Part shown: piece by piece, positions 1 to 64,000 of the stretch
How positions within the stretch are numbered: position 1 is the stretch's first letter
Layout of the letters: each line of letters begins with the position of its first letter
Made by a program: the position numbers and the translations under genes
Notes under the pieces: model-generated
The model's database searches: none
The model's input: the letters and a program-made list of their open reading frames with translations, nothing else
Told to the model about the DNA's origin: nothing
NCBI GenBank assembly: GCA_964372905.1
Contig: CAYJQY010000001.1
Span: 72,848 to 136,847, forward strand
Direction of reading: 5' to 3'
Length of the DNA: 64,000 bases
DNA from: an uncultured Candidatus Saccharibacteria bacterium
GTDB lineage: Bacteria > Patescibacteriota > Doudnabacteria > UBA920

Positions 1-72
1 GCGGCAATTACTCGTGGCTGTAGACCACGCGGCCTTTGGCCTTCGGGGGTTCGAGTCCCTCACCGCCCACCA
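1..72 (+). tRNA. tRNA-Tyr(GUA), 5' end truncated by window edge
   Basis: Anticodon stem-loop cgtgg-cuGUAga-ccacg, long variable arm ggcc-ttt-ggcc (type II), T-arm GGGGG-TTCGAGT-CCCTC, acceptor 3' strand plus encoded CCA. Confidence 0.7.
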
Positions 73-73
73 A

Positions 74-101
74 AAAAACACCTTTTGAAAGGTGTTTTTT
101 T
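74..101. terminator. bidirectional intrinsic terminator (A-run, cacc-ggtg hairpin, T-run)
   Basis: aaaaaaacacc..ggtgttttttt palindrome between convergent tRNA genes. Confidence 0.55.
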
Positions 102-181
102 GTTCAGTTTATTTTATGTGGGATGTACAAACCATCCGCGGTCTTTGGCCCGCTTGTGGAGTGCTTTTTATTGGATTTTTA

Positions 182-257
182 TGGAGCCGTTGGCCGGAAT
201 TGAACCGGCGACCTACTCCTTACCATGGAGTTGCTCTACCAACTGAGCTACAACGGC
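182..257 (-). tRNA. tRNA-Thr(GGU)
   Basis: Reverse complement folds as a 76-nt cloverleaf: acceptor GCCGTTG/CAACGGC, D-arm GCTC-AGTTGGTA-GAGC, anticodon loop auGGUaa, T-arm GCCGG-TTCAATT-CCGGC, encoded CCA. Confidence 0.8.
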
Positions 258-340
258 ACGAAAACGGCGCTAGCGCGTTTACTCCCGGGATCGCCGGTAC
301 GCGCGCATGACGCTTTATGAAATTTACGAGGCCACACTAT

Positions 341-1123
341 TTACGCCGCCACGCTTTTGAACAGCTCGCGATACTTTTTATTGCGCGGCTCGAGCTCAAT
401 GGCCCGCCTGATCGCTCCCGCGCTTTGCGCGCGCTTACCCACAACTTTATAAGCCAGAGCCAAGTTATAATAGCGGTTCGGGTGTCCCGGATCAAGAGCG
501 AGCGACTTCTCGTACCAAACCGCCGCGTCCTCATAAGCTTTCAAATGAAGCTTGCAGTAAGCCAGTTTGGCCTGATAATCGCTGTTGCTGGGATCGCGCT
601 TTACCAAATAATCGTAGACGTTCTCGGCGTCGGAAAAATTGTTCTGCCCGACGTAGAAGTGCGCCAGAGCCGCGTAACGCGGGAGTTCACGCGGCTGCTC
701 GCGAATTTGTGTGAGATAAAACTGTTCGTCCTTTACCGCTTCAGCAGGCACGGCAGCCGGGTCTGTGACATTAGCCGCGGCGGCATGAGCAACGGCAGCG
801 GCATTAATTCCTGCTGGCCCGCTCACATGCTGCCGACCGCGGAAAATCTTTCGAATCCGATAATTAGTGAGCGAAGGATGCTTCATGCCCTTGGCCTCCA
901 GGGCAAAGTTCAGAGCCCGCTTGGACCAAAATACCACTATTGCCCGCACTTTATAGTACGCCTGCAGCGTGCGGCGGCCGGACATGGCCAGCGTGGCCCG
1001 CAGCGATTCATCTTGGTCCTGCTCCTGGGAGGCCGCGGCTTCGGGCAGGCGCCGCAGAATCATCAAAATCATTCCGACAATCGCGGCCAGGAAAATGACG
1101 GTGGAGATGGTATTGTATGCCAC
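341..1123 (-). CDS. TPR-repeat protein with N-terminal transmembrane anchor
   Basis: N-terminal hydrophobic helix, then tetratricopeptide-like repeats (YYNLALAYK.., AYCKLHLKAYEDAAVWYEKSLALDP). Start codon uncertain (GTG at 1123 or ATG near 1072). Confidence 0.6.
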   Translation of the reverse strand: MAYNTISTVIFLAAIVGMILMILRRLPEAAASQEQDQDESLRATLAMSGRRTLQAYYKVRAIVVFWSKRALNFALEAKGMKHPSLTNYRIRKIFRGRQHVSGPAGINAAAVAHAAAANVTDPAAVPAEAVKDEQFYLTQIREQPRELPRYAALAHFYVGQNNFSDAENVYDYLVKRDPSNSDYQAKLAYCKLHLKAYEDAAVWYEKSLALDPGHPNRYYNLALAYKVVGKRAQSAGAIRRAIELEPRNKKYRELFKSVAA

Positions 1124-1177
1124 AGGGTTTGGTTTTTTAAAATAATTTTTACTTTGCTTTGGCTGATGATCCGGCCG

Positions 1178-1759
1178 CTAGCTCCCCAGCACGTAGCGGG
1201 CGAACCGGCGGACCTGAATGTTCTCGCCCATTTTTGCCACGGCGTCGGCGATGAGCTGGCCAATTTTTTTATCCGGGTCTTTCACGAATGGCTGCTCCAT
1301 CAGGCAAACTTCCTCATAAAATTTAGCGACCTTGCCGTCCACCATTTTCGCGGCAACGCCATCCGGCTTACCTGTGGATTGCCCTTTATAGATTACTCTT
1401 TCCTTTTCGATAACTTCAGACGGCACGTCGGCGCGGCTGACATACAGCGGATTAGCCGCGGCAATGTGCAAAGCCAACTGTTTGGCCAGGGCTTTGAAGT
1501 CGTCGGTGCGCGCCACAAAATCCGTTTCGCAATTTAGTTCGAGGAGGACGCCGATTTTTCCGCCGGCGTGAATATAGCTTTCAATGAGGCCTTCGCGCGC
1601 CACGCGATCAGCTTTTTTAGTGAGCTTAACCACGCCTTTTTTGCGCAAAATTTCCAAGGCCTTGTCTTTATCGCCCTTGGCTTCATGCAAAGCGTCGCGC
1701 ACATCGGTAACTCCGGCGCCGGTTAACTCGCGAACTTCTTTAATTAATTTATTGTTCAT
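1178..1759 (-). CDS. tsf: translation elongation factor Ts
   Basis: N-terminal UBA-like EF-Ts signature (LIKEVRELTGAGVTDVRDALHEAKGDKDKALEILRKKG). Lies immediately downstream of rpsB, the classic rpsB-tsf operon. Confidence 0.92.
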   Translation of the reverse strand: MNNKLIKEVRELTGAGVTDVRDALHEAKGDKDKALEILRKKGVVKLTKKADRVAREGLIESYIHAGGKIGVLLELNCETDFVARTDDFKALAKQLALHIAAANPLYVSRADVPSEVIEKERVIYKGQSTGKPDGVAAKMVDGKVAKFYEEVCLMEQPFVKDPDKKIGQLIADAVAKMGENIQVRRFARYVLGS

Positions 1760-1813
1760 GATAACTTACTTAAAAATAGTTTACTGAAAATTTTATCGAT
1801 GCTTGTCGATAAC

Positions 1814-2614
1814 TTATGAGGTGGCGGCGCCGGCTTCCGGTTCGGCTGGCGCCGGAGCAGGCGCTGATTTGGCCAGCTCCGCTGCCGGGACTGCAACCGC
1901 AGCCGCTGCGGCATCTGCGGCTTCGGTAAAACGATTTTTGCCTTCAATAACAGCTTCGGAAACGACCGTCGCGACCAGAGCAATGGCTTGGGTCGCATCA
2001 TCATTACAGGGAACAACATAGTCGATGCCTTCGGGATTGCCATTGCTGTCAACCACGCCGATAATTTTTACGCCCTGCTTCCTGGCCTCTTTCACGGCTA
2101 TTTCATCATAGTTAATGTCGGTGACAAAAATGGCTTCCGGCAAGCGTTTAACGCTCTTAATGCCCCGGAAAAGCTTTTCCAGCTTCTCAATTTCGCGCTC
2201 AATCAACAGGCGCTCTTTTTTAGTGTAGCGCGTTTCCAATTCACCGCTGGCCTTGAGCTCCTGAAGCTTTTCCAGCTTGCGGATGGTCCGCTGAATGGTT
2301 TTGAAGTTAGTGAACGTGCCGCCGAGCCAGCGCACGGTTACGTAGGGCATCCCCGCGGCTTCGGCTTCCTTCTGCACTATATCGCGCGCCTGCCGCTTGG
2401 TTCCCACAAACAGGATCGTGCCGCCTTTGCTGGCCAAATCGCCGGCAAAACTGGCGGCTTTAAGTAAACCCTGCCGGGTTTTCTCCAAATCCAAAATGTG
2501 GATATCGTTCCGGACAGTAAAAATATACGGCTTCATCTTCGGGTTCCAGCGCGAGGTCCGGTGGCCGAAGTGGGCGCCGCTTTTAAGCAACTCCAATAAC
2601 GATATGTCTTTCAT
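1814..2614 (-). CDS. rpsB: 30S ribosomal protein S2, with Ala/Pro-rich C-terminal extension
   Basis: MKDISLLELLKSGAHFGHRTSRWNPKMKPYIF matches the S2 N-terminus. ATG at 2612-2614. The C-terminal ~40 aa are low-complexity A/P-rich. Confidence 0.93.
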   Translation of the reverse strand: MKDISLLELLKSGAHFGHRTSRWNPKMKPYIFTVRNDIHILDLEKTRQGLLKAASFAGDLASKGGTILFVGTKRQARDIVQKEAEAAGMPYVTVRWLGGTFTNFKTIQRTIRKLEKLQELKASGELETRYTKKERLLIEREIEKLEKLFRGIKSVKRLPEAIFVTDINYDEIAVKEARKQGVKIIGVVDSNGNPEGIDYVVPCNDDATQAIALVATVVSEAVIEGKNRFTEAADAAAAAVAVPAAELAKSAPAPAPAEPEAGAATS

Positions 2615-2730
2615 GAAACTATAGCCCTTTCACTTCTACTCCGCAGCCCATTCGCCAAAGAGATACTCTGACAGAGGGAGGCGCTAACGCGGAATATGTT
2701 TGATTAATGGTGGATGAATTATATCACCCC

Positions 2731-2760
2731 TTGACTAAACATGCAAGCCAGCGTATAATA
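2731..2760 (+). promoter_or_regulatory. sigma70-type promoter for rpmE (TTGACT, 18-nt spacer, TATAAT)
   Basis: TTGACT at 2731-2736 and TATAAT at 2755-2760. The -10 ends 6 nt before the rpmE ATG, implying a leaderless mRNA. Confidence 0.6.
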
Positions 2761-2765
2761 TCGAA

Positions 2766-3029
2766 ATGAAATCCAATCTTCACCCTCAATTTTATCTCAA
2801 TGCCGTGGTTAAATGCGCCTGCGGCAATACTTTCGCCACAGGCTCGACGGTTGCGGAAATTCACACGGAAATTTGCAGCCAGTGCCATCCTTTTTATACC
2901 GGCAAGCAAAAGCTGATTGATACCACCGGTACGGTGGAGCGTTTTAAGCAGCGGGTACAGAAAGCGGCATTGGCCAAGGCTCAAGTCAAGGTCAAAAAGC
3001 CCCGCAAAGCCCGCGGCGACAAAAAGTAA
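2766..3029 (+). CDS. rpmE: 50S ribosomal protein L31 (Zn-ribbon type, C-x2-C...C-x2-H)
   Basis: [28 protein letters not shown]...[12 protein letters not shown] matches L31. Confidence 0.92.
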
Positions 3030-3041
3030 CTTTATCAGAAT

Positions 3042-3073
3042 AAAACCGTCCTGCTGTTTTGGGGCGGTTTTGT
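3042..3073 (+). terminator. intrinsic terminator after rpmE
   Basis: aaaaccg..cggtttt hairpin followed by a T-run. Confidence 0.45.
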
Positions 3074-3090
3074 GTTACAATTACTAAGAT

Positions 3091-4173
3091 ATGAACCCGG
3101 CCTTCAAAAAAATTATTGATGAATATCAGCAGCTCACGAAGCAGCTCGTTTCGGGTAGCCAGGTTGATCTTGCCCAAACCGGCAGGCGCCAAGCCGAGCT
3201 ATTGCCGCTAGTTGAGACGATCCAGCATCTGCAAAAACTGGAGCGGGAACAGGCCGACAACCAGAAACTGATGGAAAATGACGATCCGGCAATTAAAAGT
3301 TTGGCCGCTGAAGAAGCCAAGATGTTGGAGGAAAAAATTCTGGAACTGGCCGAAAAAATTGAAACCGCTCTTTTGCCCAAAGGCGGAAACGACAATAAGA
3401 ACGTCATTATTGAAATCCGCGCCGGCGCCGGCGGCGATGAATCTACTTTGTTTGCCGCGGAAATGTTCCGCGCCTACGGAAAATTCGCCGAACGAAGTAA
3501 ATGGCGCGCCCGCATGATTTCAAGCTCAAAAAGCGATGTCAGCGGCTTTAAGGAAGTAATCTTTGAAATCCTTGGGCGCGCGGGTGCCTCGCAAGGCGCG
3601 GAATCAGGCCCGTACAGCAAGTTCAAATATGAATCCGGCGTCCATCGCGTCCAGCGCGTCCCCAAAACGGAAAAATCCGGCCGCGTCCATACTTCCACCA
3701 TCACCGTAGCCGTCCTGCCAGAAATTGAGGAGCGCGACTTCCAAATCGATCCCAAAGATTTGAAGATAGAAGCTAACACTTCTTCCGGCCACGGCGGCCA
3801 GAGCGTCAACACCACTTACTCGGCCATCCGCATAACCCACCTCCCTACCGGCATCCAGGCCCAAAGCCAAGACGAACGCTCGCAGGCCCAAAACCGCGAG
3901 AAAGCATTGGCGGTTATTCGCGCCCGGGTTGCCGCCCACTACCGCGAAATCGAAGAAAAGAAAATTAAAGACGCGCGCCGCGGCCAAATTGGCACGGGCG
4001 ACCGCAGCGAAAAAATCCGCACCTATAATTTCCCGCAGGACCGCGTAACCGACCATCGCATCAACCGAAATTTCACCCAAATCGCTTTGATCCTGGAAGG
4101 GCAATTGGAACCAATAATCGGCGCATTGCAGGCGGCAGAATTGCAGCTCCAAAAAGAGAACCTGAAGGAATGA
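3091..4173 (+). CDS. prfA: peptide chain release factor 1
   Basis: GGQ motif (SGHGGQSVNTT), an RF1-type PxT tripeptide region (VPKTE), and the prfA-prmC gene order. Confidence 0.9.
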   Translation: MNPAFKKIIDEYQQLTKQLVSGSQVDLAQTGRRQAELLPLVETIQHLQKLEREQADNQKLMENDDPAIKSLAAEEAKMLEEKILELAEKIETALLPKGGNDNKNVIIEIRAGAGGDESTLFAAEMFRAYGKFAERSKWRARMISSSKSDVSGFKEVIFEILGRAGASQGAESGPYSKFKYESGVHRVQRVPKTEKSGRVHTSTITVAVLPEIEERDFQIDPKDLKIEANTSSGHGGQSVNTTYSAIRITHLPTGIQAQSQDERSQAQNREKALAVIRARVAAHYREIEEKKIKDARRGQIGTGDRSEKIRTYNFPQDRVTDHRINRNFTQIALILEGQLEPIIGALQAAELQLQKENLKE

Positions 4174-4197
4174 ACAAATTAATGTACGAAATCCTTT

Positions 4198-5037
4198 GTG
4201 AAAGGATCCGCCGTGACCATTCGTGATACGCTAAAAAAAAATCCCAAAATCGAAGCTGACCTGCTCCTTGCGCATGTTCTAAAAAAGCCCGGGGAGTTTT
4301 TGTATCTTAACCCGGAAAAAAACCTTAACGCCGCGCAGGCGCGGCGCTTTGCGGCTCTGGCCAACCGCCGCCAAAAAGGCGAACCGGTTGCTTACCTCGT
4401 AGGATACAAAGATTTTTACGGCCTTAGCTTTACGGTCAACCGGCGCGTGCTTATTCCCCGCCCCGAAACCGAATGGCTGGTCGAACGAGGGGCTGAACTC
4501 GCCGCAGAATTAAAAAAAATAAAAGGCCTCCGCGCGCCTGTGCGTATTCTTGACCTCGGCACCGGCTCCGGCTGCATTATCATCAGTTTAGCCAAATGTC
4601 TGCGGGGGGGAAATTACGAATTTTTTGCCAGCGACATTTCGAAAAATGCCTTATCCGTGGCTAAATTTAATGCCGTGAAACATAAAGTAAAAATCAAATT
4701 TTTTCACGGCAATTTGTTTAACCGCCTCCCCGGGCCATTTGAGCTAATTATCGCCAATTTGCCCTATGTTCCAGTTGACGATTATCGCAAACTAAAGGCA
4801 AACCTCCGGTTTGAGCCAAAAATCGCTTTAAGCGACGGCGGCAATGCCTGGAAACTCTATTACAGATTTTTTCAGCAGCTGCCTGATCAAATAGCCAAGG
4901 GCGCGCGCGTTATCCTGGAAATAGATCCCAAATCAGTATCAACTCTGAAAAAATATCAAGCTAGGTTTTTACCCCGCAAAAAAATAGAATTTTCCAAAAA
5001 CCTGCGCGGCCAATGGCGATACGCGCAGGTCTGTTAA
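4198..5037 (+). CDS. prmC: release factor glutamine N5-methyltransferase PrmC/HemK
   Basis: SAM-binding motif ILDLGTGSGCIII and catalytic (N/D)PPY-like IANLPYVP. Lies immediately downstream of prfA. Confidence 0.85.
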   Translation: MKGSAVTIRDTLKKNPKIEADLLLAHVLKKPGEFLYLNPEKNLNAAQARRFAALANRRQKGEPVAYLVGYKDFYGLSFTVNRRVLIPRPETEWLVERGAELAAELKKIKGLRAPVRILDLGTGSGCIIISLAKCLRGGNYEFFASDISKNALSVAKFNAVKHKVKIKFFHGNLFNRLPGPFELIIANLPYVPVDDYRKLKANLRFEPKIALSDGGNAWKLYYRFFQQLPDQIAKGARVILEIDPKSVSTLKKYQARFLPRKKIEFSKNLRGQWRYAQVC

Positions 5038-5067
5038 GTCATCCTCGGCTCAATTGTGGCCGTTTGA

Positions 5068-5787
5068 TTACTTTTTGTCTTCCTTTTTGGCTTTCAGCTC
5101 TTTGTCGTCTTTGGCTTTCGGTTCTTTTTGCTGGTCCTCGGCCGCGGCTTCGCCTTCCGCTGCAGTTTCGGCGGCGCCGACGACTGCAGAAACATCCTCA
5201 ACTACCGGTTGATCTAGTTCAGCTACTACGTCGCGCGGGGGTTGAACTTTAACCACCAGGTCATCTGGCGATTCCTGCACTGTGACTTTCGAAGGCACCG
5301 GCAAGTCCTTAACTAAAATGACATTATTGATTTCTTTGAGCACGCTGATATCAACAGGGATATTGTGGGGCAAATCGGCAGGCAGACATTCCACATGCAC
5401 TTCGGTCAAAACCTTTACCAATACGCCGCCTTGCTCCTTGACGGCTTTTGATTCGCCGACGAATTCCAAAGTGACAGGCGCGGTCAGTTTCTCGGTCATA
5501 CTGACCTCGTAAAAGTCCACATGAGTGGGGGTGTGTTTTAAGTAGTGGCGCTGAATACCGTGGATAAGCACATTGTGGCTTTTGCCGTCTTCAGTCAGCA
5601 GCTCAACAATGGTACTCTCGCCTGCCTTGCGGAGCACGCGCTCAAACTCACCTTGGTCAACGGCCAGATGAAGATTTTCCAGCTTGTGGCCATAAAGCTC
5701 GGCCGGCAATATTCCGGCGCTGCGCAGCTTGTCGGGTCTCTGGCTGGCCAGGTCGCGCGACTTGGCTTTTAACTGAATCTTTTCCAT
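5068..5787 (-). CDS. rplY: 50S ribosomal protein L25 / general stress protein Ctc
   Basis: MEKIQLKAKSRDLASQRPDKLRSAGILPAELYGHKLENLHLAV matches the L25/Ctc N-terminus. Acidic/Lys-rich C-terminal tail. ATG at 5785-5787 chosen over upstream in-frame codons. Confidence 0.85.
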   Translation of the reverse strand: MEKIQLKAKSRDLASQRPDKLRSAGILPAELYGHKLENLHLAVDQGEFERVLRKAGESTIVELLTEDGKSHNVLIHGIQRHYLKHTPTHVDFYEVSMTEKLTAPVTLEFVGESKAVKEQGGVLVKVLTEVHVECLPADLPHNIPVDISVLKEINNVILVKDLPVPSKVTVQESPDDLVVKVQPPRDVVAELDQPVVEDVSAVVGAAETAAEGEAAAEDQQKEPKAKDDKELKAKKEDKK

Positions 5788-5849
5788 ATCCATAACAATA
5801 ACAATCCATAACAAAACTTTACAAAAACCTTACACTAAAATGCTTTGAA

Positions 5850-5878
5850 ATTTTAACATAGGACCGGCGATTTGACAA
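5850..5878 (-). promoter_or_regulatory. sigma70-type promoter for rplY (TTGTCA, 17-nt spacer, TAAAAT, minus strand)
   Basis: Reverse complement reads ttgtcaaatcgccggtcctatgttaaaat, about 60 nt upstream of the rplY start. Confidence 0.5.
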
Positions 5879-5889
5879 GAGCATAGAAA

Positions 5890-5918
5890 GATAAAAGCCG
5901 CGCTGTTCATCGCGCGGC
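5890..5918 (-). terminator. intrinsic terminator (minus strand) after the 5934-6296 gene
   Basis: gccgcgc-tgttcat-cgcgcggc hairpin with a T-run on the minus strand. Confidence 0.55.
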
Positions 5919-5933
5919 TTTGATGCTCAAAAT

Positions 5934-6296
5934 TTACACTTGCCGCAGGGCCCTCACCAAATCGCCGTCAAAATTCTTTAAGCTCTGGTGGATGGATATC
6001 AAATCATTCACGTTAATCGGCAAGCGCCGGCTGAACTTAGCGCTGTCCTTACCGGTTAAATCGGTAATGGTGCCGACGCTGACAATTTCCGGCCCGCTGA
6101 TATCGATATTAAACATGACAGAGCTTTTGCACTTTTCGCAGTCAGAATGGATAAGAAACCGGGCCTCGTTCAAGACCTCGTCCTGCTCGCTTTCAATGAC
6201 CCGAATGTTCTGGAATTTATATTTATAGCCGCAAATCGGGCAACGCAGGATAAACCCTAACCACCCTATGACTTTGGCAAAATCAATGCGTTTCAT
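5934..6296 (-). CDS. hypothetical protein with CxxC...CxxC zinc-ribbon-like motifs
   Basis: 120-aa ORF with CPICGYK ... CEKCK. Followed by its own terminator. No recognisable family. Confidence 0.5.
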   Translation of the reverse strand: MKRIDFAKVIGWLGFILRCPICGYKYKFQNIRVIESEQDEVLNEARFLIHSDCEKCKSSVMFNIDISGPEIVSVGTITDLTGKDSAKFSRRLPINVNDLISIHQSLKNFDGDLVRALRQV

Positions 6297-6332
6297 GGCT
6301 TTTCATTTGTGTTTATAGTATAGCAGATTTTA

Positions 6333-7433
6333 CTAAAAACGTAAAATCTTGGACTGACGGCTGATGTTCTGCGCCATTCCCAGCGATGCCAAAACCACAA
6401 TCAGAGAATTGCCTCCGTAGCTTAAAAAGGGCAAAGGTATACCGGTTACGGGCAGAAGACCGACATTCATCCCGATATTTATCACAATCATCCCGAAAAT
6501 CATAAATAAAACGCCGCTGGCCAGGTACAAGGCCAGGTCGTCCGGCGCGCTTCTGGCGACGCGCAAAATCCGAAACAACAGGTAGACGTAAAGAGCCAAA
6601 ATGACCGATGAACCCAAAAAGCCGATTTCCTCGCTGGCCGAGGCAAAAATGAAATCGGTTTGGCGTTCGGGCAAAAAGCGCAGCTGGCTCTGCAGGCCCT
6701 GGCCCAAGCCACGGCCCCAGAGCTGTCCGTTGCCCACGGCAATCATGGCCTGGCGCACGTTGTAGCCCCGTCCGTGCGGGTCGAGCTGGGGGTCTAAAAA
6801 TACTTCGATCCTGTACTTTTGATAATCCTTGAGCACAAACTGCCAGCCAATCCCGGCTAACACAATTAATAAAACTGCTAAAGAAAAAATAAAACGTTTT
6901 TTTATGGGGCTGACCAGCAGGACCCCGAGCCAAATTCCCATGATGATAATGGCCGAGCCCAAATCCGGCTCCAGAATTACCAATCCGGCCGGGATAAAAG
7001 CGTAGATAAAAGTTACAATGATGCTTTTCCAGGAATTTATCTGGCCGCGCTGAAGATAGAGCCAGCGGCCCAAGCCGAGAATAACCACCAGCTTGGCGAC
7101 TTCAGAGGGTTGGAAAACAACAAAGCCGAGATCAATCCAGCGCGTGCTCCCCCGCACCTCGCGGGAAAAGACCAGAACAATCACCAGCGCCAGCAGCAGC
7201 AAGGGATAAATAATCCGGTGCATTTTGGCCAAATGTCGATAGCTGTAAAAAGACAACAAAAAATAAGCCGCGAGGCCGAGCACGACAAAAATCAGTTGCC
7301 GGTAAAATATCGTTAAATTATTTCCGGAAAGCGAAATGCTGTATTGCAAACTCAAACCGATAACCAGCAGGAGTAAGGTTGTCCCGAACAGCGGCAAATC
7401 AAAGTATTTCAGTTTCGACCAAAGAGGTTGCAT
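6333..7433 (-). CDS. peptidoglycan glycosyltransferase FtsW/RodA (SEDS family)
   Basis: About 10 TM helices and the SEDS hallmark segments (DFIFASASEEIGFLGS, PLPFLSYGGNSL). Confidence 0.88.
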   Translation of the reverse strand: MQPLWSKLKYFDLPLFGTTLLLLVIGLSLQYSISLSGNNLTIFYRQLIFVVLGLAAYFLLSFYSYRHLAKMHRIIYPLLLLALVIVLVFSREVRGSTRWIDLGFVVFQPSEVAKLVVILGLGRWLYLQRGQINSWKSIIVTFIYAFIPAGLVILEPDLGSAIIIMGIWLGVLLVSPIKKRFIFSLAVLLIVLAGIGWQFVLKDYQKYRIEVFLDPQLDPHGRGYNVRQAMIAVGNGQLWGRGLGQGLQSQLRFLPERQTDFIFASASEEIGFLGSSVILALYVYLLFRILRVARSAPDDLALYLASGVLFMIFGMIVINIGMNVGLLPVTGIPLPFLSYGGNSLIVVLASLGMAQNISRQSKILRF

Positions 7434-7438
7434 CCGCG

Positions 7439-8299
7439 CTAAAAGTTATCCGTAGAAGGTCTTTGAAGGTTTGATCCCGAGCCGCCGAGACCCATGAGCA
7501 AAAGATTATTGGCATCGAGCACGTCGGTCTGGGGAATTAGATCAATTGAGGAAATGGCGCTGCCGCTTAAGCCGGGCAGGCTTACGGGAAACTTGCGCAC
7601 TTCGTTAGGGTTAACCGTAAATTCCTGGCGCGCGGTGACCAGCTGAATCCGGCGCGATTTATCGTAAACTAAAATTATTAACTCCGCCCGCTTTAATTGA
7701 TAAGGACTGTCATTGCGCACCGCGGCCTCCACCGTAAAAGGGTCGGTGTCGATTGGCCGGGAAACATCGGGGCGGATCGCGGTCAAATTGACTTGGGGAA
7801 TGCTAAACCGCTTTTGCCAGTGAATATCGTCCAAAGTCAGGGTGCCGGACACAATCGGCTGGGCCGTGGTAAAGCGCGGCGCCACCACAAATTTTTTCTG
7901 GCTGGGCAGCAAGAACAATTTACCTGGACTGCTAAGAGCCGTTTCTCCCGACGCAGTCTTGAAAATAAAATTATAAGAAATACGGTCGGCCGACAGCTCA
8001 AAATTTTCATTGGTAACCTGGGCATAAGCCGCATAGGCATTCTGACCCAGCGGCAAAACGGTGACCTTACTGACAGTAGGCGCTCGAGGATTTTGGAACG
8101 ATGGCCGGGCCTGGACTTGAAAATTTTTATAGCGGCCATTCCAATAGGCCTGCGACCCGTAGCGGACCGCGAAATAAGTCGGGATGATGCCAATGACGCA
8201 GACCACCGCCACGGTGCGCACCAGCGGCGGCAGCGTTCTTAACAAATAAACCAGGCTAATGGCGATTTCTTCGATTTTTATTTTGACGGTTTCCCACAT
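7439..8299 (-). CDS. hypothetical membrane-anchored protein (co-oriented with ftsW/rodA)
   Basis: Long ORF with an N-terminal TM helix and a Gln/Asn/Thr-rich extracytoplasmic body. Start set at the ATG at 8297-8299 (MWETVKIK) to avoid overlapping the dnaE promoter and start. The upstream GTG at 8362 is an alternative start. Confidence 0.5.
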   Translation of the reverse strand: MWETVKIKIEEIAISLVYLLRTLPPLVRTVAVVCVIGIIPTYFAVRYGSQAYWNGRYKNFQVQARPSFQNPRAPTVSKVTVLPLGQNAYAAYAQVTNENFELSADRISYNFIFKTASGETALSSPGKLFLLPSQKKFVVAPRFTTAQPIVSGTLTLDDIHWQKRFSIPQVNLTAIRPDVSRPIDTDPFTVEAAVRNDSPYQLKRAELIILVYDKSRRIQLVTARQEFTVNPNEVRKFPVSLPGLSGSAISSIDLIPQTDVLDANNLLLMGLGGSGSNLQRPSTDNF

Positions 8300-8351
8300 A
8301 TTCAGAAGTATAACAGAACAGATAAATTTTTGATATAATGTTGATGAAGAT

Positions 8352-11300
8352 ATGAAATTCACCCACCTCCATTGCCACAGCCACTATTCGCTCCTGGACG
8401 GCCTGTCCCGCATCGGTCCCCTGGTGGAGCGGACAAAAAATTTGGGTATGGAAGCGCTGGCCCTCACTGACCACGGCGTGCTCTACGGTGCGGTGGAATT
8501 TTATAACAAAGCGCGCGACGCCGGACTCAAGCCAATTATCGGCATGGAAGTTTACATTGCCCCGCGCGGCCTGGCCAGCAAAGACGGCCGCCAGGACGCC
8601 GATTATTATCATTTAACTTTATTGGCCATGAACGATCAGGGCTATAAAAACCTGATCCAGCTCACCACCATCGCCCATCTCGAGGGCTTCTACTACAAAC
8701 CAAGAATCGATAAAGAAATTTTAAAAAAATATGGCGACGGACTGATTGCCTTGTCCGGCTGCCAGCGCGGAGAAATCCCGCGCGCGGTCGTCAACCAATC
8801 AGACCAGGAGGCTAAACTTGCGCTCCGGCAGCACCTGAACATCTTCGGCCCTAACCGGCTGTATGTGGAAATCCAACGCAACGCGCGCGCCAACACCGAA
8901 GCGCAAACCGCCCTCAACAACGCGCTTATTGCCTTTGCGCGCACCAACGGCCTGCCTCTGGTGGCTACGCAGGACAGCCATTATATTTACCCGGAAGATG
9001 CCGAAGCCCACGATGTCATGGTCTGCATTGGCACGGGCAAAACCGTGGGCGATTCCGGCCGCCTCGACATGCGCGGCGCTGACCTGTCATTGCGCTCGCC
9101 CGAGCAAATGGCCGAAGCATTTTATGATTTGCCCGAGGCCATCAGCAACACCCAGGTCATTGCCGAGCAGTGCAATTTGGAAATCCTGGTAGACCAGCGC
9201 TATTTCCCCACCGTGGAGTTGCCCAAGGGCGTGACCGCAGAAGAGCATTTGAAAACCTTAGCCCACCAGCGGGCGCGGGAACTTTATGCCAAGGACGAAG
9301 CCGTGCCGCAAGAAATCACCGAGCGCATTGACTACGAGCTCAACATCATCAACAAAAAAGGATTTGCCACATATTTTTTGATGGTAGCTGACATCGTCGG
9401 CGGGGCGCACGAACTTGGCGCCCTTACCAACACTCGCGGCAGCGCGGCCGGCAGTCTCGTAGGAAAAGTCTTAGGCATCACCACGGTTGACCCGATTTAC
9501 TACGAATTACCCTTTGAGCGCTTTTTGACCATGGACCGGCCAGGCACGCCGGATATTGACCTGGATATTGCCGACAACCGGCGGGAAGAGACCATCGGCT
9601 GGATTACCGAACGCTACGGGCGGGATAAGGTCGCCCAAATTATAACTTTTGGAACGATGAAAGCGCGCGCGGCGGTGCGCGACGTCGGCCGGGCTTTGGG
9701 AGTGCCTTACGGAAAATGCGATCGGATCGCCAAAATGATTCCCCTGGGCAAGCAGGGTTTCGACATGACGCTGGACCATGCTATTACTGTAACGCCGGAA
9801 CTGAAAGACGTTTACGAACGCGATCCGGAGACAAATAAAATTCTGACTATTGCCAAAAAATTGGAGGGTTGTGCGCGGCACGCTTCGATTCACGCAGCGG
9901 GTATTGTCATTACCCCAACCGCTCTGACCGACTATCTCCCACTTCAGCTTGAACCGGATGGCCAGCGGCGCATCACCCAATATGACATGTATGCCATTGA
10001 CGTCAACGTCAATTCCAAGGCGCTGGGACTAATTAAAATTGATCTTTTGGGGATCAGAAATTTAACTATTGTTGAGCAGGCCGTGAGAATAGTCAAGCAG
10101 CGCCATGGCATTGACATCGATATTTATAATCTCCCCCACCCCGACGAAAAAACTTTCAAGCTGCTGTCCGACGGCCTGACCTTCGGCGTGTTTCAGCTCG
10201 GTTCGTCAGGTATTACCCGCTATTTGCGGGAACTGCGGCCGACCCGGATTTTTGACATCATGGCCATGATCGCCTTGTACCGCCCCGGCCCCATGCAATT
10301 CATTCCCGAATACATCGCGCGCAAGCATAATCCCAGTCTGATTAAATATTTCGATCCGGCCTTGGAAAAAATTCTCAAGCGCACCTATGGAATTTTAGTT
10401 TACCAAGATGATCTGCTAACCATTGCCCACGACCTAGCCGGCTACAGCTGGGCCGAGGTCGATAAATTCCGCAAGGCCGTGGGTAAAAAAGACCCGGTCG
10501 AAATGGCTAAACAAAAAATCAAGTTTATCCAAGGGTGCATGGATACGTCCGGCTGGAGCCACAACAAAGCCAGCCAGATTTGGGCCTGGATCGAACCGTT
10601 TGCGGCCTATGGTTTTAACAAAGCCCATTCGGCATCCTACGCCATTGTTTCCTATCAGACCGCCTATATGAAGGCCAATTATCCCGTGGAGTTCATGGCG
10701 GCTTTGATGACTGCGGAAAGCGGCGATGAAACCAAAATCTATGCCGCGGTTGAGGAGGGCAAAAATTTAAGCATCCAGGTTTTGCCGCCGGACGTCAACG
10801 AATCTTTAGATAACTTTACCGTGGTCAACGAGGCCACCATCCGCTTCGGCTTAAATGCCATAAAAAATTTGGGCAACGATGTGATTGCGCGGATAATTGA
10901 AGTCCGCAATAATCTGGTAGGCGACCCTGGGACTCAAGCCCAATCTCGCGGCTTTGCGTCGCTGGAGGATTTTTTGATTCGCAGCCACACCAAAAATCTC
11001 AATAAAAAATCCTGGGAAGCTTTGGTTAAATCCGGGGCTTTGGATTCGTTTGGCGAGCGCGGCTCCATGCTGGCCAGCACAGAACAGGTTTTGGATTTCT
11101 TGCGCGAGCATTTTAAGCATGAGACTTCGGGGCAAAACTCTTTATTCGGGACATCAAACCAAACCGGCCGGCTCAAGCTCAAAAACGTAGCGCCGGCAGA
11201 CAAAGACGAACGCCTGGCCTGGGAAAAGGAACATCTCGGCATGTACGTATCGGCTCACCCTTTGGACCGCTACCGCGAAGTGCTAAAGTCAGTCACGTCC

Positions 11301-11840
11301 ATAAAAACTTTGGCTGACCTGGGAGAGGACAATATTGTCACGGTCGGCGGGATCATTGCTAAACTTAAACGCACCATAACCAAAAAGAATGACCCTATGG
11401 CCTTTTTAACCTTGCAGGATTCCAGCGGGATCATTGAAGTTTTAGTTTTTCCTAAAGTGATGGCTAACGTGGTGTCTTTACTCCAACTCGACGGCGTAGT
11501 CCAGGTATCTGGCCGTCTGTCCGAGCGCGAGGGCGAATTTAACCTCATTGCTAACGACCTGCGTTCCCTGCCCACCGACGAATCCTATCTGGCAGCTTTA
11601 TCAGAAATGGAAAAAAACAAGCAAGTAGTTATCCACATGCAGAAGTCCAGCGACCCCGAGGTCTTAAACCGAATTAAAGATGTAATTGTCAGTTTCCCCG
11701 GCCAGGCCCAAGTTTATTTGAATTTAGGCAATGGAACCGGGGCCAAGATGATAAAAACGCACTCCCAGGTGCGCATCAGTAATGACTTGGTGGCCGCCTT
11801 AAAGGCTATTCCAGAGGTGCTGATGGTGAGCGAAAAATAA
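8352..11840 (+). CDS. dnaE: DNA polymerase III alpha subunit
   Basis: PHP domain N-terminus (HLHCHSHYSLLDGLSRI), polymerase core and OB-fold region, 1162 aa. An extended -10 (tgatataat) lies just upstream. Confidence 0.95.
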   Translation: MKFTHLHCHSHYSLLDGLSRIGPLVERTKNLGMEALALTDHGVLYGAVEFYNKARDAGLKPIIGMEVYIAPRGLASKDGRQDADYYHLTLLAMNDQGYKNLIQLTTIAHLEGFYYKPRIDKEILKKYGDGLIALSGCQRGEIPRAVVNQSDQEAKLALRQHLNIFGPNRLYVEIQRNARANTEAQTALNNALIAFARTNGLPLVATQDSHYIYPEDAEAHDVMVCIGTGKTVGDSGRLDMRGADLSLRSPEQMAEAFYDLPEAISNTQVIAEQCNLEILVDQRYFPTVELPKGVTAEEHLKTLAHQRARELYAKDEAVPQEITERIDYELNIINKKGFATYFLMVADIVGGAHELGALTNTRGSAAGSLVGKVLGITTVDPIYYELPFERFLTMDRPGTPDIDLDIADNRREETIGWITERYGRDKVAQIITFGTMKARAAVRDVGRALGVPYGKCDRIAKMIPLGKQGFDMTLDHAITVTPELKDVYERDPETNKILTIAKKLEGCARHASIHAAGIVITPTALTDYLPLQLEPDGQRRITQYDMYAIDVNVNSKALGLIKIDLLGIRNLTIVEQAVRIVKQRHGIDIDIYNLPHPDEKTFKLLSDGLTFGVFQLGSSGITRYLRELRPTRIFDIMAMIALYRPGPMQFIPEYIARKHNPSLIKYFDPALEKILKRTYGILVYQDDLLTIAHDLAGYSWAEVDKFRKAVGKKDPVEMAKQKIKFIQGCMDTSGWSHNKASQIWAWIEPFAAYGFNKAHSASYAIVSYQTAYMKANYPVEFMAALMTAESGDETKIYAAVEEGKNLSIQVLPPDVNESLDNFTVVNEATIRFGLNAIKNLGNDVIARIIEVRNNLVGDPGTQAQSRGFASLEDFLIRSHTKNLNKKSWEALVKSGALDSFGERGSMLASTEQVLDFLREHFKHETSGQNSLFGTSNQTGRLKLKNVAPADKDERLAWEKEHLGMYVSAHPLDRYREVLKSVTSIKTLADLGEDNIVTVGGIIAKLKRTITKKNDPMAFLTLQDSSGIIEVLVFPKVMANVVSLLQLDGVVQVSGRLSEREGEFNLIANDLRSLPTDESYLAALSEMEKNKQVVIHMQKSSDPEVLNRIKDVIVSFPGQAQVYLNLGNGTGAKMIKTHSQVRISNDLVAALKAIPEVLMVSEK

Positions 11841-11930
11841 AAAAATTGAAATCTGAAGTGTTCCATGATGAATTTTTTCCTCATATACATGAGGAAATTT
11901 AGTTTGTCCCTGCCAAATCCCCGCTAAAAT

Positions 11931-11959
11931 TTGCATTTTTGAAAATTTTCCCTTATAAT
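11931..11959 (+). promoter_or_regulatory. near-consensus sigma70 promoter (TTGCAT, 17-nt spacer, TATAAT) in the dnaE-thrS intergenic region
   Basis: ttgcat-ttttgaaaattttccct-tataat. It would drive a transcript with a ~260-nt structured leader into the 12223 ORF. Confidence 0.5.
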
Positions 11960-12222
11960 TTCCCCAATAGATAAGAGCAATTTTATCTTGCACCTTCCAA
12001 GCAAAATACAAAACTGGAAAAGAAAAGCCGTGTTTCCTGCTACGATCCTTAGCCCTGATTTCGGGAATAGGGATCGTAGCAGGAGGTAGCACAAAACTCC
12101 CTCTACGGCGGGCGGAGAGCCTTCTCTGTCTGAACTCTGTTAACAGATAACAGAAGTTAGCTGAAGCACTTTCGGTTTGGTCTCAGGATTGGCCTGAAAT
12201 CAAACACACGAGGTGAATCACT

Positions 12223-12648
12223 ATGAGAACGAGACGAACCCTATGGGCTATCGTTTTGGCAAGCGCCGTGATCATCGGGTTGATGACAACGACGGAGGCT
12301 GCCCAGGCGACGGCAAGCATTAACAAGACGGCCGTGTGCGTGGCGATGAGTATCAATATCCCGCCCGGAAACGCGACAACGGCTGAGGCCGCGATGGTAG
12401 CTGGAGCGGCAGCGCGGTATGCCGACGTGCTACACAAGAAGCAGGCTAACCTGAATTCAAGCGCGATGCTGAGGGCGGAGAATACAGGATGCCTTGGAAC
12501 GGTGACCCCTACACTCGCTAAGCGTTCGGCTTCGACCACTTCGAACCGGACGCCTGGAGAAAACTCGGCCCGGTCTCGGGCTCATAACACGGCCGCGGGA
12601 ACATCACGCGGCGCACCGGCGGTTTCGCAGAACAAGCAGATCGGATAA
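12223..12648 (+). CDS. hypothetical small secreted protein (signal peptide, Ala/Thr/Ser-rich), atypical GC-rich composition
   Basis: GAGGTGA Shine-Dalgarno 7 nt upstream of the ATG. N-terminal MRTRRTLWAIVLASAVIIGLMTTTEAAQA resembles a signal peptide. The C-terminal half is low complexity. Could also be a spurious ORF over a structured RNA. Confidence 0.35.
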   Translation: MRTRRTLWAIVLASAVIIGLMTTTEAAQATASINKTAVCVAMSINIPPGNATTAEAAMVAGAAARYADVLHKKQANLNSSAMLRAENTGCLGTVTPTLAKRSASTTSNRTPGENSARSRAHNTAAGTSRGAPAVSQNKQIG

Positions 12649-13112
12649 TCCGCCGTTCGGGAGTCGGCCCTCCAGTTCAGTAACATTCGGGCTGGAGGGC
12701 CCGACTCATAAACATGCCTAGTAGGGACGCCAATTGGCGAATCGAGCGGCGCGCGGGGCGAATCCCCGTTTACAATTTAATTTATAAGAGGATCTTATTG
12801 AGGACGTCCGGCCTTAAAGCCGGATTGTAGAATTGCTACCTTGCAGTTTTATCGCGAAAGCACAACAAATGTTGTGTCTTTCTTTCGTTATAGGGGCTTA
12901 TTGACCGTATTGTGAGAATAATTTAAACTAAAAGCAGTATCGCAAACGTTGATCCGGCCACCAACCGGGGAGCTTGAATAAAATCAATAAAAAGGCCGCG
13001 CAATTTGGTGCGCAGCGATCTGGGACGGAAACGTCGCTCGAAATTCGAAGACCCCAGGACTTGGTTTCTGATCATCTATTTATTGATCAGTGGCCGACTC
13101 CCGGGGTTTTAT

Positions 13113-13364
13113 TTAACCCTTAATGCCAAAATGGGTTTTGATGCTTACGAGACCAGTTTCCAAAGCTTCTACTCTAGTTTCAATCCGGTCCATTCGATGA
13201 ACGCCCATGACCACCTCTTGCTCTAAACGTTTCAAAATAACCATGACTTCATCCATTTTCCGTAAAAACTCGTCACGAGTAAGAACGTTTGCCAACATAA
13301 CTTCGTGTCTAGCTAAAATTTCATCATGATCCATAATCTTGCGATAAATAAACTTTTCATTCAT
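13113..13364 (-). CDS. hypothetical small coiled-coil protein (83 aa)
   Basis: ATG at 13362-13364 preceded by an AAAGGA SD (MNEKFIYRKIMDHDE..). Heptad-like charged sequence. A downstream minus-strand terminator lies near 12985-13010. Confidence 0.5.
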   Translation of the reverse strand: MNEKFIYRKIMDHDEILARHEVMLANVLTRDEFLRKMDEVMVILKRLEQEVVMGVHRMDRIETRVEALETGLVSIKTHFGIKG

Positions 13365-13452
13365 GCACCGTCCTTTCAAATTAATTCTTTTATCTGCGCT
13401 TGTCAATGATATAATAACTATGCTTAAATTCTGATGAAGATAAGATAAATTT

Positions 13453-15219
13453 ATGATCAAAAACGACGAAGTTATCCACAATCTAAGACATTCTCTGGCG
13501 CACCTTTTGGCCGCGGCGGTGATTGAGCTTTACCCGGGCGCTCAAAACGCCATCGGTCCGGCCATCGAGGACGGGTTTTATCAGGATTTGGACATTCCAA
13601 AACCGATCTCGGAAAACGACCTGCCGGCAATCGAGCGGAAGATGCGCGAGATTCTTAAAACGTGGAAAAAATTCGAACGCCGCAAGGTCAGTCCAGAAGA
13701 AGCTCTAAAGCAATTTTCCTGGAACACTTATAAACAAGAACTCATTCGTGACTTTGCCCAAGAAGGCCAAACGATTACCCTCTATATTTCGGGAAACTTC
13801 GTGGATCTTTGCCGCGGCGGCCATGTAGAGGATGTGACTCAAATAAATCCTGACGCGTTCAAACTGACTAAAGTCGCCGGCGCCTACTGGAGAGGAAATC
13901 AATCCAAGCAGCAACTCACCCGCATCTACGGCCTGGCTTTCAATTCCAAAAAGGAGCTCGACGACTACGAAAAAATGCTGGCTGAAGCCGAGAAGCGCGA
14001 CCACAAAAAACTAGGCAAAGAGTTAGGATTGTTTGCATTTTCAGAAACCGTAGGCAAAGGCCTGCCGCTTTGGACACCCAAAGGCTCAGTCGTACGCCGC
14101 GAGCTGGAACGCTTCATTGTTGATGAAGAACTCAAGCGCGGCTATCTGCATGTCTACACGCCGGACATCGCGCGCCTGGAACTCTATAAAAAGTCCGGCC
14201 ACTATCCCTACTATAAAGACTCTATGTATGCGCCCATCAAAATCGATGAAGATGAATTTATGCTTCGCCCCATGACCTGCCCGCATCACTTTGAACTTTA
14301 CTTAAGCGAGCCCCATAGCTATCGCGAGCTACCTATGCGTATAGCCGAGCTGGCCCACAATTACCGTTATGAACAATCCGGGGAGCTTATGGGACTGCTT
14401 CGGGTGCGCACTTTCTGCCTGGCAGACGCTCATATCATCGCCCGCAAACAACAAGCCTTAACAGAAATTACAGGCGTACTTGACCTCATAGAATTTGTCT
14501 GCACCACACTGGGCCTGAGCCAAGGCGAAGACTACCGCTATCACCTCTCACTCGGTGACCGCAACGATGAAAAAAAATACTACAAGGATGATGCGGCCTG
14601 GGATGAAGCTGAATCCGCTTTACGCAAAGCGCTCCAAGAGCGAAACGCAACCTTTTTCGAAGCCGAAAATGAAGCCGCGTTCTACGGCCCAAAAATTGAT
14701 ATTCAGATGAAGAACGTCAACGGCAAGGAAGATACTGCCTTTACGGTCCAATACGATTTCGTTATGCCTAAACGGTTCAAGCTGACCTACACTAATGAAT
14801 CGGGGCAAGACGAGGAGCCGATTGTCATTCACCGTTCCTCCATTGGCGCGCTGGAAAGAATTTTTGCCTTTCTTATTGAACGCTACGCCGGCGCATTCCC
14901 GGTTTGGCTGGCGCCGGTGCAAGCTATGGTTTTACCCATCAGCGAGAAACAAATTGACTACGCCCGTTCTGTCGCCGCCGAGCTTAAACAGCTAATACCT
15001 GCTATTCGCATCGAGATGGACGAGCGCAGCGAGTCCATCGGCAAAAAAATCCGCGAAGCAAGCATGCAAAAAATCCCCTATCTCGTTATTGTAGGCGATA
15101 AAGAAGTTGCGGCGAAACAGATTGCGGTGCGTGCTAGAGGTGACCAGGATTTGGGAGCACTGTCGGTTAAAAAATTTAGCGACCATCTCAAACAAGAAAT
15201 AGACAGTAAAAAATTGTGA
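13453..15219 (+). CDS. thrS: threonyl-tRNA synthetase lacking the N-terminal TGS/N1 domains
   Basis: Starts at the second additional (editing-type) domain with HSLAHLL. Class II core with the Zn site CPHH, anticodon-binding C-terminus, 588 aa. Confidence 0.9.
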   Translation: MIKNDEVIHNLRHSLAHLLAAAVIELYPGAQNAIGPAIEDGFYQDLDIPKPISENDLPAIERKMREILKTWKKFERRKVSPEEALKQFSWNTYKQELIRDFAQEGQTITLYISGNFVDLCRGGHVEDVTQINPDAFKLTKVAGAYWRGNQSKQQLTRIYGLAFNSKKELDDYEKMLAEAEKRDHKKLGKELGLFAFSETVGKGLPLWTPKGSVVRRELERFIVDEELKRGYLHVYTPDIARLELYKKSGHYPYYKDSMYAPIKIDEDEFMLRPMTCPHHFELYLSEPHSYRELPMRIAELAHNYRYEQSGELMGLLRVRTFCLADAHIIARKQQALTEITGVLDLIEFVCTTLGLSQGEDYRYHLSLGDRNDEKKYYKDDAAWDEAESALRKALQERNATFFEAENEAAFYGPKIDIQMKNVNGKEDTAFTVQYDFVMPKRFKLTYTNESGQDEEPIVIHRSSIGALERIFAFLIERYAGAFPVWLAPVQAMVLPISEKQIDYARSVAAELKQLIPAIRIEMDERSESIGKKIREASMQKIPYLVIVGDKEVAAKQIAVRARGDQDLGALSVKKFSDHLKQEIDSKKL

Positions 15220-15345
15220 GGGCGGCGATAACAGAGCCGCCAAGCCGGATTGCCTAAGAAAAACTATTGGAGCGTAAGTTTTCAAGCTTTGGCGAAGCCA
15301 AAGGGCAGAAAACCAGCGACCTAGTTTTTCGTGGCAAACGGCTCG

Positions 15346-15370
15346 GCGGCTAACTCCCGCCTCTTTTTTT
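15346..15370 (+). terminator. intrinsic terminator after thrS
   Basis: ggcgg-ctaactc-ccgcc followed by tcttttttt. Confidence 0.6.
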
Positions 15371-15414
15371 ATCCACAATAAAATGCTATAGTTTGTCTGT
15401 ATTAATTTGAATTT

Positions 15415-17262
15415 ATGTGCGGCATTATTGGCTATGTGGGCAAAAAGGAAGCGCAACCCATCCTTATGGAAGGGTTGAAGCGCATGGAGTACCGGGGCTA
15501 TGACAGCGCGGGTATTGCGGTCATTGAACGGCCAGGTATTGTCTGCATAAAAAAACAAGGGAAAATTTCCAAACTGGAAACGGCGCTTAACAGCAAGCTC
15601 AACGGCAGAAACTTTAAGGGCACGGTTGGCATTGCTCACACGCGCTGGGCCACTCACGGCGCTCCCAGCGACAAAAACGCCCATCCGCACGCCGACTGTC
15701 GGGAACAAATTTACGTGGCGCATAACGGCATTATCGAAAACGCCAAAGACCTAAAAAAGAAGTTGGCCAGGAAGAGGCATGAATTCCGCTCGGACACGGA
15801 TACTGAACTTATCGCTCACCTCATTGAAGAGGGCTATAAGAAACATAAAAAGCTCGAGCAGGCCGTGGCCCACGCCCTAAAACTCATTACTGGAACTTAC
15901 GGTTTGGTGGTGCTGTCAAATTTAGAGCCGGAAAAAATTGTGGCCGCCCGTTTGGGCAGCCCCCTGGTTATCGGGATTACTGACGACGGCGAATATATCG
16001 TAGCTTCAGACGTCGCGGCGATTCTGCGGCACACCCGTGAAGTGGTGTATCTTGAGGACCGGGAAATGGTCGTTTTGGAGCCGGGCGGGTATCGGATCTT
16101 GAGCGCGCAAGAAAAAGAAATTGGCCGCAACTCCGAGCACGTGGAATGGGACATCACTCAAGTGGAAAAAAACGGTTTTGATCATTTCCTCCTGAAAGAA
16201 ATTTTTGAGCAGCCTGAAGTCTTAGGCAACGCGCTTAAAGGACGCATGGACATTGGCGCCGGCGACGCGCACATGGGAGGTATCCAGGACGTATCCAAAC
16301 GCTTGGCCAAAATCAACCGGATCATTATTGTAGGATGCGGCGCAGCATATTATGCCGCCCTTGTCGGTAAATACATGATTGAGGAATATGCCGGGATTCC
16401 GGTGGAAGTCGATTTAGGTTCCGAGTTCCGCTACCGCAAGCCGGTGCTGGATGATAAAATCGCGGTCATATTTATTTCCCAGTCAGGCGAAACGGCCGAC
16501 ACTTTAGCCGCCCTGAAAGAAGTGAAACGAAAAAATATTCTCACCCTTAGCGTGGTCAACGTGGTGGGCAGCTCCATTGCCCGCGAAGCAGACGCCGGCG
16601 TCTACATTCACGCCGGACCGGAAATCAGCGTATCGACCACCAAGGCTTTTATGAACCAACTGGGTATACTGACCTTGATCGCGGTCTTTTTAGGCCGTCA
16701 GCGCAACATGTCTTACGTCATGGGCAAACGCATTCTGGAAGAGCTCAACAGCATGCCGGACAAAATCAACCACATTTTGAAAAATAAAGATAAGATCAAG
16801 AAAATCGCAAAAAAATATCTAAAAATAACTAACGCTTTGTTCTTAGGCCGGAAATATAACCTTCCTATTGCCTTAGAGGAAGCGCTTAAGCTTAAGGAAA
16901 TTGCCTACATACACGCCGAAGCGTACGCGGCCGGGGAAATGAAGCACGGCCCCATCGCGCTGATAGACGAAAATTTTCCTAGTTTTGCCATCGTCCCCAA
17001 AGACAGCGTTTACGAAAAAAATATCAGCAGTTTGCAGGAAATCAAGGCCCGCCGCGGAAAAATTATCGCCGTGGCGACGGAAGGCGATAAAGATATTGCC
17101 GACCTGGCTGATAATGTAATGTACGTCCCAAAAACTTTAGAAATGTTTTATCCTATGCTTACGGTGGTGCCGCTCCAGCTGTTTGCCTATTACAGCGCGG
17201 TTTTGCGCAACCGCGACGTGGATCAGCCGCGGAACTTGGCCAAGAGCGTGACCGTGGAATAA
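15415..17262 (+). CDS. glmS: glutamine--fructose-6-phosphate aminotransferase
   Basis: Catalytic Cys at position 2 (MCGIIGYVG), GATase-2 domain plus two SIS domains, 615 aa. Confidence 0.95.
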   Translation: MCGIIGYVGKKEAQPILMEGLKRMEYRGYDSAGIAVIERPGIVCIKKQGKISKLETALNSKLNGRNFKGTVGIAHTRWATHGAPSDKNAHPHADCREQIYVAHNGIIENAKDLKKKLARKRHEFRSDTDTELIAHLIEEGYKKHKKLEQAVAHALKLITGTYGLVVLSNLEPEKIVAARLGSPLVIGITDDGEYIVASDVAAILRHTREVVYLEDREMVVLEPGGYRILSAQEKEIGRNSEHVEWDITQVEKNGFDHFLLKEIFEQPEVLGNALKGRMDIGAGDAHMGGIQDVSKRLAKINRIIIVGCGAAYYAALVGKYMIEEYAGIPVEVDLGSEFRYRKPVLDDKIAVIFISQSGETADTLAALKEVKRKNILTLSVVNVVGSSIAREADAGVYIHAGPEISVSTTKAFMNQLGILTLIAVFLGRQRNMSYVMGKRILEELNSMPDKINHILKNKDKIKKIAKKYLKITNALFLGRKYNLPIALEEALKLKEIAYIHAEAYAAGEMKHGPIALIDENFPSFAIVPKDSVYEKNISSLQEIKARRGKIIAVATEGDKDIADLADNVMYVPKTLEMFYPMLTVVPLQLFAYYSAVLRNRDVDQPRNLAKSVTVE

Positions 17263-17275
17263 GGAAGAATGCCCT

Positions 17276-18235
17276 ATGAAAAAAGTGGTAACTATTGGCG
17301 GCGGCGGCGGACATTCGGCGGTAATCAGGGCGCTGAAAGATTTAGATATCGAGCTGTCAGCCATTGTCAATATGGTGGATGACGCTGGCCATAGCGGCAG
17401 GCTGGTTCGCAAAGAAGGCGTACACTCCCCCGGAGACGTAAGGCGCGTGCTGTCGGCTTCATCGGAACACGCACATAAATTTTTAGAGCACCGCTCAAAC
17501 GATGGCAGTGCGTACGGCAATCTGCTTTTGGCGGCTGCCGAAAAAGAAACCGGATCGTTCCAGGCGGCAATCGACCGAATACGGCAGCAGATGCAAATCG
17601 TTTACAAAGTTTTCCCCGCCTCGGAAGACCAAATCGTATTGCACGCCGAAACCGTCAATCATCAAACCATTACCGGCCAAGCTGAAATTGTTAAGCATAT
17701 ACGAAGCCATCTCGACCAGCCCTATGAGCGGGTCTGGATCGAACCGAAAAACGCTTCTCTTTCTCCCGGCGCCAAAAACGCGCTGGAAAATGCTGATTAT
17801 ATTATTGTGGCTATGGGAGATTTATACAGCAGCATCGCGCCTCTGCTCTGCCTTACCGAAATCTTTGCGCATATAAAAAATAATGCCAAAATCATTTGGC
17901 TGCCAAACTTCACGGCCTCGCCCGGCCAAGTTCATTACCAAAATGTATCAGGCGCTCTCAAATTTCTCCAATCCCTGAACCCATCTTTCCAGCCTAGCGT
18001 CATAGTTGTGCATGTGGGCGAATTGCCTCAAGAGCAGGGGGATATGCTACGCGAGCGCAACTACACTGTGTCAAAACTAGATGTTGAAAAGCTTTCCTCA
18101 ACACAGATATTAACTGCTGACCTGATTAATCCCGCTTACACTCGGCGCAATGAACCCGGTGACAGTATTGACCGGAGTCCCATTGCTTATGATACGGAAA
18201 AGCTAAAAACTATCTTTAAAAAAATTATTGTGTGA
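17276..18235 (+). CDS. YvcK/CofD-like gluconeogenesis factor family protein (UPF0052)
   Basis: N-terminal glycine-rich IGGGGGHSAVIRALK motif typical of the YvcK/CofD family. Confidence 0.7.
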   Translation: MKKVVTIGGGGGHSAVIRALKDLDIELSAIVNMVDDAGHSGRLVRKEGVHSPGDVRRVLSASSEHAHKFLEHRSNDGSAYGNLLLAAAEKETGSFQAAIDRIRQQMQIVYKVFPASEDQIVLHAETVNHQTITGQAEIVKHIRSHLDQPYERVWIEPKNASLSPGAKNALENADYIIVAMGDLYSSIAPLLCLTEIFAHIKNNAKIIWLPNFTASPGQVHYQNVSGALKFLQSLNPSFQPSVIVVHVGELPQEQGDMLRERNYTVSKLDVEKLSSTQILTADLINPAYTRRNEPGDSIDRSPIAYDTEKLKTIFKKIIV

Positions 18236-18717
18236 TCCGACCCGCAGACCAAAAAGATATTTCAGCCATAGCTGAAATTAATAAACAGGGTTTTTCCGGC
18301 AATGCCGCCGGCAATGCCGCCAAGCGTTGGGTAAAAGCCAATTTTGCTCAAAGAGAGAAGTATCGCTACTTTGTGGTTGAAGCCGACGACAAAGTCACCG
18401 GCTATATCGGCTGGGAAATTAAAGGCGGATTTATGCGCAAAACCCCCGTGGTGGAACTACAGCAACTAGCCGTGCTGCCAGATTTTCGCGGTAAAGGGAT
18501 CGGAACCGGCTTAATCAACGAATCATTGCCTCAAGTTAAATTGTGGATCAAACAGGTCAATCCAGCGGCTGAAAAAGTGCGGATTTTCGTCTGGACCAAG
18601 AAGGACAATGGGCCGGCCAAAAAAATCTATCAAAAAATTTCTAACCTCGACCGAACCTACGAACGCAACATCTACGACAGCGATGAAATAATGCTGTTGG
18701 GCGAGCACCGACTCTAA
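18232..18717 (+). CDS. GNAT family N-acetyltransferase
   Basis: Acetyl-CoA binding motif RGKGIGTGLI. 161 aa. Start overlaps the yvcK-like stop. Confidence 0.7.
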   Translation: MIRPADQKDISAIAEINKQGFSGNAAGNAAKRWVKANFAQREKYRYFVVEADDKVTGYIGWEIKGGFMRKTPVVELQQLAVLPDFRGKGIGTGLINESLPQVKLWIKQVNPAAEKVRIFVWTKKDNGPAKKIYQKISNLDRTYERNIYDSDEIMLLGEHRL

Positions 18718-18785
18718 ATTTTTACACTCAAAATTCCCGCGCTTAAAATTTTCAATTGATTACGATTGCTTGCCTGGAATCGTGA

Positions 18786-19553
18786 TTAGGTTAAAATCCG
18801 CGGCCCCTTGTCCGTTACGGCCACCGTATGTTCAAAGTGCGCGGCCAGGCCGCCGTCATGGGTGCGAATAGTCCAGCCGTCGGTGTCAAAAATAACTTTG
18901 GGTTTTTTCTCGCAGACCATGGGCTCAATGGCAATGACCATGCCCGCAACCAGTTCCTCGCCCGTCCCCGGCTGGCCGTAACACGGCACGGCCGGGTCTT
19001 CGTGAACGGCATAGCCCACGCCGTGACCCACCAAGTCGCGCACCACGCTGAAGCCCGATCCTTCAGCCGTGGCCTGAATAGCATGGCCAATGTCGCCCGT
19101 GCGCTTACCCGGACGCACCTGCTTTATCGCTTCATCTAGACAGCGCCGGGCAACACCAATAATTCGCTGGGCCAACTCGCTAACCGCGCCCACCGGCACG
19201 GTTAGCGCCGTGTCAGTGTACAGACCCTTGTACTCCATGCCAATGTCCAGGCCTAAAATATCGCCACCCTGCAAAATATCCTGCTTCGAGGGAATACCGT
19301 GCACCACGGCGTCGTTAATGGAAGTGCAGAGTCCGGCCGGAAAGGGATTGCGCTTATCGCCATACCCCACAAAACTGGGCTGGCCTCCGGCCTTGCGGAT
19401 TTCGCTTTCGGCAAAATGATTCAACTCCCAGGTCGAAATACCGGGCCGGGCTAACGCCGCGGTCCGGTGTAAAACATCGCGGAGGATCATGCCGCCCTCA
19501 TTAATGCGCTCAATTTCCCCTGAAGTTTTGGTCAGTGACGGCCGATTTGCCAT
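18786..19553 (-). CDS. map: methionine aminopeptidase type I
   Basis: Pita-bread fold metal ligands (D..D..H..E..E pattern, VVHGIP, GHGVG). 255 aa. Downstream of adk as in conserved ribosomal-protein-cluster tails. Confidence 0.9.
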   Translation of the reverse strand: MANRPSLTKTSGEIERINEGGMILRDVLHRTAALARPGISTWELNHFAESEIRKAGGQPSFVGYGDKRNPFPAGLCTSINDAVVHGIPSKQDILQGGDILGLDIGMEYKGLYTDTALTVPVGAVSELAQRIIGVARRCLDEAIKQVRPGKRTGDIGHAIQATAEGSGFSVVRDLVGHGVGYAVHEDPAVPCYGQPGTGEELVAGMVIAIEPMVCEKKPKVIFDTDGWTIRTHDGGLAAHFEHTVAVTDKGPRILT

Positions 19554-19559
19554 AAATGT

Positions 19560-20180
19560 TCAGACCTTACTTTCCAGCTCTTTAATCGCCGCTAAAATTC
19601 GGCGCTGAACCCCGGCCACGCTGCCGACTCCGCTAATTTTCTTAAACGGATAGCGGCGATAAAAAAAATCCACGACCTGGGCAATGTTTTTCCGATAATA
19701 ATTGACGCGGTTTTTCAGCGCCTCGTTGGTATCATCCGTGCGCTTGCTGAACTTGCCCTTAAAGTATTCCTGCCTATTGCTCATGCGCTGGATGGTTTCA
19801 TTCAACGGAATAGACAGATAAATCACGACCGGGCCGCGCCGGCGCTCGGCTTTCAGCAGTTTCCAAACCAGCTTAGCTTCCCCCGCCATTTTAGGCGTGC
19901 CGTCAAACAAAATGCCTTTGCCAGCCGAAGTCGCATGAATTTTTTCCCGCAAAATTCGGCGCACCAAACGGGTCGGCGTCAATTTTCCTTTATCGAGTGT
20001 TTGGGCGAGACGGTACTTTGATCGAGACTCGCGGTTTTTAATTTTGCGCAGTTCCCTACCCATGTCCAAATCGTAGAGATGAAATTTTTTGGCCAATAAA
20101 GCCGACTGGGTTGCTTTACCGGCCGCTGGATCTCCCAATAAAATGATATTCATCGGCTTGATTGGTTTCTTTCGCTTCAT
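19560..20180 (-). CDS. adenylate kinase-like nucleoside monophosphate kinase (second paralog)
   Basis: Degenerate P-loop GDPAAGKAT and an NMP-kinase layout. Tandem with the canonical adk. Confidence 0.6.
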   Translation of the reverse strand: MKRKKPIKPMNIILLGDPAAGKATQSALLAKKFHLYDLDMGRELRKIKNRESRSKYRLAQTLDKGKLTPTRLVRRILREKIHATSAGKGILFDGTPKMAGEAKLVWKLLKAERRRGPVVIYLSIPLNETIQRMSNRQEYFKGKFSKRTDDTNEALKNRVNYYRKNIAQVVDFFYRRYPFKKISGVGSVAGVQRRILAAIKELESKV

Positions 20181-20758
20181 GTCTCACTTAATCCTAATTC
20201 TTTATTGATGGCGCTAGTGACTTGCTCAATGGGAGGGTGGCCGTCAATCGTGACAAAACGCGTTTGCTGGCGCAAGTACTCGAGTACCGGCAAGGTGTCT
20301 TTCTCATACTGGTCGAGGCGAAAATTAATTGTGGCTTCTGTATCGTCCTTGCGGTGTTCAGTCTGCGCCCGCAGCAGCAAACGCTTCAATGATTCCTCGC
20401 GGGGTAAATCGATAAATATCGTCAAAAAATCCGCCCGGCCCTGCCTTTTAAGGGCATTAAGCAAAAACTCCGCCTGGCCAAGCCGGCGCGGAATGCCGTC
20501 AAAAATGATTCCCCGGTCAGGAGAAATTTTGGCGAGATGGCTTGCCGCCACTTCGAGCAGAATCGCGTCATCGAGGAGAACGCCGCGCTCAATCATGTCC
20601 TTAACTTTACGACCCAGCAGCGTATCCTCCTGGGCGACCTGGCGCAAAATTCCGCCCATCTCCCAATAAAAAAACCCGAGCCGCTTGGCGAGCAATTTAG
20701 CCTGGGTGCCTTTGCCGGACCCTTGCGGACCGATAAAAAAAATTATTGCCTGCTGCAT
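20177..20758 (-). CDS. adk: adenylate kinase
   Basis: P-loop GPQGSGKGTQA, NMP-binding and LID regions. 193 aa (short-LID type). Confidence 0.9.
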   Translation of the reverse strand: MQQAIIFFIGPQGSGKGTQAKLLAKRLGFFYWEMGGILRQVAQEDTLLGRKVKDMIERGVLLDDAILLEVAASHLAKISPDRGIIFDGIPRRLGQAEFLLNALKRQGRADFLTIFIDLPREESLKRLLLRAQTEHRKDDTEATINFRLDQYEKDTLPVLEYLRQQTRFVTIDGHPPIEQVTSAINKELGLSET

Positions 20759-20861
20759 ATTTAAAAATTATACGGGAAAATTAGCTTATTGGCAAATATT
20801 GTGGTATCATTATTTTGATTTTAGATATTACTGATAAAGAAAATCATTTACCGTAAGATAA

Positions 20862-20965
20862 TTCGGGGAGGGGAAAATTGCTTCCTGGGGAGTGAGTTTG
20901 CCAGCGCAAACTCGGCCGGAGACCAAGGAGGCGTGCTCACGGAGCAGGAACAATTTTCCCTCAAG
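20862..20965 (+). promoter_or_regulatory. structured 5' leader upstream of the K+/H+ antiporter gene (candidate riboswitch-like element)
   Basis: Long-range near-complementary segments ggggaaaattgcttcc (20870-20885) and ggaacaattttccctc (20947-20962) enclose a gagtttgc/gcaaactc hairpin and GGGGAG, GGGGA and ACGGAG motifs. Confidence 0.35.
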
Positions 20966-20997
20966 CCAATATCGTACCTGGAAATAAAAACACAAAA

Positions 20998-22695
20998 ATG
21001 GACAATCTGTTTTTAGAACTGACCTTGGTCTTGATTGTGGCTGGCGGCATCGCTTTTATCATCAGCTTCTTTAAGCAGCCCAGCCTGATCGCTTACATTT
21101 TGACCGGACTAATTGTAGGGCCCCTGGGCTATTATCATTTTCAGCACAAAGACATCCTCCAGGCGTTTTCGCAAATTGGCATAACCTTGCTGCTGTTCAT
21201 GACCGGCCTGGATTTGGACTTTGCCCAACTCAAGCGAATTGGCCGGACCGCCTTGTACGCCGGGATCGGACAAATTATTTTTACTTTTCTCGCAGGCCTG
21301 CTATTAATTATCCTGCTTGGTTTTACTGGTTCGACGGCCTGGTATATCGCTATCGCTCTAACTTTTTCTTCGACCATCGTCGTAGTAAAACTGCTTAATG
21401 AAAAACGCGACCTCCACAGCCTCTACGGCAAGTTGGCAGTGGGTGTTTTGCTGGCCCAGGATTTTGCGGCCATCATTTTATTGATTATTTTGAGCGGCGC
21501 GGCCGGCGGAAGTTTTTGGACCAGCTTACCGGCCGGTCAGCTGATTTTTCTAGCCGCGACCAAGGCCTTACTCCTCGGCCTTCTCATCTACTGGCATGCC
21601 AAATTTTTATTCCCGCGGCTGCTTCACTATATTGGCCGGTCCGACGAATTGCTCCTGGTTTTTTCCCTGGCCTGGGCGCTGGGTTTAGCCGCCTTTGTAT
21701 CCTTGCCAATCATCGGCTTTAACCTGACCATCGGCGGATTTTTAGCCGGCATCGCTCTGGCCAATTCCTCAGTCCATTTTCAGATCAGCGCACGCATTAA
21801 ATCTTTGCGTGATTTTTTTATCATGCTATTTTTTATAGCTCTGGGCTCACAATTAACTCTGGATAATCTTACGGCCGTCATTGGGCCGGCCATAATTTTC
21901 TCAGCTTTCGTGCTCTTGGGCAAACCAATCATCATCGGCATGATTCTTTCGGCCATGGGCTACAAACCCCGGACGGCTTTTATGACCGGCGTCACGCTGG
22001 GGCAAATTTCCGAATTCAGCCTGGTGCTTATGGCTTTGGGCTTGAGTTTGGGTTATTTCAACGAAACCTCCGCAAGCCTAGTCACGGTAGTTGGCCTTAT
22101 TACTATCGCCCTGTCTTCCTACGGCATTCTCTATTCTCACGAGCTTTATGAATATTTTAAGGGGCCTCTGCGCTGGCTGTTCGGCCTGCGGCTCTTTCAC
22201 CGCGAAGAAAGTCACAACGGCGACCGGCAGCTCAATGGGCACATCGTGCTCATGGGCGCTCACCGGATCGGAGGGCATTTAATTAAATCCTTAGTTCGCC
22301 GGGGCGATACATTTTTAGTTGTGGACTTTAATCCCGATATTGTAGCCCGCTATGCCGAAACTGGTTTGCCGATAGTTTACGGTGATGTTACTGACCCGGA
22401 AATCCAGGATCTGGCCGCGCTGTCTAAAGCCAAACTCATCATTTCCACCATTCCGGATTTTCATGACAATCTCGTGCTGATGAATGCCGTGAAGCGCGCC
22501 CGGATTAAAACCACACTCATTCTTACCGCACAAGACGAAGTCGAAACCCGCGAACTTTATGACAGAGGCGCTGACTACGTCATTTTGCCGCACTTTATTG
22601 GCGGCCTGCATCTGGCCAAAATTTTGGAAGACGACCCGGCTTTAAGCGAACTGAAAAAATTGCGCGCCCGGCATCTGAAAGCGCTTGGCGTATGA
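20998..22695 (+). CDS. monovalent cation:proton antiporter-2 (CPA2, KefB-like) with C-terminal TrkA-N (RCK) domain
   Basis: About 12 TM helices, then a Rossmann RCK domain (IVLMGAHRIGGHLIKSL..VVDFNPD). 565 aa. Confidence 0.85.
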   Translation: MDNLFLELTLVLIVAGGIAFIISFFKQPSLIAYILTGLIVGPLGYYHFQHKDILQAFSQIGITLLLFMTGLDLDFAQLKRIGRTALYAGIGQIIFTFLAGLLLIILLGFTGSTAWYIAIALTFSSTIVVVKLLNEKRDLHSLYGKLAVGVLLAQDFAAIILLIILSGAAGGSFWTSLPAGQLIFLAATKALLLGLLIYWHAKFLFPRLLHYIGRSDELLLVFSLAWALGLAAFVSLPIIGFNLTIGGFLAGIALANSSVHFQISARIKSLRDFFIMLFFIALGSQLTLDNLTAVIGPAIIFSAFVLLGKPIIIGMILSAMGYKPRTAFMTGVTLGQISEFSLVLMALGLSLGYFNETSASLVTVVGLITIALSSYGILYSHELYEYFKGPLRWLFGLRLFHREESHNGDRQLNGHIVLMGAHRIGGHLIKSLVRRGDTFLVVDFNPDIVARYAETGLPIVYGDVTDPEIQDLAALSKAKLIISTIPDFHDNLVLMNAVKRARIKTTLILTAQDEVETRELYDRGADYVILPHFIGGLHLAKILEDDPALSELKKLRARHLKALGV

Positions 22696-22771
22696 AAATT
22701 TGACAAAATAACGTTCTGGAGTATTATTACGATATCGGGTATCAATCACGGTCTTTTAAGGGCTCGGCAGC

Positions 22772-22799
22772 ATCACCTCTTTGGAGGGGATGTTTTTTT
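22772..22799 (+). terminator. intrinsic terminator after the kefB-like gene
   Basis: cacctc-tttgg-aggggatg hairpin followed by T7. Confidence 0.5.
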
Positions 22800-23067
22800 G
22801 ATTCAAAAATTATTTTATCTCTATAAAAATTCTAACGCGCATTTAACGTAGCTTGATGATCATAGTCATACAATACTTAAGGCGGTCGTCGGGAGGTCGT
22901 AGCCAGCCGGGCTGGTCAGCGGTTGATACCCCAATTGATTAGGCACTCCGTGCCTAATGTGGTGCGAACCACCGGCCTCCGCCACCAAGAGCCCGGCAAC
23001 CTAACGCTGGGCTCTTTGGTTTTGAGTTGCTTTTGCCATTTGCGCTGCGAATTGGTAAGATTTCGCT

Positions 23068-24492
23068 ATGCTCAAGCTCTACAACACGCTGACGCGGAAA
23101 ATTGAACCGCTGAAGCCGCTCCGCGACAATACAGTTGGCCTGTATACCTGCGGCCCCACCGTGTACGATTTCGCGCACATCGGCAATTTGCGCACTTACA
23201 TTTTTGAAGATTTGCTCCAGCGTGTTTTGGAATACAACGGCTTTGCGGTCAACCGCGCCATGAACATTACCGATGTCGGGCATTTGGTCGGCGACGGCGA
23301 TGAAGGCGAGGACAAAATGGAGGTTGGGGCCAAGCGCGAAGGCAAATCGCCGCTGGAAATCGCGAGAAAATATGAGGATAAATTTTTTGAGGATCTGGCC
23401 GCGCTGAACATTAAACTGCCCGGCCTCAATAAGCCCGAACGCGATAAATGGCTGGTCCGCGCCACCGATGTCAGCGGCGAGCAGCAGGAAATTCAGAATA
23501 TCATCAGAATTTTATTGGAAAAAGGCCTGGCTTACCAAACCGCATCAGCCATTTATTTCGATGTGGCTAAATTCCCCAACTACGGAGCGCTGGCTGGGCA
23601 GAAGCTGTTCGAAAAAAGCGTGCAGGCGCGCGGCGAAGTCATTATCGATCCTGAAAAACGAAATCCGCAAGACTTTGCCTTATGGTTTTTCCTGGTCGGG
23701 CGATACAAAAACCATATCCTGCGCTGGCCGTCACCTTGGGGCCAAGGCTTTCCCGGCTGGCACATTGAATGTTCGGCCATCTCGCGCAAACTGCTCGGCC
23801 AGCCCTTTGACATCCACACCGGCGGCGTGGACCACATTGGCACGCATCACACCAATGAAATCGCGCAAAGCGAAACGGCGTTCGGCGTGCCCCTGGCCAA
23901 AATCTGGATGCACGGCGAATTTTTGTTGATTGATGCTGGCCGCATGGGCAAAAGTCAAGGCAACTTAATGACTTTGCACGCCTTGGTCCAAAAAGGCTTC
24001 CGTCCGCTGGATTATCGCTACTTATGTTTGACTGCCCACTACCGCACTCAATTAAATTTCTCTTGGGAAAATTTGCAGGCCGCCCGCAGCGCCCTGGAGC
24101 GACTTTACGACTTTACGCGGTCAACGGAGGAACAAGGCATCAAGCCGGCTATTGGCTGTGCGGAATACGAACAGCGCTTCCTTGAGGCAATCAATGATGA
24201 CCTCAATATCCCCAAGGGGCTGGGGATTGTTTGGGAACTTCTTGGGGATAAAGACTTCCCTACCAAGGCCAAGTTAAAACCTTTATTAAAATTTGATAAA
24301 GTGCTTGGGCTGGGCCTGGACCAGCCGGCGCAAATCGAAATCCCGGCTGAAGTCCAAAAGTTGCTCGCCGAACGCGAAGCCGCCCGCAGCGCCCAAGATT
24401 TCTCAAAATCCGATGCCTTGCGCCAACAAATCGGTGAAATGGGCTTTGAGGTTCTAGACACGCCCCAGGGCCAAAAAATCAAAATAAAGTAA
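23068..24492 (+). CDS. cysS: cysteinyl-tRNA synthetase
   Basis: Class I HIGH-type (AHIGNLRTY) and KMSKS-type (KMGKSQGN) motifs plus Zn-binding Cys. 474 aa. Confidence 0.93.
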
Positions 24493-24635
24493 AAGCCCGG
24501 GTCTCAAATCCTTTGGCCCGGCGCTTCTTTTAGCGCCGAGCTTATGCTAGAATGGTAGAATCTAAATAAAAACTCAAATATTCCAAAGTTAACCAGCCAC
24601 TTATCTTTATTATCGCCAATCTGCCCTAAACTCCT

Positions 24636-26033
24636 ATGGAATCCTCCTCCATGAACCGCCTCCCACCCCAGAACCAGGAAGCCGAAACCGCGGTTTTAGG
24701 CTGTTTGATGCTGGACAAAGACGCCATCATCCGCGTGGCTGACGTGCTCACGCCAGAAGACTTTTACGAAACCCGGCACCGGCTCATCTATGAGACCATG
24801 CTCGAGTTGTTTGAAAAAAATATGTCGGTGGATATTCTCACGGTTTCCAACGCTCTCGACGAAAAAAAGATTCTGGAAAACATCGGCGGCGCCTCTTACC
24901 TGACGCAATTGGTTAATTCAGTGCCGAGCGCCGCGCACGTCGCCCACTACGCTTCCATCGTCAACAAGAAAGGCACCCTGCGCCGGCTCATTACCAGCGC
25001 TGCGGAAATCACCAACCTCGCCTATGCCGAAGAAGGCGACGTGGAAGCCATCTTGGACAATGCCGAACAAAAACTGTTCAACATTTCCCAGCAGCACCTC
25101 CAGCAAAACTTTGTGCCAATTTCCAGCGTCCTCCATGAGACTTTTGAAAGGATCGATGAACTGCACCGGGAAAAAGGCAAACTGCGCGGACTGGCCACCG
25201 GCTTTCTCGACCTTGACCGCCTGCTCGGCGGTTTGCAGAAATCCGATCTGATTATTTTGGCGGCCCGGCCGTCTATGGGCAAAACTTCGCTGGCGCTGGA
25301 TATTATCCGCCATGTTTCGGCAGATTTGAAAATCCCTACCGGCATTTTTTCTTTGGAAATGAGCAAGGACCAGCTGGTGGATCGCCTGCTCTCTTCCCAA
25401 TCCGACGTGAATCTGTGGAAAATTCGCACCGGCAACCTAAACGACGAGGATTTTGAAAAAATTGGCGAAGCCATGGGCAAACTTTCCGAGGCGCCAATCT
25501 TTATTGACGATGCCGCTGGCTGCAACATTATGGAAATCCGCACCAAGGCCCGCCGGCTCCAGGCCGAGAATGACGTCGGGCTAATTGTGGTTGATTACCT
25601 CCAGCTCATGGCCGGGCGCGGCCACAATCAAGACAACCGCGTCCAGGAGGTCAGTGAAATTTCGCGGTCTTTGAAAATTTTAGCCCGCGAATTGAACGTG
25701 CCGGTGTTGGCTCTGTCCCAGCTGTCGCGCAACGTGGAAAACCGGCCGGACAAAGTGCCGCAGTTGGCTGACCTTCGAGAAAGCGGTTCAATTGAGCAAG
25801 ATAGCGATGTCGTCATGTTCATTTACCGCGAAGACATGTACCGCGGCAAGGATTCCAGCCGCCCCAACATTGCCGAAATTCACATCAAAAAGCACCGCAA
25901 CGGCCCCACCGGCTCACTTGACCTCTACTTTGACGCCGACCGCACCAGCTTCCGCAACCTGGATAAATCGTTCAGCACCGCGCCGGATGTAGTGATGCAA
26001 TCCATGCCGCCAGAAAGTTTGATTGAATTATAA
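24636..26033 (+). CDS. dnaB: replicative DNA helicase
   Basis: DnaB N-terminal domain, Walker A (GKTS-type) and RecA-like C-terminal domain. 465 aa. Confidence 0.93.
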   Translation: MESSSMNRLPPQNQEAETAVLGCLMLDKDAIIRVADVLTPEDFYETRHRLIYETMLELFEKNMSVDILTVSNALDEKKILENIGGASYLTQLVNSVPSAAHVAHYASIVNKKGTLRRLITSAAEITNLAYAEEGDVEAILDNAEQKLFNISQQHLQQNFVPISSVLHETFERIDELHREKGKLRGLATGFLDLDRLLGGLQKSDLIILAARPSMGKTSLALDIIRHVSADLKIPTGIFSLEMSKDQLVDRLLSSQSDVNLWKIRTGNLNDEDFEKIGEAMGKLSEAPIFIDDAAGCNIMEIRTKARRLQAENDVGLIVVDYLQLMAGRGHNQDNRVQEVSEISRSLKILARELNVPVLALSQLSRNVENRPDKVPQLADLRESGSIEQDSDVVMFIYREDMYRGKDSSRPNIAEIHIKKHRNGPTGSLDLYFDADRTSFRNLDKSFSTAPDVVMQSMPPESLIEL

Positions 26034-26400
26034 TCGCATGACGGGCGAAATTAAATACAATTCAGGGGAACAGTTTGATGTATTGCTGTTTGATCGCCAA
26101 CTGCGGGAGGCGGGTTTAAAATTTGAAATGTCAATAGAACCCAACCTTTATCTGACAGACGAGACGATGCGCGGCTATAAAGTAACCGCCAATGATAATG
26201 TAATAGGCCATGTCTTTTTGAATTCAAGTGAAGGAATAACCACGGTTGATTTCTGGCCCATTTCAGGATCTGCCGCTGTACTTTATATAAAACCTCCTCA
26301 ATCGCCTCCTCAAAATGCGGTTGTGATTGAATCATTTAAGGACCTCCCCAAATGTTTGGAGAATGTGTTTGAAACCTGGTTGAAATCCGCAAAGCCATGA
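26023..26400 (+). CDS. hypothetical protein
   Basis: 125-aa ORF translationally coupled between dnaB and recR. No recognisable motif. Confidence 0.45.
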   Translation: MNYNRMTGEIKYNSGEQFDVLLFDRQLREAGLKFEMSIEPNLYLTDETMRGYKVTANDNVIGHVFLNSSEGITTVDFWPISGSAAVLYIKPPQSPPQNAVVIESFKDLPKCLENVFETWLKSAKP

Positions 26401-27104
26401 CCAAACTCCCTAGTTCCCTTGAGCGTCTAATCAACGAACTGGCCAAACTGCCGGGCATAGGGCCCAAGAGCGCCCAGCGCCTGGCGTTTTATATATTGAA
26501 GCGCGAGGATGTGGATGTGGCCGGCCTGGCCCGGGCCATCGAACAAGTTAAAAAAGATATAAACTTTTGCTCAATTTGTCACAATATGGCCCAAAGCGAC
26601 CCGTGCGGCACCTGTACCGACCCGGCCCGCGACCACGCCCTAATTTGCGTGGTGGAAGAGCCGCTGGATGCCCTGGCCATAGATAAAACCGGACAGTTCA
26701 ACGGCGTGTTTCACATACTCGGCGGCGTACTCAATCCCATGGAAGGCATCGGGCCGGATAAATTAAATATGGATTCGCTGAAGCGGCGCGTAACCGGGCA
26801 AAATACCAATACAGAAAAGACAAACGCAAAAAACCCGGCAAGCAAAAATTCGCCCGGCCAAGGCAATGGCAATAAAATAGGAGAAAAAGAACGGGGCCGG
26901 CAAGTTCAAAAAATCCGCGAAGTCATCATCGCCACAAATCCTTCCCTAGAGGGCGAAACCACGGCCATGCACTTGGCCAAACTGCTCAAAGACAGCGGCG
27001 CGAAAATTACCCGCATTGCCCGCGGCTTGCCCATGGGCGGCGATCTGGAATACGCCGATGAAATTACGCTCACGCGTGCGCTGGAAGGGCGAAGGGAATA
27101 TTAA
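26397..27104 (+). CDS. recR: recombination protein RecR (with low-complexity insertion)
   Basis: HhH (LPGIGPKSAQRLAF), C4 zinc finger (CSICHNMAQSDPCGTC) and Toprim domain. An Asn/Lys/Gly-rich insertion of about 50 aa precedes the Toprim domain. Confidence 0.88.
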   Translation: MTKLPSSLERLINELAKLPGIGPKSAQRLAFYILKREDVDVAGLARAIEQVKKDINFCSICHNMAQSDPCGTCTDPARDHALICVVEEPLDALAIDKTGQFNGVFHILGGVLNPMEGIGPDKLNMDSLKRRVTGQNTNTEKTNAKNPASKNSPGQGNGNKIGEKERGRQVQKIREVIIATNPSLEGETTAMHLAKLLKDSGAKITRIARGLPMGGDLEYADEITLTRALEGRREY

Positions 27105-27135
27105 TGAAGCATCTTTTTTGGACGGAGAGAATATT

Positions 27136-27167
27136 TAAAAGAGCCCCTTTGAAAAGGGGTTCTTTAT
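27136..27167. terminator. bidirectional intrinsic terminator between recR (+) and the 27167-28225 gene (-)
   Basis: gagcccctt-tgaa-aaggggttc hairpin flanked by A- and T-runs. Confidence 0.6.
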
Positions 27168-28225
27168 TACTTTACGGTCAAAGTTAAGGTGGCGCTCTGC
27201 TTGTCGCGCAGAACGGTCAGACTTATTCGATCGCCGGATTTGTATCGTTCCAAAATTTGTTCAAACACTGGGTCCTGGCCTACATTCGTATCATCAACCT
27301 TAGCGATAATATCACCAACCTGCAGACCAGCGGCCTGCGCCGCGCCGGCAGAAACAACCTGCGTAACCTGAACGCCGGAACTCAAGCCCTCCAACTCGGC
27401 CTGGGTCTTATCGATAAATTCATAAGAAAAGCCAAAGCCGGGTCTTGCCAGGCCGGCAGAGCCCGCCAGGGCCTGCTGAAAGGCCGGCCTCATCACGTCG
27501 GTGGAAATGACCGCTGAACCGTCCCACATGCCCAAAACCGCCCCGCTTAAGTCCACAATGGCCTCACCCGGAACCAAAGAGGCCACCGGCTGAACGCCGA
27601 AACCGCGGCTGGGTCTATCGGCGTTAAAAACCTGATTCAAGCCCTGGCGCTGGGGAAAAGTTACGAAGTTGGGATCAACCACAGGCCGCGAATCACCCAC
27701 AATATTGTAAATAAACAGGATGCGCTGGCCGCTGGCAGCATCCTTTGAACTGCCGATGTTAGCCACGGATACATTGCCAATTTCGGCCTTAACAATTACC
27801 ATCTCGCTGGCCGGGTCGCTAATGGCCGAAACCAGCGGCGCCCATCTGCCGTCCTGCAAAACCACGCGGTAGTTGCCCAGATCTCCCCCGACCGCACTTT
27901 TGCCGGTCAAAAACAGACCGTCCGAGGTCAAATTTACGGCGGCGCCGGTCATGATTGTCTGGCCGTCGACTGCCGAAACAATCACGCTTAATTTGGATTT
28001 AACCGATTCGGAGGCATCGTGAATATCGTTGGAATCGCTGACCCGGACGGTTTCCCGCCGGTTAATGACAATGGGCGCCTCCGGTCGAATGATCCCCCAC
28101 TTTCTGATCAGCGGCCAAGTCGCCAGGGTCGCGGCCAAATATCCGCCAAAAAGGATCTCCAGCAGTAAACTGATAATAACGGCGATCAAAATAATTCGCA
28201 CGTATGACTTATTTTTTGAGGGCAT
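27167..28225 (-). CDS. HtrA/DegP-like membrane-anchored protease homolog with C-terminal PDZ domain
   Basis: N-terminal TM helix, a trypsin-like region with a GDSRP segment (degenerate GDSGGP), and a C-terminal PDZ (LQVGDIIAKVDDTNV). Catalytic competence uncertain. Confidence 0.55.
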   Translation of the reverse strand: MPSKNKSYVRIILIAVIISLLLEILFGGYLAATLATWPLIRKWGIIRPEAPIVINRRETVRVSDSNDIHDASESVKSKLSVIVSAVDGQTIMTGAAVNLTSDGLFLTGKSAVGGDLGNYRVVLQDGRWAPLVSAISDPASEMVIVKAEIGNVSVANIGSSKDAASGQRILFIYNIVGDSRPVVDPNFVTFPQRQGLNQVFNADRPSRGFGVQPVASLVPGEAIVDLSGAVLGMWDGSAVISTDVMRPAFQQALAGSAGLARPGFGFSYEFIDKTQAELEGLSSGVQVTQVVSAGAAQAAGLQVGDIIAKVDDTNVGQDPVFEQILERYKSGDRISLTVLRDKQSATLTLTVK

Positions 28226-28243
28226 GTTTTTTGGCAGTTTGAT

Positions 28244-28990
28244 TTAGATTAAAATCCTCCAGGGGGTTACCACTACAATAACAAAAATGAACACGGCGGC
28301 CAAAATGAGATGAAATTGCACCCGCTTGGGAGTTATGTGATTAAACACGGAATAATAGTACAGAGCCCAGCACAAATAGAACAAATTAAAAAGGATCACG
28401 GCCAGCGCCGAATAATGCAGGGGCAAGAAATTAAGCGCCCAAAATAATTCGGTCGAAAACAGCGCAATGGTAAGCGAACTGCTCCATCTGTTCCGCGGGG
28501 TTAAAGGCGTGAACTCGTAAGACGCCCGACTAAGCAAAGTGGTAAACGCAAAAACCGCAACCGTATACCACAATCCGAACCTGGGAAAATATTGCACCAC
28601 GGCCGCAGCGCTCATAAAAAAACAGAAGGCAGTCAGTAGAACTTCATTAAACAGCAGCTGCTGACCCACGCTGCTGGTCGTAGCTTCAATAAAATAGACC
28701 AGGGGCAGGCCAACCAAAAGAAATAAACCGCGCAGCCAATCAGCGGGTATGATAAAAAACACGCCAAACCAACTGACCAAAAACAGCAACGGGCGCAGCC
28801 ACAGCCACCAATTGAATTTTTGTTCGGACCGAAGATACACCCAGTTATATAAAGCAAATACGGCCAGCAAACCCACAAAGGCGGGAATTAAATAGCGAAA
28901 GATAGGCTGGGGCGTGGCAAAAATCTGCACCACCACCAAAAACGCGATGCTTAGTATGGCGCTAATTATGCGATGGTACTTGCCGATCAT
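28244..28990 (-). CDS. hypothetical polytopic membrane protein
   Basis: About 7 predicted TM helices. Sits in an operon with lgt. No family recognised. Confidence 0.5.
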   Translation of the reverse strand: MIGKYHRIISAILSIAFLVVVQIFATPQPIFRYLIPAFVGLLAVFALYNWVYLRSEQKFNWWLWLRPLLFLVSWFGVFFIIPADWLRGLFLLVGLPLVYFIEATTSSVGQQLLFNEVLLTAFCFFMSAAAVVQYFPRFGLWYTVAVFAFTTLLSRASYEFTPLTPRNRWSSSLTIALFSTELFWALNFLPLHYSALAVILFNLFYLCWALYYYSVFNHITPKRVQFHLILAAVFIFVIVVVTPWRILI

Positions 28991-29936
28991 GTTTGATAAA
29001 AATTAGGGAAAGATAGATAAGCGCGCCGACAGCTAAGGCCAAGCTGACTAAGGCGTTGATTCTTAACCCGTCCGCCATGACGCTGTCGATGCGTAAAAAC
29101 TCCAGCAAAAACCGAACTATATTATACAAAAAAACGTAGCCAAAGAAAAGGGCGCCGGGCGGGCTCGGGGTCCTGTCCCGGTTCGTCCCCATTGGGTGCT
29201 CGGCTACTGCCTGCGCGCCCAATGGAGGACCCCCGAACCGTGCCACCCCTCGCCGATAAAGCTTTAACAAGCCCACTAAAATAATCAGGTTGGCCAAAGC
29301 TTCGTACAAAAATAAGGGATGAAAATTAGCCGAGCTTAAAAATTCTTCGGGTCGGAATCGCAGGGGTACGAACATCTTCCAGGGCAAGCCAGTGGGGTAG
29401 CCGAATAATTCGTAATTAAAAAAATTGCCGAATCGGCCAATGATCTGACCGATTAATATGCTGGGTGTAAGCCAGTCCAAATAATTTAAGATGCGCTGGA
29501 CCCGCTGGCTTGCCGACGTGTGGCGGTAAACATGCCAAACTACCGCGACCGCGCCGCCAATAACCGCGCCGTAAACGCTCAAGCCGCCGCGCCAAACCTG
29601 CAGAATCAACCCGGGGTTATGCAAGTAAAACGGCAAATCCGATAAAACATGATAGAAACGCGCGCCAATAAAGCCGGCTATAACTGCCAAGAAAACTATT
29701 GAGTCAACTTCTTTGGGTTCTATGCCATAACGCGACGCGCGACGCTGGGCCAAAAAATATCCCACTGCCACGGCCCCGGCCATGAACAGGCCATAGTAAC
29801 GAATTTGCACCGGCCCCAGGGCAAAAAACTGCGGCAACTGAATCTGTCCTATAAAAACGAAATGCAAAAACATCACCAGAAGTAATGCTCCGGCGATGGA
29901 AAATCCCCATATCAAGAAAAATTTTTGCTTTGTCAT
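28962..29936 (-). CDS. lgt: prolipoprotein diacylglyceryl transferase
   Basis: Lgt signature region (AGFIGARFYHV, GRFGNFFN) in a multi-TM topology. 324 aa with a C-terminal extension. Confidence 0.85.
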   Translation of the reverse strand: MTKQKFFLIWGFSIAGALLLVMFLHFVFIGQIQLPQFFALGPVQIRYYGLFMAGAVAVGYFLAQRRASRYGIEPKEVDSIVFLAVIAGFIGARFYHVLSDLPFYLHNPGLILQVWRGGLSVYGAVIGGAVAVVWHVYRHTSASQRVQRILNYLDWLTPSILIGQIIGRFGNFFNYELFGYPTGLPWKMFVPLRFRPEEFLSSANFHPLFLYEALANLIILVGLLKLYRRGVARFGGPPLGAQAVAEHPMGTNRDRTPSPPGALFFGYVFLYNIVRFLLEFLRIDSVMADGLRINALVSLALAVGALIYLSLIFIKHDRQVPSHN

Positions 29937-29938
29937 AT

Positions 29939-30547
29939 CTAAAACAGCGCGGTCTGCTGCTGCACGCCCGCGCGCGCCAACGGCTCGCTGATCCGCAGAG
30001 GAATTTCTTTCATGGTAAAAAAGTCGCGATACAATAACTTGCCGTTGCCCAAAGCGTACTCATAAATTTGCCGCGTTATTTTCACATCGTCCAAACAGTA
30101 TTTTTTCAGCTCGTCCAGGCGGCCCGCGCGGAACAATGCAATAGCCTGCCGCCCGTCGCCCGATTTGCCGTAGCCCAGAGTAGCCTGGGCCAGCGCATCC
30201 AAAGAAAGCCTGTGCCCCAGAACTTTTTCCACTTCCTGCATAATATCCAAATGCGGCACTTCGGATAAATCAAAATTCAAATACGGCTGGAGCACCGGCA
30301 CATCAAACAGCCTGCTGTTGAAGCCAATAAGCTGATCAGCCGCCTGGAGCAACGGCCCCAGCTTGCCCAGCTCGCGCTCCTCAAAAATTAAATATTTGTC
30401 TTGGGCATAATCATAAATGCCGCACACGGAAACCTTAAGGAGATGGTTGCGGCCGCGGCCGCCAACCTCGCTGAACTCTTTCTGGGTTTCCACATCAAAC
30501 ACGATTTTTTTGGGCATGAAAAAAACTATTAAATCCGCAGTTGTCAT
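29939..30547 (-). CDS. DEDD-family 3'-5' exonuclease
   Basis: Exo motifs I (IVFDVET), II (GFNSRLFDVPVL) and III (Y...D: CLDDVKITRQIY). Start could be M1 (30547) or M11 (30517). Confidence 0.65.
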   Translation of the reverse strand: MTTADLIVFFMPKKIVFDVETQKEFSEVGGRGRNHLLKVSVCGIYDYAQDKYLIFEERELGKLGPLLQAADQLIGFNSRLFDVPVLQPYLNFDLSEVPHLDIMQEVEKVLGHRLSLDALAQATLGYGKSGDGRQAIALFRAGRLDELKKYCLDDVKITRQIYEYALGNGKLLYRDFFTMKEIPLRISEPLARAGVQQQTALF

Positions 30548-30647
30548 TATACTACAATTCCTAAATCTCTGTCCCCCCTGGATTTATCGGCCAAAACATG
30601 TTAATTTATTAATATATAAGAGCTTTTAACATTAAAACCCGAAATAT

Positions 30648-30887
30648 ATGGGAGAAGATTCCGAGAAAAGACTGTATGTTGGAGAAGGTGAAGCGCCCTC
30701 AATAATAACGGACACCAAATCCGGCGTGCCGAGAAAAGACAAAGACCGCGGTACCGAAGAAGCTAGAAGGGCGGAGCAAGCGGCTGACCAAGCGTCTGAT
30801 GCGGCTAAAAAAGCCCAGCAGGAAGCTAGGGAGAAAAGAGAAGGCAAACCTTCGGGAAAGGCCCGTCATAGCCCAGCTGGTGGTTAA
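30648..30887 (+). CDS. hypothetical low-complexity charged protein (doubtful)
   Basis: 79-aa K/E/A/R-rich ORF with no SD. Possibly non-coding. Confidence 0.2.
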   Translation: MGEDSEKRLYVGEGEAPSIITDTKSGVPRKDKDRGTEEARRAEQAADQASDAAKKAQQEAREKREGKPSGKARHSPAGG

Positions 30888-31066
30888 ATGGGGACATTCA
30901 AAGGAAAAACAGATGGAGACCCACGACGCCTATCGATTCTTGACGGCCTGGAAATAGGCACGGATCTTGTTAGTGATGTATTGTATTAGACGATGAAACC
31001 GGGCTGGGCGACAATACCAAAGCGCAGCCAGTCGAAGAAGAACAGTCCGAATAATTATTTCATATC

Positions 31067-32848
31067 ATGGAACGAGAGCTTGCCGTAAGAACTCCTGAAA
31101 ACATCGGCCAGACCGTAACCGTAAAGGGCTGGGCCGCCTCTACCCGCGACCACGGCGGGCTGATTTTTATTGATCTGCGCGACCACACCGGCCTTGTCCA
31201 ACTCGCCGTGCATCCGCAAAATGCCGCCGCGTTTAAAATCGCCGAAGGCGTTCACGATGAGTTCGTTTTGGCGGCCACGGGCACAGTGGTGGAACGCGCG
31301 CCGGAACTGGTCAACCAAAACCTTGCCACTGGACATATCGAAATAAAAGTCAACGAGCTCCACATCCTGAACCCGGCCAAACCGCTCCCCTTCCCCGTTA
31401 TGCATCAGCCGGATGAAATCAGCGAAGAGCTGCGCCTGAAATACCGCTTCCTGGATTTGCGCCGCGACAAAATGCAAAATATGCTGGTCAAGCGGCACAA
31501 AATGATTAAGCTGATCCGCGACTACATGGACGAGCGCGGCTTTATTGAAATCACCACGCCCATTCTCACCAGTTCCTCGCCCGAAGGCGCGCGCGATTTT
31601 CTTGTGCCCTCGCGCCTGCATCCCGGCGAATTTTACGCTCTGCCCCAAGCCCCGCAAATGTTCAAACAGCTGCTCATGGTCGGCGGCGTGCCAAAGTATT
31701 TCCAAATCGCCCCATGTTTTAGAGATGAAGACCCGCGCGCCGACCGCTCCCCAGGCGAATTTTATCAGCTGGACTTGGAAATTGCTTTTGCCGATAATCC
31801 CGAAATGGTGTTCCAAGAACTTGAGCCGCTGTTTATAAAATTAACCGAAGATTTTGCCGGCAAAAAAATCTGGCAAAAACCTATTCCGCGCATTCCCTTT
31901 CGCGAGGCCATGGATAAATACGGTAGCGATAAGCCGGATTTGCGCTTCGGCATGGAACTGGTAGATTTAACGGAAGAGTTGCGCGACACAAAATTTACTG
32001 TGTTCAGCGGCGCCATTAAAGCCGGCGGCGTGGTCAAGGCCATTTGCCTGCAAGGCGGCGCCAAACTCACCCGCAGCCAGATTGATGAATTAACCGAGAT
32101 GGTAAAAAAAGACGGCGCCGGCGGCCTGGCCTACATCACACTAGCCGAAGACAGCCTCAAGTCCCCCATCTTAAAATTTCTATCCGATACCGAAGCCATG
32201 GCCATCACCACAAAAATGAAAGCCGAAACCGGGGATATAATTTTCTTCGGCGCGGACCGGCGCGAGCAAGTAAACAAAGTGCTCGGCAAACTCCGCGACC
32301 GCCTCGGTAGCGACTTCGGCCTCAAAGACCCCGGCGTAATAGCCTGGGCCTGGATCACGGATTTTCCCATGTACGAATACAACGAGCGCGAAAAGAAACT
32401 TGACTTCATGCACAATCCCTTCTGTATGCCGCAGGGCGGGCTAGAGGCGCTGGAAACCCAGGATCCGCTGAACATTCTTTCTCATCAGTACGATATTGTG
32501 GCCAACGGCTTGGAATTGTCCTCCGGCGCCATCCGCAACAACCGGCCGGACATCATGTACAAAGCCTTTGAAATTGTAGGGATTGATAAAAAAACCGTGG
32601 ATGACAAATTCGGCGCGATGATCCGCGCGTTTGAATTCGGCGCGCCGCCGCATGGCGGCTTTGCGCCTGGAATTGACCGCATTCTGATGATGCTGGAAAA
32701 CGAGCCCAACATCCGCGAAGTCATTGCTTTCCCCAAAAACGGCTCGGCCCAGGATTTGATGATGAACGCGCCGGGCGCGGTGGATGAGAAGCAACTCAAG
32801 GAATTGCATATTAAGTTGGATTTGCCGAAGAAGAATAAATTAAAATAA
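31067..32848 (+). CDS. aspS: aspartyl-tRNA synthetase (bacterial type with insertion domain)
   Basis: OB-fold anticodon-binding N-terminus, class II motifs 1-3 (FRDE, GGAPPHGGFAPGIDR). 593 aa. Confidence 0.93.
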   Translation: MERELAVRTPENIGQTVTVKGWAASTRDHGGLIFIDLRDHTGLVQLAVHPQNAAAFKIAEGVHDEFVLAATGTVVERAPELVNQNLATGHIEIKVNELHILNPAKPLPFPVMHQPDEISEELRLKYRFLDLRRDKMQNMLVKRHKMIKLIRDYMDERGFIEITTPILTSSSPEGARDFLVPSRLHPGEFYALPQAPQMFKQLLMVGGVPKYFQIAPCFRDEDPRADRSPGEFYQLDLEIAFADNPEMVFQELEPLFIKLTEDFAGKKIWQKPIPRIPFREAMDKYGSDKPDLRFGMELVDLTEELRDTKFTVFSGAIKAGGVVKAICLQGGAKLTRSQIDELTEMVKKDGAGGLAYITLAEDSLKSPILKFLSDTEAMAITTKMKAETGDIIFFGADRREQVNKVLGKLRDRLGSDFGLKDPGVIAWAWITDFPMYEYNEREKKLDFMHNPFCMPQGGLEALETQDPLNILSHQYDIVANGLELSSGAIRNNRPDIMYKAFEIVGIDKKTVDDKFGAMIRAFEFGAPPHGGFAPGIDRILMMLENEPNIREVIAFPKNGSAQDLMMNAPGAVDEKQLKELHIKLDLPKKNKLK

Positions 32849-32932
32849 AAACACCTTATCATCATATTAAACTGGATTTGCTGAAGCTGAAGAAGAAAAG
32901 TAAACAAATAATGTAAATTAACCTTCTAAGCT

Positions 32933-33478
32933 ATGAAAAAAGGAGAAGCTGACAAAAGAGCTCCAACTGGCGGAGATCCTGACTCAAGACTGCCATCAAA
33001 AAGAGAATTAGTCGAGGCCGGATTTAATGTAGATACTGTTAGCGAATTTGATGAAACAAGGGAAGTTGTAATTAGGCCGGTTGAGCTTGAGCAATTAGCT
33101 ACGAACATAGCCGAGACGCGCTTAAAAGAAGACTATATGACCAAGGGTCGGGTGCAAGCTGAACTGGAGTGGGCCAAGTCTATGCTGCCTCTGATCACCC
33201 CTATGGTGAGAAACAATAAAAAGAACCGGGGCACTATTATTCATTTAAAAGCGACGATGGCTGAATTCCAAGGGAATGATGAATGGTATGAACGAGAGTT
33301 TAAAACTCCTGCTACAGCTAAAGTAGCCATTATCGAAGGACTTATCGAACAGACTTACGATGAAATCAGTAAAAAACCAGACTTAACCCTAACTGAATTT
33401 CTTGACGCAGTAGAATGGAAAATACGGGCATTTGCTTCGAAATTCCAACATGGTATAGGATATAGCAGTTTTTTATAA
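32933..33478 (+). CDS. hypothetical protein
   Basis: 181-aa soluble, charged ORF with no recognisable motif. Confidence 0.45.
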   Translation: MKKGEADKRAPTGGDPDSRLPSKRELVEAGFNVDTVSEFDETREVVIRPVELEQLATNIAETRLKEDYMTKGRVQAELEWAKSMLPLITPMVRNNKKNRGTIIHLKATMAEFQGNDEWYEREFKTPATAKVAIIEGLIEQTYDEISKKPDLTLTEFLDAVEWKIRAFASKFQHGIGYSSFL

Positions 33479-33484
33479 ATTTTT

Positions 33485-34102
33485 ATGGACAACAACCTAA
33501 AAAAACTTCTTGAAGCAAATAAAAGCAACTACAAACTTCTGACGCACCGCAAAGTCTATACGGCTTTTAACGCGGCGGAAACGCAGCATATGGACAACCG
33601 GCAAATTGTTAAAGTTGTGCTGGCCAAACTTTCCAAACCGAGCGCGCATTTGATCAAAGCGGGCGGCCCGGCCGAGCTAAACTTTATTTTCGTGGCCGTA
33701 CCGGCCGGCCGGCGCGTGGACTTAAAAAAAGTGGCCAAAGCCATCAATGACCATCAATCAAAAAGTTATAAACAATTGATAAAATCGGCAGCTAATACTA
33801 AAAAGGTTCAAAATGATGCAGGGGCGGGAAATAAACTCAAAGCAAGAATAAAAATAAAGAAACCATTAAAAATTACGGCCAAACTGGCCAGCGAAAAAGA
33901 CATAGAAAAACATCTCAAAACCAAAGTCGGTTTACTCCACCCCTTCAGCCATTTGTTCGGCCTACCCATTTTAGTAGATAACAAGCTGGCAAAAAACAAA
34001 AAACTCATTGTCTCGGCCGGAAGCTACACGGAAAGCCTGGAAATCTCATCAAAAGACTTCCTCAAGCAAATGCAGGGGCAATTAGGCAATTTTACCGAGT
34101 AA
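33485..34102 (+). CDS. YbaK/ProX-like aminoacyl-tRNA deacylase domain protein with Lys-rich insertion
   Basis: Spacing of conserved segments (..KVVLAKL..FIFVAVPAGRRVDLKKVAKAI .. insertion .. GLLHPFS...LIVSAGS) resembles YbaK/Pro-tRNA editing domains. Confidence 0.5.
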   Translation: MDNNLKKLLEANKSNYKLLTHRKVYTAFNAAETQHMDNRQIVKVVLAKLSKPSAHLIKAGGPAELNFIFVAVPAGRRVDLKKVAKAINDHQSKSYKQLIKSAANTKKVQNDAGAGNKLKARIKIKKPLKITAKLASEKDIEKHLKTKVGLLHPFSHLFGLPILVDNKLAKNKKLIVSAGSYTESLEISSKDFLKQMQGQLGNFTE

Positions 34103-34842
34103 TGCAATCCGTAAAACTCCAACAATTTGAAGGGCCTCTGGACTTGCTCCTCTCGCTCATTGAAGAACAAAAATTAGATATCACCCAAATCGCCCTGGCC
34201 CAGGTCACGGAACAGTTTTTACAGTACATTAAACAGCTCAAGGAACTTGACCCCACCACCCTGGCTGACTTTCTCGCCATTGCCGCGCGCCTGCTGGTCA
34301 TCAAGTCGCGCGCCATTTTGCCGACTCTGGAAACAGAAAGCGAGGAAGATGAAACCGGGCAGGATTTGGCCGCGCGCCTCCTGCTCTACAGGCAATTCCG
34401 CGAAGCCGCGCGCTATCTCAAGCGGCTCGATAACCGGCGCAAGCAAAGTTTTACCCGTGCCCTCCAGTTTGAACAGCGCATCAATTTTTATCCCGATTCG
34501 GAAACCACGGCCAAAGAAATCCACGACGCGATTTTAACCGTCCTGGCCGAATTGAAAAAGCTCGACAGTCTACCCAAAGCCAAAATCCGCGAAGCTATTT
34601 CCATCCAGGAAAAAATCGACCAGCTCCAGCTCCATTTAAGCCAGCAAATCGAAACGAAATTAAGCACCCTGCTGGAATCGGCCAAAAACAAATCCGAGGT
34701 CATTATTACTTTTCTCGCCCTGTTAGAATTAATCAAACAAAAAATCTTAACTGTTGATCAGGAAACGCTATTCACTGACATAACTATCAGAAAGTTTGAG
34801 CCAGCCGCGCAAGCTGCCAGCGAAACCAATACCAATGACTAA
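34102..34842 (+). CDS. scpA: segregation and condensation protein A
   Basis: QFEGPLDLLLSLIEEQKLDITQIALAQVTEQFLQYI matches the ScpA (kleisin) N-terminus. 246 aa. Confidence 0.88.
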   Translation: MQSVKLQQFEGPLDLLLSLIEEQKLDITQIALAQVTEQFLQYIKQLKELDPTTLADFLAIAARLLVIKSRAILPTLETESEEDETGQDLAARLLLYRQFREAARYLKRLDNRRKQSFTRALQFEQRINFYPDSETTAKEIHDAILTVLAELKKLDSLPKAKIREAISIQEKIDQLQLHLSQQIETKLSTLLESAKNKSEVIITFLALLELIKQKILTVDQETLFTDITIRKFEPAAQAASETNTND

Positions 34843-35080
34843 GACTACTTTTGGTGTCCTCTTTATTGTCGCCGGTGCAAGCTACGGTTCGATGGCTATA
34901 GACAAGGTCAATGAACTTACGCTGGGAAGTCTCCTGAAATACAATTTCATCAAACCGCCTTCGCAAAAAGCAGTAAAAGAAATTACCAAAAGCAAACTCG
35001 GCCGCAAAGGCACCATTTTGGCCTATGCCGCGGGCTTGATTGCCATCGGAATCTATCTCATAATCTCTCCTGAAACGTAA
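34835..35080 (+). CDS. hypothetical small two-TM membrane protein
   Basis: ATG at 34835 overlaps the scpA stop. Two hydrophobic helices. Lies between scpA and scpB. Confidence 0.4.
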   Translation: MTKTTFGVLFIVAGASYGSMAIDKVNELTLGSLLKYNFIKPPSQKAVKEITKSKLGRKGTILAYAAGLIAIGIYLIISPET

Positions 35081-35113
35081 CGTTCTAATATCTCCTCCTG
35101 AAGCGCAACATTT

Positions 35114-35677
35114 ATGCCCAATCTCAAAAGCCAGCTGGAAAGTATCTTGTTTGTGGCGAGCAAGCCGCTCGATGCCAAAAATCTCGCCCGGATCGTGGAC
35201 AAGCCGGAAGAAGAAGTGCGAGCCGCTCTGAATGAATTGGTCAGCGAGCATCGCGAAACCGGCATTATTCTTTTGACGGCCAGCGGGCACTATCAGCTCT
35301 CCACCCACAGCGAAAATTCAACCACAGTTAAAAACTATTTAAACGACGATTTGCGCGAAAAGCTCACCGACGCCACGGTGGAGGTTTTGGCTATTATCGC
35401 CTATCGCCAGCCAATTTCCAAAGCCGAAGTTGAAGCCATTCGCGGCGTCAATTCGCAATACAGTCTGCGGCACTTGTTGATGCGCGGGCTGGTGGAAAAA
35501 ATTCCCAATCCCAATGACGCGCGCAGCAATCTCTACCGCGTGACCACGGAATTTCTCCAGCACCTCGGGCTGGCCAGCATAAATGATTTGCCTGAATTCG
35601 AACAGCTGGTGAGCCAAATTAAGCTCCCGGAAACGCCGCAGCTGGACGATGGACTGGCCGAAAATCCGCAAAACTGA
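35114..35677 (+). CDS. scpB: segregation and condensation protein B
   Basis: LESILFVASKPLDAKNLARIV winged-helix ScpB signature. 187 aa. Confidence 0.88.
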   Translation: MPNLKSQLESILFVASKPLDAKNLARIVDKPEEEVRAALNELVSEHRETGIILLTASGHYQLSTHSENSTTVKNYLNDDLREKLTDATVEVLAIIAYRQPISKAEVEAIRGVNSQYSLRHLLMRGLVEKIPNPNDARSNLYRVTTEFLQHLGLASINDLPEFEQLVSQIKLPETPQLDDGLAENPQN

Positions 35678-35709
35678 TAAAATTAGCTCCGTTTAATGTA
35701 CTTACCCGT

Positions 35710-35784
35710 GGCCCATTCGTCTAGTGGCTAGGACGACTGGTTCTCAGCCAGTAAACAGGGGTTCGATTCCCCTATGGGCTACCA
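35710..35784 (+). tRNA. tRNA-Glu(CUC)
   Basis: Cloverleaf: acceptor GGCCCAT/ATGGGCT (G1-U72), anticodon stem ACTGG/CCAGT, loop uuCUCag, T-arm AGGGG-TTCGATT-CCCCT, encoded CCA. Confidence 0.8.
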
Positions 35785-35943
35785 AAGTTTCCTCTTCACC
35801 CGAATTGGTAACAATCAACTTCCGTTTCTTGACGATAAGCCAACTTTACAGCTTCCTCTAAAATTTCTAAATCTGCTCTATCGAAGTTAGCTGCTTCAAG
35901 AAACTGATATTTTCTTTTGCATAAAGTTAAGAGATTAATGTTA

Positions 35944-36612
35944 TTATTTAATCCCGACAGTAACTGCGGCGCCGGGAAAATACTTTGCCACTATTTTTAC
36001 CTCAGTAAAACCAGCTTGTTGTAAGTATACAGGAATAAGTCCTTCCAGATTGCCCTTTAGGTATTCCGCATTTTCAAAGAGGTGCAATAACTTTGGCATC
36101 CAGCTAGTTTTAGTAGGTCCGAAGTCTGCAATGAGCACTTTTCCGCCCGGTTTTAAGATCCGGTATGTTTCTTGAATGGCTTTTCTTTTTATCTCATCCG
36201 GCAAATGATGAAACACAAGCGAGCTGACGGCTCTGTCCGCAGAATTATCCGGTAACGGCACGCTTTCCGCAAATGCCTGAATTAATTCCACTTCAAACTT
36301 GTTTTTTGCAAAACGGTTTCTGGCAATGCCAAGCGCTCGCGTGTCTGGGTCAATACCGATAAAGCGAGTGCGAGGATACTGTTGCTTGCCGAGCGCCAGC
36401 AGCACTCCAGTGCCGCATCCGACATCCACCACTGTATCACCGTCCCGAATTTCTGCCGCGGTTAAGACTTTCCGCAAAAAGCGCTTGCCAAGTCCGATCA
36501 GCCCACTTACAGTATCGTAAATTGGAGTTAAAAAATCCTTGTTCAGCGGGGGTATATATTTGTAATTGGGTTGGTAAGCCATAGTAGTTAAAACTTTTGT
36601 GGTTTCGTCCAA
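35944..36612 (-). CDS. class I SAM-dependent methyltransferase
   Basis: Motif I VVDVGCGTGV and post-I acidic residue. 222 aa. Confidence 0.75.
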   Translation of the reverse strand: MDETTKVLTTMAYQPNYKYIPPLNKDFLTPIYDTVSGLIGLGKRFLRKVLTAAEIRDGDTVVDVGCGTGVLLALGKQQYPRTRFIGIDPDTRALGIARNRFAKNKFEVELIQAFAESVPLPDNSADRAVSSLVFHHLPDEIKRKAIQETYRILKPGGKVLIADFGPTKTSWMPKLLHLFENAEYLKGNLEGLIPVYLQQAGFTEVKIVAKYFPGAAVTVGIK

Positions 36613-36677
36613 TTTTTAATTAATTCTTTCCAGAATAAAAATCCAATTACATAAAGTAAGTCTTTTGGTAATCATGG

Positions 36678-36762
36678 CTACACTTTTAATTTTGCCTCCA
36701 CGCGCTTTAATAATACCGCATTATTCATCGCCGCAATAATGGAAGATGCAAACACGAGCAGA
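36678..36762 (-). pseudogene. remnant of a P1B-type ATPase (CopA-like) 3' end
   Basis: Minus-strand frame translates to ..SSIIAAMNNAVLLKRVEAKLKV*, paralleling the copA C-terminus SSIIVATNAVLLKRVEKYLKN*. A 25-bp exact repeat (ccacgcgctttaataataccgcatt) occurs at 36698-36722 and 37240-37264. Confidence 0.6.
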
Positions 36763-36764
36763 CA

Positions 36765-37190
36765 TTAACACTTGCATTCCCATAGGTTGTTAAACCACCT
36801 GATCACATACCGCCAGATGAAAAAGTACAGCACAGGCAGCCATAACCAGGCAATGTTGTGATAGAAATAATCAAATTTTTGTCCGTCCACAAAGATTCCA
36901 ACGACTGCTTGAGTTGCTTCCGCATGAATCCGGTGGCCAGCCGGATAAAGAATTGGCGACAAGCCAAAAATTAAGCCCAATGCCGCTCCCCAAAGGTCAA
37001 TACGAAATTTGGGAATCCGGTTTTGAATTACAAAATACATAACATTCCATAGTGCATATATAAAGGGAGCAAGTGTAAATTCCCACACAAGCAGACCGTA
37101 ATTTTTGGTTACTTGACCATAGAACACGAGCAAAGCCACGATTGCTCCTGGGAAAATAAATCCTGAAATAAAAGCTTTAAAATATTTCAT
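36765..37190 (-). CDS. hypothetical 4-TM membrane protein flanked by copA 3'-end repeats
   Basis: 141-aa hydrophobic ORF lying between the copA remnant and the intact copA. Confidence 0.5.
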   Translation of the reverse strand: MKYFKAFISGFIFPGAIVALLVFYGQVTKNYGLLVWEFTLAPFIYALWNVMYFVIQNRIPKFRIDLWGAALGLIFGLSPILYPAGHRIHAEATQAVVGIFVDGQKFDYFYHNIAWLWLPVLYFFIWRYVIRWFNNLWECKC

Positions 37191-37219
37191 TAGTTTCTGT
37201 TCACTAATTATTAGACAAC

Positions 37220-39508
37220 CTAATTCTTTAAATATTTTTCCACGCGCTTTAATAATACCGCATTCGTGGCTACGATGATAGAAGAAGCGGACATGAGCAA
37301 TGCGGCAATTTCCGGGCGCAATGACCAGCCTAAGCTATTATAAAATACTCCGGCCGCCACCGGAATGGCCAGCACATTGTAAATAGCGGCCCAGAACAGG
37401 TTCTGCTTCATCTTCGTAACCGTAGCTTTGCTCAAACGGATAGCCGCGACAATATCGTAGGGATCTGATTTCATGAGAACTATATTGCCGGTCTCAATCG
37501 CCACATCAGTTCCCGCGCCAATGGCAATGCCAATGTCTGCCTGCGCCAAGGCTGGCGCATCGTTAATGCCGTCACCGACCATAGCTACGAATTTACCTTC
37601 ACCTTGCAGTTTCTTGACATGCGTTGCTTTGTCCCCGGGCAGAACTTCAGCAAATACTCGATCAATGCCTAAATCTTTTCCCACTGCCTCGGCCACTTTG
37701 ATATGGTCGCCGGTAATCATAGCAACCTCAAGACCTAAATTTTTAAGCGCGCTGATGGCTTTTTTAGAAGTCGGTTTTACGGTGTCGGCAACCGCAATCA
37801 CCCCCGCCAGTCTGTTGTCTACCGCGATTAAGCTAAGCGTCTTGCCTTGTGCCGCCAAGCTGTCAATCTGATTGCGCTCTCCGGCAGTATCAATTCCTTT
37901 ATCAGTCAACAGTTTTTCTTTCCCTGCCAGTACCTGCTTGCCTCCAATAACACCTTTGAGGCCGAAGCCGGCAATAGATTCAAAATTTGAAATTTGCTCT
38001 CCGTTTAGATTCCGGCTTTTCGCTTCGTCAACAATGGCTTTGGAGATGGGATGATTGGAAGCCGAACCAATGGCGGCTTGCAGCCGCAATACTTCATCGG
38101 GTTGAAACCCGTTAAAACCCAATACATCGGTGACTTTTGGCTTGCCTTCGGTCAGCGTTCCGGTTTTGTCCAAAACAATAGCGGTGAGGCGAGAAGTATT
38201 TTCAAGTGTAGCCGCGTCTTTTATTAAAATATTATGTTTCGCTCCGATTCCTGTGCCGACCGCCACGGCAGTCGGCGTGGCTAGGCCAAGCGCGTCAGGA
38301 CAAGCAATAACAACTGTAGCTACGGCAAATGTCAACGCGGTCAGCAAGCTCGCGCTCCCCAAAAAATACCAACCAAGGAACGCAGCCGTACCAGAGCCGA
38401 TTGCCACGACTACCAATCTGCCGGCCCAGAGGTCGGCAATCCTCTGACCGGGGGCTTTGGAGTTCTGCGCTGTTTCCACCATTTTGATGATTTGCGCTAA
38501 AACGGTTTCCGAACCCACTTGGGTGGCTTCAAATTTTACGATTCCGGTAATATTAACCGCTCCGCCGACAACTTTATCGCCGATCTTTTTGCTGACGGGG
38601 ATAGATTCTCCGGTAACCAGGGATTCATCAATTGCGCTTTCTCCTTCGGTGACCTTACCGTCTACCGGCACCTTGTCACCCGGACGCAATACGACAATAT
38701 CTCCCTTAATGATTTCTGCACTGGGGACAGTCATTTCCTTGCCGCTACGAATCACGGTTGCTTGGGGAGGGACCAAATCAAAGAGGGCTCGCAGAGCGTC
38801 GGATGTGCCTCTGCGGGATTTCATTTCCATCCAATGACCGAAAAGAACAAAGGTGACCAGCAATGCTGCCGCTTCAAAAAAGGTTTCCTTGCCGCCAATC
38901 AGGGTGAGCAAGACGCTAAAAACATAAGCGGCCAAGACGCCGGTGGCAATCAGCACGGCCATATTCAGCTTTCGGGCTTTCAGAGAGTAGTAAGTGCCGG
39001 TTAAAAAGATGGAACCGGTCCAAAATACAATAGGGGTAGTGAGAATAAGCAGCAGCCAATTAACCGGGATTGGAGTTGGAAGATTCAGCTTAAAGATATT
39101 GATCCCCACCGGGGAATACAAAAAAATGGGAATAGAAAGCAGAAAGGAAATCCAAAACCTGCGCCGCATATCCGCGGCCATTTGCTTAGCGATGGCCGGA
39201 TTGGTCATGGCGGCCTCGTGATCCGCATGGCTCATGGCTTGCATATCATGGCCGGCGTGAGAGTCGGCTTTTTTGGACTTGCCCGCCATAGCCCCGCCTG
39301 CCGGCCGGGCAGGTTTAGCGGAGACGGGAATTAAATCCATGCCGCAGCCCGGGCATTTGCCTGGTTCTTTTTTGATTACCTCGGGATGCATTGGGCAGGT
39401 ATAAACCTGCTTGTCGTCATTCATTTTATTATGATGATTATGATTCATATCCATATAATTTATTAACTTAATACCCGGAAAACTCTTCAGTTCGAATGTT
39501 GTCTTCAT
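37220..39508 (-). CDS. copA: copper-translocating P1B-type ATPase with N-terminal CPMHPE-type metal-binding domain and CPD (not CPC) membrane motif
   Basis: DKTGT, GDGINDAPAL, TM MSASS motif, N-terminal YTCPMHPEV...CPGCGM and a His/Met-rich stretch. The TM6 motif is IACPDALGLATP. AGGTG SD before M1, with a 41-nt overlap of the upstream gene. Confidence 0.9.
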   Translation of the reverse strand: MKTTFELKSFPGIKLINYMDMNHNHHNKMNDDKQVYTCPMHPEVIKKEPGKCPGCGMDLIPVSAKPARPAGGAMAGKSKKADSHAGHDMQAMSHADHEAAMTNPAIAKQMAADMRRRFWISFLLSIPIFLYSPVGINIFKLNLPTPIPVNWLLLILTTPIVFWTGSIFLTGTYYSLKARKLNMAVLIATGVLAAYVFSVLLTLIGGKETFFEAAALLVTFVLFGHWMEMKSRRGTSDALRALFDLVPPQATVIRSGKEMTVPSAEIIKGDIVVLRPGDKVPVDGKVTEGESAIDESLVTGESIPVSKKIGDKVVGGAVNITGIVKFEATQVGSETVLAQIIKMVETAQNSKAPGQRIADLWAGRLVVVAIGSGTAAFLGWYFLGSASLLTALTFAVATVVIACPDALGLATPTAVAVGTGIGAKHNILIKDAATLENTSRLTAIVLDKTGTLTEGKPKVTDVLGFNGFQPDEVLRLQAAIGSASNHPISKAIVDEAKSRNLNGEQISNFESIAGFGLKGVIGGKQVLAGKEKLLTDKGIDTAGERNQIDSLAAQGKTLSLIAVDNRLAGVIAVADTVKPTSKKAISALKNLGLEVAMITGDHIKVAEAVGKDLGIDRVFAEVLPGDKATHVKKLQGEGKFVAMVGDGINDAPALAQADIGIAIGAGTDVAIETGNIVLMKSDPYDIVAAIRLSKATVTKMKQNLFWAAIYNVLAIPVAAGVFYNSLGWSLRPEIAALLMSASSIIVATNAVLLKRVEKYLKN

Positions 39509-40244
39509 TTACACCTGCATTAGCAAGTAACTCTTTCATCGCGGCAACCATGCTTGGCGGTCCGGCAAGATAATAGATAGATGCTTGAAGATCGTCAACA
39601 TACCGCTCTATCATGGCGCGGTCTATATATCCTGTTTCTCCTTGCCATTCCGTCTTTGATTTTTCAGGTTCAGTCATGGTTGGAACAAAGGTGAACGCTG
39701 GGTTTTGCTGAGCCAACTCTTGAAGTTCAGCGAGGGATGCCGCGTCTTCCGGCCGGCGATTAGAGTAAAACAGATATATATGATGGGGCAGTTTTCTTTC
39801 GGTTGCATCTTTAATCATAGAAAGTACGGGAGTTATGCCAATGCCTCCAATAAGAAACACAGCAGGCTTTGACGCGTCGCTATGCAACATAAATGACCCG
39901 TGCGGGTTTTCAATTGAGACAGTATCTCCAATCTCCATGCGTCCCAGAACTCTCTTAAAGGCAGTATCTCTCATTCGTGTTGCAATAACAATATCCTGCT
40001 CTGTAGGCGAATTCACAAAGGAAAACATTCTGCTGTTGCCCTCGGCGTCTGTTTGTGGAGGATTAATCAGGATCATCTTTACATGCTGGCCGGCCTTAAA
40101 CGAAAGCTCTGCCGGCTTTTCGAAAAAGAAAGCCATCGTGCCCTCCGCTACTTCTTTCTTGTCCTTCAGCGCGATTTCAAACACCTTTGCGTGTTCATGG
40201 TGTGTATGTTCGTGATGATCGTGTCCGTCATGATCGTGATTCAT
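39468..40244 (-). CDS. FNR-like FAD/NAD(P)H oxidoreductase (ferric-reductase-type flavin domain) with His-rich N-terminus
   Basis: FAD motif RMFSFVNSP, NAD(P)-binding GGIGITPVLSMI, N-terminal MNHDHDGHDHHEHTHHEH. Confidence 0.7.
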   Translation of the reverse strand: MNHDHDGHDHHEHTHHEHAKVFEIALKDKKEVAEGTMAFFFEKPAELSFKAGQHVKMILINPPQTDAEGNSRMFSFVNSPTEQDIVIATRMRDTAFKRVLGRMEIGDTVSIENPHGSFMLHSDASKPAVFLIGGIGITPVLSMIKDATERKLPHHIYLFYSNRRPEDAASLAELQELAQQNPAFTFVPTMTEPEKSKTEWQGETGYIDRAMIERYVDDLQASIYYLAGPPSMVAAMKELLANAGVNEDNIRTEEFSGY

Positions 40245-40311
40245 GTTTGTGATAGGTTAAACGAATAAATACTTATAAAATAATTGGGCTTGGTCTACTT
40301 GGGTATGATAT

Positions 40312-40971
40312 TTAATGCATTATTTGAGAATTATTTTGAGGCTTCATTTCAAACTGATAAGCGCCCTCGGGTTCGCGGTAGCTAATAAGCAAACCGGAGG
40401 CAATCAACAAAAACAGCATCCACGCATAAGCCGCTAATTTCAGTCGGCCTTTTCCCAACACCTCCACCGCTCTAAACACTCCCGCCAGAATAAAGGAAGC
40501 GCCTAAATATCGATGAATGGTTACCGCTCTCACAACTGCTTCGGAAGTGCCATGCTGCTCGTGGGTTAAAAATAGCACACCAATTATTAAAAGAACTATG
40601 GGAAAAGCCGCTTTCGGCCAGAGCTTGTCAGTTTTCAAGCTATAAAGTTCAGCTGCCCCGGCAACTGTGGCCAGAATTGCCAAATAAAAATGTTGGCGCT
40701 GTTGCGCATCCGTGATGGTAGCCTTCCAAGCCAACCCCATTTCATTGAAGTGGTGGGAAAATGAAAAAATAGGTAAAAACAATCCGGCCATAAGCATCAG
40801 GCTTGGCCAGGCATACTTTAGCCAGTTCGCCCGATAAATTCCGGTTATTTGCACAAAAGCAATAATAACCACCATAGCAAAGAGCGCACCCTCAACCCAA
40901 TGACCCAGGTTGGATAAGTAAATCAACTCATCTAGCGTATGTAATTGTAAAATAATTGGTAAATTTTCCAT
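40312..40971 (-). CDS. 6-TM His-containing membrane protein (candidate heme-binding ferric-reductase/MsrQ-like partner)
   Basis: About 6 TM helices with conserved-looking His in the helices (HH, THEQH). Immediately upstream of the FNR-like flavoprotein on the same strand. Confidence 0.4.
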   Translation of the reverse strand: MENLPIILQLHTLDELIYLSNLGHWVEGALFAMVVIIAFVQITGIYRANWLKYAWPSLMLMAGLFLPIFSFSHHFNEMGLAWKATITDAQQRQHFYLAILATVAGAAELYSLKTDKLWPKAAFPIVLLIIGVLFLTHEQHGTSEAVVRAVTIHRYLGASFILAGVFRAVEVLGKGRLKLAAYAWMLFLLIASGLLISYREPEGAYQFEMKPQNNSQIMH

Positions 40972-41092
40972 ACTATTTTAACTCTCAAATAAAATTTCTT
41001 AAGCTTACATCTCCCACATGTAATACTTACGCGAACATTACTTCTCCCGGCTTTTGACAAAGTTTAAAATCCATCGGTAAAATTATATATTA

Positions 41093-41275
41093 TCAATTAA
41101 CGGCGTCATCGTCTTCTACAATTTCATCTTGTGGTACGTATTCTTCGGGGCGCATTATAAAATTATCTTTGCATGCGGTACAGCACAAATGGTAAGCCAC
41201 TCCACGAAACTTTATAATCGCGTGTTCCTGCTTCTTGCGGATTTTCTTTTTGCAAACCGGATCAATATAATGCAT
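41093..41275 (-). CDS. YHS-domain metal-binding protein
   Basis: DPVC...HAIIKFRGVAYHLCCTACKDNF, YHS/TRASH-like. 60 aa. Confidence 0.6.
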   Translation of the reverse strand: MHYIDPVCKKKIRKKQEHAIIKFRGVAYHLCCTACKDNFIMRPEEYVPQDEIVEDDDAVN

Positions 41276-41278
41276 ATA

Positions 41279-41911
41279 TTAATATTTTGAAATCTTTTCC
41301 ATGAGCATATCGTTATTCACGGCCATGTTGGCGTCGTCCAAGACTTCTCGCACCATACCTTGTTTATCAATAAGGATATAGGTGTGTCCCAGCGCCTGTC
41401 CGGGATGCATAGACGACCCCATAGATAAAAGTCCTAAACGATAGGAAGCTGTACCGGCTAAATCAGCGTGATGAGCAGAAGTGCCGCCACCCCCACCTTG
41501 ATCAAATAGGATTGTAGCTTTGGCTAAATCCGGCATTTTGGCTGTCGCTGTTTGCCAGTTTTCGGGCGCGTCAGTCACTACTGAAAGAGCAACAATATCC
41601 TCCTTGTTAAACCGTGGATCGGTTCCAAATGCCGCCATCTGGTTCCAACAAGCCGGATAGCACATTATCCCTTCATTAAAAAACAACACGACATTCTTAC
41701 CTTTAAGACTGGCGAGGTCATAGTCTTTTCCGTCTTTATCTTTCAGGGTAATATTCGGCAGCGGCTTGCCGACAAGGCTGCTGGTTGTAGTCGCGGCTTG
41801 CTGTTTTTGCTCACTGGTCTTGCTGGTATTGAATAAAGCTATGCCAACAATGACCGCGACGACAGCGGCAAGCCCCAAAATCACAAATGGTTTTACATTA
41901 TTTTTGCTCAT
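41279..41911 (-). CDS. membrane-anchored SCO1/SenC-like thioredoxin-fold protein (CxxxC)
   Basis: N-terminal TM helix, GKNVVLFF..MCYPAC (C-x3-C), downstream His/Met-rich segment. Overlaps ccdA. Confidence 0.55.
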   Translation of the reverse strand: MSKNNVKPFVILGLAAVVAVIVGIALFNTSKTSEQKQQAATTTSSLVGKPLPNITLKDKDGKDYDLASLKGKNVVLFFNEGIMCYPACWNQMAAFGTDPRFNKEDIVALSVVTDAPENWQTATAKMPDLAKATILFDQGGGGGTSAHHADLAGTASYRLGLLSMGSSMHPGQALGHTYILIDKQGMVREVLDDANMAVNNDMLMEKISKY

Positions 41912-42761
41912 GGTTTTTAAATTGTTTAATGATGTAAATTATTAACAGAATAAGGATGAGGAGGACGAGTCCGGCCCACACCAGTTCAGGAATTTTCTGG
42001 GTAAAACGGTGTACCGAATGGACGAGATTGGCCATCAGAATATTAGTTGAGAGCTGATAACTGGACTGCATGGCCAGTTTGTTGGCCAAGGCCAAATAAA
42101 TGATATACACGCCCATGCCAAGGAATACGAATCCGGCCACTGTTTCAGCTAAGTTAAACCGCCAGGTAAAACTGCCTAACTTCAAGGTGCGCGGTTTTCT
42201 CAATGACGCAAACTTTTGGGTAAAGTTAATCTTATCCAGAAAGAAAGCAATCAGGAACAAGGGCATGACCATGCCGAGCACATAGCTTAAGGTGTAGACG
42301 CCGCCCCATAAGACACTGCCGCTGGTAACCGAAAGTGCTAGTACCCCGGCTAACACCGGCGCGCAGCAAGTGGTGGCAATAGCGGAGAAGATCCCTAATA
42401 CATAGACTGAAATAAAACTATACTTTTTTACTGACGGGTTTACGAATGACGGCAATGACATTTGTTTGCCCATAACCAGCGCTATACCCAAGCCAGCCAG
42501 CATCAGTCCTCCTAAAGTAAAAATAAAATTGTGATACTTATTAAACACCTGCGCCAACGCCGAAGCTCCCAGACCAATGGGCAGAAAGATGGTCAAAATG
42601 CCCAAAAAGAACATAAAAGTCATCAACACGACCTTGTATCTCTCTTTGAATACTGATCCCAAGTAGGACGGCAACAAGACCGTAATGCAGCAGGGCGCAA
42701 AGAGCGCCGCGATACCGGCAATGAAGGCCGCAATAATAGAAGTGCTTGCAAGTAAGTCCAT
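41898..42761 (-). CDS. ccdA: cytochrome c biogenesis protein CcdA / DsbD-family thiol-disulfide transporter
   Basis: FIAGIAALFAPCCITVLLPSYL matches the CcdA first-Cys segment. About 6-8 TM helices. 287 aa. Confidence 0.7.
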   Translation of the reverse strand: MDLLASTSIIAAFIAGIAALFAPCCITVLLPSYLGSVFKERYKVVLMTFMFFLGILTIFLPIGLGASALAQVFNKYHNFIFTLGGLMLAGLGIALVMGKQMSLPSFVNPSVKKYSFISVYVLGIFSAIATTCCAPVLAGVLALSVTSGSVLWGGVYTLSYVLGMVMPLFLIAFFLDKINFTQKFASLRKPRTLKLGSFTWRFNLAETVAGFVFLGMGVYIIYLALANKLAMQSSYQLSTNILMANLVHSVHRFTQKIPELVWAGLVLLILILLIIYIIKQFKNHEQK

Positions 42762-42770
42762 AAAATAATT

Positions 42771-42956
42771 TTAATCTTTCTTATCTTTAAATCGTTCGTC
42801 GTCCTCAACCGGCAAATCTCTTACCTGTCCCTTATTTACTGCCTGTTTAGCAATTAAATAATTACAACTATCATGGCTTGAGCACCACGCCTGGCATTGC
42901 TCCGCGATTTTTTCGTCAGAATATGCTAATTTACAGATTTTACATTGATATGTCAT
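42771..42956 (-). CDS. small Cys-rich zinc-ribbon-like protein
   Basis: CKICK...CQAWC..C pattern. 61 aa. Confidence 0.4.
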   Translation of the reverse strand: MTYQCKICKLAYSDEKIAEQCQAWCSSHDSCNYLIAKQAVNKGQVRDLPVEDDERFKDKKD

Positions 42957-42963
42957 ATCAATA

Positions 42964-43428
42964 TTATTCTAAATTCCATCTAAAAGATCGCTCCGGGACA
43001 CCGCCTACATCCTTTATTTTCAGTTCAACATATTTTGGAATCGGGTTAATGCTGTTAAAAATCAAAGCGCCTTCCCGATGGTGGCCTCCCGGTCCTGGCC
43101 CTTCCCACGATACTGGCTGATACACACTGCCCTTATCATCAACCAATACTGCGACCTTGGTGGGATCTTGGTCCAAGTCGCCTGAATGCGCAGTAAAAAC
43201 AACAGTGAACTTCCATAGCTTAGCATCTTTGCCGAATTCAGTCGGCGTTATTTTAATTGACACCGGCGGCGGCTCGTCGGTTTTGGTTTCCCACTGCTTG
43301 GCATTCTGTTCTTGGCTGGTCTGCGCCGCCTGCTCACGCCCTTTCCTGCCGTCCGGGTAAACTGCAAAATAGTAATAGAGCAGGAAAATAACAGCCAGTC
43401 CGATTGCAATAAATCGCCAGTATTTCAT
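42964..43428 (-). CDS. hypothetical membrane-anchored extracytoplasmic protein
   Basis: N-terminal TM helix followed by a soluble domain with GPGPGGHHREG. No family recognised. Confidence 0.45.
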   Translation of the reverse strand: MKYWRFIAIGLAVIFLLYYYFAVYPDGRKGREQAAQTSQEQNAKQWETKTDEPPPVSIKITPTEFGKDAKLWKFTVVFTAHSGDLDQDPTKVAVLVDDKGSVYQPVSWEGPGPGGHHREGALIFNSINPIPKYVELKIKDVGGVPERSFRWNLE

Positions 43429-43865
43429 CCGCCTTTAACTTTAATGATTTTGCTTGTCACATACGCAATGCCTAAGGCATTAAACAGCAGCCCAACCCAG
43501 AATAGTTCTACTTGATACTGCGCAACGAATGTGACAATCCCCACGGCTCCAAGCACCGGCAAAACATTTGCCAGATAGTGGGTACAGCAGGACACCATGG
43601 CGGCCGTAGAAGTGGCGCCGGTCACACCAACTACTTTGCCGGCGCCTTGCGCGCCTTTTATCAGTGTTCGCAGGTATGCGTAGAGTCCGATTTGAATCCC
43701 AAAGCCCAGAGCCAGGCTGAGAATGAAATACCAGAAGCTATTGAATTGATCTTTGGCAAAGGCCCAGCCGGAAACCAACGAAAGCACTGAAAAATACAGT
43801 CCCAATAGAACAAGTGCTGCAATGAACCCGTAAATTACAGATTTTTTAATCGCGATCGTTTCCAT
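43425..43865 (-). CDS. hypothetical 4-TM membrane protein with intramembrane CC-x-HY motif
   Basis: MVSCCTHYLANVLP inside a predicted helix. 146 aa. Confidence 0.45.
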   Translation of the reverse strand: METIAIKKSVIYGFIAALVLLGLYFSVLSLVSGWAFAKDQFNSFWYFILSLALGFGIQIGLYAYLRTLIKGAQGAGKVVGVTGATSTAAMVSCCTHYLANVLPVLGAVGIVTFVAQYQVELFWVGLLFNALGIAYVTSKIIKVKGG

Positions 43866-43870
43866 AGGCC

Positions 43871-44065
43871 TTATTGCTTTGGAATATAAGCTTTTGGGTC
43901 TTGGGTAAATTGCTCTTTACAATAATCAGAGCAGAACTTATATTGCACTCCTTCATGCTTATGGATAATTGAATCAGTCGGCCGCATACCGCAGACCGGA
44001 TCTTTTGACGGTGCTCCGCTGGCTACGCCTTTGTTTCTTTTGAACAATGAACTGAATACGCTCAT
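43871..44065 (-). CDS. YHS-domain metal-binding protein
   Basis: DPVCGMRPT...YKFCSDYCKEQF matches the YHS/TRASH consensus. 64 aa. Confidence 0.7.
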   Translation of the reverse strand: MSVFSSLFKRNKGVASGAPSKDPVCGMRPTDSIIHKHEGVQYKFCSDYCKEQFTQDPKAYIPKQ

Positions 44066-44085
44066 AAATTTTTGCCTCCACTGGA

Positions 44086-44346
44086 TTAATGATGCTCGTG
44101 GGTGGACGGTTTTTCAGCAGGACCCAACTGCCTCTCCGGGTCTTCTTCCTTGGATTCACCATGGCCGCGGCCGCCGAACATCATCAGAATGTGGGCCAGA
44201 ATAAATACGCCGATGATGGAAAACCACAGCCAATTCGAGGAAAAGCCGCCGCTTCTGCCTCCAAATAACAAAAATGCGAGCGGCAGCAGTAAGCAGCTGG
44301 CCATCATCCACCACATCATTTTGGAATCGTGATTGTTATGGTTCAT
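44086..44346 (-). CDS. small membrane protein with His-rich termini (DUF2933-like)
   Basis: MNHNNHD... two TM helices ...STHEHH. This architecture is common next to heavy-metal efflux genes. Confidence 0.5.
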   Translation of the reverse strand: MNHNNHDSKMMWWMMASCLLLPLAFLLFGGRSGGFSSNWLWFSIIGVFILAHILMMFGGRGHGESKEEDPERQLGPAEKPSTHEHH

Positions 44347-44387
44347 AGATAATGAACATTAATTGTGACCGAGCATAATAATCCTTT

Positions 44388-44657
44388 CTACCGTTCCGCC
44401 TTGATGCTGGAATTGTGCATCCAGACCATGTAGGCGCCGAAGATCCAGGCAATAACGGCGATCAGAATGAAGCCCCAGACCACGCTTCCCAAAGTTAGCC
44501 AAGTAAACCCGGGCAGGGTTTCAAACAAAGTGTGGTGCAATTCTATTCCTCTCTGGCTGCGCAGCGGCAGAAATCCGCCCATGAGGCAAAGGACGTAGAC
44601 GATTTCCGCTCCCAAAATACATTTCCAGACATATGATTGTAATGATAATCTTCCCAT
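44388..44657 (-). CDS. hypothetical small membrane protein
   Basis: 89-aa ORF with 2-3 TM helices. First gene downstream of the csoR-like gene. Confidence 0.4.
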   Translation of the reverse strand: MGRLSLQSYVWKCILGAEIVYVLCLMGGFLPLRSQRGIELHHTLFETLPGFTWLTLGSVVWGFILIAVIAWIFGAYMVWMHNSSIKAER

Positions 44658-44668
44658 ATATTTGCGAG

Positions 44669-44941
44669 CTACTTATTTGATAAAGTATAGACCTTAATCA
44701 GTTCCTTGATGGCTTTTTCATCTTCGCCCTTGCTCTGCATTTGGTGCTTGACGTGAGTGCGGAGATGATTTTCCAGGAGGAACGCATCCAGGCTCTTGAG
44801 CGACCTTTGGATAGAGAGCGACTGTTCCAACAAGGTGGGACAGTATACCTCTTTTTCAATAGCCTTAATAAGACCGTCTAGCTGTCCCCGGATGATTTTA
44901 CCCCGATGGATAGCGCGTTTTTTGAGTTTTTGGTCTACCAT
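44669..44941 (-). CDS. csoR: CsoR/RcnR-family metal-sensing transcriptional repressor
   Basis: 90-aa all-helical protein with Cys (YCPTLLEQ) and downstream His residues in the spacing of the CsoR C-H-C/H ligands. Heads the metal gene cluster. Confidence 0.65.
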   Translation of the reverse strand: MVDQKLKKRAIHRGKIIRGQLDGLIKAIEKEVYCPTLLEQSLSIQRSLKSLDAFLLENHLRTHVKHQMQSKGEDEKAIKELIKVYTLSNK

Positions 44942-44980
44942 AGTATTAGTTATCCCCAGATTAATTATAATTACATAGGT

Positions 44981-44996
44981 TATACCCCTATACCCT
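44981..44996. promoter_or_regulatory. direct repeat tataccc-c-tataccc upstream of csoR (candidate operator)
   Basis: G/C-tract-containing repeat located 40-55 bp upstream of the csoR start codon. Confidence 0.25.
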
Positions 44997-45192
44997 ATTT
45001 ATACTCTCCCCATCAAAATCTGTCAAGGGCGTTATTTACCACAGGCCACCATCACCTCGCAGTATCGAGCGGCTCGGATGGATCATTGGATGCTGTAAGC
45101 TGATACCAAAAGCATAGACTCAAACGCCTGAACCAAGCCGGCCTAGCGGCCAGTTTTGAATTACCGAGCAAACGTGTAATAATACTTGGTAT

Positions 45193-45705
45193 ATGCTCTC
45201 CAACAAAAACGAATACCTCACTTACGTAAGAAACTTCATTTTCGGCGTGGAAGATAGCCTGGTGTCCACCGTCGGACTCCTTTCCGGTATCGCAGTCACC
45301 AATGTCTCAACCAGCGCCATTGCTTTAACCGGAGTCGTCCTAATCTTTGTGGAGGCCTTTTCTATGGGCGTGGGCAGCTACCTTTCGGAACATTCCACGG
45401 CTAATTACGAAGGCAATGCCCCAGATACCCACCCCAGAACTTCAATTATTGCCGGAGTCATCATGCTGGCCTCATATTTAGCGGCAGGCATAGTTCCCCT
45501 GCTACCTTATCTAATTGCCCCGCGGCAGACAGCCTTCTGGCTGTCTATTGCCTCTTCGCTGGTTGCCCTGTTTATCCTCGGTGCTTTAAGCGCTACCATG
45601 CTGAAAAGCAAAATTTGGATCGGCGCCATCCGGATGTTCCTGCTGGGCGGCACGGCCATAGCCATTGGGATTACCGCAGGAAAAATCGTGGAGCGCCTAA
45701 GTTAG
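45193..45705 (+). CDS. VIT1/CCC1-family Fe2+/Mn2+ transporter
   Basis: FGVEDSLVSTVGLLSGIA (the G-x-x-D-G-L-V-S motif) and about 5 TM helices. 170 aa. Confidence 0.7.
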   Translation: MLSNKNEYLTYVRNFIFGVEDSLVSTVGLLSGIAVTNVSTSAIALTGVVLIFVEAFSMGVGSYLSEHSTANYEGNAPDTHPRTSIIAGVIMLASYLAAGIVPLLPYLIAPRQTAFWLSIASSLVALFILGALSATMLKSKIWIGAIRMFLLGGTAIAIGITAGKIVERLS

Positions 45706-45728
45706 CTCGTCGCTGCCACAGCTTCCAA

Positions 45729-46898
45729 TTAGCTATTTGCCACCACTCTGTTCCAAGTAGTTTTGACGATAGTGTCCAAATCGCTGTAGCGTGGCTCAAA
45801 CCCGAGCTCGCGCTTAATTTTGGAATTGTCGGCTACGGTGGCCGCCGCATCGCCGGGGCGGCGCGCGCCCATTTCAATGGGAATCATCCGGTTAGTTATT
45901 TCCGCAACCGCCCGAATCATTTCAGCCACGCTGCAGCCTTTGCCCGTACCAACATTATAAACATTATGGTTCTGCTCTATTCCCAGCTTCTCTAAAGCCA
46001 AAATATGAGCATCGGCAATATCTAAAACATGAATGTAATCGCGGATGCAGGTGCCGTCAAAAGTATTATAATCGTTGCCGAAAATGATGATCTTTTCGCG
46101 CGCGCCGCGGGCAACATCCATTACAATAGAAACTAAATGGGAATTAGTGTGCGTGTCGCCCAAGTCGCCCTCAAAAGAAGCGCCGCAGACATTAAAGTAG
46201 CGCAAGGTCGTGGTCTCGAAATCCAAGTACATGGCGTAATACTGTACCAGCATTTCAGCCAAAAGTTTGGAAAACCCATAGGGATTATTAGGCTGCGGCG
46301 GCGTGTTTTCCGGGATAGGGATATTGTCCTGCTCCCCATACACCGCCCCGGTAGAAGAAAAAATCAATTTTTTCACTCCGGCGGCGTTCATGGCCTGAAG
46401 CAGGACAGCGGTATTGATAAAATTATTTTGAAGATATTCGGCTGGTTTAGCCACGGATTCCTCAACCTCCAGGCTGGCGGCAAAATGCATGACAGCATCA
46501 ATTTTATTGTCAGAAAAAATTCGTTCCAGTAATTTCATATCCCCAACATCACCTTCATAAAAAACCGCCTGCTCCGGAACGAATTCACGGCGGCCCGTAG
46601 ACAAATTATCGACAATTACTACCTTATAGCCCTTATCAAGCAACTGCCGCACTGTGTGGGAGCCAATATAGCCCGCGCCGCCGGTGACTAAAATATGCTC
46701 CGGTTTCTTAGACGCCGCCCGGCTTTCCCCAGCTGGCTTCAGTTTGGATTGTCCGGCCTGCACAACCTGCTCCAGCAAATCGTTATATTTCTGAATGTTC
46801 AAAACCACGGCCTCGGACTTGCCGCCCATGCTCAAAATTATCCCCCCGCCGCGCAGATTAACTTCTTTGATTAACTCTTCCAAGTAACTGGAATCCAT
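45729..46898 (-). CDS. galE: UDP-glucose 4-epimerase with fused N-terminal Phd/YefM-like domain
   Basis: Residues ~70-389 are GalE (ILVTGGAGYIGSH, YxxxK, NVGTG). Residues 1-65 (SSYLEELIKEVNLRGGGIILSMGGKSEAVVLNIQKYNDLLEQ) resemble the Phd/YefM antitoxin fold. Read-through is continuous, with no internal start codon before ILVTGG. Confidence 0.8.
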   Translation of the reverse strand: MDSSYLEELIKEVNLRGGGIILSMGGKSEAVVLNIQKYNDLLEQVVQAGQSKLKPAGESRAASKKPEHILVTGGAGYIGSHTVRQLLDKGYKVVIVDNLSTGRREFVPEQAVFYEGDVGDMKLLERIFSDNKIDAVMHFAASLEVEESVAKPAEYLQNNFINTAVLLQAMNAAGVKKLIFSSTGAVYGEQDNIPIPENTPPQPNNPYGFSKLLAEMLVQYYAMYLDFETTTLRYFNVCGASFEGDLGDTHTNSHLVSIVMDVARGAREKIIIFGNDYNTFDGTCIRDYIHVLDIADAHILALEKLGIEQNHNVYNVGTGKGCSVAEMIRAVAEITNRMIPIEMGARRPGDAAATVADNSKIKRELGFEPRYSDLDTIVKTTWNRVVANS

Positions 46899-47170
46899 AA
46901 AAGATTATTAAACAAACGATAAATACAAATGATAAACAGCTTATAACCAATATATAAGCTGTGGTTTTGTTTGGATGTTCGATTTGTGAGCCGCAACCGG
47001 CCGGAAGAACTTTTGGTCAAATTCCCGGTCAATAGAAGCTAAGGACATCATACCATGCCCAAATGAAAAAGCAAGCCAGATATGCACAACCAAACACTAC
47101 ACTCCGCGCCATCGCGAGGACGGCGCGGAGTAGCCAAACTGGAATCACATTGCCCGGAATGTAAATTTAT

Positions 47171-50100
47171 TTACTTCCAGATAAAGTCGATAATCTGCTT
47201 ACCGCGACGGCGCATCAGGGCGAAACCGCCGGTCAGGAGTCCGGCAAAGCCTATAGCCGCCATGCCGCTGCCGGCGCCGGTCTTTGGCGCGATAAAGCGC
47301 GGCTGGCCGGGAATCGGAGGAATGGTAATAGTCACAGTATTGCCGTAGGTGTTGGTCATCACAAAGGTCTGCTGGGCGGACAGGAAGAATTTGACCCGGG
47401 CGCGGAAGCTCTTGGAAATTGAACCGCCAGCCGGAATATCGACACTGGAGAAAGTAATCGTATTCCCGCTCAAGCTTCCGCCGCCCCTGTCAACCATGTC
47501 AGCGAAAGGCAGGACGCCGGATAGATCATCGGTAATGGTAAAATTATTGGCCCGGGCATTGCCTGTGTTAGTCACGGTCAAAGTGTAGGTGATGAAATCC
47601 TCGCGGGCAGCCAGAGTAGTGGTCGCGTCAACATTCTTGGTATCATTATGCGCGCGTTTGCTGAAAATTAAGTTAGGGTTGCCCGTAGTGGTGGTGGTGG
47701 TATCGTTGTCAACAAAGACGAAAGCATCATCTTCGATCCGGCTCACGCCGTCGCCGGTGGCGCGGGCAATGTTCTGGATCGTCCTGGAAGAAGTCGAATT
47801 GACCCTGGCTTCAAACCTGATTCGACGCGACTCGCCGCTTCTAAGATCACCAAGATCCAGATCAATCCTGTTGCCGCTGGAGTTGTCATCATCCAAATCA
47901 TCAGCGTCGATGCTGTCGGTATCCACGTCTAAGCTGCTGGGCACCGAATCGGTCACCCGGACGTTATCTACCGTCTCGCTTCCGGTATTTCTCACCCTGA
48001 TTTCAAACTGGACCTCGTCATCGTTATCGGCATTAACGCTATTGCGCAGCGAAGTGCTCTGGGTTATGTTGCGGACCTGTTTTTCGATAGACAGTTCGCC
48101 GAAGCCGTCACCTATAAAGCGGTTGATAAATACGGTCGCGGAATCGCTTAACGAACCGACGCCGCTGCCGAATACTGTTGCGGTGTTGATAATGACAGTC
48201 TGGCTCTGGCCCGAAGCACCAAAAGCGCGGGCTTGGAAAGTCAAGACGCGGCTCTGGCCCGAAGTCATAGTGCCGACACTGATGAAATTGTTAATGAAGC
48301 TGTCTGAAATTGTTTGGCCATCGAGGCGTCCCGATCCGCTTACTAGCGTAAGGTGGCTCGGCAGGTTTTCCGACAACTGCACATTATTAACGGTACCGTT
48401 GTTGGCCGTCACCACAACCCGATATTCCACGCGCTCGCCGTCCTCGGCTGTGGTCTGTTTGGCAAAGCTCGTGCCGCGGGTCTGGTTGCGAACGTGTTTG
48501 GTGATGTTCAGATTGCCAGCATTCTGGTTGATGCTAACTCCGCAAATATCGCTGGTGCCGCTGCTCGTTACGGTAACGTTGCGCTGACCAGAGGTAGAAT
48601 ACGAAGTATTGAAAGTCGAACCGGAACCGGATGAAGGGTTGCCGCTCGGAGCAGACCAGGAGAAAACGCCGTTGCCGCCCGAGGCGGAGAAGAACATGGT
48701 TTGATTAACATCGCCCGACTGGAAACTAGGCGTGCATTCTACCGCATTGACGATTTGATTAACTTGAACTCCACAGGTATCGCTGGTGCCGCTGCTTGAT
48801 ACGGTCACGGTTTTTGATCCGGAAGTGGAATAGGAAGTGCTGAATTGGGAGCTTGATCCCGAAGAAGGGTTGCCGCTCGGAGCAGACCAAGAGAAAACGC
48901 CGTTGCCGCCCGAGGCAAAAAAGTTAGCCGTTTGTCCCACATTCACGCTCTGGAAGCTTGGCGAGCAGTCTACTGGGTTAACAACAATTTGATTGACCTG
49001 CACCGCGCAGGTATCGTTGGTACCATTACTCGTAACAGTTACAATCTTCTGTCCCGAGGTCGAATACTTAGTCTGGAAACTAGAGCTGGATCCGCTGGAG
49101 GGGATGCCTCCGGGAGCAGACCAGGAGAAAACGCCGTTGCCGCCCGAGGCGGAAAAGAATACCGTTTCATTGATATCCGCGCTCTGGAAGCTTGGCGAGC
49201 AGTCTACCGGATTCGGCTGAGGAATCTGATTCTGTTGATTCTTAAAGACCACTGTAGCACACTGCGGGCCGCTGAAAACTTCCACCACGCCGCCTGCCGG
49301 GGTCACCAACAATTGCTGCCAGCCGGACGGAACTGATTCAGTTACCGCGTGCGTGCCCGCGGAAACATTATTGAAGCGGGCATGACCGCCCGAATCATTC
49401 ACTGCGGTTGCGCCGCCGTCCAAGCGGAAAATGAATTGCGCCACCGGGGTAATTGGCTGGCCTTGGGTATTAAAGGTTTCTTTGATTACGTCGATACAGC
49501 CCACCACTTGGGGCGGTTGGTTGACGTTCACAGCACAGGTATCGCTCAACCCGCCGCTGCTTACGGTCACGGTTTTTTGACCCGGGCTATTGTAAGAGGC
49601 TGAAAAGTTGGAGCCTGAACCAGACGAGGGGTTGCCGCCCGGAGCTGACCAGGAAAAGACACCATTACCGCCCGAGGCCGTAAACAAAGCCGGCACGTTC
49701 ATGTCAACAGTCTGATTATGGGGGGCGCAAATAACCTGCTGAATCGGCGGACTCTTCACGCGCATCTTGAATTTCACAAAACCGCTGAATTCAAAGCAGG
49801 CCCGCAGGTCCCCCAGAGAAAATTCCCCGTTGGAGTCTATGCTAAAACCGCTCTGCACCAGGTTGCCTCGGAAGTCAAAGCGCTGGCCGCTGCCAGGAAT
49901 GATTTCTAAACTCTCGTTGGCATTGGTATGGATAAAAATTGAGTCGCGGATCGTGGCGGCATTATCGGCGCGCAGAGCAATTTTAACCCGGTGCTCTGCG
50001 GCAGCGGCCGTATCAATATTCGTTCCAACTGCAACATTAAACGCTGTAGTAACATTGGGATCGCCATTTACAATAGCCCCGTTATGGAAATACACCAACA

Positions 50101-50416
50101 CGTCAACAACATCGCCGGCATGGGCCGTAACACCTGCCGCTTGCTCGGCATCGTTCCTGGGGTATTGGCCGTTTTCAAGCTTAGCCCGGACCAAAGGAAA
50201 ATCCACACAGGCCAAACCTGGATCGCCGTAAACAATGGGAAACGGATTGAATACCGGGGTTTGAAATTCCTGACAGTCTTCGGCCAAGGCGTTATCTGAA
50301 CGCTGCGGCGCAAAAGCAAAAATGGCGCCGACAGCCAATAAAATCAGCCCCACTTTCCAATTAAAGCGAGGAAAAATCGAACGGAATTTTGACCAAAATG
50401 CTCGCTGGGTGGACAT
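47171..50416 (-). CDS. giant repeat-containing cell-surface protein with C-terminal sortase-type sorting signal
   Basis: N-terminal signal/TM. About five ~75-aa repeats (..CSPSFQS..FFSASGGNGVFSWSAPGGNPSSGS..TVTVTSSGT.DTC.VQVNQ). About three DUF11-like 'conserved repeat' domains. C-terminus IAPKTG followed by a hydrophobic segment and RRRGK. Confidence 0.8.
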   Translation of the reverse strand: MSTQRAFWSKFRSIFPRFNWKVGLILLAVGAIFAFAPQRSDNALAEDCQEFQTPVFNPFPIVYGDPGLACVDFPLVRAKLENGQYPRNDAEQAAGVTAHAGDVVDVLVYFHNGAIVNGDPNVTTAFNVAVGTNIDTAAAAEHRVKIALRADNAATIRDSIFIHTNANESLEIIPGSGQRFDFRGNLVQSGFSIDSNGEFSLGDLRACFEFSGFVKFKMRVKSPPIQQVICAPHNQTVDMNVPALFTASGGNGVFSWSAPGGNPSSGSGSNFSASYNSPGQKTVTVSSGGLSDTCAVNVNQPPQVVGCIDVIKETFNTQGQPITPVAQFIFRLDGGATAVNDSGGHARFNNVSAGTHAVTESVPSGWQQLLVTPAGGVVEVFSGPQCATVVFKNQQNQIPQPNPVDCSPSFQSADINETVFFSASGGNGVFSWSAPGGIPSSGSSSSFQTKYSTSGQKIVTVTSNGTNDTCAVQVNQIVVNPVDCSPSFQSVNVGQTANFFASGGNGVFSWSAPSGNPSSGSSSQFSTSYSTSGSKTVTVSSSGTSDTCGVQVNQIVNAVECTPSFQSGDVNQTMFFSASGGNGVFSWSAPSGNPSSGSGSTFNTSYSTSGQRNVTVTSSGTSDICGVSINQNAGNLNITKHVRNQTRGTSFAKQTTAEDGERVEYRVVVTANNGTVNNVQLSENLPSHLTLVSGSGRLDGQTISDSFINNFISVGTMTSGQSRVLTFQARAFGASGQSQTVIINTATVFGSGVGSLSDSATVFINRFIGDGFGELSIEKQVRNITQSTSLRNSVNADNDDEVQFEIRVRNTGSETVDNVRVTDSVPSSLDVDTDSIDADDLDDDNSSGNRIDLDLGDLRSGESRRIRFEARVNSTSSRTIQNIARATGDGVSRIEDDAFVFVDNDTTTTTTGNPNLIFSKRAHNDTKNVDATTTLAAREDFITYTLTVTNTGNARANNFTITDDLSGVLPFADMVDRGGGSLSGNTITFSSVDIPAGGSISKSFRARVKFFLSAQQTFVMTNTYGNTVTITIPPIPGQPRFIAPKTGAGSGMAAIGFAGLLTGGFALMRRRGKQIIDFIWK

Positions 50417-50800
50417 AATATTTATAAAAGCTTAAAAAATACTTATAATTAAATGACTTGCTGGCCTGTAAAACTTGGCTCAAATATGCTGAAATATGAG
50501 GATTTAAGGAAATAACTTATAATTATAATCTTTTTCGATGATTTTGTCAAGGCGCTTGCGGAAAATGCCCGCGATGTATCTCATCTTTTACAGCGCTGGC
50601 CCAGAACAAACCAGAACAAATATAGCTTCCAATTGTAGCTCTTTCTTAACAAATTGTAAAATAGCCGGATACATAACTGGGTGCATCAAACCCGCCCTGC
50701 GCTTATAAACCATGATCACGCCGATGAGCCACTCCCGCGCGGCCGGATGTTTGATGCCAAGGGTTCAGTACTCACAAATAATAAGACTGTATATTACATT

Positions 50801-51136
50801 TTAGAAAATCCGGCTAAGCAGAAATCCTACTAGATAGACAATAAGATTTACGCACGGCCACAGAGTCGCCCACACAGCCTTGTCATACTCGAATTCCTTG
50901 TTGAGCGTCCTGGGGACGAAAATGGACAATATTAGAATCACCGGCAAAGTCAGTGCGGCCAAACCCATAAAATAGTAACCGCGCTCGGCAAAAGCTCCGG
51001 GCTGGCTGAACAGCCGGATAATCGAAAGAGCCAAGGCAATTGAAGGTAATAACAACACCACATACAAGATTGTGGTATACCGCACAAACTTTTTAGCGAA
51101 TTCCTTCTTAGCGGACTGTTTCGTTTCGTTTGTCAT
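50801..51136 (-). CDS. hypothetical 3-TM membrane protein (last gene of the lexA transcription unit)
   Basis: 111-aa ORF with three hydrophobic helices. Confidence 0.45.
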   Translation of the reverse strand: MTNETKQSAKKEFAKKFVRYTTILYVVLLLPSIALALSIIRLFSQPGAFAERGYYFMGLAALTLPVILILSIFVPRTLNKEFEYDKAVWATLWPCVNLIVYLVGFLLSRIF

Positions 51137-51284
51137 ATCACTTAAAATTATAGCACTAAATGGCGGGTGGCCCCCAATAATTGTTACAGCTATTGAAAAT
51201 AACCAGCATCGATCTTAACTGATCGAAGTGGAGTTCCCCTCGCAGCCATCCTATGAAAATAGCCACAGCTCTTTTTTTACGCTA

Positions 51285-51464
51285 TTACCTCCACAAAACA
51301 CCCTTAAATTCGTTATTGACCATCAGTGGTACCCCGTTGATGGCTGCAATCTTAACCGTAATATCCTGAAGCGGACAAGAATGCTCCCGTTCGTTAGTGC
51401 AATGGGCGCAAAGGCGACGCAATTTATCCACTATTTGATTTTTGTTTAATTCCAATTCGGACAT
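51285..51464 (-). CDS. small Cys/His zinc-finger-like protein (59 aa, below the ORF-track threshold)
   Basis: Reverse-strand ATG at 51462-51464: MSELELNKNQIVDKLRRLCAHCTNEREHSCPL... Lies 13 nt downstream of the lexA stop. Confidence 0.35.
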   Translation of the reverse strand: MSELELNKNQIVDKLRRLCAHCTNEREHSCPLQDITVKIAAINGVPLMVNNEFKGVLWR

Positions 51465-51477
51465 AAAATTTTCAACT

Positions 51478-52089
51478 TCATTCTAAATTTCTGATAACGC
51501 CCACGACCTTGCCCTGAATGGACCATTCTTCTTTGGGATAGATGTTGGGATAGTCAGGGTTTTCGGCTTTTAAGTAGGCGCGCGTCTTAACGTAAATTAA
51601 CCGCTTCACCGTGGCCTCGTCATGCAGCAGCGCCACAACAATATCTTTATTCTTGGCCTCGCGCGTCGGCCGCACAATGACCAGGTCCCCATCAAAAATC
51701 CCGGCCTGGATCATACTGTCGCCGCGCACTTTAAGCAGAAACACGTCGCGCCTGCCCCGCACCAGCGTCTGCGGCAAATTGATCCACTCTTCAATCTGCT
51801 CCTCGGCCCAGTGCGGACTGCCCGCCTGAATGGCCCCCAAGATCGGCACACGAATCAAACCTTTTTCCAAACTTTCGTTCAAACTGTTCAACACGGTGAT
51901 GCCTCGCGCCTTACCATTGGTCTCAATAAAACCCTGCGCTTCCAAGGCATCAAGCAACTTAGCGATGGCATTCTTGGACTTAACGCCAAGCTGCCGCGCC
52001 ATTTCCGACAACGAAGGCGGCAGATTATGCTCGCGCACCTGCTGGACAATAAATTTAAGCAGCTGTTTTTGTCGATCGGTTAAACTCAT
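51478..52089 (-). CDS. lexA: LexA repressor (SOS regulon, S24 peptidase)
   Basis: N-terminal winged HTH. Cleavage and catalytic region (VRGDSMIQAGIFDGDLVIV, K in the C-terminal domain). 203 aa. Confidence 0.9.
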   Translation of the reverse strand: MSLTDRQKQLLKFIVQQVREHNLPPSLSEMARQLGVKSKNAIAKLLDALEAQGFIETNGKARGITVLNSLNESLEKGLIRVPILGAIQAGSPHWAEEQIEEWINLPQTLVRGRRDVFLLKVRGDSMIQAGIFDGDLVIVRPTREAKNKDIVVALLHDEATVKRLIYVKTRAYLKAENPDYPNIYPKEEWSIQGKVVGVIRNLE

Positions 52090-52195
52090 AACTCTAGCGT
52101 ATACGATCGTTCACCCTATGTCAATGCCAATAAAAACAACCCTTTAAGTCCGTACCAAAAAGTTATCCACACTTAACTTACTATATTCAAGTAAC

Positions 52196-52432
52196 TTACT
52201 GTCGAGCGAAAAGAAACTTAATTAACGTCAGAACCCCTTCCCAGATGCTCTTTAAAATCGGCACCGACCCAGGCAACAACACGACAAGCAGAATCAAATA
52301 GATGAAGTTTCGTTTAACCACCTGGACTACTGAATAGATAATAAACACTGCCAGCGCGATAGAAACAATCGGCTGTAAGCCCACGGGGAACAAATTTATA
52401 AATTGAAAATAAAGGTTTTGAATGTCGGCCAT
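52196..52432 (-). CDS. hypothetical small 2-TM membrane protein
   Basis: 78-aa ORF between the HTH regulator gene and lexA. Confidence 0.35.
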   Translation of the reverse strand: MADIQNLYFQFINLFPVGLQPIVSIALAVFIIYSVVQVVKRNFIYLILLVVLLPGSVPILKSIWEGVLTLIKFLFARQ

Positions 52433-52453
52433 AAAAATAAGATTAGATAAAAA

Positions 52454-53089
52454 TTAAAAATGTATGACGTTAAATCTCTCTTGTCCTATCCCCTGCCACT
52501 TCAACCGGCGAGATTTTTTTCGCTTGAGAGTCAGCCGGTCAATTACGGTTAAATAGGGATAATCAAAAATATCTTTGATGAACCGGTCAAACGTGTCGCG
52601 CCGCGCGCGAAACTCCGCTTCTGTCATGATACTATAATTGATTTCATTACCCATAAGCTTTTGCGTTTGATCCAAAAATTGCTGCAAGCGGTTGAGATTA
52701 ACTCTGCCCACCAGTAAAATATCAACGGGCAACTCCGGATAGCCGATAAAGATCCCGCTCAAAAATGCCGCCCTAATATCGCCCAAGCGCCGGATAGCGG
52801 CAAACAATTCATCGTCATATTTTCTTTGATGTTTCACCAGTGAAGGCTTGAGGTCAGTCAGCAGCTTATGGCGCGCAGAGACTAAATAGTACTTTTGCCC
52901 GCGCTTACTGAAACTCTTAATCATGCCATGCCGCGCCAGCTGGTTAAGCTCCCGCGCTAGCGGCCCCACGCCCAGGCCCAACCGCTTGGCCAATTCGCGC
53001 ACGGTAAAACTGCGCGGCGGCGCCAACAACAAAAAACCGATAATAAGAGTTTTGTTTTTTGAACCCATCAAACCTTTCAAGGTTTCCAT
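52454..53089 (-). CDS. winged-helix (ArsR/MarR-like HTH) domain protein with C-terminal uncharacterised domain
   Basis: FTVRELAKRLGLGVGPLARELNQLARHGMI HTH. ATG at 53087-53089 (METLKG) chosen over the longer upstream hydrophobic extension. Confidence 0.5.
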   Translation of the reverse strand: METLKGLMGSKNKTLIIGFLLLAPPRSFTVRELAKRLGLGVGPLARELNQLARHGMIKSFSKRGQKYYLVSARHKLLTDLKPSLVKHQRKYDDELFAAIRRLGDIRAAFLSGIFIGYPELPVDILLVGRVNLNRLQQFLDQTQKLMGNEINYSIMTEAEFRARRDTFDRFIKDIFDYPYLTVIDRLTLKRKKSRRLKWQGIGQERFNVIHF

Positions 53090-53165
53090 GTAGTTTATTA
53101 TACTATACTTTTGGGAGCCGGACGGGTTTTCCGGCTCCCCAAAATGTTGTATAATATAAAAGCAT

Positions 53166-55163
53166 ATGGAAAACTTGGAAACCCAGGTAGCCAAAATCGA
53201 GATCGGCAACAACAAACAGACCAGCACCTACGTTTTCGTCCTGGCTGAAACCGATCCAGACACCCTGTCAGAACTGTTTATTATCGTCGAATTGCCCTTG
53301 TTTAACCCGGCTGCCGCTCCGGATTGCGAAAGATTGGCCCAAATTATTGCCGCGGCCCTGCGGCGATCCTATCGCAAGCACATCAGCGAGAATACGTTCG
53401 AAAACTCCCTGACCCAGATCAACGAAGAGCTGGCCAATTTAGCCGAGCTTGGCAAGACCCACTGGGTCGGCAAGCTCAACGCCTTAGTCAGCGCCAAGAC
53501 CGACGACAATCTCCATATCAGCACCACGGGAAAAATTCACGCGCTCCTGCTGCGCGGCGGCGAATTCATTTCGGTCGCCGACAGTCCGCTCGTCCATCAT
53601 CCCCTAAAAACTTTTGAAAACTTTGCCCTGGGCAAACTTAAGCTCGGCGACACGCTAATTTTTTCCACCAGCCAGCTGTTTAACCACCTGTCCGTTGACC
53701 GGCTCAAAAATATCCTCCGGGATTCTTCCCTGCCCGCCGCCGCCCAGCAAGTTATTGAGATTCTTCAGGACAATGCCGGGCCGGAAATTGCTTTTGGCGC
53801 CCTTATGAGCACCCAGGTCGAACCTGGCTCGATTCCCGAATTCGAAGAAGAAATCGATTTGGAGGAATACATGGCAGCTTCTGGCGGCTGGCAACAATGG
53901 CCCAAACGCGCCTGGTCAAGCATAGCCAACCTGCTTCGTCGGGGCGCAGGCGCCGCTATGGATCTCATAAAAAACCGCAAGCGCGCGGAGGTCATACAGC
54001 TCATCAATAAAAATCGGCAGAACCTGGCCGCGGCCGCGGAAAACGCGCGGCGCAATTTAAGTCCGCAAAAATTTGCCCAGTTTTCCCGCACCAAAAAATT
54101 CTTCCTTATCTCGGCGCTTGTCCTGCTGGTAGCGCTCATCGCCAACATCGCCATCGGCGCGCACTATAAAAGCGTTCGGGCCAAAGCCGAACAAATCAAA
54201 AACACCTTCGCCGCTATCGGCAACAACCTGAATAATGTCAATGCCTCTTATCTTTATGGCGATGAGGCCAATGCCACCGCCGCGCTCAAAAATATCCAAG
54301 ACCAGATCAACACTCTCAATGACCTCAATCCGACCCAGCAGCAGGAGCTGGATAATATCAATAAACAAGTCGCCGAACTGCGCGACAAAATCGAACGTAA
54401 GGAAAGCCTTGAGCCCACGGCCGTAGCCACTTTGAGCAGCGCCGACTCCCTCATCAAACTGCCCAATTATTTTGCCACCCAAACCGGCGAAGCCATTATC
54501 AGCTATAATCGCGGCAACGGCAACATTCAGGATAACATCTTAAAATCCAGCGAAACTATTGTCCGCAGCGTCCCGGTCAAACCCGGCCTGGCCGTAATTT
54601 ACAACGGCACCAGCTTGATGGCTTGGAACTCGGACACCGGCTCGCTCGGCTCGCCCTTTGTTCAAAACGTGCCCACGGCCGAACGCGCTACCGGTCTGGC
54701 TTACTACCCCATTAACCGGCGCGTCTATATTGTCGATAAATCCGCGGGCGACGTCTTAAGCTTCATTGTCGGCGATACTAATTTGAGCAAGCCTGTGGTT
54801 TCCATCGACACTATTGATGATGCGCGGCGCGCCGTTGACCTGGCCGTGGACGGCGCGATTTATTTGCTCACCGACAGCGGGCGCATAGGCAAATACGTGT
54901 CCGGCAGTCCGGTGGAGTTTAATCAGCCGGGTTTGTTTGTGCCCATATCCGGCCGCGGCCGCATCTATTCCCAAAGCGATTTCAAATACTTGTATGTTTT
55001 AGACCCTGAAAATCGCCGCATGCTGATATTAGATAAAAAAGGCGGCGTGGTAAAACAGTTAGTGAGCGGCCAGTTTAATAATCTGAAGGATTTCGCCATC
55101 GACGAGAAAAACCGCATTATTTTCGTGCTCAACGACAACAGCTTGCTGAAAATCAATTTCTAG
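53166..55163 (+). CDS. hypothetical bitopic protein: cytoplasmic N-domain, single TM helix, C-terminal beta-propeller-like repeat domain
   Basis: 665 aa. TM helix FFLISALVLLVALIANIAIG near residue 320. C-terminal repeats with hydrophobic-x-D/N patterns (YIVDKSAGDVL, YLLTDSGRIGKY, YVLDPENRRMLILD, IFVLNDNSLLKINF). Confidence 0.55.
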   Translation: MENLETQVAKIEIGNNKQTSTYVFVLAETDPDTLSELFIIVELPLFNPAAAPDCERLAQIIAAALRRSYRKHISENTFENSLTQINEELANLAELGKTHWVGKLNALVSAKTDDNLHISTTGKIHALLLRGGEFISVADSPLVHHPLKTFENFALGKLKLGDTLIFSTSQLFNHLSVDRLKNILRDSSLPAAAQQVIEILQDNAGPEIAFGALMSTQVEPGSIPEFEEEIDLEEYMAASGGWQQWPKRAWSSIANLLRRGAGAAMDLIKNRKRAEVIQLINKNRQNLAAAAENARRNLSPQKFAQFSRTKKFFLISALVLLVALIANIAIGAHYKSVRAKAEQIKNTFAAIGNNLNNVNASYLYGDEANATAALKNIQDQINTLNDLNPTQQQELDNINKQVAELRDKIERKESLEPTAVATLSSADSLIKLPNYFATQTGEAIISYNRGNGNIQDNILKSSETIVRSVPVKPGLAVIYNGTSLMAWNSDTGSLGSPFVQNVPTAERATGLAYYPINRRVYIVDKSAGDVLSFIVGDTNLSKPVVSIDTIDDARRAVDLAVDGAIYLLTDSGRIGKYVSGSPVEFNQPGLFVPISGRGRIYSQSDFKYLYVLDPENRRMLILDKKGGVVKQLVSGQFNNLKDFAIDEKNRIIFVLNDNSLLKINF

Positions 55164-55185
55164 ATTCTAAATTTGCGGCGAATTT

Positions 55186-55216
55186 AAAGAGCCTCGGAAT
55201 ATCGAGGCTCTTTTAT
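55186..55216. terminator. bidirectional intrinsic terminator between the 53166-55163 gene (+) and rplL (-)
   Basis: agagcctcg-gaatat-cgaggctct hairpin followed by ttttatt. Confidence 0.6.
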
Positions 55217-55222
55217 TCACAC

Positions 55223-55633
<411 letters not shown>

Positions 55634-55827
55634 AATAATTCCTTTCGATAATAATTAATGATGCTAATACCTGCCGAGCCGTCTTGTTGCCGCTTCCGAC
55701 ACACTCGCTCGTCCAGCGACTCGCTCGCTCTGTCCTCGCCGGCCTTCGCCTCGCTTTCAGCTCGGCGAACCATGCAGGCCGACTGCGGATGGTCTTCAGC
55801 GGCAGCCAATTCGGCTCGATGTAATTT

Positions 55828-56352
55828 TTAAGATTTTTGCGCGACGGCATTGAGCACGTTCAGCAGGCGGCGCAGGTTTCCGGCCATCACATTCACGAAT
55901 CCCGACACCGGCGCATTAATGGTGCCCACAAACTGCCCGCGCAATTCTAATCGCGACGGCAAATCAGCCAAAACCATAACCTGGTCTTTACCGACCAACA
56001 CCCCATCAATCACGCCGGAAAGCATGTTGATGGTTTTGATGTCTTTGCCCACTTGTTTGATGAGCCGGGCCGGCGCGGTTTCCTCTTCCTCGGACACCGA
56101 AAGAATGACCGGCGTCTTGTAATCCAGACTGTCGCCCTGGAAATTGACGCCTGCGGCTTCCAGCGCTTTGCGCACCAAAGTCATCTTATAAACCTTGGAA
56201 AAGACTTTTTCTTTGGACAGGGCGCGGCGGAACTTATCGATGTCTTTAACGGTGGTGCCGCGATACTCGGAAAAGACTACGGCCTTGGCGGCCTTGAATT
56301 TTTCAACGAGCTCCTGTAGATCAGCTTCTTTTTGCGAACGTTTTTTTGGCAT
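55828..56352 (-). CDS. rplJ: 50S ribosomal protein L10
   Basis: MPKKRSQKEADLQELVEKFKAAKAVVFSEYRGTTVKDIDKFRRAL matches L10. ATG at 56350-56352. Confidence 0.88.
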   Translation of the reverse strand: MPKKRSQKEADLQELVEKFKAAKAVVFSEYRGTTVKDIDKFRRALSKEKVFSKVYKMTLVRKALEAAGVNFQGDSLDYKTPVILSVSEEEETAPARLIKQVGKDIKTINMLSGVIDGVLVGKDQVMVLADLPSRLELRGQFVGTINAPVSGFVNVMAGNLRRLLNVLNAVAQKS

Positions 56353-56480
56353 ATGTTTGTAGTTCTTAACAAACAGCGAGTCTCCCTCGACCTTTACGGT
56401 TAAATATCCAAACTGCCATTCGCTGTCTCGCCGGTTGCCCGCAGGTAGCAGAATTGCGCATATGTCCACAGGTAGCAATG
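56353..56480 (-). promoter_or_regulatory. candidate rplJ (L10) autoregulatory leader
   Basis: ~130-nt untranslated region upstream of rplJ, the usual position of the L10(L12)4-binding leader. Structure not verified. Confidence 0.3.
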
Positions 56481-56824
56481 CTCCTTGCGCGGCAAGCCGG
56501 CTCGACAGCTCCTGAAAATTTACTAATCAAGAAACAAAAATCTCGGTTGGAGCCGAGTTAAAAAATCAAATCAAGCTTTTAAGCCTGGACGCGGGTTTGC
56601 AAGATTGCAAAGATTTCGCGCTTGATGTTCCTCGGTAGGTACCCTTGCGGGAATTAAGGCCTCGCACTTTAAGCTTTGAGCTTGAGCTTTGCATCCAATT
56701 TGGATTTGGATTTGGGCTTGGACTTTACATCACTTGGATTTATGCCCGGGCGCGTGAGGCCGCCGACTGTCTTGGGATATTTAATTGCTGAAATTATAGC
56801 AGGTTTGATGATCACAGCGCAACA

Positions 56825-56853
56825 TTGACAAAATGTTAAAATTGTGATATAAT
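56825..56853 (+). promoter_or_regulatory. consensus sigma70 promoter (TTGACA, 17-nt spacer, TATAAT)
   Basis: ttgaca-aaatgttaaaattgtga-tataat, about 88 nt upstream of the 56941 ORF. Confidence 0.6.
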
Positions 56854-56940
56854 TGCAACGATGTCCGGACCCCCTCCGGACGCAGGATTTTCCCGGCCGC
56901 TGCGCTTCGCGCATGGCCGGAATAAAAAGGAGGGCTCAAT

Positions 56941-57369
56941 ATGAAGAAATTGAGCCTAAGGGGGTGGGCCGTCCTCGTAGCGGCGGCCTGTGGGATTTTT
57001 TTATTCGGATGCCTTCGGCTTGGGGGCATCCGCGGGGCCGGCGCCGGTTTGCTGGCGCTTTCCGGCTTTGGCTGGGGAGTGCTGGCAGGTTGGCGCATGG
57101 CGCGGCCCGCCGCGTGCCACTTGAAAGGGTGGGAACGCGGCGTGCGGCTGGGACTTACAACCCTGGCCGCAATTCTCTCCCTCGCCACCATTGGCGTGGG
57201 GATAAAGGCCGTTGCCCGTTTCGCCGCGGCCGCCCATTACTGGAGCGGCCTGGCCGGCGAAATTCTTCTCCCTTTGCTGGGAGTTTATTTGATGGCCCGG
57301 TTGTTTCTGGCCATCAGGAAACTTCCCGAAGGTTGGAAGACGCGCCGCTATATCGGAAAAGCGGCGTGA
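56941..57369 (+). CDS. hypothetical 4-TM membrane protein (GC-rich, Gly/Ala-rich)
   Basis: AGGAGG SD 7 nt upstream, with its own consensus promoter and a strong terminator. 142 aa. Confidence 0.6.
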   Translation: MKKLSLRGWAVLVAAACGIFLFGCLRLGGIRGAGAGLLALSGFGWGVLAGWRMARPAACHLKGWERGVRLGLTTLAAILSLATIGVGIKAVARFAAAAHYWSGLAGEILLPLLGVYLMARLFLAIRKLPEGWKTRRYIGKAA

Positions 57370-57383
57370 CCAAGCAAAACCTG

Positions 57384-57430
57384 AGCGCGACCGTGTACGC
57401 CCCACCGTACACCGCGCTCTATTTGTTTTA
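57384..57430 (+). terminator. intrinsic terminator (long two-tier GC hairpin followed by a T-run)
   Basis: gagcgcg-accgtgtacg-cccca-ccgtacac-cgcgctc followed by tatttgtttta. Confidence 0.7.
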
Positions 57431-57499
57431 TCTAAAATTTTATCGGAACAAATTTCACATATACTACATATACTAACAGGATGACAAAGGCGCGCTCCC

Positions 57500-58075
57500 C
57501 TACCCCCCCACAAACTTCGGCAAATACCCAAGCATCGCGGCAATTTCGCGCAGATAATAGCGCCAGAGTTCCTGGCGGCTGTAATAGCTGGGCGCAGGCG
57601 CATCCCAATAAACTTTTTTGAAACCAAGGCGGCGCGCCAACAGCACGCTACGCGCCAGATGAAATTCATCGCTGACAATAATGACGCTACGCGCATCTGG
57701 CAGCTTGGCCCGGGAATTTCTTAAATTTTCATAGGTCGAATGCGACTGGTCTTCGATAATCAGCGGAGGCAACGCATCGGAGTTTTTGCGAATGACTTTT
57801 TGCATATACCCGGCCTCGGAAATATCCTCATCCGAAATGCGCCCGCCGGATAGCACCATGGTATCGGCCTTGCCCTGCTCGTATAAATCCAGTGCAGTAA
57901 TCGTACGGTTATACAAAGCCGGCGTGTTAATAGCCGCGCCAAGAACAATTATCGCGTCCGTTTTAGATATGGCGGGGCGGGACTGGGCGATTAAAATAAC
58001 AACAAGGGCATCGATTGCTAGAAATGCCGCTATAAAATAAAAAAGATATTTTATTGCCTTCGAAAAGGATCGCAT
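57500..58075 (-). CDS. DUF218 (YdcF/ElyC/SanA-like) domain protein
   Basis: N-terminal TM helix, then DAIIVLGAAI...MVLSGG, typical of the DUF218 fold. Confidence 0.65.
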   Translation of the reverse strand: MRSFSKAIKYLFYFIAAFLAIDALVVILIAQSRPAISKTDAIIVLGAAINTPALYNRTITALDLYEQGKADTMVLSGGRISDEDISEAGYMQKVIRKNSDALPPLIIEDQSHSTYENLRNSRAKLPDARSVIIVSDEFHLARSVLLARRLGFKKVYWDAPAPSYYSRQELWRYYLREIAAMLGYLPKFVGG

Positions 58076-58093
58076 TTTTGCATTATACCAATT

Positions 58094-59254
58094 TTACCGC
58101 ACCACGCGCCGGATAAAAGGATTAATGCGCGTAACCGCTTCGTAATTGATGGTGCGGGTCTTTCGGGCAACCTCGTCGGCAGTTATTTCATCGCGCCCTT
58201 GGCGGCCAATAAGAATCACCTCATCCCGCCAAACTTTGGGCACGGAGCGAACCGAAGTTACATCAATAACAGATAAATTCATCGAGACGCGGCCGATAAT
58301 TCGGCACCGCTGGCCGTGAACCAGCGCCGAACCGATGGAAGAATACAAGCGGGGCAGGCCCTCATAATAACCCACGGGCAAGACGGCCAAAGTGCTGGCG
58401 CGGCGCAACTTTTCGGTGGCGCCGTAGCCCACGGCCGCGCCTTTGGGCAATTTTTTTATTTGGATGATGCGAGTTTTCCACGCCAGCACAGGTTTGATGC
58501 CGAGCTGGCGCAGACGTTTGGCGAACCGCGGCGCGGGCGGCAAGCCGTACAGCCCGATGCCAGCCCGATGCAAATTTAAATCCGGAATATTTGTTCCCTG
58601 CAATAAGGCGGCGGAGTTGTTGGCGTGAATATATTTTGGCCGATACCCTGCTTGGCGCACCTGCCGCACGGCCAAGGAAAAAACTTTTTGTTGTCTGATG
58701 AATTGCGCGCTCCGGCTTTCATCGGCCGTGGCAAAATGGGTCATCAATCCTTCTAAAAAAATGCCGCCCCCAAACTCCTTCAGGTCTGCAAACTTCTTTA
58801 GGATGGATAGCGTCTGCCCGAGCTCATGAACCGTAACGCCCTGGCGCGACATACCGGTATCTATTTTGAGATGGATCTTGAACTGGCGTTTTAGGCGATG
58901 GCGGCGGGAATGTAAACGCATGGCGCGCAAAAGCGCCGGATCGGAAACCGCTTGGCTGACATCGTAGCGCAACAACAGCGGCAGACGGTGCGGGGGCGTG
59001 TAGGTGACAATTAAAATGGGCTTGACGATTCCCGCGCGCCGCAGAGCCACGGCTTCATCTATGGTATCAACACCGAACCAGTCGGCAGAATGGCGGAGTA
59101 TTTGAGTAGCTTCGAGCAAACCATGGCCATAGGCATTGCATTTCACCATGGCCAGAAATTGACCGGGTTTACCTAGGCCTTTAAGGACCGCGGCATTCTG
59201 CTTGAGCGCCGCGGCGTCAATTTCCACCCAGATTTTGTCTGACAACTTCTCCAT
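58094..59254 (-). CDS. alr: alanine racemase
   Basis: PLP-Lys motif AMVKCNAYGHG and the C-terminal beta domain. Start at ATG 59252-59254 (MEKLSDKIWVEID). Confidence 0.88.
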   Translation of the reverse strand: MEKLSDKIWVEIDAAALKQNAAVLKGLGKPGQFLAMVKCNAYGHGLLEATQILRHSADWFGVDTIDEAVALRRAGIVKPILIVTYTPPHRLPLLLRYDVSQAVSDPALLRAMRLHSRRHRLKRQFKIHLKIDTGMSRQGVTVHELGQTLSILKKFADLKEFGGGIFLEGLMTHFATADESRSAQFIRQQKVFSLAVRQVRQAGYRPKYIHANNSAALLQGTNIPDLNLHRAGIGLYGLPPAPRFAKRLRQLGIKPVLAWKTRIIQIKKLPKGAAVGYGATEKLRRASTLAVLPVGYYEGLPRLYSSIGSALVHGQRCRIIGRVSMNLSVIDVTSVRSVPKVWRDEVILIGRQGRDEITADEVARKTRTINYEAVTRINPFIRRVVR

Positions 59255-59873
59255 AACACGCGTAGGGTTTATTGTTCGCCACTGCCCAATTCGGGGTGCC
59301 GTATTCAAAATGCCACCATTCGTTATCATTAACCACAAAGTCCTGCACGAACAATGCTTCCCGGAGCATTTTGCGATTCTGGGCTATTGTCTCATCAGGG
59401 CTGATGCGCTCAAAATAATAGGGCGCTGATTCCGGTCCAAAGTGGTCAAAAGCCGTGCCCATAGCCAATTCTTTTCCATCGGGACCAACTAAAGTCAGAT
59501 CCACGGTGCCGCCAGTGCAGTGGGGCGGGACTACGCCGGGATCATCCCATGGTGCGACATACTTCAATACTTCAACTGTCCACAGGTCGTGGTTCCACTT
59601 AGGATGTTCCCGTTTCATATCTTCGTAAACCCGCTCATAAAGTCCTTGCTGCGCGCTATGGGGGCGGTAACCGTCCCAAACTTTAAATTTAAACCCATCT
59701 AACTTTTTTTGTGCGTCCGCCAGCCGGTTAGCGGCTCCTTTACGCAGCAGCATTTTTGGCGTTTCGCTGAATCCCAATTTAAAATACATTGATTCTAGCA
59801 CAAAATCGAACCCGGCCAAGTCCACAAGTGGTTCGTCATTATCTTGGATAGGCATATTTTTTACGGCAGGCAT
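59217..59873 (-). CDS. D-alanyl-D-alanine dipeptidase (VanX/DdpX-like, M15D)
   Basis: VWDGYRPHSAQ, the SxHxxGxAxD-like region (HCTGGTVDL) and EWWHFEY zinc and catalytic motifs. 218 aa. Confidence 0.8.
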   Translation of the reverse strand: MPAVKNMPIQDNDEPLVDLAGFDFVLESMYFKLGFSETPKMLLRKGAANRLADAQKKLDGFKFKVWDGYRPHSAQQGLYERVYEDMKREHPKWNHDLWTVEVLKYVAPWDDPGVVPPHCTGGTVDLTLVGPDGKELAMGTAFDHFGPESAPYYFERISPDETIAQNRKMLREALFVQDFVVNDNEWWHFEYGTPNWAVANNKPYACYGEVVRQNLGGN

Positions 59874-59875
59874 AA

Positions 59876-60991
59876 TTACAAATCAAAATTAGTTTTTAAT
59901 TTTTTTTCGCGGGTATGGCGCTCGAGCGCCTGCTCAATGAGCCGACTGATAAGCTCGGTCTGCGACAGCCCGCTGGCCGCCCAAAGTTTCGGATACATGC
60001 TGATTTTAGTAAAACCCGGTATAGTATTTACTTCATTAATGATGACTTCTTTTTTACCGCGGAGAAAAAAGTCGACTCGCGCCATGCCTTCGAGATTCAG
60101 GGCCTTAAACGCAGCCACAGCCAGCTCCTGGACGCGGCGCGCTATGGGCGCGGGCAAGTCAGCTGGAATTTTAAGGTCAGCCCCGTTTTCGTCAATGTAT
60201 TTTGCCTCATATGAATAAAATTCGTGGCGCGGGATAACTTCACCGGGAAGAGAGGCCCGTGGCTGCTCGTTGCCCAAGACTGAACATTCAAGCTCGCGGC
60301 CTTTTATATATTGCTCAAAAAGGATTTTGGAATCATACAGGAAAGCGTCGCGGACCGCAGGACCGAATTCTTTTTTTGAATGAACTTTGTGGATGCCGAC
60401 AGAAGAGCCCAGGTTGGCCGGCTTAACAAAAAACGGCAGACCCAGAAAATTTTTAACGCGCTTGAAGCTTAACTTTCGAGCTTGGTTGCGGGACACAGTT
60501 ATGAACTTAGCAATCGGCAGGCCGGCATCGCGAAAAAGCCGCTTCATCACGTCTTTATCCATGCCCACAGCCGAGCCAAGCACACCCGAGCCAACAAACG
60601 GCACATCCATTAATTTCAGCATGCCTTGCACTGTGCCGTCTTCCCCATAGGTTCCGTGCAGGACCGGAAAAACCACATCTACCGGACGTGTGTCGCGCGC
60701 GCGGTCCAAACTTACCAAAGCGCCGCGTTCATTGCGGCCGGTTACCAAGGTCACGCTCTGGCCGCCTTTATTTAGTTTAATCAACTTGGGGTTGTCGGCA
60801 TTGAGCAAAAATTTTGAGGAGTCATTCAAGAACCAGTGACCCTGCTTATCAATACCGATAAGCACGGGCTCATATTTTTTCTTGTTTAGCGCGGCAATGA
60901 CGTTTTTTGCGGATTGTAGCGATATCTCATGCTCGGCCGAACGACCGCCGAACATTATGCCGACGCGGAGTTTTCTTTTAAATTTCTTCAT
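59876..60991 (-). CDS. ddl: D-alanine--D-alanine ligase family protein
   Basis: ATP-grasp fold. N-terminal VGIMFGGRSAEHEISLQSA plus C-terminal EVNTIPG. 371 aa. Confidence 0.88.
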   Translation of the reverse strand: MKKFKRKLRVGIMFGGRSAEHEISLQSAKNVIAALNKKKYEPVLIGIDKQGHWFLNDSSKFLLNADNPKLIKLNKGGQSVTLVTGRNERGALVSLDRARDTRPVDVVFPVLHGTYGEDGTVQGMLKLMDVPFVGSGVLGSAVGMDKDVMKRLFRDAGLPIAKFITVSRNQARKLSFKRVKNFLGLPFFVKPANLGSSVGIHKVHSKKEFGPAVRDAFLYDSKILFEQYIKGRELECSVLGNEQPRASLPGEVIPRHEFYSYEAKYIDENGADLKIPADLPAPIARRVQELAVAAFKALNLEGMARVDFFLRGKKEVIINEVNTIPGFTKISMYPKLWAASGLSQTELISRLIEQALERHTREKKLKTNFDL

Positions 60992-62607
60992 AATTTCATT
61001 ATATCAGATAGCAGGCTCTGCCCCGTCATAAAGCGCGGCTTAGGCAAGCCAAATAGCTTTAATATCGTGGGAGCGACGTCAGCTAAAGTGCCGGCGCGCA
61101 ATTTTTGGCTCGGCCCTTTGCTCGTCTCCGAATTATCCCCTGAACGATTACGTGAATCATTTATGATAATAGCCGGCACGGGGTTGATGGTGTGCGCGGT
61201 GTGCTTGGCCCCCGAATCGGCGTGGATGTTATGTTCGGCATTGCCGTGGTCAGCAGTAATGAAAACCGTGGCGCTGTTTTTTTGGGCCGCCGTAGCCAGA
61301 CGCTTAAGCTGTCTATCTACAAACTCAATGGCTTTAACCGTGGCTTCAAAATTGCCGGTGTGGCCAACCAAATCGGGATTGGCGTAATTTACAACGATAA
61401 AATTCACCCCGCGCTTAATCCGTTCGATGGACGCGTCGGTTATTTCTTTGGCGCGCATCTCCGGCGCCTCGTCGTGCGTACGGATATCCTTGCGGCTGTC
61501 TATCAGCACATATTCTTCGCCAGGAAAAACCTCCTCGATCGCGCCATTTAAGAAAAACGTGACGTGGGCGTACTTCTCGGTTTCGGCGATGTGGGCCTGG
61601 GCCAGCCCGGCCTCCGAAATCTCTTTGGCCAGCGTGGTTTCAATGACGGCCTGTGGAAAAGCCACTAGACTTTTGAAGGAGCGCTTAGCCTGATCATACT
61701 CAGTCATGGTAACAAAGCAGAGATTATCGCGCTCCACGCGCTCGGAAATTTTTTGCGCGATCATGCGCACGCGGTCAGCCCGAAAGTTAAACAAAAACAC
61801 GCCGTCATTTTTTTGGATCGAGTAGCCCTGCCCATTATCATCTAAAAATACTACGGGCTCCAAATGTTCATCCACTATTCCCTGCCCGTGAAGCTCGCGG
61901 ATGAGATCAGAGGGCTTGCGGGCGCGGCAGACCGTGCCCTGGCAGTCAAAAATCGCGGCTTCGGCGCGGGCCAGGCGGTCCCAATTGCGGTCGCGATCCA
62001 TGGCGTAAAAGCGGCCGGAAGCGGTGGCAATGAACCCCACGCCCAAATCTTCAATGACTTGTTCCAGTGCGCGCAAGTACTGGTGCGCGCTTTGGGGCGA
62101 TGTGTCGCGGCCGTCGGTGAAAGCGTGGATGGCGACTTTTTTTATGCCCGCGGCTTTGGCCACGCGCAAAAATTCGTGGAGATGTTCCTGATGGCTGTGA
62201 ACGCCGCCCGGACTTAACAGGCCAAGAACGTGCAAGGTTGAGCCGTGGGTTTTGACGTGAGCGAACAATTTAAGAAAAGCGGGGTTGGCGGCAAACTGCC
62301 CGCTGCGGGCAGCTTTGGCCACGCGCACAAAATCATTATCAATGATAGTGCCGGCGCCGATGGTTAAGTGCCCCACTTCGGAACCGCCTATCTGACCTTT
62401 AGGCAGCCCCACCGCTTCGCCGCTGGCCTCAAGCAGGGAGTGCGGGCAGGTTTCCCACAGCGAATCAAAAAACAGCTTGCGTGCCTGCGCAATAGCGTTG
62501 TGTTCCCGTTCCTCGCGCACGCCCCAGCCATCTAAAATGATCAGGATTACTTGTTTAGATTTTCTGCCGAATCCCATTTTATCAGCGTCTATTTTGTGAG
62601 TTTTCAT
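60988..62607 (-). CDS. gpmI: 2,3-bisphosphoglycerate-independent phosphoglycerate mutase
   Basis: ILDGWG Mn-site N-terminus, the catalytic Ser region and the phosphatase-domain ADHGNAE. 539 aa. Confidence 0.9.
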   Translation of the reverse strand: MKTHKIDADKMGFGRKSKQVILIILDGWGVREEREHNAIAQARKLFFDSLWETCPHSLLEASGEAVGLPKGQIGGSEVGHLTIGAGTIIDNDFVRVAKAARSGQFAANPAFLKLFAHVKTHGSTLHVLGLLSPGGVHSHQEHLHEFLRVAKAAGIKKVAIHAFTDGRDTSPQSAHQYLRALEQVIEDLGVGFIATASGRFYAMDRDRNWDRLARAEAAIFDCQGTVCRARKPSDLIRELHGQGIVDEHLEPVVFLDDNGQGYSIQKNDGVFLFNFRADRVRMIAQKISERVERDNLCFVTMTEYDQAKRSFKSLVAFPQAVIETTLAKEISEAGLAQAHIAETEKYAHVTFFLNGAIEEVFPGEEYVLIDSRKDIRTHDEAPEMRAKEITDASIERIKRGVNFIVVNYANPDLVGHTGNFEATVKAIEFVDRQLKRLATAAQKNSATVFITADHGNAEHNIHADSGAKHTAHTINPVPAIIINDSRNRSGDNSETSKGPSQKLRAGTLADVAPTILKLFGLPKPRFMTGQSLLSDIMKL

Positions 62608-62661
62608 CTACTTTATCCTAAACTAAAAGCCGGCAATTGACAAAGCAATTGACAAAACCAG

Positions 62662-62690
62662 CCGCCCTGCACGGGCGGTGTTTCGTTTTT
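62662..62690. terminator. bidirectional intrinsic terminator upstream of gpmI
   Basis: ccgccc-tgca-cgggcgg hairpin with T-runs on both strands. Confidence 0.5.
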
Positions 62691-62891
62691 GTAAAGATAA
62701 CCCTTATCACAAGATGCTGGTGGCAAACCAACCAGCGCTTGTGAAAAGGGACCCCAGGACCTGGGGTCAAATTCCCCGCCATGCGCAGTGGGGGGAACCA
62801 CTCGAGGAGTGCTGAGAGGAGTGCTGATATGACGAAACCCCGACCAAGAGACAGGCCGCAGCTTCCTCCGCGGCCTGTCTCAATCTTTTAT
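62691..62891. ncRNA. structured intergenic region / candidate small RNA (strand unresolved)
   Basis: Three or more strong hairpins, a tandem 12-nt repeat gaggagtgctga x2 (62804-62827), and a terminal 12-bp GC hairpin (62848-62881) followed by a T-run on the + strand. No ORF of 40 aa or longer. Confidence 0.3.
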
Positions 62892-63037
62892 TAACGTTCT
62901 GTGATTGGCTAATTTTTATGACCTATAAGCTTTATTTCTTCATCATCGCCCCAAGATCCATAAACTGGATGCCCGCCGGCATGGCGAACATGCCGCTGTC
63001 CGCCGCTCACGTAAAATGTACCGCCTTTATGGCGCTG

Positions 63038-63808
63038 TTACGGCGCGGGAATAGCGAAAGCGGCTTTCAAGGTTTTTCTTGCTTGCTCCATGGTCGCGCG
63101 AAAATCGGCAAAGGCCTTGTCTATGGCCTGCTTGCGCGCCGTGCGCAACTGCTGAACGCTGGCCGGAATTTTTTCCGCTTGCCGGCGGTCGGTACGGAAT
63201 TTCTGCTGGGCAGCGCGCATGGCGCTAAAAAATGTCTGACGGGCGGTCAGCGGGGCCACGCCGGACGCGCAATCGCTTTTAGCTTTGTCTAAGGCCGCGT
63301 TGACGGCATCATGATAAACTTTAATAGCAGCATTAATGGCGGCTTCGCGTTCGGCTATGGCCGTATCCAAGCCACTGCGGAATGTCGCGATAGCGCCGTC
63401 AACAGCAGCGCGGCGCGTGGCCAAAGCCGCGTTCAGAGTGTTTTGAAAATCGGTTACCGCTTGCTTCTGGGCATCCGTGGCGGCTTTAGCCATTAGCGCG
63501 GCAATTTGCGCAGCGCGGGTTTGATTGGCCTGCTGGTGGGTTTGGACCAAGCGACTGTTCTGCTCTTGTTGCCTGGCGTCAATCTTCCGATCGCGCCGGC
63601 CCCGGGCCTCATTTAATTTGGATTCATTATTGGAAAATCGCTGGCCCAGAGTGGTATTGGCGCTGGTAATCCGTGCGCAAAAATTAGCGCCATCGGTCGC
63701 GCTACCCGGCCGGGTCTGCGCTGCGGTACTAACGGCGGATAACGCATATATCGCCAGAACAGTCCCAGACACCAGCGCGCTTTGCATCAACTTAAAATTC
63801 GTTTTCAT
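63038..63808 (-). CDS. hypothetical secreted Ala/Gln-rich alpha-helical protein
   Basis: AAGGAG SD. Signal peptide MKTNFKLMQSALVSGTVLAIYALSAVSTAAQ. Periodic A/Q/R/K-rich helical repeats. Confidence 0.6.
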   Translation of the reverse strand: MKTNFKLMQSALVSGTVLAIYALSAVSTAAQTRPGSATDGANFCARITSANTTLGQRFSNNESKLNEARGRRDRKIDARQQEQNSRLVQTHQQANQTRAAQIAALMAKAATDAQKQAVTDFQNTLNAALATRRAAVDGAIATFRSGLDTAIAEREAAINAAIKVYHDAVNAALDKAKSDCASGVAPLTARQTFFSAMRAAQQKFRTDRRQAEKIPASVQQLRTARKQAIDKAFADFRATMEQARKTLKAAFAIPAP

Positions 63809-64000
63809 TGTAAACTCCTTCAAAAGCGTTAATATTCTCATCGCTTGAGGTTATGATGTCAACCTCGTCATTCTGGCTGGCAGCGGCTTGTTCCTGACCG
63901 GCGTTTTGCAGTATGGCATTGACTGCATCGTCGGGATTGCCAGTGGCTTTTGCGGCAGCGTTTTTGGACTGAATTTCTCGAGTTGATTCAACGGCCCTCT
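63792..64000 (-). CDS. 3' end of a CDS whose 5' part lies beyond the window
   Basis: Open minus-strand frame from the window edge (..TAAKATGNPDDAVNAILQNAGQEQAAAS..ENINAFEGVYNENEF*), overlapping the start of the 63038-63808 gene. Confidence 0.3.
   Translation of the reverse strand, partial: RAVESTREIQSKNAAAKATGNPDDAVNAILQNAGQEQAAASQNDEVDIITSSDENINAFEGVYNENEF

What the first reader, a model, noticed from the sequence alone, without database searches (positions are those of the whole stretch)
50801..52089. lexA transcribed with two downstream small proteins (zinc-finger-like 59 aa and 3-TM 111 aa)
lexA (51478-52089) is followed on the same strand, 13 nt later, by a 59-aa Cys/His-rich ORF (51285-51464, below the supplied ORF-track cutoff) and then by a 111-aa three-helix membrane protein (50801-51136). 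SOS-controlled small membrane proteins next to lexA, such as YneA/SulA-type division inhibitors, are a recurring theme. Here the partners are unrelated in sequence, which suggests a lineage-specific SOS effector pair. I could not find a canonical GAAC-N4-GTTC or CTGT-N8-ACAG LexA box upstream (52090-52200).
Basis: inference. Interest (0 to 1): 0.5.

Follow-up and report, generated by a model that had tools for sequence, protein, structure and literature searches.

The report
lexA operon with conserved small Cys/His protein
In this candidate-phyla-radiation bacterium and about 125 relatives, the DNA-damage repressor gene lexA is always followed by an undescribed 59-65-residue, probably metal-binding protein, whereas the 111-residue membrane protein next to it is a recent local addition.

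Summary
Only two belong together. lexA (51478-52089, -) is a canonical LexA. The 59-aa ORF (51285-51464, "s59") starts 13 nt after it.

s59 is a real gene under purifying selection. It belongs to a family of about 400 sequence clusters with no Pfam, NCBIfam, PHROG, PADLOC, PDB or fold match. It lies downstream of lexA on the same strand in 71 of 73 related genomes. All 53 metagenome contigs found through s59 that had room upstream also carry lexA there. Invariant residues are C19, H21, C22, H28 and C30, plus a G-x-PL-x-VN-x-x-F-x-G tail.

GTGAACGATCGTATAC (52099-52114) lies between the -35 and -10 elements of the lexA promoter. This site class occurs only upstream of lexA in all loci. A phased TGTGGATAACT element, identical to the DnaA-box consensus, sits 57 nt upstream.

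The 111-aa membrane ORF occurs in only one close relative. It has its own extended -10 element and no operator.

Best reading: an autoregulated lexA-s59 operon whose small, probably zinc-binding product most likely works with LexA. That function is inferred, not shown.

The parts
51478..52089 (-). lexA, a canonical LexA repressor of 203 aa.
   Evidence: Pfam LexA_DNA_bind and Peptidase_S24. TIGR00498 2.1e-59. Aligns end to end with solved LexA structures at 4e-34. The Ala-Gly site (IQAGSP) and Lys (TVKRL) align with identical residues; GDSM aligns at the catalytic-Ser motif, where the shown chain has Ala.
51285..51464 (-). s59, a 59-aa soluble protein of an undescribed family. Invariant residues are C19, H21, C22, H28, C30 and G44, P46, L47, V49, N50, F53, G55. 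It is the conserved second gene of the lexA operon.
   Evidence: Homologues lie downstream of lexA in 71 of 73 genomes and 53 of 53 informative metagenome loci. 408 clusters, all about 59-69 aa, none with a Pfam domain. Median dN/dS about 0.2. AF2 model with pLDDT 75: helix 3-16, short helix 20-23, helix 31-41, strands 47-49 and 55-57. No fold match.
52099..52114 (-). Putative LexA operator GTGAACGATCGTATAC, a 16-bp imperfect palindrome and a variant of GAAC-N4-GTTC.
   Evidence: Consensus GGTGAACGAT(C/T)GTATACTAT in the 49 relatives' lexA promoters used to derive it. Perfect palindromes occur in L011 (GTATACGATCGTATAC) and L022 (GTACACGATCGTGTAC, both halves changed). It is the only PWM hit of at least 10 bits in the 64-kb window, at 25.2 bits. 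All hits of at least 13 bits in 554 kb of related loci lie upstream of lexA.
52096..52124 (-). lexA promoter: -35 TTGACA (52119-52124), 17-nt spacer holding most of the operator, -10 TACGCT (52096-52101). The -10 ends 6 nt before the ATG, so the mRNA is probably leaderless or has a very short leader.
   Evidence: Read from the sequence. The same TTGACA-N17-TACTAT layout is conserved in relatives. The transcription start is inferred, not mapped.
52161..52171 (-). TGTGGATAACT element, the reverse complement of the DnaA-box consensus TTATCCACA. Its start is 57 nt upstream of the operator start.
   Evidence: Present with at most 1 mismatch in 96 of 98 loci within 200 nt upstream of the proximal operator. 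Distances fall in classes of 57-59, 68-69 and 78-80 nt. 82 of the 98 loci carry an exact 10-mer there, and only 88 exact copies exist in the 670 kb scanned. The window has 4 copies of the 9-mer against 0.32 expected.
50801..51136 (-). m111, a 111-aa membrane protein with three predicted transmembrane segments. It is adjacent but not part of the conserved module.
   Evidence: Three hydrophobic segments. The database search found only itself. The only homologue is in L004, at 58% identity. It is absent from about 130 other lexA-s59 loci.
51147..51155 (-). TGcTATAAT extended -10 element, 10 nt upstream of the m111 ATG. Probably m111's own promoter.
   Evidence: Sequence. The same GTGCTATAAT is conserved upstream of the L004 homologue. 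No operator-like site nearby.
52196..52432 (-). m78, a 78-aa protein with two predicted transmembrane segments. It is the conserved upstream neighbour, lies outside the operator-controlled unit, and has no known function.
   Evidence: Homologue upstream of lexA in nearly all loci. Two hydrophobic segments. No family match.
52454..53089 (-). Winged-helix regulator-like protein. Gene callers give 211 aa; the longest ORF runs to 53227. It is a conserved neighbour upstream of m78.
   Evidence: Conserved in nearly all loci. Gene call in L001. PADLOC PDC-M05A 4.1e-24. Only weak HTH hits in Pfam.

Best explanation
lexA and the 59-aa gene (s59) form one damage-inducible, self-repressed operon that is ancestral to a Doudnabacteria-like clade of Patescibacteria.

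Shown:
- LexA here is canonical.
- A 16-bp imperfect palindrome, GTGAAC-N4-GTATAC, fills the spacer and overlaps the -10 of the lexA promoter.
- s59 follows lexA on the same strand in essentially every relative, with no operator of its own.
- s59 is a soluble, usually basic protein with an invariant C-x2-C ... H-x-C cluster.

Inferred:
- LexA binds the palindrome and blocks RNA polymerase. RecA-stimulated self-cleavage after DNA damage then derepresses both genes together.
- The Cys/His cluster binds a metal, most likely zinc, which clamps the two helices into a hairpin.
- The invariant C-terminal GVPL(I/M)VNNEF(K/R)GV segment is a partner-binding surface.
- Most likely, s59 acts with LexA as an accessory factor. 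It could assist operator binding or tune self-cleavage, as phage GIL01 gp7 does for LexA and DdrR does for UmuDAb. It is less likely a downstream effector.
- A TGTGGATAACT element with the DnaA-box consensus, held at helical-turn-spaced distances upstream, probably adds a second input such as replication status.

The 111-aa membrane gene is a species-level insertion with its own promoter and is not part of this system.

My confidence is about 0.9 for the operon and operator architecture and about 0.35 for the LexA-accessory role.
For: Synteny:
- 71 of 73 genomes found through LexA carry s59 downstream on the same strand.
- 53 of 53 informative metagenome loci found through s59 carry lexA upstream. 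So do all 5 contigs found by protein identity.
- The link survives repeated insertions between the two genes: 23S_rRNA_IVP, DUF5680 and unknown ORFs, all on the same strand. It also survives complete turnover of the downstream neighbour.
- Junctions such as TAAtATG suggest translational coupling; 37 of 125 gaps are 30 nt or less.

Operator:
- It is the only hit in the window and occurs only upstream of lexA in the relatives.
- Both halves change together in L022.
- It resembles the GAAC-N4-GTTC motif of Firmicutes and Actinobacteria. Tandem operator sites in lexA promoters are known from Verrucomicrobia (PMC4951493).

Protein:
- Real gene, with dN/dS about 0.2 and invariant Cys and His residues encoded by both codons.
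- Family median pI 9.5 and no transmembrane segment.

Precedents for small partners of LexA-family repressors: gp7 (PMC4551915) and DdrR (PMC11332147).

Weak support: the residual distance correlation of s59 with LexA after removing the neighbour-gene signal is 0.33 (0.38 for the DNA-binding domain). The control pair m78-LexA gives 0.06.
Against: - No binding, cleavage or expression data exist, and no complex could be modelled with these tools.
- The operator was defined only from lexA promoters. I could not inspect any recA or uvrA promoter from these genomes, so its assignment to LexA is an inference.
- Strict linkage is also expected for any gene that depends on the lexA promoter for damage induction, so synteny does not separate partner from effector.
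- s59 has no sequence or fold similarity to gp7, DdrR, DinI or any other known SOS modulator.
- The mirror-tree signal is small and was not tested for significance.
- One relative, L059 (LexA 77% identical), has no s59 within 4 kb.
- Metal binding is inferred from conserved residues only.
Confidence: 0.4

Rival explanations
1. s59 is a downstream SOS effector, not a LexA partner. It would be a small cytoplasmic checkpoint protein made after damage that blocks cell division (for example through FtsZ) or replication initiation (for example through DnaA or the clamp). It would be functionally analogous to SulA-type inhibitors or other small checkpoint peptides.
For: - Adjacency to lexA is typical of SOS division inhibitors (established knowledge: yneA, sosA, chiZ).
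- s59 shares the lexA promoter, and its only operator is upstream of lexA.
- The DnaA-box-like element at the promoter fits a replication-status checkpoint.
- The invariant C-terminal segment looks like a binding surface for a conserved target.
Against: - Known lexA-adjacent inhibitors are divergently transcribed and membrane-anchored or LysM-bearing. s59 is soluble and matches no such family.
- Being co-transcribed, and in places probably translationally coupled, with the always-expressed lexA implies substantial basal synthesis. That is awkward for an inhibitor (inference).
- No homology to SulA.
Confidence: 0.25
2. s59 is a metal- or redox-handling protein, such as a thiol or metal sensor or a zinc-donating factor for repair enzymes. 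Its only link to LexA is that it uses the lexA promoter for damage-inducible expression.
For: - Five invariant Cys and His residues within 12-16 positions.
- No DNA-binding or enzyme fold detected.
- A weak, sub-threshold Pfam hit to the Cys-rich small protein YnfU, E 0.068.
Against: - The most conserved part of the protein is the Cys-free C-terminal segment. That argues for a protein or nucleic-acid partner, not pure metal chemistry.
- This reading gives no reason why the gene never acquired its own promoter in about 125 lineages.
Confidence: 0.15
3. One reading: lexA, s59 and the 111-aa membrane protein are one SOS transcription unit, and the membrane protein is a YneA- or SidA-like division inhibitor working with s59.
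For: - Same strand, and the scan found no intrinsic terminator in the 148-nt gap.
- Small SOS-induced membrane inhibitors are a recurring theme (established knowledge).
- The closest relative, L004, keeps the same order.
Against: - m111 is absent from all other lexA-s59 loci.
- It has a conserved extended -10 element of its own in both genomes.
- No operator is near it.
- The position after s59 is occupied by 54 unrelated gene clusters in relatives.
- In this window it sits between s59 and a surface-protein gene that directly follows s59 in 25 relatives.
Confidence: 0.05

Closest known systems
LexA autoregulation through a GAAC-N4-GTTC operator (Firmicutes and Actinobacteria; PMC4951493)
   Same: - Canonical LexA with an Ala-Gly cleavage site and a Ser/Lys dyad.
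- A palindromic operator with a 4-bp spacer overlapping its own promoter.
- Tandem operator sites in many relatives, as reported for Verrucomicrobia lexA promoters (PMC4951493).
   Different: - The half-sites are GT(G/A)(A/T)AC and GTATAC, not CGAAC and GTTCG. The right half doubles as part of the -10 region.
- Binding has not been tested.
- The published Patescibacteria SOS study (Sanchez-Osuna et al. 2017) is not in the held library, so I could not compare its motif.
Phage GIL01 gp7, a small protein that binds host LexA, enhances its DNA binding and inhibits RecA-mediated self-cleavage (PMC4551915)
   Same: - A protein of about 50-60 residues functionally tied to LexA.
- It shows that LexA activity can depend on a small accessory protein.
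   Different: - gp7 is encoded by a phage. s59 is chromosomal and lies in the lexA operon itself.
- No sequence match in PHROGs and no fold match in the viral structure library.
- An s59-LexA interaction is untested.
Acinetobacter DdrR, a genus-specific small co-repressor that assists binding of UmuDAb dimers to an atypical SOS box (PMC11332147)
   Same: - A lineage-restricted small protein genetically linked to a LexA-family repressor.
- An atypical operator.
- The co-repressor's own gene is damage-inducible.
   Different: - ddrR is transcribed divergently from umuDAb, and Acinetobacter lacks LexA. Here LexA is canonical and s59 is in the same operon.
- No sequence relationship was detected.
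SOS cell-division inhibitors next to lexA (YneA, SosA, ChiZ, SidA; SulA). This comparison rests on established knowledge, not on a database test beyond Pfam and NCBIfam.
   Same: Small, lineage-specific, damage-induced genes located beside lexA.
   Different: - Those are membrane-anchored or LysM or SulA-fold proteins, usually transcribed divergently with their own operator.
- s59 is soluble, Cys/His-bearing and co-transcribed.
- The membrane ORF m111 is not conserved.

Membership tests
LexA repressor (TIGR00498; Pfam PF01726 + PF00717) | N-terminal LexA winged-helix DNA-binding domain plus C-terminal S24 peptidase domain | tested here: met
   PF01726 1.9e-17 and PF00717 4.6e-33. TIGR00498 scores 200.5 bits against a cut-off of 110.95.
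LexA repressor (TIGR00498; Pfam PF01726 + PF00717) | Ala-Gly self-cleavage site and Ser/Lys catalytic dyad | tested here: met
   In the alignment to solved LexA chains, IQAGSP and TVKRL align with identical Ala-Gly and Lys residues. GDSM aligns at the catalytic-Ser motif, where the shown chain has Ala.
LexA repressor (TIGR00498; Pfam PF01726 + PF00717) | Binds a palindromic operator in its own promoter (autoregulation) | tested here: inconclusive
   A conserved palindrome overlaps the promoter, is specific to lexA upstream regions, and shows changes in both halves. Binding itself cannot be tested with these tools, and no other SOS promoter was available.
SOS division inhibitors (YneA with LysM; SulA, PF03846) | Sequence membership in a known inhibitor family, for s59 or m111 | tested here: not met
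   No Pfam or NCBIfam hit for s59. m111 gives only sub-threshold transmembrane-type noise.
SOS division inhibitors (YneA with LysM; SulA, PF03846) | Conserved position next to lexA and control by a LexA operator | tested here: inconclusive
   s59 is conserved and shares the lexA operator. m111 is neither conserved nor near an operator. No phenotype data exist.
Zinc-finger or zinc-ribbon small proteins | Four conserved Cys/His ligands in two closely spaced pairs | tested here: met
   C19-x2-C22 and H28-x-C30 are invariant or at least 99% conserved in 113 distinct sequences. H21 is also at least 99% conserved.
Zinc-finger or zinc-ribbon small proteins | Match to a described zinc-binding family or fold | tested here: not met
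Zinc-finger or zinc-ribbon small proteins | Actual metal binding | not testable with these tools
   This needs metal analysis of recombinant protein.
Small accessory proteins of LexA-family repressors (gp7, DdrR) | Sequence or fold homology to gp7 or DdrR | tested here: not met
   No PHROG reaches E < 0.04. The viral structure library gives no match with E < 1. DdrR was not compared directly because its sequence was not at hand.
Small accessory proteins of LexA-family repressors (gp7, DdrR) | Physical interaction with the repressor and an effect on DNA binding or cleavage | not testable with these tools
   Only indirect evidence: absolute synteny and a weak residual co-variation of distances.
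DnaA box | 9-mer matching TTATCCACA | tested here: met
   TGTGGATAA at 52163-52171 on the - strand. Conserved in 96 of 98 relatives at phased distances.
DnaA box | Bound by DnaA, with an effect on transcription | not testable with these tools
   No binding data. The element could be the site of another factor.

The most novel reading that the evidence does not exclude
s59 is the founding member of a chromosomal, zinc-stabilised LexA co-factor family. It binds LexA, most likely the DNA-binding domain, and is needed for stable repression at the asymmetric GTGAAC-N4-GTATAC operator or for setting the rate of self-cleavage. The operon additionally reads replication status through a phased DnaA box. 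In that case the SOS switch of this candidate-phyla-radiation clade would be a two-protein, two-input device, not LexA alone.
Probability: 0.25. Interest if true: 0.75.

Novelty: new variant of a known kind. Interest (0 to 1): 0.55.

Why it matters
The SOS response is one of the best-studied bacterial circuits. Even so, lineage-specific accessory proteins such as gp7 and DdrR keep changing how LexA-type repressors are thought to work.

Here a whole clade of the little-studied, mostly uncultured Patescibacteria keeps an unannotated 60-residue Cys/His protein welded to lexA. The genomes are small, the flanks turn over, and other genes have been inserted between the two repeatedly. That points to an essential role in the damage response.

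The finding also gives concrete reagents for in vitro tests that need no cultivation:
- a defined operator,
- a second phased element with the DnaA-box sequence,
- a small soluble protein with clear mutational targets.

It also shows that ORFs below common annotation cut-offs can be the most conserved partners of core regulators.

Tried and rejected
- Family searches for s59 in Pfam, NCBIfam, PHROGs and PADLOC found nothing significant.
- A profile search of PDB sequences found nothing below E 0.4.
I repeated it with database proteins.
- The first word-indexed search found only 4 homologues. This gave a false impression of rarity. The profile search found 408 clusters.
- P0018, a 759-aa hit with 12 repeats in the exhaustive search, is a low-complexity repeat ORF and was discarded.
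- The JGI label "GAF domain-containing protein" on a few 63-aa members is not credible for a protein this size and has no Pfam support.
- Rfam found only two tRNAs in the window and nothing in the lexA-s59 spacers of relatives.
- The Patescibacteria SOS paper (doi 10.1111/1462-2920.13826) is not in the held library. No held paper links a DnaA box to a lexA promoter.
- Motif searches for recA, uvrA and other SOS genes in the window found only dnaE, so I could not cross-validate the operator on a second SOS promoter.
- The mirror-tree analysis gave only a weak signal.
- The chance-ORF explanation for s59 is rejected.
Full report
**1. Observation**

The - strand of 50801-52089 carries three ORFs exactly as described.
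- lexA, 51478-52089, 203 aa.
- A 59-aa ORF, 51285-51464, starting 13 nt after the lexA stop. I call it s59.
- A 111-aa ORF, 50801-51136, after a 148-nt gap. I call it m111.

LexA is canonical.
- It has Pfam LexA_DNA_bind and Peptidase_S24 and passes the NCBIfam lexA equivalog at 200 bits against a cut-off of 111.
- It aligns end to end with solved LexA structures. The Ala-Gly site and the Lys align with identical residues, and GDSM aligns at the catalytic-Ser motif.

m111 has three hydrophobic 19-residue segments. s59 has none.

**2. Organism and comparison set**

A LexA-based scan of one genome per species returned 73 loci.
- Nearly all are labelled Candidatus Doudnabacteria, Patescibacteria group, or a generic "uncultured Candidatus Saccharibacteria".
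- Their LexA is 60-84% identical to the window's.
- One locus, labelled Mycoplasma, has a LexA only 36% identical and serves as an outgroup.

The rest of the window looks like an ordinary chromosome of such an organism: dnaE, thrS, glmS, rplJ and rplL.

**3. The 59-aa ORF is a real, strictly lexA-linked gene**

- An HMM built from the first five homologues finds s59 on the lexA strand, downstream of lexA, in 71 of the 73 genome loci. The exceptions are L059 and the outgroup L075.
- The reciprocal test agrees. Of 59 metagenome loci fetched through an s59 profile, 53 have lexA upstream on the same strand. Six are cut too close to the contig end to tell. None has room upstream without a lexA.
- All five contigs found by exact protein look-up show the same arrangement.
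- The family has 408 clusters at 90% identity. All listed members are about 59-69 aa and mostly unnamed or called hypothetical, and none has a Pfam domain.
- An exhaustive profile search of 1.84 billion representatives found only 18 genuine clusters at 50% identity, so the family is narrow.
- Among 113 distinct sequences the median dN/dS is about 0.2, over the 87 sampled pairs with unsaturated dS.
- M1, K8, L18, C19, C22, C30, G44, V49 and N50 are invariant. A20, H21, H28, P46, L47, F53 and G55 are at least 98% conserved. All are encoded by every synonymous codon.

**4. Operon structure**

The lexA-to-s59 gap across 125 loci:

| Gap | Loci |
|---|---|
| 30 nt or less | 37 |
| 31-120 nt | 31 |
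| 121-300 nt | 13 |
| more than 300 nt | 44 |

- Several of the shortest junctions read TAA-n-ATG.
- In the long gaps, extra ORFs sit between the two genes, always on the same strand. Those I tested are 23S_rRNA_IVP four-helix-bundle proteins, DUF5680, or unknown.
- In some loci a PDDEXK_3 nuclease-like ORF lies between the operator-bearing promoter and lexA.
- s59 therefore stays the distal gene of the unit despite repeated insertions.
- The gene after s59 is not conserved: 54 sequence clusters in 114 loci, 39 of them singletons.

**5.

Upstream regions of lexA in relatives share TTGACA, a short spacer, then GGTGAACGAT(C/T)GTATACTAT.
- The core is a 16-bp imperfect palindrome, GT(G/A)(A/T)AC-N4-GTATAC.
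- L011 has the perfect palindrome GTATACGATCGTATAC. L022 has GTACACGATCGTGTAC, in which both halves changed together.
- In the window the site is GTGAACGATCGTATAC at 52099-52114. It lies between the -35 TTGACA (52119-52124) and a -10 TACGCT (52096-52101), which ends 6 nt before the ATG.
- A symmetrised matrix scores the window site at 25.2 bits. It is the only hit of at least 10 bits in the 64 kb, where shuffled sequence gives about 0.9.
- In 554 kb of genome loci and in the metagenome loci, every hit of at least 13 bits lies upstream of lexA, one or two per locus. None lies between lexA and s59 or elsewhere.
- The matrix was trained on the proximal sites, so those hits are circular. The absence of hits elsewhere is an independent result. 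So are the second sites found upstream in many loci, commonly about 43 nt before the proximal one.
- The motif is a variant of the GAAC-N4-GTTC box of Firmicutes and Actinobacteria. Tandem sites in lexA promoters are known (PMC4951493).
- I could not check a recA or uvrA promoter, so assigning this site to LexA remains an inference.

**6. A second conserved cis-element**

- TGTGGATAACT is the reverse complement of the DnaA-box consensus TTATCCACA. It lies at 52161-52171, and its start is 57 nt upstream of the operator start.
- With at most one mismatch it occurs in 96 of 98 loci within 200 nt upstream of the proximal operator.
- The distances fall into classes of 57-59, 68-69 and 78-80 nt, about one helical turn apart.
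- 82 of the 98 loci carry an exact 10-mer there, and only 88 exact copies exist in the 670 kb scanned.
- Such phasing is what one expects of a protein site that must face the promoter.
- Whether DnaA or another factor binds it is untested. No held paper connects a DnaA box with a lexA promoter.

**7. The 111-aa membrane ORF does not belong**

- The database search found only itself.
- Among about 130 loci the only homologue is in the nearest relative, L004, at 58% identity.
- Both copies are preceded by the same GTGCTATAAT extended -10 element (window 51147-51155).
- No operator-like site is nearby.
- In 25 relatives, the first sizeable ORF after s59 is a homologue of the large DUF11/PKD surface protein. 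In the window that protein lies beyond m111, at 47171-50416.
- m111 therefore looks like a recent insertion.

**8. What s59 is**

- No family or structure database recognises it.
- An AF2 model from 123 sequences has mean pLDDT 75. It shows helix 3-16, a short helix over C19-A-H-C22, a loop, helix 31-41 starting right after H28-x-C30, and two short strands, 47-49 and 55-57.
- The two ligand pairs sit at the ends of the two helices. This is a plausible metal clamp (inference).
- The family is usually basic, with a median pI of 9.5.
- The most conserved stretch is the Cys-free C-terminal GVPL(I/M)VNNEF(K/R)GV. That suggests a binding surface for a conserved partner.

**9. Mechanism**

Shown: the gene order, the single operator class, the canonical LexA, and the conservation pattern.

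Inferred:
- LexA represses its own promoter.
- DNA damage derepresses lexA and s59 together.
- s59 binds metal.

I favour s59 as a LexA accessory factor for three reasons.
- The linkage is absolute and persists through insertions, and the shortest junctions suggest translational coupling.
- A gene co-expressed with the constitutively made repressor is an awkward place for a growth inhibitor.
- Small proteins that assist LexA-family repressors exist: gp7 (PMC4551915) and DdrR (PMC11332147).

A mirror-tree analysis gives only weak support. The partial correlation of s59 with LexA is 0.33 (0.38 for the N-terminal domain), against 0.06 for the control pair.

The main rival is a soluble checkpoint effector acting on division or replication initiation. 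The DnaA-box-like element makes that attractive. A metal or redox role is a third option. None is excluded. I put the accessory role at about 0.35, the effector at about 0.25, and a metal or redox role at about 0.15.

**10. Comparison and verdict**

- The LexA part is ordinary.
- The operator is a new variant of a known class, subject to the unseen Patescibacteria study.
- s59 is an undescribed family in a known kind of position, a lineage-specific small gene tied to lexA. It differs from known examples in being soluble, Cys/His-bearing and co-transcribed.
Its interpretation is half right: the pair is lexA plus s59, not s59 plus m111.
- Interest is moderate. This is not a new principle, but it is a sharply defined, testable unknown inside a core stress circuit of a poorly known phylum.

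Noticed in passing
window 52161-52171 (-); also 11629-11637, 13472-13480 and 15369-15377 (-): TGTGGATAA(CT), identical to the DnaA-box consensus. The copy upstream of lexA is conserved in 96 of 98 relatives at helical-turn-phased distances from the operator (57-59, 68-69, 78-80 nt). Three further perfect 9-mers lie in the dnaE-thrS-glmS region, so the window has 4 against 0.32 expected.
   Followed up: partly
L047 3900 and 3943; L053 3897 and 3940; L106 1046 and 1089, and many others: Many relatives have two operator-like palindromes with starts commonly about 43 nt apart. The upstream one (for example GGTAAACAAGCGTTTACC) is extended to a 9-bp stem and followed by a T-run. It could therefore also act as the terminator of the upstream gene. 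The window's lineage has lost it.
   Followed up: partly
window 52196-52432 (-) and 52454-53089 or 53227 (-): A 78-aa protein with two predicted transmembrane segments and a winged-helix protein are conserved just upstream of lexA in nearly all relatives. The winged-helix protein matches PADLOC candidate defence family PDC-M05A at 4.1e-24. Neither lies downstream of the operator.
   Followed up: partly
L013 4613-4772, L014, L016 747-923, L017 4613-4795, L010 4170-4356, L080 517-711, L091, L092: One sub-clade carries a conserved element of about 120-190 nt between lexA and s59. A long-range helix in it keeps pairing through changes on both sides (GTAGTTTTG/CAAAACTAC versus GTAAATTTG/CAAATTTAC). 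It has no Rfam match and is absent from the window. It may be a structured RNA that controls s59, or a small mobile element.
   Followed up: partly
L038 4644-4997, L040 4641-5036, L047 4643-5002, L020 2001-2492, L036 3525-3932, L042 1745-2251: The lexA operon of relatives repeatedly takes up small ORFs. 23S_rRNA_IVP four-helix-bundle proteins and DUF5680 lie between lexA and s59. PDDEXK_3 nuclease-like ORFs lie between the operator and lexA. All are on the operon strand, so they would become damage-inducible.
   Followed up: partly
window about 50716-50772 (-), within the 384-nt ORF-free stretch 50417-50800: This is a relic of the 5' end of a rarA/mgsA gene. The window translates to EPLASNIRPRGSGSSA*. 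L004 has an intact start at the same place (MAAAEPLASKIRPKSLDEFVGQQHLVGPG...), which matches solved RarA at 1.5e-5. The gene seems to have been lost here.
   Followed up: partly
window 52087-52101 (-): The lexA -10 element ends 6 nt before the ATG and there is no Shine-Dalgarno sequence. The lexA mRNA is probably leaderless in this genome and in some relatives (L015, L021, L028). Others have leaders of 20-50 nt.
   Followed up: no
window 50522-50550 (-): A perfect sigma-70 consensus promoter (TTGACA, 17 nt, TATAAT; 12 of 12) lies upstream of the 1081-aa DUF11/PKD surface-protein gene at 47171-50416.
   Followed up: no
L059 (CAYYEK010000021.1), lexA at 3989-4606: This is the only close relative (LexA 77% identical) with no s59 or m78 within 4 kb. 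Its operator-like site lies about 270 nt upstream of lexA. s59 may have been lost, moved, or separated by an assembly problem.
   Followed up: partly
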